25,200 nt of DNA from Candidatus Woesearchaeota archaeon (lineage in GTDB: Archaea; Nanobdellota; Nanobdellia; Woesearchaeales; ARS49). The stretch is taken from assembly GCA_038891615.1 (NCBI GenBank), contig JAWADY010000004.1, positions 1-25,200 on the forward strand, read 5' to 3'. Position 1 is the first letter of the stretch; each line of letters begins with the position of its first letter. The notes under the pieces are model-generated. The model was not told where the DNA came from, made no database searches, and was given only the letters and a program-made list of their open reading frames with translations. Shown piece after piece: positions 1-25,200 of the stretch. The position numbers and the translations under genes were made by a program.

Positions 1-127
1 AAATCATTCACACCATCAAAACTAAAAGCCTCACCAACCACACCAGCACCAAAACCAGCACCACCCTGCAAAACACCATGACTCACACCCACCAAATCAC
101 CAGCACTACCATCACCAGGCCACCAAC
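1..127. repeat. Exact direct repeat, copy A (start of second LamG domain; may extend beyond the window)
   Basis: 1-127 is identical to 814-940; offset 813 nt = 271 codons. Confidence 0.95.
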
Positions 128-1031
128 TCACAACACCACCAGGCACAGACTTACAACTACCAACAACACCACAAACACTCGGCTGACCAAAACAAGCAAA
201 ACCAGACTCAACAACACACCCAGAACCACAACCATCCCCACCTAAAACATTCCCATCATCACAAAACTCACCAACCTCCACCAAGCCATTACCACAAACA
301 GAACTCACAACCTTACACTTACCCAAACCCCCAGCAGCAAAAACAGCCTGAACCTCACCATCACCCAAAGCACGACCAAAAACCTCAACCTCATCAACCA
401 AACCCCTCAAAAAAGAACCCCCAACATTAGGATGCCCACCAATCAAAGCACGAGGATTCTGCCCATAATCAATACCAGTATTATGACAAGAATCAAAACC
501 AACCAAAGCCCCATCAACATAAACCTTCACAGAAGAACCATCATAAACACCAGCCCAATGATGCCACTTACCATCCTTCAAACCAGGACCACCCCTAGCC
601 CAACAATCACCCCAACCAAAACCATTCTCCTTTACCAAAAAAGCAGCAGTACTGCCATAATACAAATATAAAGCATAACCAGCAAGGCTGCCAGAAGCAT
701 CCTGAGCTGTAAAAACCATAGAAGTACTCAACTGAGAAGGATCCAGCTTAACCCAAGCATCAACACTCACAGCACCAGAAGGCCTCAAACCAGCACCAGT
801 CCCAACATCAACAAAATCATTCACACCATCAAAACTAAAAGCCTCACCAACCACACCAGCACCAAAACCAGCACCACCCTGCAAAACACCATGACTCACA
901 CCCACCAAATCACCAGCACTACCATCACCAGGCCACCAACCCAAAAGCCCAGAAGGAGGGGTTACACATTGGGCAAAAACAGCTAAAGAAAGAGTAAAAA
1001 TGAAAAAAACAAAGAGTACAGATAACCACAA
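1..1031 (-). CDS. Secreted LamG-like jellyroll (Laminin_G_3) repeat protein with Cys-rich (DUF4215/Myxococcus-type) repeat; partial, runs off the left edge
   Basis: Hand translation of an uninterrupted minus frame: signal-like LWLSVLFVFFIFTLSLAVFAQ, then CVTPPSGLLGWWPGDG...AFSFDGVNDFV...WHHWAGVYDG...VYVDG...GLVDEVEVFGRAL (LamG), then CGNGLVEVGEFCDDGNVLGGDGC (Cys-rich repeat), then a second WWPGDG LamG. Start uncertain (TTG 1031, or CTG 1079/1082). Not in the ORF track. Confidence 0.85.
   Translation of the reverse strand, partial: MWLSVLFVFFIFTLSLAVFAQCVTPPSGLLGWWPGDGSAGDLVGVSHGVLQGGAGFGAGVVGEAFSFDGVNDFVDVGTGAGLRPSGAVSVDAWVKLDPSQLSTSMVFTAQDASGSLAGYALYLYYGSTAAFLVKENGFGWGDCWARGGPGLKDGKWHHWAGVYDGSSVKVYVDGALVGFDSCHNTGIDYGQNPRALIGGHPNVGGSFLRGLVDEVEVFGRALGDGEVQAVFAAGGLGKCKVVSSVCGNGLVEVGEFCDDGNVLGGDGCGSGCVVESGFACFGQPSVCGVVGSCKSVPGGVVSWWPGDGSAGDLVGVSHGVLQGGAGFGAGVVGEAFSFDGVND
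814..940. repeat. Exact direct repeat, copy B (start of first LamG domain)
   Basis: Identical to 1-127 by base-by-base comparison. Confidence 0.95.
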
Positions 1032-1327
1032 TGGCTTATTTTTGAGACCACAATTACCACAACTTTTTTTGATTCTCAGCAGGAGTAAAAAAACATTTAA
1101 ATTTTTGTTTTCACTTTAAAGGGATAAGATTATTTTTGTGTAGAAAACTCAAGCACTAAACCATCTTCTTCTAATACAGCTTTCATTGGCAACCTTCAAA
1201 AAGCAGGCATCAGATTTCTATAACCGCAATTCAAAAATTTAATGCGCTTCATTAGCACCTTGACCATTCGATTTGAACACTCCACAAATTTTAAATACTA
1301 ATTGCATTTTTGAGGCTTTGTAAAAAG

Positions 1328-2176
1328 ATGCGAAAGCTCAAAAACAAACGCGGCACTGAAATGTTTGTTCTTGGAATTATTGCATTCACATTTTTAACAA
1401 TTTTATCTCTTGAGCATCTTAGAAATAATAATGAAAGTAATTTAATCACTTCTGCGAATCCTGCTCCGGTTACAAACAGTCAATCAAGATCGAGTTTGAC
1501 AGTACTTCCAGAAGAGGTCAGAGCTGCAATTGCGGCTGGTAAGGACTTTGTCGACATACCAGTCACTCCTGAACTCTCAAGAGCATTCTTCATTGACTAT
1601 TCAAAAGCTGTACACGTAACACCTCTGGGAACAGATTGCGGCCCAGACTCTAGTTCTTATAAACTGATGGGAAAAGGGCTGAAATGGTTTGTTTTCCCAA
1701 TAAGCTATAATATTGACCCTTCTGGCTCTGGGATTGATCCTTTTCTGACAAAGCAGGCAGTGGTTAATGGCATGAACAGCTGGGATGCTGAAGAGCATCC
1801 TACTGGAGGGCTTTTTGTTGAAAGTCTGCCTGCAAAAGTGAGCATTGGCTGGAATCCGATTGATGGACCAGGAGGAGCCCTTGCAGTAACATCGTTGACT
1901 TATATGACCAAAACAAAAGAGATAGTCAGCGCAACAGTAAGCTTTGACTCGCAAGAAAGCTGGACACAATATCCAGCTCTAAGCTGTACAAGCCAAGGAA
2001 GCGCTTTTGACATAGAAAATGTTGCAGCGCACGAAATTGGGCATGTGATTGGGCTTGACCATGTTCGGAAATTCACTGACCAAGCACTAACGATGTGGCC
2101 GTATGCTGGGCCAGGCGAGACATTCAAGAGAACTCTAGGAACTGGAGATAAAAAGGGAATCGATGCTCTTTACTAA
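1328..2176 (+). CDS. Matrixin-family (M10, metzincin) zinc metalloprotease, exported or membrane-anchored
   Basis: HEIGHVIGLDH (HExxHxxGxxH), Met-turn LTMWP, DGPGGALA motif, N-terminal basic plus hydrophobic segment. ATG 1328 chosen because it lies downstream of TTTTAAATA (~1289-1297). Confidence 0.9.
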   Translation: MRKLKNKRGTEMFVLGIIAFTFLTILSLEHLRNNNESNLITSANPAPVTNSQSRSSLTVLPEEVRAAIAAGKDFVDIPVTPELSRAFFIDYSKAVHVTPLGTDCGPDSSSYKLMGKGLKWFVFPISYNIDPSGSGIDPFLTKQAVVNGMNSWDAEEHPTGGLFVESLPAKVSIGWNPIDGPGGALAVTSLTYMTKTKEIVSATVSFDSQESWTQYPALSCTSQGSAFDIENVAAHEIGHVIGLDHVRKFTDQALTMWPYAGPGETFKRTLGTGDKKGIDALY

Positions 2177-2251
2177 GTTTAGTTTTGGATTCGCTCAGCG
2201 TGCAGCTTCTGTCTAAAATTATTTTGGCTGTTAGACTATAGAAAAGCTTTA

Positions 2252-2422
2252 TCAAGAAATTGGAATGGCTCCAGCTGCCTTCTTTGTTATCTCGAGGTTA
2301 CAGCTGTTGTGAGCCCGACACCACTCCTCACAACGCTCTGCTGTTGAGCTATCGCTGTAATAAAATCCACACGCCTCACACTGCCAATAGCTCTTGTTGT
2401 CTTTTCTAATTTTTTTGACCAT
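2252..2422 (-). CDS. Small Cys/His-rich putative metal-binding protein (56 aa)
   Basis: MVKKIRKDNKSYWQCEACGFYY...ERCEEWCRAHNSCNLEITK; ATG at 2422 with an AT-rich TATA-like element near 2448-2457. Confidence 0.7.
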   Translation of the reverse strand: MVKKIRKDNKSYWQCEACGFYYSDSSTAERCEEWCRAHNSCNLEITKKAAGAIPIS

Positions 2423-2574
2423 CGGGATTAAAGATGGTGACATATTTGATATATTAAGTTTTGCTGCTGTCTTGCGACTTGAGACGATGGAGATTACAAT
2501 TACCACTTAACCACTTCTTTTTGGACGAGATTTCAGCAAAGTATATAAAGCATCCTTCACTCTTCCGAAGAAGG

Positions 2575-2772
2575 ATGACTTTTACAAATAAAGAAAACAG
2601 GCTTTTAGCACTGCTGGTGAAGCAGGAGCTGGAAAGGTTTAGAGCGCGCGAAGGCAGAGGGGAGGCGAGTGAGCTTCCAAGGGTGCTTGCAGGCGAAGAG
2701 CAATACGAGCACTTCCTGGAGAAGCTGCTAGCAAAGCTTGAAGGGAAAAGGCTAAAGGATGGCCATAAATGA
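2575..2772 (+). CDS. Hypothetical small helical protein (65 aa)
   Basis: ATG 2575 follows TATA-like GTATATAAAG (2541-2550); co-oriented and 8 nt from prefoldin. Confidence 0.6.
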   Translation: MTFTNKENRLLALLVKQELERFRAREGRGEASELPRVLAGEEQYEHFLEKLLAKLEGKRLKDGHK

Positions 2773-2780
2773 GTTGAAAA

Positions 2781-3221
2781 ATGGAAGAAAAGCAAAAAGA
2801 AAATGAATCTGAGCTTAAGCAACAAATTACTCAAGGATACTTAGAACTGCAGCTTATTGATAGACAGCTCAGGCAACTACAAGCACAAATGCAAGCTCTT
2901 GAGGCTCAAGCGCTGGAGCTTGATACCGTTTCAAGCCAACTTGATGATTTTGGAAGATTAGAGATTGGAAGCGAGCTGTTCGTTCAAATCGCGCCAGGAA
3001 TTTTTGCAAAGGCAGAACTAAAAGAGAACAAGGAATTGCTTGTCAATGTTGGAGGTGGCGCTGCTGTTAAAGAATCGATTCCTGAAACAAAAGCCCTGCT
3101 TGCTGCCCAAGTGGCTGAGATAAGAAAGGTTCAGCAGGAACTCGGACAACAGATAGAAAAGCTGACAACAGAAGCTCGCAAATTGGAAGAAAGTATTCAA
3201 AAACTAATTTCAAAAAAATAA
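2781..3221 (+). CDS. pfdA: Prefoldin subunit alpha
   Basis: Coiled coil, beta-hairpins (ELFVQIAPGIFAKAEL..LLVNVGGG), coiled coil; conserved adjacency to ftsY. Confidence 0.9.
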   Translation: MEEKQKENESELKQQITQGYLELQLIDRQLRQLQAQMQALEAQALELDTVSSQLDDFGRLEIGSELFVQIAPGIFAKAELKENKELLVNVGGGAAVKESIPETKALLAAQVAEIRKVQQELGQQIEKLTTEARKLEESIQKLISKK

Positions 3222-3236
3222 CCGCTTCAAATAAAA

Positions 3237-4322
3237 ATGTTCACTTTTCTCAAAGAAAAACTGAAGGCAGCGATATCACTATTCACAAAAAAAGCTGAAG
3301 AAGTGCCTGCGGAGAAGACAGAAGAAGCAGAGCTGCCAAAAAAAAGAGCTGAACCAAAATCAGAAGTTTTTGAAGAAAAAGAATTCAATGAAAAAGAAAG
3401 GGTATTTGAAGGACCAAAAGAAGCACCTGCTGAGAAAAAAGGCTTTTTTGCACGACTCAAGGAAAAGGTTGTGGAAGTTGTCACAACGACAAGGCTCTCT
3501 GAAGGTAAATTCGATGAGCTTTTCTGGGAGCTTGAGCTTGCACTCCTGGAGAACAATGTGGCAGTCGAGGTTGTTGAAAAAATAAAAGCCGACCTCAAAG
3601 CAGCTATCGTTGACAAACCGATTCCTAGAGGGAAGCTAAAGGAAAGGATAGCTGAAGCACTCAGGCAGTCAATCCTTGAACTATTTTCTGTTGAGGCGCC
3701 TAACCTTTTGGAAAAAGCAAGGTCAAAAAAACCTTTTGTCATTTGTTTTTTTGGAATAAACGGTTCTGGAAAGACAACAACAATTGCAAAAGTTGCACAT
3801 CTATTGCAGAAGAACGGTCTTAGCACTGTCCTCGCAGCCTCGGATACTTTCAGAGCAGCCGCTATCGACCAGCTCCAGCAACACGCAGAAAAGATTGGCA
3901 GTAAGTTGATAAAACAGGATTATGGCGCTGATGCAGCGGCTGTTGCTTTTGATGCAATCAAGCATGCCAAGGCTGCCAAAAAAGATGTTGTGCTTATAGA
4001 TACAGCTGGAAGGCTTCACTCAAATGTCAACTTAATGGATGAGCTGAAGAAGGTTTGCAGGGTGGCAAAGCCTGACATGAAGATTTTTGTTGGCGAGGCG
4101 CTGACAGGCAATGACTGCGTTGAACAAGCAAGCACTTTTGACAAGGCAATAGGAATTGATGGAATAATTCTCACAAAGGCTGATGTTGATGAAAAGGGTG
4201 GAGCTGCAATATCGATATCAAAAGTTACTGGAAAGCCAATTCTTTTTTTAGGCACTGGCCAAGGCTACGATGACCTCAAGCCTTTTGAGCCGAAAATTGT
4301 CTTAGAAAGCCTTGGGATTTGA
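3237..4322 (+). CDS. ftsY: Signal recognition particle receptor FtsY
   Basis: GINGSGKTTTIAK, DTFRAAAIDQL, DTAGR, TKADVDEKGG, GTGQGYDDL; charged N-terminal region. Confidence 0.97.
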   Translation: MFTFLKEKLKAAISLFTKKAEEVPAEKTEEAELPKKRAEPKSEVFEEKEFNEKERVFEGPKEAPAEKKGFFARLKEKVVEVVTTTRLSEGKFDELFWELELALLENNVAVEVVEKIKADLKAAIVDKPIPRGKLKERIAEALRQSILELFSVEAPNLLEKARSKKPFVICFFGINGSGKTTTIAKVAHLLQKNGLSTVLAASDTFRAAAIDQLQQHAEKIGSKLIKQDYGADAAAVAFDAIKHAKAAKKDVVLIDTAGRLHSNVNLMDELKKVCRVAKPDMKIFVGEALTGNDCVEQASTFDKAIGIDGIILTKADVDEKGGAAISISKVTGKPILFLGTGQGYDDLKPFEPKIVLESLGI

Positions 4323-4342
4323 CAAGAAACAGGCAACTTAGC

Positions 4343-4462
4343 TTAGTTCAAATCATCATCACATGGTCTTTTTTGAAAAATCTCAAACCATTCTCTGAGA
4401 TGCCATTCCTCACCCCGCTTTATAAGTTCATCCTTTTTCACAACTAGCTCAGTTTTTGGCAT
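4343..4462 (-). CDS. Putative micro-protein (39 aa) MPKTELVVKKDELIKRGEEWHLREWFEIFQKRPCDDDLN
   Basis: ATG 4462 to TAA 4343, protein-like composition, fills the intergenic gap convergent with ftsY. Confidence 0.45.
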   Translation of the reverse strand: MPKTELVVKKDELIKRGEEWHLREWFEIFQKRPCDDDLN

Positions 4463-4469
4463 CTTAGTC

Positions 4470-4562
4470 TCAAAGGCGGTCCGGTTTACCGAACCGCCAC
4501 TTCATCACCTCCTTGTTATGCCAGTTTGCCAAAAAGGGCTGGGTGCCTTCTTGGACCATCAT
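4470..4562 (-). other. Structured leader or small RNA and/or 30-aa leaderless uORF (MMVQEGTQPFLANWHNKEVMKWRFGKPDRL)
   Basis: Minus strand reads ATGATGGTCCAAG...AAGGAGGTGAT (11-nt complement of the 16S 3' end, 4504-4514), then the 10-bp hairpin GGCGGTTCGG-TAAA-CCGGACCGCC (4475-4498) and TTT. TATA-like element at ~4573-4582. Confidence 0.5.
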
Positions 4563-4616
4563 AGAAAGGGGATTTATTAATACATTATGAAAGAAGGGTT
4601 TAGAAAAAAGATGCGC

Positions 4617-4665
4617 AAAGTTTATAAAGAAACCAATTGTCAAGTGACAACAGGAATTAGTGTCA
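4617..4665 (+). promoter_or_regulatory. BRE/TATA promoter with palindromic operator
   Basis: AAAG-TTTATAAA (4617-4628); inverted repeat TTGTCA-AG-TGACAA (4637-4650); extra half-site TGTCA (4661-4665). Confidence 0.6.
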
Positions 4666-4696
4666 TATCAAAAGCTTAGAAGAGAGGTTTGGCTCA

Positions 4697-5392
4697 ATGA
4701 CAGCATTTGTATACAGTCCTCCTTGGTTTCATGGCATTGATACAATTCTCGAACTTTTTGCAGGAATGGTTGCCATAATCACTGCACTTGTAGGTTACAA
4801 AGCATACGGGCTCACACATGAAAGGAAGTTTTTCTGGTTTGGGACTGCTTTTGGTTTCATCACCCTTTCATTCCTTGCACGCGCCTTGACAACGCTTTTC
4901 ATAAGCTATAAAATTGAGACAATAACATCACGATCTTTATTATCAAGTCTGGCAGACATAGGCCAAGTTTTTGTTGCAGGACGATTTGCATACGTCCTTC
5001 TTGTGCTTTCGGCATATCTCGTCCTTTTCTTGCTCTCAACCAAACAAAAGGATAAGCTGACAATTGCGCTCTTGTGCGTCTTTGTGATTCTTTTCAGCGC
5101 ATTCTCCTACGCAAGCTCAATGGCTTTTTATCTTGCTGCTCTGGCGCTTCTTGTCTTCATCACAGCAAACCATCTTGCAAACTATCAAAAGCGTCGCTCA
5201 CAAATAACCCTAGGAATTCTTCTGGCTTTCACTTTCATGATTGTTGAATACCTCTTCTTCATAGCCGCACTAAAAATCGGGCAGCTAACAGTAGGAGCAT
5301 ACCTTTCAAGGCTTCTTGGGTATGCAACCCTTCTTATGTCAATTGTAAGTCTTGGAAAAACGAAAATTAAAAATGAGAAGAAACAGGATTGA
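4697..5392 (+). CDS. Integral membrane protein with about 7 TM helices, unknown function
   Basis: Seven hydrophobic segments by eye; SD-like GAGGT upstream; 3' end overlaps the HTH gene. Confidence 0.8.
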   Translation: MTAFVYSPPWFHGIDTILELFAGMVAIITALVGYKAYGLTHERKFFWFGTAFGFITLSFLARALTTLFISYKIETITSRSLLSSLADIGQVFVAGRFAYVLLVLSAYLVLFLLSTKQKDKLTIALLCVFVILFSAFSYASSMAFYLAALALLVFITANHLANYQKRRSQITLGILLAFTFMIVEYLFFIAALKIGQLTVGAYLSRLLGYATLLMSIVSLGKTKIKNEKKQD

Positions 5393-5639
5393 AATTCTCA
5401 TCAACATCCTTGAGGTTGCCTATGCAAAGGGCGAGCGCATAAAGCCAACCCATCTTCTTTACAAGTCAAATCTTTCACATGCAAGGATGAAAAAGTATGT
5501 GGAGGAACTAAAGGCAAAAGGGCTGCTCGCAGAGCGCTTTGAGGACGGAAGGAGCTACTTTAGCATCACAGAAAAGGGAATCGCTTTTCTTGCAGAATAC
5601 AAGAAGGTCCGAGAGCTTACAGAGGCTTTCGGACTATAG
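5373..5639 (+). CDS. Archaeal winged helix-turn-helix transcription regulator (HTH_45-like)
   Basis: MRRNRIEILINILE...KPTHLLYKSNLS...YVEEL..KGLL...YFSITEKG pattern typical of this archaeal wHTH family. Confidence 0.85.
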   Translation: MRRNRIEILINILEVAYAKGERIKPTHLLYKSNLSHARMKKYVEELKAKGLLAERFEDGRSYFSITEKGIAFLAEYKKVRELTEAFGL

Positions 5640-5642
5640 CGG

Positions 5643-7424
5643 CTACTTTTTGTCAGAGATTTCCTTCAGGCATCGCTTGATGAAATCTGAAGTAGGAATT
5701 GTTCCATGAACAACATTATCACGCGTACGAACATTAACAGTTTGGGTGGTAGCTTCTTTTTCTCCAACAACAAGAATGTAGGGCACGTAATCGAGCTGGG
5801 CATTGCGTATTTTTTTGTTTAGTGTTTCAGCTCCTAGGTCTAGCCTAACACGAATGCCAGCTGCCAGGAGCTCATCGTGAACTTTCTTTGCATAGTCATC
5901 AAATCTGTTTGAAACGGTTATAATGCGTGCTTGTTCAGGACTCAACCAAAGCGGAAACTTGCCAGCAAAGTGTTCAATGAGGTGTGCAAAAAAGCGCTCA
6001 TAACTTCCATAAATAGCCCTATGAATGACAATTGGATTTTTTCTATTGTCATGCTCGTCAACATACTCAAGACCCATCCTTGTAGGAACAATAAAGTCTA
6101 TCTGAGCTGTTGCAATTGTTTCTTCATGCCCATAAACATTCTTTATTTGGACATCGATCTTTGGCCCATAGAATGCTGCTTCGCCGACTGCCTCAACATA
6201 TTTTGCTCCAAAAGAACTCATTGCCTTCCTAATCGCATCTGCAGTTGCTTCCCATTTTAACCTATCACCACTTGCGTACTTCTCTGGGTTTTTCTCAAAA
6301 TCAGGAAGAGATAACCTAAACCAGAAATCGCTAATTCCAATTGTATCATAAACCTCTTTGAACAGTCTCAGCACTGAAACAAATTCTGTTTCCAGCTGCT
6401 CCTCTGTGCAGTAAATGTGCGCATCATTCTGAGTCATTGCACGCACCCGCATCATGCCAGAGGCCACCCCAGAAAGCTCTTTCCTATAAACAGTTCCTTC
6501 TTCAGCAAGCCTAAGTGGCAAGTCTCTGTAACTTGTAACAAGTCTCTTGAAAATAAGATGATGATGAGGGCAATTCATTGGCTTTAGATAGTACTCTTGT
6601 GAATTCTCGCGCATGGGAGGGTACATGAAATCCTTGTAGTAGGGTAAGTGTCCTGATTGTAGGTATAACTGTGAAAGCGCGAGATGCGGAGTCCAGACAT
6701 ATTTGTAGCCATATGCCTCTTCCTTTTGGCGTATAAATTTCATCAACTCATTACGTACTATTTCCCCATTTGGCAACCATAGAGGAAGTCCCATTCCAAT
6801 GCTCTCGGAAAACATGAAAAGATTAAGCCTACTTCCAAGTTTTCTGTGGTCCCTTTTCTCCGCGTCTGCGAGGGCTTCCAAAAAGACATTGAGCTCTGCC
6901 TTGCTTGGAAAACTTGTGCCATAAATCCTTGTGAGCTGTGGCTTATGTGGGTCTCCGCGCCAATACGCGCCTGCTATTTTCAGAAGCTTAAAGGCAGCTA
7001 TCGCTCCTGTGCTTTGAACATGACCGCCCCTGCAAAGGTCAATAAAATTTCCTTGCCTATAAGCAGTTAGCTGCTCACCCTTTTTTACTATCTCATCTAT
7101 CAGCTCGAGCTTGAAAGGGTTTTTTGAAAAAAGCTTTCTTGCGTCTTCCGGACTCAGCTCCAGTCTCTCAAGCTTATAATTCGCCTTTACAATATCAGCC
7201 ATCTTTTTCTCTATTTTTGGAAAATCGTCAGGAGTTATTTTTAGCCCAGCGAAATCATAGTAAAAGCCGTTTTCTATCGGTGGGCCAATTGCGGGAAGCG
7301 CATCTGGATAAAGCTCTGTGACAGCGTGCGCTAGAATGTGTGCAGTGGTGTGTCTAAAGGCATCAATCTCTTCAGGGGTTGCGAAAGGCGCCTTTCTTTT
7401 TTCCTCATTTTTTGTTTTTGGCAT
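5643..7424 (-). CDS. thrS: Threonyl-tRNA synthetase, bacterial type, lacking the TGS domain
   Basis: RHTTAHILA and DLCRGGH editing domain, RDHRKLG, KPMNCP, EAAFYGPKID, HRAIYGSYERF, anticodon-binding domain. Confidence 0.97.
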   Translation of the reverse strand: MPKTKNEEKRKAPFATPEEIDAFRHTTAHILAHAVTELYPDALPAIGPPIENGFYYDFAGLKITPDDFPKIEKKMADIVKANYKLERLELSPEDARKLFSKNPFKLELIDEIVKKGEQLTAYRQGNFIDLCRGGHVQSTGAIAAFKLLKIAGAYWRGDPHKPQLTRIYGTSFPSKAELNVFLEALADAEKRDHRKLGSRLNLFMFSESIGMGLPLWLPNGEIVRNELMKFIRQKEEAYGYKYVWTPHLALSQLYLQSGHLPYYKDFMYPPMRENSQEYYLKPMNCPHHHLIFKRLVTSYRDLPLRLAEEGTVYRKELSGVASGMMRVRAMTQNDAHIYCTEEQLETEFVSVLRLFKEVYDTIGISDFWFRLSLPDFEKNPEKYASGDRLKWEATADAIRKAMSSFGAKYVEAVGEAAFYGPKIDVQIKNVYGHEETIATAQIDFIVPTRMGLEYVDEHDNRKNPIVIHRAIYGSYERFFAHLIEHFAGKFPLWLSPEQARIITVSNRFDDYAKKVHDELLAAGIRVRLDLGAETLNKKIRNAQLDYVPYILVVGEKEATTQTVNVRTRDNVVHGTIPTSDFIKRCLKEISDKK

Positions 7425-7508
7425 ACCTCAACCTTCAGCCTACTTGTTTAAAAACCTTGCTGAAGGACCGACATCTTTTTAAAGCGTGTACATTTTGTCA
7501 CAATCATT

Positions 7509-7552
7509 CTGGGCGTAAGCTTGTGCTTTGCCCCAGTAGCCCGCAAGGGCTA
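7509..7552 (+). promoter_or_regulatory. Structured 5' leader of the rps19e operon (two tandem hairpins)
   Basis: CTGGG-CG-T-AAGC-TTGT-GCTT-TG-C-CCCAG (7509-7536) and TAGCCC-GCAA-GGGCTA (7537-7552, GNRA loop), between TATA TTTTAAA (~7477) and SD GGGTGA (7562-7567). Confidence 0.55.
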
Positions 7553-7571
7553 AAGTGCTAAGGGTGAAAAA

Positions 7572-8261
7572 ATGGCAATATTTGATGTTCCAACGAATGA
7601 ACTCATTTTAAGAGTTGCTGACGAGCTAAAAAAGTTTGAGCAGCTAAAGCCACCTCTTTGGGCCGCATTTGTTAAGACAGGACACTTTAAGGAGCGCCCG
7701 CCAACAAATCCTGACTGGTGGTATGTTCGGTTGGCATCAATTCTAAGAAAGTTGGCAATACTAGGACCTATTGGGGTTTCAAAGCTTCGAACAGCGTATG
7801 GCGGAAGAAAAAACCGCGGCGTTGCAAGCGAAGCTTTCTACAAAGGCTCTGGAAGCATTGTTAGAAAAGGCTTACAACAACTTGAAACTGCCGGGCTTGC
7901 AAAAAAAGTTGAAAAAGCAGGACATAAAGGTAGGATTGCAACACCAGCAGGGCTTGCCTTGCTTGACAAGGTTGCAAGCCAGCTCATGGCAGAAAAAGGG
8001 ATTGTTATTCCGAAAAAGCCAGAAGGAGAGTTGAAGCTTCCAAGAAAAGCCCCCCCTACAAAACCAAGGGCAAAAAAGGCTACCAAAGAGCAAAAAGCAA
8101 TTGTAAAAACTGAAACTGGCCCAAAAGAGCAAAAAGGTAAAGAAAAGGTTACCAAAAGACAGCAAAAAAAGACTAGCGAAGCTGCTAAATCAGGCGCACC
8201 AAATGTTGGCGATGTGCAATCAGTGCAAGAGCAAAGTGAAGAGAAGAGCAAGACAAAATGA
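7572..8261 (+). CDS. rps19e: 30S ribosomal protein S19e with long Lys-rich C-terminal extension
   Basis: PLWAAFVKTGHFKERPP..DWWYVRLASILRK..GPIGVSKLRTAYGG..GSGSIVRKGLQQLE. Confidence 0.95.
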   Translation: MAIFDVPTNELILRVADELKKFEQLKPPLWAAFVKTGHFKERPPTNPDWWYVRLASILRKLAILGPIGVSKLRTAYGGRKNRGVASEAFYKGSGSIVRKGLQQLETAGLAKKVEKAGHKGRIATPAGLALLDKVASQLMAEKGIVIPKKPEGELKLPRKAPPTKPRAKKATKEQKAIVKTETGPKEQKGKEKVTKRQQKKTSEAAKSGAPNVGDVQSVQEQSEEKSKTK

Positions 8262-8431
8262 GCAAATATAAACATCCAAGCAAGAAAAAAAGGCTTGCTA
8301 AGGCAGGCAGGCAAACTAAATGGGCTCCTTTTTGGACTGTGCCAAAAATTTATGGAAAAGGCAGAAGGATCCATCCTGGCAGGCATACGGCAATAAAAAG
8401 AAGTTGGAGGAGAACAAAACTCAAACTATGA
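8258..8431 (+). CDS. rpl39e: 50S ribosomal protein L39e
   Basis: Hand translation MSKYKHPSKKKRLAKAGRQTKWAPFW...RSWRRTKLKL (57 aa); ATGA overlap with rps19e; conserved position before rpl31e. Confidence 0.9.
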   Translation: MSKYKHPSKKKRLAKAGRQTKWAPFWTVPKIYGKGRRIHPGRHTAIKRSWRRTKLKL

Positions 8432-8441
8432 TTGAATTAAA

Positions 8442-8996
8442 ATGCTAGAAAGAAGTTATATCATCCCGTTGCGTAAAGAATGGATAAAGGCTCCACGGTA
8501 TAAGAGGGCAAAAAAGGCTGTCTCAGCTGTGAGAGAGTTTCTAATGAAACACATGAAGGCTAACGATGTAAAAATCGGACCACAACTCAACCTCGCGATT
8601 TGGAAAAGAGGCATAAGAAATCCTCCTGCAAAAATAAAAGTTAGCGCTAGAAAGGATGAAAAGGGGGTTGTAAGGGTTGAGCTTTTTGGATTTGAGGTTC
8701 CAAAGCAAGAAGAAAAAAAGCCAGAATCAAAAGGCTTGCTTGGAAGGCTTGGTGAAAGGATAGCCTCGAAGACAGAAAAGGAAGAAGTTGAAGCAGCTAA
8801 AGTCTTGGAAGAGAAAAATGAGAAGCTAAAAGAAGAAAAGGGCAAAGCCTTGGACAAAGAAAAGGAGCAAAAAGAAACAAAAGGAAAAAAGAAAGAAGAA
8901 GTTGAAGCAGCTAAAGTCTTGGAAGAGAAAAATGAGAAGTTAAAAGAAGAAAAGGGCAAAGCCTCGGACAAAGAAAAGGAGCTGAAAGAAAAGTGA
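8442..8996 (+). CDS. rpl31e: 50S ribosomal protein L31e with charged, duplicated C-terminal extension
   Basis: ERSYIIPLR...KRAKKAV..VREFLMKHMK...LNLAIWKRGIRNPPAKIKV. Confidence 0.95.
   Translation: MLERSYIIPLRKEWIKAPRYKRAKKAVSAVREFLMKHMKANDVKIGPQLNLAIWKRGIRNPPAKIKVSARKDEKGVVRVELFGFEVPKQEEKKPESKGLLGRLGERIASKTEKEEVEAAKVLEEKNEKLKEEKGKALDKEKEQKETKGKKKEEVEAAKVLEEKNEKLKEEKGKASDKEKELKEK
8781..8982 (+). repeat. Intragenic direct repeat, 2 x 88 bp (8781-8868 and 8895-8982)
   Basis: Two mismatches; period 114 nt (38 aa); encodes EEVEAAKVLEEKNEKLKEEKGKA(L/S)DKEKE. Confidence 0.92.
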
Positions 8997-9198
8997 AAAA
9001 GGAGGAAGAAAATAGAGTAGTTTGAGAAAGTGAAAAGAAAAGCAACATGAAAGCAAGCAATATAAAAATAAGTTATAACAAGGTTAAAGAATAATAGTTG
9101 TAGCTAAAGATAAGAAGAACAAAGAACAAAAAATAAAAAACAAAAAGAGTGAAAAACTTCTGTTTAAAAATAAAAGTTTGGTCTTAAAAGCTGTGTCA

Positions 9199-10182
9199 AT
9201 GAATCGTTTGCCTTTTGAACAGGAAAAGCGTGAAATTCTTGTAAAGCGTGAGGCAAAAACAGATCCAAGGTTTGGCTGCGTGCCAGAGTTAAGGCCAGTT
9301 GAGCATATTATCAATTATGGCATTGTTAACATAAACAAGCCAAAAGGACCAACATCACACGAAGTTTCTGAGTATGTCAAAAGAATTCTTGGAATTTCAA
9401 AGGCAGGTCATTCAGGAACACTAGACCCTGCTGTAACAGGAGTCCTTCCAATTGCTCTTGGCAGCGCAACAAAAGTAACATCAACACTTCTGAAGGCAGG
9501 GAAAGAATATGTTGCACTAGCGCACTTTCATAAAGAGATGCCTCAATCTGAGCTGAGAAGGGCGTTTGAGTCCTTTGTTGGAAAAATAAAACAAATTCCT
9601 CCTGTTCGCGCAGCCATCAAAAGAGTTGAGAGGCAAAGGATGGTCTATTACCTTGATATTCTTGAGATAGAAGGCAAGGACGTCCTTTTTAGGATTGGTT
9701 GTGAAGCAGGAACATACATAAGAAAATTGATTCATGACATTGGACAATCATTAGGTGTTGGTGCACACATGACACAACTTATACGCACAAGGGTTGGGCC
9801 TTTCACTGACAGCACAATGATTACTCTCCAAGACCTTGAGGATGCACTTTGGTATTGGAAACATGAAAAAAATGAAAAGTTCATCCGCTACTGCATAAGG
9901 CCTGTTGAAGAAGCTGTTGTTCATCTTCCAAAGATATGGTTGGTTGATTCCGCGATTGACAGCGTTTGTCGTGGAGCGCTGCTGAATGTTCCTGGAGTGT
10001 CAATGCTTGAGTCAGGAATTGCAATCGGCGATATTGTTGCGTTGCAGTCGTTAAAAGGTGAGCTTGTGGCGATTGCCAAAGCAACGATGTTTAGCCAGCA
10101 AATCATGACTGCTGTCAAAGGGACTGTTGCAAAGACAGAACGGGTTTTCATGCCTCCAGGAACATATCCCAAGAGTCAGTAG
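9199..10182 (+). CDS. cbf5: H/ACA RNA-guided pseudouridine synthase Cbf5 (TruB family)
   Basis: NKPKGPTSHEV, GHSGTLDP with catalytic Asp, CEAGTYIRKL, PUA domain, TERVFM..GTYP. ATG 9199 follows TTTAAAAA. Confidence 0.95.
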   Translation: MNRLPFEQEKREILVKREAKTDPRFGCVPELRPVEHIINYGIVNINKPKGPTSHEVSEYVKRILGISKAGHSGTLDPAVTGVLPIALGSATKVTSTLLKAGKEYVALAHFHKEMPQSELRRAFESFVGKIKQIPPVRAAIKRVERQRMVYYLDILEIEGKDVLFRIGCEAGTYIRKLIHDIGQSLGVGAHMTQLIRTRVGPFTDSTMITLQDLEDALWYWKHEKNEKFIRYCIRPVEEAVVHLPKIWLVDSAIDSVCRGALLNVPGVSMLESGIAIGDIVALQSLKGELVAIAKATMFSQQIMTAVKGTVAKTERVFMPPGTYPKSQ

Positions 10183-10206
10183 CCTTGCAACATTCCTAAA
10201 GATTTA

Positions 10207-10309
10207 TGGGCCCGTGAGGATTTGAACCCCAGTCTAGCGGTTTCTTACAGCACAGTTTTGCTAGTGATGTCCGAAGCCGCTTGTTCTATCCAGGCTAAAC
10301 TACGGGCCC
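10207..10309 (-). tRNA. tRNA-Arg (anticodon UCG) with a 29-nt intron at position 37/38 (intron 10242-10270); CCA not encoded
   Basis: Reverse complement folds as acceptor GGGCCCG/CGGGCCC+A, D arm GTTT/GAAC, anticodon stem AGCGG/CCGCT with loop CT-TCG-G|A, T arm TGGGG-TTCAAAT-CCTCA. Upstream TATA TTTAAATA at ~10334-10341. Confidence 0.93.
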
Positions 10310-10373
10310 GCTAGCTAAAAATAGATTGAATGCTATTTAAAGCTGTTGCAAAATAAAAAAAGATGCAAAGAGA

Positions 10374-10667
10374 TTACTGTTGCTGTAGCTGCCTGGCAAG
10401 CGTTATCTCGATTGTGCTTACTCTTACAAGCTTGCCTTCTTGATTTGTGAACTCTTCACTATCGATGTGGATTGATTTAACCCCAATCGCTCCTTCAAGA
10501 AACCTCTTTGAGGCGACCTCTGCCACATCAACAGCTCTCGAGATAAACTTCCCACGAGCTTTTATCACAACCTCATTCGCTCCTTTTGTTGTAAATTGCA
10601 TCACAACCCCTGTCACATAGTTCATGAAGGGTTTGTTGCCGATGAAAACAGAGTTTGTTTCTGTCAT
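10374..10667 (-). CDS. albA: DNA/RNA-binding protein Alba
   Basis: VFIGNKPFMNYV, KARGKFISRAVDVAE, VSTIEI; strong SD GGAGGTG. Confidence 0.95.
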   Translation of the reverse strand: MTETNSVFIGNKPFMNYVTGVVMQFTTKGANEVVIKARGKFISRAVDVAEVASKRFLEGAIGVKSIHIDSEEFTNQEGKLVRVSTIEITLARQLQQQ

Positions 10668-10723
10668 CCTAACACCTCCATTGTTTGCTTATTTGCTCAA
10701 ACACTACTGCTCCAAGGCCGGCA

Positions 10724-10915
10724 CTATTCCTCCCCGCGCTTAAGCAAATTGGTTACATAGCCGGCTATGACATTCCTTATCCTCTTGTTTGGTACATCAA
10801 TTAACTGTTCCACAAGCAACTTATTCTTGTTGAAATCCTGCGTAAACTTTTCCCTGTGAGTAGCAATCAACTTGTGAGTCCATCTTTTGATAAGCTGAGT
10901 TTTTATTCTACCCAT
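10724..10915 (-). CDS. rps17e: 30S ribosomal protein S17e
   Basis: MGRIKTQLIKR...FTQDFNKNK...NKRIRNVIAGYVT; true start at ATG 10915. Confidence 0.93.
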   Translation of the reverse strand: MGRIKTQLIKRWTHKLIATHREKFTQDFNKNKLLVEQLIDVPNKRIRNVIAGYVTNLLKRGEE

Positions 10916-10982
10916 TATATTTTTGTTTGTAGTGCTGTTTATAAGTCTTTCGCCATAAAAGAGCATTCTTGACGATTTCATT

Positions 10983-11783
10983 TTAGACATGAGCTGAAGG
11001 TTTATAACTTTCAACAAGCAACTTAGCGCCGAGCTTAACAGTCAGGTCTTGAACATCCTTCAACGGATTGATTTCAACAACATCGAGGGCCATGAAGTTT
11101 TTAAGCAAGCGGAGGCGCTGGAGAAAATAAATCAAATCGCGAGAGCTAAACCCCCCTGGTTCTGGGTATCCTGTTCCAGGCGCAAAGGCCGGGTCAACAA
11201 CATCTATGTCTATCGAAACATAAAGCCCATCAAAGGTCTGGACAGCAGACATCACAGCATCACAAATCTCATGAATACCCTCGGTTGTAATCTCATGCAT
11301 TGAAAAATTCTTTATCCTCATTTTTTGAATAAAAGCCCGTTCTTCCTTGTCGACATTTCTCAAGCCAACAATAATGACATTTTCAGGCTTAAGTGCACCA
11401 GCTGTTATAAGCTCGCGCAACCAGTCTTCATGAGTAATTGCACCAGGAATGGTTGGCATTAAATCGGCATGAGCATCAAAAACAACAATCCCAGCATTTC
11501 TGAAATTTGTTGCAAAGCCCTTGAAGGATGGATTTGTGATGAAGTGGTCGCCACCTATCATTGCAAACTGCTTATGTGCAGAAGCGGCTTGTTGTATTGC
11601 TCTTGCAGTTTCAGCAATATTAGAAGGAACAATCCTAACCTCGCTTATATTAAAAACAGGAATTTGACCAGCTTCTGAAAGCCAGATTTCTTTTAACTTT
11701 GCTACAACCCTGTCAGGTGCAAGCTCAGCTCCTTTCTGAGAAGAAAGCCCTCCAAGAGAGGTCGGAACTTTTATTAGTTGCAT
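10983..11783 (-). CDS. Arginase/agmatinase-family ureohydrolase
   Basis: GGDH, DAHAD, SIDIDVVDPAFAPGTG.PEPGG, DVVEINP metal-binding motifs. Confidence 0.92.
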   Translation of the reverse strand: MQLIKVPTSLGGLSSQKGAELAPDRVVAKLKEIWLSEAGQIPVFNISEVRIVPSNIAETARAIQQAASAHKQFAMIGGDHFITNPSFKGFATNFRNAGIVVFDAHADLMPTIPGAITHEDWLRELITAGALKPENVIIVGLRNVDKEERAFIQKMRIKNFSMHEITTEGIHEICDAVMSAVQTFDGLYVSIDIDVVDPAFAPGTGYPEPGGFSSRDLIYFLQRLRLLKNFMALDVVEINPLKDVQDLTVKLGAKLLVESYKPSAHV

Positions 11784-11896
11784 ATTTGCAAAAATGGTTA
11801 GAGCTTATTTAAAGATTGCTTTAGTCGCACAATGCGAAGACATCCTAACCATGGACAGACTTTAGCAGGTTCATTTGTATGGTCTTTGTTGCAAAT

Positions 11897-13603
11897 TCAC
11901 ATTTCTTGAGGAGCAGCAATTCCAAGAAGTCTTAAACCATTTTTTAGCACCTGACGTGAGCAGTCCACAAGCAGGAGTCTTGCTGCCCTTCGGTTTGCGT
12001 TCTTTTCCTGCAGGCAGGGGCAAGAATGATAGAACTCATTGAAAGTCCTTCCAAGCTCAAGCAGGTACTGTGCAATTATGTGTGGCTTGTAGTGGACGAG
12101 CGATTCTTCTGCTTTTGAGCCAAATGAGGCTAGAAGTTTGAGCAGTTTTTTCTCAACCCTTTCTGAAAGCATAGAAAAATCAATATTGGCAGATTGGTTC
12201 AGCTTTTGTTCCGCAGCTTTTTTCAATATAGAACATGCCCTGGCATGAGTGTACTGAAGGTACGGTCCTGTATCTCCTTCAAAATCTATTATTTTATCCC
12301 AATCAAACACTATGTCTTTTATGCGGTCATTTACAAGGTCTCCAAAAAAGATAGCACCGATTCCTACAATTCTTGCAATCTCTGCCTTTTCTTTTAGCGC
12401 TGGATTTTTCTTTTCAATCACAGCAGCAACTTTTGCAATTGTCTCGCGAAGAACTTTTTCGAGAAGGACCGCCTCGCCGCGCCTTGTTGCCATCTTACCC
12501 CCCGATGGTGCAAGATAAAAACCGAATGGAATGTGAACGAGTTTTCCGCTGTCCCAGCCCATCTTTTCTGCAACAGAAAAAACCTGTTTGAAATGTAGCT
12601 GCTGTTCGGCTCCAGTAACATAAAGGATTTTCTCTGGAGAATAGGTTTTGAGTCTATACTCAATGGCTGCAAGGTCCCTAGAAGCATAGGTGCTTGCTTC
12701 GTCTGATTTGCGCAAGATACAAGGAGGAATTTCTTTGCCAAGTGCGACAACAAGCGCTCCTTCGCTTAGCTGCGTAAGCCCTCTTCCTTCAATCTTTGAG
12801 ATTGTTCCATCAACCTTGTCACGATAAAAGGATTCTCCATCATAGCTGTCAAAAGCTATTCCCATCATCTCATAAATCTTATTGAACTCATCGAGACTCA
12901 AGTGCTTAAACTTTGACCAAAGCGAAATGGCTTGTCTATTCCCTTGCTCAAGCTTTTTAAACCACTCCCTTGCCTCTTCTTGAAGTTTGGGATTTTTTTC
13001 AGCTTCTCTATTGAAGCGCACATATAGATCAAGCAAATATTTCATTGGCTCTTTTTTTAGCCTTTCTTTGTCGCCCCACCTTAAGTGAGCTGCAATTAGC
13101 GCTCCAAACTGAGTTCCCCAATCGCCAAGATGATTTATCCTTATCACATTATAACCAAAGAATTCATGAATGTTTGCAATGCTGTTGCCAATGACAGTAC
13201 TCCTGAGATGACCAAAGTGAAACGGTTTGCCAATGTTTGGGCTGCTATAATCAATGACAACAACTGCTCCTTTTCCAATCTGCCTGCTTCCATAGCTATC
13301 TTTTTTTGATGAAATCTCTGTAAGGACCTTTTCTGCGATTGAACTTGTTTTTAGAAAAAAATTGACATAAGGACCATTTGCGACAACTTTTTCAACAAAA
13401 GGCGGTATCTTAGAAGCAAGGCTTTTTGCAAGCTCCGCGGCAAGCTGGGTAGGCTGTTTTTTTAGCTTTTTTGCCAATTCGAAACAAGGAAAGGCGATGT
13501 CTCCGAACTTTTCGTGCGGTGGAAGCTCTGGGATAATCTCCCATCCAGTTTCTTTTTTTAGGAGAATGCGCAATTCCTGTTCAAACATACGCCAGAAATT
13601 CAT
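11897..13603 (-). CDS. argS: Arginyl-tRNA synthetase
   Basis: DYSSPNIGKPFHFGHLRST (HIGH), GDWGTQFG, KMATRRG, FEGDTGPYLQY, DALR domain; start probably ATG 13603. Confidence 0.97.
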   Translation of the reverse strand: MNFWRMFEQELRILLKKETGWEIIPELPPHEKFGDIAFPCFELAKKLKKQPTQLAAELAKSLASKIPPFVEKVVANGPYVNFFLKTSSIAEKVLTEISSKKDSYGSRQIGKGAVVVIDYSSPNIGKPFHFGHLRSTVIGNSIANIHEFFGYNVIRINHLGDWGTQFGALIAAHLRWGDKERLKKEPMKYLLDLYVRFNREAEKNPKLQEEAREWFKKLEQGNRQAISLWSKFKHLSLDEFNKIYEMMGIAFDSYDGESFYRDKVDGTISKIEGRGLTQLSEGALVVALGKEIPPCILRKSDEASTYASRDLAAIEYRLKTYSPEKILYVTGAEQQLHFKQVFSVAEKMGWDSGKLVHIPFGFYLAPSGGKMATRRGEAVLLEKVLRETIAKVAAVIEKKNPALKEKAEIARIVGIGAIFFGDLVNDRIKDIVFDWDKIIDFEGDTGPYLQYTHARACSILKKAAEQKLNQSANIDFSMLSERVEKKLLKLLASFGSKAEESLVHYKPHIIAQYLLELGRTFNEFYHSCPCLQEKNANRRAARLLLVDCSRQVLKNGLRLLGIAAPQEM

Positions 13604-13783
13604 AGAATGATTTATAATCCTTTCGTTGACCGTAACAAGAATATACCTTTTCTTCTGCACATGAGAACAGAACAGCTTCATTGACGAAGCAAAAAGAAGT
13701 TATCACTTTTCGGTTATTTCAATAAAAAAGTTTATATATCAAACCTTTTCCTCAAAAAAAGTGGGTGAAGATGGAGGATCTGC

Positions 13784-13942
13784 ATGCGACAGTGCAAGCG
13801 TTGTGGCGCAACAATAAAAAGCTATAGTCCAATGAGAAAATGGTGTTTTGATTGCAGGAAAAAGGTGGCAATTGAGCAGGCAAAGATGAGAAAGAGTCAA
13901 ACATGGTATGAAAGAAAAGAGTCAGAACAAGAGCTTAGTTAA
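13784..13942 (+). CDS. Small zinc-finger protein (52 aa, CxxC-x13-CxxC)
   Basis: Hand translation MRQCKRCGATIKSYSPMRKWCFDCRKKVAIEQAK...; SD GGAGG at 13773 and TATA TTTATATA at 13732. Confidence 0.75.
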   Translation: MRQCKRCGATIKSYSPMRKWCFDCRKKVAIEQAKMRKSQTWYERKESEQELS

Positions 13943-13997
13943 GAATCACAAAATTATTAAAATCGAACTTGGCGCCTTTTGTTGGTGAAAAAAGAGG

Positions 13998-15329
13998 ATG
14001 TATGAAATTTTTAAAGCGTATGACATAAGGGGAATATATCCTTCTGAACTTGACGAACAGATTGCAAGAAGAATCGGAAGAGCTTTTGTTTCAGCGCTTG
14101 GAAGCAAAAAGGTCATTGTTGGTCGCGACTGCAGAATAAGCTCACCGAAACTTGCGGCTGCGTTGATCGAAGGCATTCTTGAACAAGGCGCAGATGTTAT
14201 TGATATTGGGCTCTGTTCTACTCCGATGATCTACTTTGCCTCACAATCAGCTGATGCAATAATGGTCACTGCCTCGCATAACCCAAAAGAGTATAATGGT
14301 TTTAAACTATGCAAGAAAGGGGGTATAAGGATAGCCCAAAAGTCTGGCATTTCAAAGATTGAACAAATATTCAAGCAAGGCAAATTTGTGCCAGTAGCAA
14401 AAGCCAAAGGCAAGCATTTTAAAAGGCACTTATTGCCCAGCTACGTCTTCCATGTACTCAAGTTTGCAAGAGGCATTAAAAAGCTTAAACTCGTTGTTGA
14501 TGGAGGAAATGGGATGGCTGGATTAACCTTTCCCGCAATTGCTCGTCGATTGCCGTGTAAAGTAATTCCTCTGTGCTTCAAGCTTGATGGAAACTTTCCA
14601 AACCATCCGCCAAATCCTTTTCTTACTGGTGTACTCAAAGAACTTCAAGAAAGGGTTGTTAAGGAGGGGGCTGACCTTGGAATAGCCTTTGATGCTGATT
14701 GCGATAGGGTTGCTTTTGTTGATGAAAAGGGCAAGATTGCCCGCGGAGACCTAATAGCCCTGCTTATTGCACGAGACATCCTTAAAAGAAAGGCTGGAGC
14801 AAAAATTTTCTGCGATGTGCGCTGTAGCAGGGTTGTTGAGGAAGAGATTAAGAGATTAGGAGGACGTTTTGAAAGAAGCAAGGTCGGTCACGCATTCATT
14901 GCAAATAAAATGAGAAAAGAAGATGCTGAATTCGCTGGTGAGCTCTCAGAACACTATTATTTCAAGGAAAATTTCTATTGTGATTCTGGAGATATAGCAG
15001 TCATTCATATGCTCAACATTCTTTCTGAAGAAAAAAAGCCTCTTTCAGCCCTGATTAAGCCATTTCAAAGGTATTATCAATCAGGTGAACTAAGCTTTGA
15101 AGCGAGCCAACAAGTTGCGAAAAGAATCGTGAGTGTACTTGTCGAGATTTACAGCTCAGGTAGGCAATCTAGACTTGATGGCTTGACTGTTGAGTATAAA
15201 GATTGGTGGTTCAACATAAGACCTAGCCACACAGAAGCAATGATAAGGCTAAATGTCGAAGCAAAGACAAAGAAGCTTCTAGATAAAAGGCTTGAAGAAA
15301 TAAAAAAGCACATTTTAGGCAACATATAA
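13998..15329 (+). CDS. Phosphomannomutase/phosphoglucomutase (alpha-D-phosphohexomutase)
   Basis: FKAYDIRG, TASHNP, FDADCDR, GELSEH, RPSHTE. Confidence 0.95.
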   Translation: MYEIFKAYDIRGIYPSELDEQIARRIGRAFVSALGSKKVIVGRDCRISSPKLAAALIEGILEQGADVIDIGLCSTPMIYFASQSADAIMVTASHNPKEYNGFKLCKKGGIRIAQKSGISKIEQIFKQGKFVPVAKAKGKHFKRHLLPSYVFHVLKFARGIKKLKLVVDGGNGMAGLTFPAIARRLPCKVIPLCFKLDGNFPNHPPNPFLTGVLKELQERVVKEGADLGIAFDADCDRVAFVDEKGKIARGDLIALLIARDILKRKAGAKIFCDVRCSRVVEEEIKRLGGRFERSKVGHAFIANKMRKEDAEFAGELSEHYYFKENFYCDSGDIAVIHMLNILSEEKKPLSALIKPFQRYYQSGELSFEASQQVAKRIVSVLVEIYSSGRQSRLDGLTVEYKDWWFNIRPSHTEAMIRLNVEAKTKKLLDKRLEEIKKHILGNI

Positions 15330-15387
15330 ACCGCTACAAAACTTTATAAAGCACGCTGAAAAGGACTTTTTGATTAAAATTAATAGC

Positions 15388-16632
15388 ATGAGAGAAGAAA
15401 CCTTAAAGACCGTACAACCAGAACTAAATGTTGGCCTTGTGGGGCATGTTGACCATGGCAAGACAACCCTGACTAAGGCTCTTTCAGGTAAATGGACAGC
15501 GAGCCATAGTGAAGAAATAAAGAGAGGAATAACTATAAGACTTGGTTATGCAGATGTTTCAATTTGGAAGTGTGCAAGCTGCCCTGAGCCAGAGGCTTAC
15601 ACACTAAATCCTACCTGTCCGAGTTGTGGCAAAGAGGCAATTCTTGTGAGAAAGCTTTCGCTTGTCGATGCGCCTGGGCATGAAAGCCTAATGGCAACAA
15701 TGCTCTGTGGCGCAAACATTATGGATGGAGCGCTCCTTCTAATTGCAGCAAACGAGCCATGCCCTCAACCACAGACAAAAGAACATATTATGGCGTTACA
15801 AATCATTGGAGTAAAAAACATAGTTGTTGTGCAGAATAAGATAGACCTTGTAAGTGAGGAACAGGCAATAAAAAACTACAACCAAATAAAGGAATTTTTG
15901 AAGAACACAACGTACGCAAATGCACCTATAATACCCCTCTCGGCGCTCTATTCAATAAATATCGATGCGCTTCTTCAGGCAATGCTTGAACAGTTCTTGC
16001 CTCCGCAACGCGAGTTAACTAAACCTCCAATAATGTTTGTCGCAAGAAGTTTTGATGTTAACAAGCCTGGAACAAAACCCGAGGAAATGGTAGGTGGGGT
16101 GCTTGGAGGGGCATTAAGACAAGGGGTGTTGAAGGTTGGTGATAGTATTGAACTTCTGCCTGGTCACGAGGTTGTTGAAAAAAATCAAAAAGTGTGGAAA
16201 CCACTCACAACAAGAGTGATAGGGCTAATGACCGGTGGTCAAAAGGTAGATGAGGTAAGACCTGGAGGAACTTTTGCAGTGCTGACAGAACTTGATCCTA
16301 GCATTGTATATGCAGATAAGTTAGTCGGGGCTGTTGTTGGAACTCCAGGAACACTCCCAAAAGTCTGGAGTTCGCTCAAGCTTGAGCTTCATCTTCTTGA
16401 GCGGGTTGTCGGCGCAAAGGATGAGCTAGTTGTAGAGCCAATAAAACCAAACGAATTCCTTATGCTGAATGTAAACTCTGCAGCAACAGTTGGAGTTGTC
16501 AAAGAGCTGAAAAAGAATGAGCTTTTCTGCGTGCTAAAAAGGCCGATTTGTGCAGAGCCTGGTTCAAGGGCGACAATATCAAGAAATGTTGGGCAGCGCT
16601 GGAGATTGATTGGTTATGGAATCATAAGATGA
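15388..16632 (+). CDS. eif2g: Translation initiation factor 2 subunit gamma
   Basis: GHVDHGKT, RGITIRLGYA, Zn knuckle, DAPGHE, QNKID, ARSFDVNKPG, RWRLIGYG. Confidence 0.97.
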   Translation: MREETLKTVQPELNVGLVGHVDHGKTTLTKALSGKWTASHSEEIKRGITIRLGYADVSIWKCASCPEPEAYTLNPTCPSCGKEAILVRKLSLVDAPGHESLMATMLCGANIMDGALLLIAANEPCPQPQTKEHIMALQIIGVKNIVVVQNKIDLVSEEQAIKNYNQIKEFLKNTTYANAPIIPLSALYSINIDALLQAMLEQFLPPQRELTKPPIMFVARSFDVNKPGTKPEEMVGGVLGGALRQGVLKVGDSIELLPGHEVVEKNQKVWKPLTTRVIGLMTGGQKVDEVRPGGTFAVLTELDPSIVYADKLVGAVVGTPGTLPKVWSSLKLELHLLERVVGAKDELVVEPIKPNEFLMLNVNSAATVGVVKELKKNELFCVLKRPICAEPGSRATISRNVGQRWRLIGYGIIR

Positions 16633-16634
16633 GC

Positions 16635-17672
16635 TTATTTGAGGTCTTCAAGCCACACAAAACCATCCTGAGCATGTGCATCAGTGAAAGATGTTGACCT
16701 AAGGCCTGTAAGAACAACAAAAACCCTTATTTTTCCTTTTAGTCCTTCTTCAAGCTTTGCTCCCCAAATGATTTTTGCTGACCTATCAAGCCTTGATGCA
16801 ATGCTATTAACAATGCAGTGAGCTTCTTCAAGCCTAAAGTCATTACCTCCAACGATATTTACAAGAGCTCCCTTTGCTTTTGAGAGGTCGATATCAAGAA
16901 GTGGATTTGTAATTGCACGCATAACAGCCTCTTCTGCTCTGCTCTTGGCATCCGATTCACCAATTCCAATCAAGCCAATACCAGAATCGCGCATTACAGT
17001 TCTAAGGTCGGCAAAATCAAGGTTCACAAGTCCTGGCTTTGTAACAAGTTCAATGATTCCTTTTAGTGCATTTGCAACAATCGAATCAACGAGCTTGAAA
17101 GCCTTTACTAAAGGAAGATTTGGTGCTGTTTCAAGAAGTCTGTCGTTTGGAACAAGGATTATGCTATCAGCATGCCTTGTGAGTTCTAGCAGACCTTTAT
17201 TTGCATTCATAATTCTTCGCTTACCTTCAACAGTGAATGGAAGGCTGACAACTGCAATGGTCAAGCATCCAGCTTTTTTACACGCCTCTGCAATAACCCC
17301 TATTGCTCCTCCACCTGTACCCCCGCCAAGACCGCATGTTAGAAACACCGCATCACAACCTTCAACCGCCTTTAATACATCAGAAATGTTCTCCAAGGCA
17401 GCCTTTTTACCCTGCTCCGGGTCATTGCCAGCACCCAAACCACGGCTCAGTTCCTTTCCAATAAGAATCTTTTTGTCTGCAACTGTATTAAGAAGGTCCT
17501 GCGCATCAGTGTTAACCGCAATTGTTTCAACTCCCTCGATGCCGAGCTCAGCTATAGTGTCAAGCGTGTTATTACCAGCGCCACCAATCCCAACTATCTT
17601 TAACCTTGTCTTATAGACTTGCTCTTTTAGCTGTTCATCGAGTTTGAGCTGAGCAGAGTTAATAATTGCCAT
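16635..17672 (-). CDS. ftsZ: Cell division protein FtsZ (FtsZ1-like, divergent)
   Basis: GIGGAGNN, NTDAQDL, GLGAGNDP, GLGGGTGGG, PFTVEG, NLDFAD, IIWGA. Confidence 0.93.
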   Translation of the reverse strand: MAIINSAQLKLDEQLKEQVYKTRLKIVGIGGAGNNTLDTIAELGIEGVETIAVNTDAQDLLNTVADKKILIGKELSRGLGAGNDPEQGKKAALENISDVLKAVEGCDAVFLTCGLGGGTGGGAIGVIAEACKKAGCLTIAVVSLPFTVEGKRRIMNANKGLLELTRHADSIILVPNDRLLETAPNLPLVKAFKLVDSIVANALKGIIELVTKPGLVNLDFADLRTVMRDSGIGLIGIGESDAKSRAEEAVMRAITNPLLDIDLSKAKGALVNIVGGNDFRLEEAHCIVNSIASRLDRSAKIIWGAKLEEGLKGKIRVFVVLTGLRSTSFTDAHAQDGFVWLEDLK

Positions 17673-17756
17673 TAATCCACCCCTTTTTGTTACTAAAAAG
17701 AAATCTTATTTAAACCTTTTGTAGCTCCAGTAAAAAGAAGTTTACTAAAAAACCTA

Positions 17757-17903
17757 TTAAGCCTTGCCGATTATCCTGAATACCTTTGTTCCGCAATTAG
17801 GACAAACGCCTTTAACAGCCTTCATGCCGTTCTTCATTACAACTTCTTTCGCGTCCTTTATCTCAACTTCTTTTTTTTCTTTCATGCATCTAGCAGTTAC
17901 CAT
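17757..17903 (-). CDS. Small DUF5679-like zinc-ribbon protein (48 aa)
   Basis: Hand translation MVTARCMKEKKEVEIKDAKEVVMKNGMKAVKGVCPNCGTKVFRIIGKA; SD GGGGTGA; TATA TTTATAAA at ~17938-17945. Confidence 0.8.
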   Translation of the reverse strand: MVTARCMKEKKEVEIKDAKEVVMKNGMKAVKGVCPNCGTKVFRIIGKA

Positions 17904-18001
17904 TCAGATCACCCCAGAGAAGGGCTTCTGTTCTTACTTTATAAATGTTTCTTTGCAGCAGGGCAAAAGGGGCTTAAATGCTTTTTCCAGCTCTTTAGCG
18001 C

Positions 18002-18595
18002 TCAAACATCAACAAAAAGATTGTGCTTCTCCTTGCCTGAGAGCTCGGTAAGTATTCGCTTAACTATAGCCTTTTTTGGGTCTGGCAATAGCTTTATACG
18101 CTCCTTGAGGTCGTCAAAACTTGTGAATGGTTTTTCTTGCCTCTTTTCAAGAATTTCCCACATGTGTTTCTTGCCAAAACCAGGAAGTAGCTCGAGCTGG
18201 TGCATTCTTGTTGTCAAGGGCTGTGACGTGTTAAAAAAGTTTACAAATCTCGCTTCATTCTTTTCAACAATATCATTAACGACGAATTCTAGCTCTGCCT
18301 TTGCTGTCGAGGTGAGCTTTTCAATTGGCAGCCTTCCGATTATGTGGTGTATTTTGTCACGTTTGCCTTCCCCGATATAAACCTCTTCGTATGGTTGGAC
18401 AAAAACATCCTTTTTTGGCGCAAGCTCTAGAAGTGTAAACTTTGACTTGCCAATTGCCTGAATGATGGGACTTTTTCTGTAGCTTGGTCTAGGGTCAAAA
18501 GGATAACCATGCGGCAGGAAATCAAGGATAATGGCGTACTCCTCTCGCGTTTCGCGACCACCTTCTTTTTTTTCAGCACTGGATTCTTCTCCCAT
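18002..18595 (-). CDS. DUF655 family nucleic-acid-binding protein
   Basis: EEYAIILDFLPHG, FTLLEL, RMHQLELLPGFGKK (HhH); conserved downstream of rpoF. Alternative GTG start at 18607. Confidence 0.92.
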   Translation of the reverse strand: MGEESSAEKKEGGRETREEYAIILDFLPHGYPFDPRPSYRKSPIIQAIGKSKFTLLELAPKKDVFVQPYEEVYIGEGKRDKIHHIIGRLPIEKLTSTAKAELEFVVNDIVEKNEARFVNFFNTSQPLTTRMHQLELLPGFGKKHMWEILEKRQEKPFTSFDDLKERIKLLPDPKKAIVKRILTELSGKEKHNLFVDV

Positions 18596-18641
18596 TTTAG
18601 CGCCCACCCTTTAGCCTCTGTTTTGCTTGACACTTAAATTT

Positions 18642-18983
18642 TCAAGAGAACTCCTTCACTATATCAATAATCTTTTTTAGGTTTTCAGCACTAAGCGTAA
18701 TAGCGTAACCTTGAAGGACAGCCTTTAGGTCGTTAACAGTCCTTGGTAATAGCTCTACTATTTTGTGTAGATGCGGTTCTTTTAGCCTTGGTATGTCGAG
18801 TCCTGAGAGCTTTTCAAAAAGTGCATGTGCTTTTTCAGGTGTAAGCTGGAGCGTTGCATTTAGATAATCCTCTGTGCGTAGGGTTCGTTGGTTCAACTTT
18901 TCATCTTCTTTCTTCATACGTTCTATTTCTTCTTTTAACTGATACAGTGATATCGATTTTTCACTGACTATTGTTGGTTTCAT
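18642..18983 (-). CDS. rpoF: DNA-directed RNA polymerase subunit F (Rpo4)
   Basis: KIVELLPRTVNDLKAVL HRDC-like motif; rpl21e-rpoF-DUF655 synteny. Confidence 0.88.
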   Translation of the reverse strand: MKPTIVSEKSISLYQLKEEIERMKKEDEKLNQRTLRTEDYLNATLQLTPEKAHALFEKLSGLDIPRLKEPHLHKIVELLPRTVNDLKAVLQGYAITLSAENLKKIIDIVKEFS

Positions 18984-19273
18984 TTCAGCCTCCTCATGTG
19001 CACAGGATGAACAATCACCATTTTTTCCTTGCCACCATCATTTATGACGACCTTATAACAACGCCCAATCCTTTCTTTCACATACCCTGACAATCCTTGA
19101 AATCTTGGTAAATGAGCTCCTGACTGTATGGCAGGCTCGGCAACAAGGCAAACCTTTTCGCCAGTCTTAAAAGCAGCAAAGTAGCGTGCAAGGGAAATCT
19201 TCCCTCTCTGCCATACCGATTTTCTTAGAGTTTTCCTTGATTTCCTCGCTTTCCCACCCAGACGCTTTACCAT
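18980..19273 (-). CDS. rpl21e: 50S ribosomal protein L21e
   Basis: FKTGEKV, PRFQGLSG, DGGKEKMVIVHPVHM. Confidence 0.93.
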   Translation of the reverse strand: MVKRLGGKARKSRKTLRKSVWQRGKISLARYFAAFKTGEKVCLVAEPAIQSGAHLPRFQGLSGYVKERIGRCYKVVINDGGKEKMVIVHPVHMRRLK

Positions 19274-19313
19274 GAGCTTTTTCAAATTCTTACTGTTTAA
19301 AAATTTTTTCAGA

Positions 19314-19733
19314 TCACTTCAGCCAAGCAGGTGCTATAGGCTCAAGAAATGGCCAGACATAAGGCGCAAGCACAACAAGGGCCGCTATTAAGAAAGAATG
19401 GAACCATGTTTCTCTGGTTCCAACAACCCCACCGCCATAACTGCCCTTTATCGCTGCAGAAACGCCATGTATTTTAACCATCGTTATTATCCCTATAAGA
19501 ATCCTGAACATAAGCACATTTTGCAAAAATTCAGGCAGGAAGGTTAAGTATCCCATCACAAACTCAACATTCATTGTAGCAAACACTGCAATTATTGCAT
19601 AAAATATCGCATGGATTGAATGCCCAAACCTATGCGTTGGGATTGTTACATCTCGATGAAGTAAAATTGCTTCATAAATCCCTATTATCAGTCCAAGCGC
19701 AATAGCTGGCTTTATCAATAGCTCGGCTGCCAT
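19314..19733 (-). CDS. Hypothetical membrane protein (about 4 TM)
   Basis: Four hydrophobic segments with several His residues (HRD, HRFGHSIH, KIHG, WFH); ATG 19733 with SD GAGG. Confidence 0.75.
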   Translation of the reverse strand: MAAELLIKPAIALGLIIGIYEAILLHRDVTIPTHRFGHSIHAIFYAIIAVFATMNVEFVMGYLTFLPEFLQNVLMFRILIGIITMVKIHGVSAAIKGSYGGGVVGTRETWFHSFLIAALVVLAPYVWPFLEPIAPAWLK

Positions 19734-19896
19734 TTGTATTCCTCTTCTGAGACTTTGCGCTGCCCGATATATAAACTTTTTTGCAAATATATTCATGGAA
19801 AAGACAGAACTTGTAAATGTTTTTATCATTCTATAGTGATAAAAGTATCGAAAGGTTTAAATAACTCTACAAATATTTGTTACTGAGGGGTAGAAA

Positions 19897-20931
19897 ATGG
19901 ACGGTTACAAAAATGGTTGTGTAGCTATAGTTCTTTATAATTTTGGAAACAATTTTTTTTGCAATCCAAAGGATCTGTATGGGTTGCTTGGAGTAAAAGC
20001 CGATGCAACCGAACAAGAAATAAAGGCCGCCTACAAAAGGCAGGCATTTCTCTGGCATCCAGATAGGGCGCCTGATGACAAAAAAAAGGATTACGAGCTC
20101 AGAATGCAAGCAATAAATTTTGCTTATAGAATTCTCACTGATGTGGAAAAACGCGCACTTTATAACGCTAAGGGTTATGATTTCATTTTAAAGAACGGCA
20201 TCAAAGTTCCAGAAGAAAAGAATATAGAAGAAAGTCAAGCTGATGACGACATTGGAGAATTCTTTAAAAACCAGTTTTTTGGAAAAAATTGTAAGGGCAT
20301 GTCCCTTGATGGACTTGTAAGCAAGAGTCTTTTTCGTGAAGTTAAAAGCAATGGCTTCAGCTGCAACAAAAAGCTTGCTTCTAAAGCGCTTGAGAGAAAA
20401 GATGACGATGATGAAAGGCTACTGCATGTACGAGAAGAAGGAGAACGCCTTTGCATTACATATGAGCTTAGGCTTGAAGATATTGTGAATGGAAAAAAAA
20501 TCTCATTGGAGAGTTTGGCAGCAAGATACAGGCTCCCTGAAGGGCTAAAGCTCGAAATACCAGCCGGCTTGTGGAGCGGTGATAAAATAGTCTCAAATGG
20601 GATATATCTTAACAATAAAAAAATCGAGATTTGTCTTGAGCTTATTGTTTTAGAGCATCCTTTGTATAAAGTAAATGAAAAGCGTGATGTCATTCTACGC
20701 CGCCCTCTAATTATCAGCAAAAGAGAAGCCATAAACGGCACAGCTCTTCACAAAAAGATGGGCTATCCAACGACAAAAATACCAAACCTGCACAACAAAG
20801 AGCTAGAATTGCCAAGCGTAGAAAATGGCCAAAGGGTAAGATTCAAAGGAGCTGGCCTTCCCATCAGGTTGCCTGATGGCAAGTACAGATGGACAGATTA
20901 CATCGTTACTGTAAATGTGAGGTCAGAATGA
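19897..20931 (+). CDS. J-domain protein (class B/CbpA-like architecture, divergent, no zinc finger)
   Basis: DLYGLLGV..ATEQEIKAAYKRQAFLWHPDR..INFAYRILTD..KRALY; C-terminal DnaJ_C-like LEIPAG, EHPLY, EAING, GQRVRFKGAGLP. Confidence 0.85.
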   Translation: MDGYKNGCVAIVLYNFGNNFFCNPKDLYGLLGVKADATEQEIKAAYKRQAFLWHPDRAPDDKKKDYELRMQAINFAYRILTDVEKRALYNAKGYDFILKNGIKVPEEKNIEESQADDDIGEFFKNQFFGKNCKGMSLDGLVSKSLFREVKSNGFSCNKKLASKALERKDDDDERLLHVREEGERLCITYELRLEDIVNGKKISLESLAARYRLPEGLKLEIPAGLWSGDKIVSNGIYLNNKKIEICLELIVLEHPLYKVNEKRDVILRRPLIISKREAINGTALHKKMGYPTTKIPNLHNKELELPSVENGQRVRFKGAGLPIRLPDGKYRWTDYIVTVNVRSE

Positions 20932-22310
20932 ACTTTGAGAAGTACGATAAAGAGGGAATCGAAGCTATTGTCGATGCAAAATGTGAGGGCAAGAGCATAG
21001 GTTATCTTCTAAGGATGAGACAAGAATGGATTGATACTATTGATAAGAAAAATCCCATCATCATACCACTAGCTTCGGGTAAAGGAGGGGTGGGAAAGAC
21101 AAATCTCGCGGTTGCGCTTTCTCTAGCGCTCAACGATTTTGGATGGAAGGTCGCGCTAGTTGACCTTGACCCGCTCTCTAACACGCATCTGCTTCTTGGT
21201 TTGGAAAAAGAAATGATAAAAAAAACAATCTATGATGATATCACTTGCAATGCAGGGCTTGAAGAAATCGCACACAGAATCTATCCGGATGACCCTGTGC
21301 TTTCGAAAGAGTATTCGCAGGTTTATTTCTTTCCAGGAATGTCTGCAAAAAGTGTGCAAAAGCCAGAATTTGTATTCAAACAATATGAAAAACTGCTAAG
21401 ACATCTGCTTGACTCAAAGCAGTACAATTGCATAGTGCTTGACCTTCCTGCTGGCGCGGACACGACAACATTAACAGCTTTTTCAACATTTCTTGCCGAA
21501 AGCAGCGACCTTGAAAGGCTTGTCTCAAAGGCAAGATTGCGCAGGGTTGTTGTTGTTGAACCAACTGCAGAATCTTATCAAGCATGCAAGACATTTCTTA
21601 ATGCAGTCATTGCAAGGGAACTTGCAAAGTTGTTTGATAAACACCTTTTGGTCTCCAAATTCCACAATTCATCTAGAAATCAACTAACATTGAGCGAAAA
21701 GATATGGAAGGTGCTAAAGGAAAGCAACAAGCCAGACTCGCTTTTCGCACCACTTTACATTGCACGACTTGAGCAGATTGTGCATGAAAATGCAGCCGAC
21801 TATCCAGTATTATGCAATTCCCTCCTTAAAAATATCGCAGAGTATCTAAAAAACTTTAATACTGGAATTATATGCAATCGCTTCGGAAGAAATAAACAAG
21901 AAGCAGAAGATAGATACTCTGGTAAAGTAAACGAGAGCCTCGGAGTTAATTCTCTTGTAAAATACTATGAACAAATTCGATTAAACGAAGCCTCAAGCAA
22001 AAAAATCCAGCAAAGCGCATGCATACAGCTGCAACCTCTTGGTTATTGCATAGAGGACCCGCTCCTCAAGGAGCTGGAGGACAAAGGAATAAGAAGGTCG
22101 TTTTATGTCGTCAAACCATTCCGAGAGCCTGGCGCGAACGAACCAGTTCTTGCTGAGATGATTAGAGATATTGCAAAAAAACTACAACAGCCATCTGAAG
22201 GAGAAGCAGCACTATTAGTTGCAATAAACAGAATAAATGAGCACATACAAAACCTAAAGCAGATGCCAGAGGTTGTTGTTGAGGCTTCGATTTCCTGTGA
22301 TTATACCTAA
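20928..22310 (+). CDS. MinD/FlhG/ParA-family P-loop ATPase with large insertion
   Basis: Deviant Walker A SGKGGVGKTN, VDLD, LDLPAG, VVEPTAES, ICNR; ATGA overlap with the J-protein stop codon. Confidence 0.85.
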   Translation: MNFEKYDKEGIEAIVDAKCEGKSIGYLLRMRQEWIDTIDKKNPIIIPLASGKGGVGKTNLAVALSLALNDFGWKVALVDLDPLSNTHLLLGLEKEMIKKTIYDDITCNAGLEEIAHRIYPDDPVLSKEYSQVYFFPGMSAKSVQKPEFVFKQYEKLLRHLLDSKQYNCIVLDLPAGADTTTLTAFSTFLAESSDLERLVSKARLRRVVVVEPTAESYQACKTFLNAVIARELAKLFDKHLLVSKFHNSSRNQLTLSEKIWKVLKESNKPDSLFAPLYIARLEQIVHENAADYPVLCNSLLKNIAEYLKNFNTGIICNRFGRNKQEAEDRYSGKVNESLGVNSLVKYYEQIRLNEASSKKIQQSACIQLQPLGYCIEDPLLKELEDKGIRRSFYVVKPFREPGANEPVLAEMIRDIAKKLQQPSEGEAALLVAINRINEHIQNLKQMPEVVVEASISCDYT

Positions 22311-22423
22311 AAGGAGTAACTACCATTTAATGATAAAAAATACAAAAAAGAGCGAAAGATTTATATATAGGGACAGCATTTTGTAACTACTTGTTGCTGA
22401 TAACAAATTTGGAGGTATAAAAA

Positions 22424-24241
22424 ATGGAAAAACAAGAACTAGACCTCAGCTCACTTTTAAACAATTCTTTCGACGAAGCCAAACTTAATGAAATTGCAGC
22501 TTCTGGAAAATATTCAAACATAAAAGTTGTTGGAGAGAGTAACAAAATATATGTAAAGGTTCCTGACGCAAAGGATTTCTCTACAGCAATTGAAGATAAT
22601 TGGGTTCAATTGAAAGAATATCTTTACAGGGGTAGGGCTGCACAAAAAAGCAATGCGGTCGAAACAAATACGGAAAAAAACTATCGCACACTTGAGTCGA
22701 TTACAAAAGGTGAAGATGAAAAGCTAAGAAGTGAACAAAAAAGGTACATCTATTTAGGAAAAGAAAAAGCGCAAGTTTTGGAGGTTGAAGAAAAAGACGA
22801 GAGTTACATTATAAAAACAGTTTGCGGTGGAGATGAGAAAAGATACGAAGAACTCTGCAACAAGTGTGCAGAGGTTTTGTCAATTTTAGGAAAGATATCA
22901 ATAATAGAATCTGCTCTCCAAAGTGCCAATCTTAACAGGGCACTGTATCAATCGCATTTAAAAAGCGAAGCATACCTAAAGGGCGATGAGGATGCAAAAA
23001 AACAAATAGCCCAGTTAGATGCTGTTTATAAAACCTATAAGCCAATGCTTGAACAGCTCACACACTTCAAAGAGTTAGCCTTTGATGTTGAAAAATTAGA
23101 AAAGGGGCAAGCAAGGCAAGGTTCTACAATTCTCAACGAAGAGCAGATTCTGAAACTTTTTAAAAATCAAGAGCTGCTTTATAAGACCTTTGGCGCGCTT
23201 CCTGCAGAATATGCTCAAGAGTCTCTTGACGGTTTTCTCACGCGTGCTGAGGCAGGTTTTGGCCAGGAGGTAAAGGCTCTTGTTTCTGAACTGAAAAGAA
23301 CTTACAATTTGGCTGGAGACCAAGTTGCTCTTCAAATGGAATCGGTGATGGATTCTGTTAAAGCAGATAAAAGCACTGATATGAAAAGCTTGATCAAAAA
23401 ATTTAATGAGCTCGAGGAAGAAGTAAGACGCTATCACACTAGAAGTTATGCGCTCAACTCTTTTGTCATAGCAAAAGATGCCGATACCAAACCAAAGCGC
23501 CTTGGCCGTGTCGCTCAACTGACTGGTAGAGACATTTCAGACCTTGAACATGAAATTGAGAAGCCAACAACGGCACTCGCACAGTTAGGCAAGACAGGCG
23601 GAGGGGCTGCGGCTGCAAAATGGATTGTTGAACAGGCAACTCGTTCAAAATTTGAGCTAGCTCCAAAATCTAGAGGCGAAGGGCTTGCTTATCAAATAAG
23701 TGAGTACACAGACCCAATCACTAATGAGAAAAAAACCATGGTAACACTGGCTTCATATGTCTCGCAGGGCAGGAATGCCTTGAATGAAGTGCTGACACAA
23801 CTACTGATTAACACAATCAAAGAAGAAATGAAAGAAGTGGCTCAAAAAAACGCTGTTGAATTTGATCCAGAAAGCCTACAAGGTAAAATCGAGGTATACG
23901 AAAATTCCCTTCTTATGCTGCCAAAAATTATGGTCAGTTATCGTAAACTAAACACCTCACAGCAAGCCGAAAAATGCGTTGAGATGTTTAGTAATGCAAA
24001 AGAGGAAGTAAAGACCTTGATAAAAGAGAGCCTTGTTGCGAATAAGCTCAGTGAAAAAGAATTCAGCAGTGATGACGAACTTAAACTTCAGGCGGAACAG
24101 CTTCAGAAGATAGCAGAGATGAAGAAAAAACTCTCCTATATTGCTGATCTGACTCTAGCAAAAGAGCTTGGACATGCTGGAAAACCAGTTGACATAACGC
24201 CAGAAGAAATAGAAGAACAAAAACGCAAAGAAGCAGAATAA
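22424..24241 (+). CDS. Large hypothetical helical/coiled-coil protein (605 aa)
   Basis: Long ORF with SD GGAGGT and TATA TTTATATA (22360-22367); no motif recognised. Confidence 0.8.
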   Translation: MEKQELDLSSLLNNSFDEAKLNEIAASGKYSNIKVVGESNKIYVKVPDAKDFSTAIEDNWVQLKEYLYRGRAAQKSNAVETNTEKNYRTLESITKGEDEKLRSEQKRYIYLGKEKAQVLEVEEKDESYIIKTVCGGDEKRYEELCNKCAEVLSILGKISIIESALQSANLNRALYQSHLKSEAYLKGDEDAKKQIAQLDAVYKTYKPMLEQLTHFKELAFDVEKLEKGQARQGSTILNEEQILKLFKNQELLYKTFGALPAEYAQESLDGFLTRAEAGFGQEVKALVSELKRTYNLAGDQVALQMESVMDSVKADKSTDMKSLIKKFNELEEEVRRYHTRSYALNSFVIAKDADTKPKRLGRVAQLTGRDISDLEHEIEKPTTALAQLGKTGGGAAAAKWIVEQATRSKFELAPKSRGEGLAYQISEYTDPITNEKKTMVTLASYVSQGRNALNEVLTQLLINTIKEEMKEVAQKNAVEFDPESLQGKIEVYENSLLMLPKIMVSYRKLNTSQQAEKCVEMFSNAKEEVKTLIKESLVANKLSEKEFSSDDELKLQAEQLQKIAEMKKKLSYIADLTLAKELGHAGKPVDITPEEIEEQKRKEAE

Positions 24242-24248
24242 ACACAAA

Positions 24249-25200
24249 ATGTCCCTAAAAAACTGGCTAGAAAAAATCTTCGGAAAACAAAACTTAACCG
24301 CAACCACACAATTCCTTCTAAACGCCAAGCACAACTCCAAACTCAAAAACGAAGGACTACTAAGCACCGAACAATTCATTGACAAAATTTCCCAAAACCA
24401 GTACAACCTCTTTTCCAACCTAACCAAAGAATTTGTTGAAAAAGAAATTTCAAAAAACAAAAAAAAGCAACTAAACTGGGAAAACATCGAAAAAGAACTA
24501 AAGACACACCTCATCGAACACGGAATAGAAATCCACCACAAAAAAGTTCTTCGAGAATTCCCCGGCACCCTACGCGACGTACTCGCAGCATACGTAAGCG
24601 ACGGAAAAAGCTTCGACTCAAAACAACTCACACCAGAACAAGCTCAAACCCTTGACAAACTAATGGAAAAAAAATTCAAACCCATAGAAGGCCACCCATG
24701 GCCACTTCACGACAAAGCAGTATACCGCAACTACAACCTCTACTACAAAGAAACAGACCTCTCACTTCTAGCCAACGAATGCCCAGAATACGACATAACA
24801 AACCTTGAAAACTTTTTAAAAATCTACACAGATTTAGGCAAAAGAATTTTTAACGAAAAATACCAAGAACCAGCACAAAAAGACACCGCATTCAAAAGAA
24901 AACTCAAACTAGCCCTAGCAACCGGACTCAGCATAGCCGCAGCCATCACAGGCAGTTTCTTTGTTTACGGACGCCTTAAAAACGAGCTAGAAAAGTTTAT
25001 GAAAGAAAAAGAAGTGATAATTCAAGAAAACAGGAAAGAAATATTAAAGCTCCAGATGGAAAAGGAATGGTACGCTATGGAGCTGGAGAAGCTCAAACGA
25101 TCAGAAACAAAGAAAATAAGAGAATATGATGTCAAGCTGGAGGAGCTTAAGCTGGCTGAAAAGAAACTTCGCAAAGAGCATGCCGAACGAATGAAAGCTC
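24249..25200 (+). CDS. Hypothetical single-pass membrane protein with coiled coil; partial, runs off the right edge
   Basis: Hand translation open from ATG 24249 to the window end: MSLKNWLEKIFG... about 220 aa soluble region, TM LALATGLSIAAAITGSFFVYG, then E/K-rich coiled coil. Not in the ORF track. Confidence 0.8.
   Translation, partial: MSLKNWLEKIFGKQNLTATTQFLLNAKHNSKLKNEGLLSTEQFIDKISQNQYNLFSNLTKEFVEKEISKNKKKQLNWENIEKELKTHLIEHGIEIHHKKVLREFPGTLRDVLAAYVSDGKSFDSKQLTPEQAQTLDKLMEKKFKPIEGHPWPLHDKAVYRNYNLYYKETDLSLLANECPEYDITNLENFLKIYTDLGKRIFNEKYQEPAQKDTAFKRKLKLALATGLSIAAAITGSFFVYGRLKNELEKFMKEKEVIIQENRKEILKLQMEKEWYAMELEKLKRSETKKIREYDVKLEELKLAEKKLRKEHAERMKA

Follow-up and report, generated by a model that had tools for sequence, protein, structure and literature searches.

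The window, that is the whole stretch of 25,200 nucleotides that was analysed, begins within a minus-strand gene predicted to encode a secreted surface protein built of LamG domains and Cys-rich repeats (Table 1). The gene is open at the contig start and is incomplete there. Its host is a small archaeon with a genome of 661 kb (97.9% complete, 5 contigs), and the public runs containing the stretch are labelled as hot-spring metagenomes, with no RNA run among those listed. The LamG domain gives a strong match to Laminin_G_3 (PF13385; 87 bits, cut-off 27.6; E-value 1.9e-24) over profile positions 2-151 of 151, and its AlphaFold2 model is all-beta, with 10-residue blocks at pLDDT 82-98 across residues 51-240. 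The Cys-rich repeat scores under the cut-off of 27 for DUF4215 (PF13948; 24.3 bits, E-value 4e-5) and is termed DUF4215-like only. There are also three long ORFs on the plus strand of this region, which were rejected as genes as they have no Pfam match; they are open because the A+C-rich DNA lacks stop codons.

Table 1. Features at the left end of the window (positions in nucleotides, residues counted along the predicted protein).
Feature	Position	Strand	Basis
5′ part (343 codons) of secreted modular surface-protein gene	3..1031	minus	ORF list, Pfam Laminin_G_3, codon statistics
Unique 5′ part: start codon and hydrophobic signal peptide	957..1031	minus	predicted helix, residues 2-17
Tandem-repeat module 1: LamG domain and Cys-rich repeat, period 813 nt (271 aa)	144..956	minus	direct repeat, spacing 813
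Start of module 2, 96% identical to 814-956, cut by contig end	1..143	minus	direct repeat and protein repeat
LamG (Laminin_G_3) domain, residues 69-228	348..827	minus	Pfam and AlphaFold2 beta-sandwich
DUF4215-like Cys-rich repeat, residues 239-272	216..317	minus	Pfam below cut-off; matches same repeat in relatives
Variable part of module: copies differ, skew weakest	502..773	minus	public contig variants, codon counts

The coding strand of this ORF is 78% G+T. In 300-nt windows, the A+C content of the plus strand peaks at 0.843 (genome mean 0.502, sd 0.045), and the 11 highest A+C windows of the entire 661-kb genome all lie within positions 1-950 of this contig (C4). Three such windows covering positions 1-900 have plus-strand GC skews of -0.75, -0.60 and -0.51 and AT skews of +0.63, +0.49 and +0.52. 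The initial annotation, made from the letters alone, had counted 51 A or C among the 60 bases at 1-60 and 27 of 60 at 3481-3540, and both figures were exact on recounting. It had also described the codons as ending mostly in T or G, which agrees with a G/T fraction of 0.95 at third positions (0.78 and 0.62 at first and second), where T makes up 0.71 and G 0.24. Across the 616 genome ORFs of at least 150 aa this third-position fraction (GT3) is 0.511 ± 0.049, with the present ORF as the top outlier. Two-fold codons are nearly saturated, with T:C at 89:2 for those ending in a pyrimidine and G:A at 45:5 for those ending in a purine. At four-fold sites (T152 G26 C6 A4) 84% of codons end in a pyrimidine, compared with 52% elsewhere, in the genome and in 28 homologous segments (maximum 0.67). 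The skew relaxes, as had been noted, in the signal peptide (A+C 0.68 in bin 961-1020) and at about 640-770 (0.67-0.70 in bins 661-780), with values of 0.80-0.87 in the other bins of the patch.

The skew follows the repeated module, not the gene or its transcript. While 310 of the 318 codons in the repeated part end in G or T, this is true for only 16 of 25 in the non-repeated stretch that encodes the signal peptide (Fisher p 2e-7). Outside the variable core of the module the count is 226 of 228 and inside it 84 of 90, six of the eight A/C-ending codons being located at 633-708. This linkage to the repeat is the decisive correlate of the skew and was missed in the initial annotation. In public contigs from four runs, the pieces 98-296, 267-531 and 744-940 occur at 1.6-3.3 times the depth of their flanks; a copy number of approximately three rests on these contig depths, which are not copy numbers. 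Since repeated stretches collapse into single contigs of higher depth, the copies are identical there. A branch at 267 leads into a 1599-nt contig of single depth, the 30 visible letters of which include 25 A or C (hand count) and have no match in any of the genome's 5 contigs. Two variants of the variable core occur in the public contigs; one departs from the window at 14 sites and the other at 23, with indels in addition. Here the window combines the two as a mosaic that is identical to neither, and its version of 502-773 may be an assembler chimera. Exchanges between A and C account for 16 of the 39 differences between the window and these variants, the changes largely staying inside the two-letter alphabet.

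Close matches to the protein are confined to the same species, the closest match outside it among 5.8 billion proteins being 44% identical. Identity reaches at most 37% in 40 related genomes (including the unpublished genome G009, on which no particular claim depends) and at most 41% among the best 80 of 259 metagenome relatives. The initial annotation had proposed that the LamG sequence was shifted toward Gly and Val and away from Asn, Thr, Ile and Lys. Set against 139 homologous segments taken from 117 proteins, Gly (21.4 versus 12.4%) and Val (12.9 versus 8.0%) are indeed raised and Ile (0.7 versus 5.8%), Thr (1.8 versus 6.5%) and Asn (2.6 versus 6.0%) depleted, but a loss of Lys is not borne out (3.0 versus 2.4%). 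Together, Gly, Val, Cys and Trp make up 42.5% of the repeated part versus 11-16% of other surface proteins. The homologues themselves are neither rich in Gly and Val nor skewed: in 73 homologous metagenome loci with an open frame the G+T content does not exceed 0.56 nor GT3 0.62, the Gly/Val excess is absent from all of them, and in 11 loci from relatives GT3 reaches no more than 0.76.

With respect to the 116 conserved columns of the family, 75 are kept and 41, about a third, are changed. The G/T content rises in 28 of these changes, falls in 8 and is unaltered in 5, a G/T-raising fraction of 0.78 compared with 0.46 ± 0.09 (maximum 0.67) in the 139 control homologues. At the 4 invariant and 22 nearly invariant columns, the residue of the protein is in all cases among those listed, so that the fold-defining residues of LamG are retained. 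A>G is the most frequent of the inferred changes and makes up 22 of the 54 minimal ones at the first two codon positions, where amino-to-keto transversions are also found (C>G 5, A>T 3; none of the reverse kind); as closer relatives were not found, these substitutions are polarised only against the family consensus. Despite this recoding, the beta-sandwich fold of the LamG domain looks intact in the predicted structure. The proposal of a localized, strand-specific compositional drive acting on a surface-protein gene, which alters silent and amino-acid-changing positions alike, is thus upheld.

The patch in this LamG/Cys-rich surface-protein gene is probably an element of the GRINS type (genetic repeat of intense nucleotide skew). 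The 2021 description of GRINS dealt chiefly with the polyketide synthases of Streptomyces (Nivina et al., 2021, PMC8256042), and they are defined as duplications of >500 bp at >80% DNA identity in the same cluster or genome with mean absolute GC and TA skews both >0.15 (PMC8256042). The skews of the patch are far above this threshold and both enrich the coding strand in keto bases, G thus going with T and C with A; as in most GRINS the two skews have the same sense and are confined to duplicated DNA inside coding genes. Third codon positions are the most skewed in both, and the amino acids enriched in positively skewed GRINS, namely Gly, Val, Cys and Trp (PMC8256042), are those that are raised here, with A+C-rich coding strands yielding Thr, Pro, Gln and His. 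Further likenesses are that the encoded proteins remain functional-looking and that the copies are near-identical within the genome and far from homologues elsewhere.

There are differences also. The duplication visible in the contig extends over just 143 nt at 96% identity, compared with >500 bp in the definition, and the contig ends there; a duplication of >500 bp is supported indirectly, by the depths and variants of the public contigs. The skew is near-saturated and of uniform sign across the visible module, whereas published GRINS are described as often flipping sign within 1 kb (PMC8256042). The skew is carried by a LamG surface-protein array instead of a polyketide synthase or transposase. 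The 661-kb host genome is archaeal, and the word 'archaea' does not occur in the main text of PMC8256042. The papers found on GRINS with nucleotide skews all dealt with PKS or NRPS, although the supplements of PMC8256042 might mention other families. Among the matches listed for GRINS with archaea and skew, none concerned nucleotide skews in repeats, judging by titles and abstracts, and nothing relevant was among those listed for keto skew, repeats and gene conversion. Naming the patch in this way does not explain its asymmetry, as bacterial GRINS themselves still lack an established mechanism (PMC8256042).

A scan of the genome in the manner used for GRINS identified five qualifying regions, four of them of the keto/amino type, in three giant surface-protein genes. 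In these the coding strand has an A/C skew confined to the duplicated parts (GT3 of 0.21-0.27 versus 0.36-0.50 in the remainder). Duplicated 150-nt windows (n = 288) have a mean absolute GC skew of 0.26 and TA skew of 0.30, which are positively correlated (r = +0.62), compared with 0.151, 0.150 and r = -0.40 for non-duplicated windows (n = 21578). Five further outliers, genes or parts of genes, have the opposite sign when read in the direction in which they are transcribed (GT3 0.21-0.30). All five contigs of the genome end in or near skewed repeat regions. In vertebrate mitochondrial DNA, and with replication-associated skew, one strand is G+T-rich, which is attributed to deamination of C and A in exposed single-stranded DNA. 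Those skews span whole replicons, whereas in the archaeon the skew stops within a gene, where the repeat does. A replication-linked skew was rejected, the third-position strand skew outside the patches being only 0.47-0.54 per 10-kb bin, and no consistent sign of the background strand skew was found beside the patches in such bins.

Our preferred reading of how the skew arose, which we put forward tentatively and at somewhat under an even chance, is gene conversion accompanied by strand-asymmetric synthesis or mismatch processing, spread to all copies and filtered by the fold. The identical stretches flanking the divergent core may reflect gene conversion among the module copies, which would repeatedly swap sequence by this non-reciprocal recombination. 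In each round, asymmetric synthesis or mismatch processing would let changes from A and C to G and T build up on one strand, these would be propagated to every copy, and selection would purge only those that break the fold. Three candidate sources of the asymmetry may be considered. The first is deamination of exposed single strands, as put forward in the initial annotation and here at high temperature, giving A>G and C>T. The second is polymerase error on tautomeric bases, as proposed by the authors describing GRINS (PMC8256042), while the third, our own suggestion, would be the mismatch nuclease NucS/EndoMS, specific for keto bases, at work on heteroduplexes formed in recombination.

Deamination could account for part of the pattern, given that A>G is the commonest inferred change. 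It cannot turn a purine into a pyrimidine, however, and since 84% of codons at four-fold sites end in a pyrimidine against the 52% expected, it is insufficient as a sole cause; the amino-to-keto transversions at positions 1-2 likewise fall outside it. Nor do deaminated bases simply escape repair, since the genome encodes EndoV (E-value 2.7e-58) and UDG (E-value 4.6e-35).

Alternatively, selection could act on the nucleic acid itself and favour a G/T (A/C) alphabet in repeats, for example for an unfoldable A+C strand or for wobble-read codons that would slow the synthesis of a secreted multi-domain protein. As RNA, the A+C-rich strand is nearly structure-free, with minimum free energies of -8.4 to -26.9 kcal/mol per 300 nt, the value for 48 GC-matched genome windows being -77.0 ± 9.5; the differences between variants mostly keep to the alphabet, and the preference for T at four-fold sites goes far beyond what transitions give. 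We nevertheless consider this unlikely, as the alphabet is without known benefit and overrides conserved amino acids too, 28 of the 41 replacements running toward G/T. In addition, other repeats of the genome use the opposite coding-strand alphabet, so that what they share is not mRNA composition or codon choice. Translational selection was rejected, there being no special tRNA for T-ending codons among the 24 tRNA genes identified by ARAGORN, an incomplete set.

Transcription could also be the source, if the coding strand of a highly expressed gene, being single-stranded when hot, gains C>T and A>G changes by deamination. It is indeed the coding strand that is G+T-rich, the two-fold codons are saturated in the direction expected, A>G leads the inferred replacements and the source runs carry a hot-spring label. 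This is an improbable explanation, given that the signal-peptide codons belong to the same transcript and largely escape the skew, that the five other outliers have a sign opposite to their own transcription, that transitions cannot yield the 84% of pyrimidine-ending four-fold sites, and that EndoV and UDG are encoded.

Horizontal transfer from a uniformly skewed donor (virus, plasmid or other organism), or an artefact of assembly or sequencing, is very improbable. The patch lies at a contig end and its G+C content is 0.45-0.48 compared with 0.41 for the genome, but the skew stops at the edge of the repeat, within the gene, and a confident LamG fold is encoded. Neither a skewed donor nor a close relative was found, the best match outside the species being that at 44% identity, and the GT3 values of the homologous loci remain well below 0.95. 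A chimeric join, the other possibility raised at the outset, does not account for the stretch either, as it is found in 6 public runs from 2 studies and the LamG protein is encoded in 4 NCBI assemblies, by contigs that are all short (8-25 kb). The stretch is thus not an artefact of one assembly. Rewriting by a diversity-generating retroelement (DGR) or another RNA-intermediate process is scarcely credible: the target is a surface protein with a variable core in two variants, but DGRs randomise adenines whereas the bias here is directional, and neither a reverse transcriptase (RVT_1 not found in the 97.9%-complete genome, with control genomes giving matches) nor, by self-BLAST, a template repeat or second copy outside the tandem repeat was detected, so that the gene was rejected as a DGR target.

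Returning to gene conversion with a strand asymmetry, the genome also encodes NucS (E-value 2e-34), while MutS was not found in it. NucS/EndoMS is reported to cleave G/T, G/G and T/T mismatches and hardly A/C, A/A and C/C (Ishino et al., 2016, PMC4838380; Takemoto et al., 2018, PMC6159521). Actinobacteria, described as without MutS homologues, rely on this enzyme (PMC6159521, PMC5290159), and GRINS are commonest in Streptomyces, an actinobacterial genus (PMC8256042). The archaeon thus resembles the Actinobacteria in its mismatch repair genes, and keto and amino mismatches are handled differently by the nuclease. It is a long shot that the keto/amino skew of GRINS-type repeats is the footprint of biased gene conversion imposed by NucS/EndoMS. 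If so, in a heteroduplex of diverged copies the G/T, G/G and T/T mismatches would be cut and the event aborted, and A/C, A/A and C/C mismatches would be tolerated. Only exchanges replacing A or C of the invading strand by G or T of the donor would then succeed, and repeated rounds would push one strand of the repeat family to a G/T alphabet. The enzyme offers a clue to mechanism and does not classify the patch, with no link between NucS and local skew in the texts examined.

The GRINS-type identification would extend such skew to an archaeon whose gene set is among the smallest, and to surface or adhesion proteins. Because the patch occurs in a 661-kb genome, the machinery needed is limited to what such a minimal cell has, and the candidates are narrowed with NucS, EndoV and UDG present and RVT_1 and MutS not found. 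It is worth mentioning that skewed repeats break assemblies and are open to misreading as foreign DNA or as artefact. The extent of the process is considerable, nearly every third position outside the variable core being G or T and about a third of the conserved columns replaced in a protein the fold of which looks intact. The NucS reading, if true, would account for the transversions to keto bases, for four-fold sites beyond the 52:48 split predicted by transitions, for a sign independent of transcription and for the abundance of GRINS reported in Streptomyces, and would describe a minimal symbiotic archaeon rewriting its host-contact proteins.

The A+C excess that the initial annotation described at 1-960 is real, and its base counts are exact on recount: the plus strand reaches 84% A+C in 300-nt windows, with a genome mean of 0.502 (sd 0.045), and the minus-strand LamG gene has G or T at 78, 62 and 95% of first, second and third codon positions respectively. 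With a GT3 (fraction of third codon positions that are G or T on the coding strand) of 0.95 it is the top outlier of the genome, where 616 ORFs with a minimum length of 150 aa give 0.511 ± 0.049. Its two-fold codon families are nearly fixed on the T- or G-ending codon (T:C 89:2, G:A 45:5), and the A+C-rich strand is nearly structure-free (MFE -8 to -27 kcal/mol per 300 nt versus -77 ± 9.5 in GC-matched windows). The genome is 661 kb in five contigs (C1 to C5) and 97.9% complete, the window being the complete 25.2-kb contig C4, and the public runs containing the stretch are labelled as hot-spring metagenomes. A direct repeat (1-143 and 814-956, 96% identity) with a spacing of 813 shows the 813-nt modules to be arranged in tandem.

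Features of the LamG gene, its surroundings and the skewed repeats of the genome
Feature	Location	Strand	Remark
Open frame, 343 codons	3-1031	minus	5′ part of the gene, truncated by contig start
Signal peptide	first element of the 3-1031 frame	minus	hydrophobic N-terminal helix
Laminin_G_3 domain (PF13385)	residues 69-228		E-value 1.9e-24
Cys-rich stretch, DUF4215-like	after LamG domain		24.3 bits, under the cut-off of 27
Second module, start only	after Cys-rich stretch		nearly identical to first module
Putative secreted protein, 288 aa	1310-2176	plus	divergent neighbour of LamG gene; HExxHxxGxxH zinc-metalloprotease motif
Predicted coiled-coil protein	2781-3221		possibly prefoldin-like
ftsY	3237-4322		named from sequence in the initial annotation
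Purine-rich patch	8701-9010	plus	GC skew +0.45, AT skew +0.66; purine-type, not keto-type; overlaps 243-nt duplicated stretch 8768-9010
Mirror patch	24121-24960		opposite end of the window
Gene in mirror patch	24213-25199	plus	cut by contig end
GRINS-style region	C1:244312-245396		in a giant gene; with the next region spans C1:244312-246152
GRINS-style region	C1:245623-246152		same giant gene
GRINS-style region	C2:164132-165322		giant gene
GRINS-style region	C3:132976-134947		giant gene
GRINS-style region	C1:262928-264192		borderline, purine-type

In its extent the skew keeps to the repeat rather than to the gene. Within the one frame, 310 of 318 codons end in G or T in the repeated part and 16 of 25 in the unique 5′ part (Fisher p 2e-7). 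The eight A/C-ending codons left in the repeat cluster where copies differ, six of them at 633-708, and GT3 is 84/90 in 502-773 versus 226/228 in the rest, so that identical stretches of the copies carry the most complete skew. In public contigs from four runs of two studies, where depth is only a rough guide to copy number, the flank has single depth while pieces 98-296, 267-531 and 744-940 lie at 1.6-3.3 times flank depth, and segment 502-773 occurs as two variants. A branch at 267 leads to a 1599-nt single-depth contig that is absent from this assembly and has A or C at 25 of 30 visible letters. The simplest reading, going by these rough depths, is a gene with roughly three modules ahead of a unique C-terminal part. 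The 502-773 segment of the window is identical to neither variant, matching one at 532-611 and 740-743 and the other at 633-727, and may have been pieced together from different module copies by the assembler; positions 365 and 495 mismatch every public contig compared in all four runs.

The skew is not inherent to LamG domains. Among 73 metagenome loci with an open frame (from the best 80 of 259 relatives), overall G+T is 0.509 ± 0.022 (maximum 0.561) versus 0.78 in the LamG gene, GT3 is 0.483 ± 0.057 (maximum 0.616) versus 0.95, Gly is 12.1% (maximum 16.7) versus 21.0% and Val 8.0% (maximum 13.6) versus 14.0%, while 11 loci of related genomes have a GT3 of 0.36-0.76. No relative more than 44% identical was found outside the species among 5.8 billion proteins. 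One related genome (G022:C19:44000-63900, locus L013) encodes a protein of over 5500 aa in which LamG modules with ~69-75% DNA identity to one another are arrayed in tandem; the keto skew of its coding strand is milder (GT3 0.68), and the array may be a weaker or eroding form of the same phenomenon. A second relative, with a closed 1.3-Mb genome, has a strand skew over ~10 kb (G040:C1:540000-552000, locus L014; GT3 0.29-0.43 in plus genes, 0.56-0.74 in minus genes) that is independent of orientation and far stronger than any in the non-repeat part of the genome under study.

The LamG protein is directionally recoded, not destroyed. Compared with 139 homologous segments over 116 columns with a consensus of at least 40%, it retains the consensus residue in 75 columns and replaces it in 41, the replacements raising G/T at codon positions 1-2 in 28 cases, lowering it in eight and being neutral in five. 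They include I>V (six), N>G and S>G (three each), and T>V and N>S (two each). The G/T-raising fraction of 0.78 is beyond the range of the homologues (0.46 ± 0.09, maximum 0.67). The amino-acid shift proposed earlier holds for Ile, Thr and Asn, but the supposed loss of Lys does not against the homologous segments. In a 44-sequence alignment the query residue is present at all four invariant and all 22 nearly invariant columns, and the AlphaFold2 model is all-beta, with pLDDT of 82-98 per 10-residue block over residues 51-240.

Repeat-bound skew recurs elsewhere in the genome with opposite sign. A scan modelled on the published criteria for GRINS, the bacterial genetic repeats of intense nucleotide skew (self-BLAST identity of at least 80%, >500 bp, mean absolute skews >0.15), returns five regions. 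Duplicated 150-nt windows (n=288) have mean |GC| of 0.26, mean |TA| of 0.30 and a GC-TA correlation of +0.62, the non-duplicated ones (n=21578) 0.151, 0.150 and -0.40. The three giant genes encode Asn/Thr-rich surface proteins and have a common repeated module; their duplicated part has a GT3 of 0.21-0.27 and 41-42% Thr+Asn+Pro+Gln+His, the remainder 0.36-0.50 and 24-31%. Several assembly contigs terminate in these repeats. The gene in the mirror patch (GT3 0.22; T:C 0:29 and G:A 0:23 in codons 101-200) encodes a Lys/Glu/Asn-rich product of 329 aa without a Pfam match, and its 24181-24389 has a second copy at the start of contig C5; relative to coding, the skew at either end of C5 is of the same sense. 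Among the cases found, only the LamG array has its G+T excess on the coding strand. As the signs are mirrored relative to coding, transcription does not set the sign of the skew, and neither does replication, since the background third-position strand skew is only 0.47-0.54 per 10-kb bin.

The initial annotation ascribed the patch to deamination of single-stranded DNA, which captures the two dominant changes but not the transversions or the pyrimidine excess at four-fold sites. At codon positions 1-2, 34 inferred changes run from amino to keto (A>G 22, C>T 4, C>G 5, A>T 3) and seven from keto to amino, none of these a transversion. Four-fold sites of the LamG gene are T152 G26 C6 A4, that is 84% pyrimidine-ending, versus 52% in the genome and in 28 homologous segments (maximum 0.67; binomial p 4e-20 and 3e-7). 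Transitions cannot turn a purine-ending into a pyrimidine-ending codon, and deamination alone is therefore insufficient; the genome also encodes EndoV and UDG, which we count against plain deamination. A one-strand keto drive in recombining repeats fits better, and would be a general drive acting over many rounds in mutually recombining sequences. The genome encodes NucS/EndoMS (E-value 2e-34), and MutS was not found at its 97.9% completeness. NucS/EndoMS is described as cutting G/T, G/G and T/T mismatches and hardly A/C, A/A and C/C (PMC4838380, PMC6159521). It would act on heteroduplexes between diverged copies, where an exchange would pass only if the invading strand thereby gained G or T in place of A or C; this nuclease is our own, and an improbable, candidate for the source of the keto bias.

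Transfer from a skewed donor is made unlikely by the skew border inside the gene and the lack of a close homologue, and an assembly artefact by six runs, four assemblies and a confident predicted fold. Translational selection is opposed by wobble reading of the T-ending codons and by a tRNA set with nothing special found (24 genes by ARAGORN, incomplete). ARAGORN also labels a tRNA with a CTA anticodon (C3:51975-52069) as Pyl and reports two unusual tRNA-like sequences, each with a four-base anticodon loop; all three may be misread intron-containing archaeal tRNAs. A diversity-generating retroelement and antisense genes were dismissed, with no reverse transcriptase found in the 97.9%-complete genome and no family match in the patch.

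GRINS are described as duplicated regions in which intense GC and TA skews are correlated and peak at third codon positions, with Gly, Val, Cys and Trp enriched under positive and Pro, Thr, His and Gln under negative skew, and with copies near-identical inside one genome and distant from homologues elsewhere (Nivina et al., 2021; PMC8256042). The LamG array and the mirror repeats match this published description in their repeat-linked correlated skews, third positions and residue shifts, and the LamG array also in its copy relations. That survey covers bacteria and mentions amoebae and choanoflagellates, the word "archaea" not occurring in its main text, supplements aside, and neither archaeal GRINS nor GRINS in surface proteins came up in our literature search. 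GRINS need a duplication of >500 bp, whereas the LamG contig ends inside module 2 and shows 143 nt of the second copy; the LamG patch is probably an archaeal, near-saturated element of the GRINS type.
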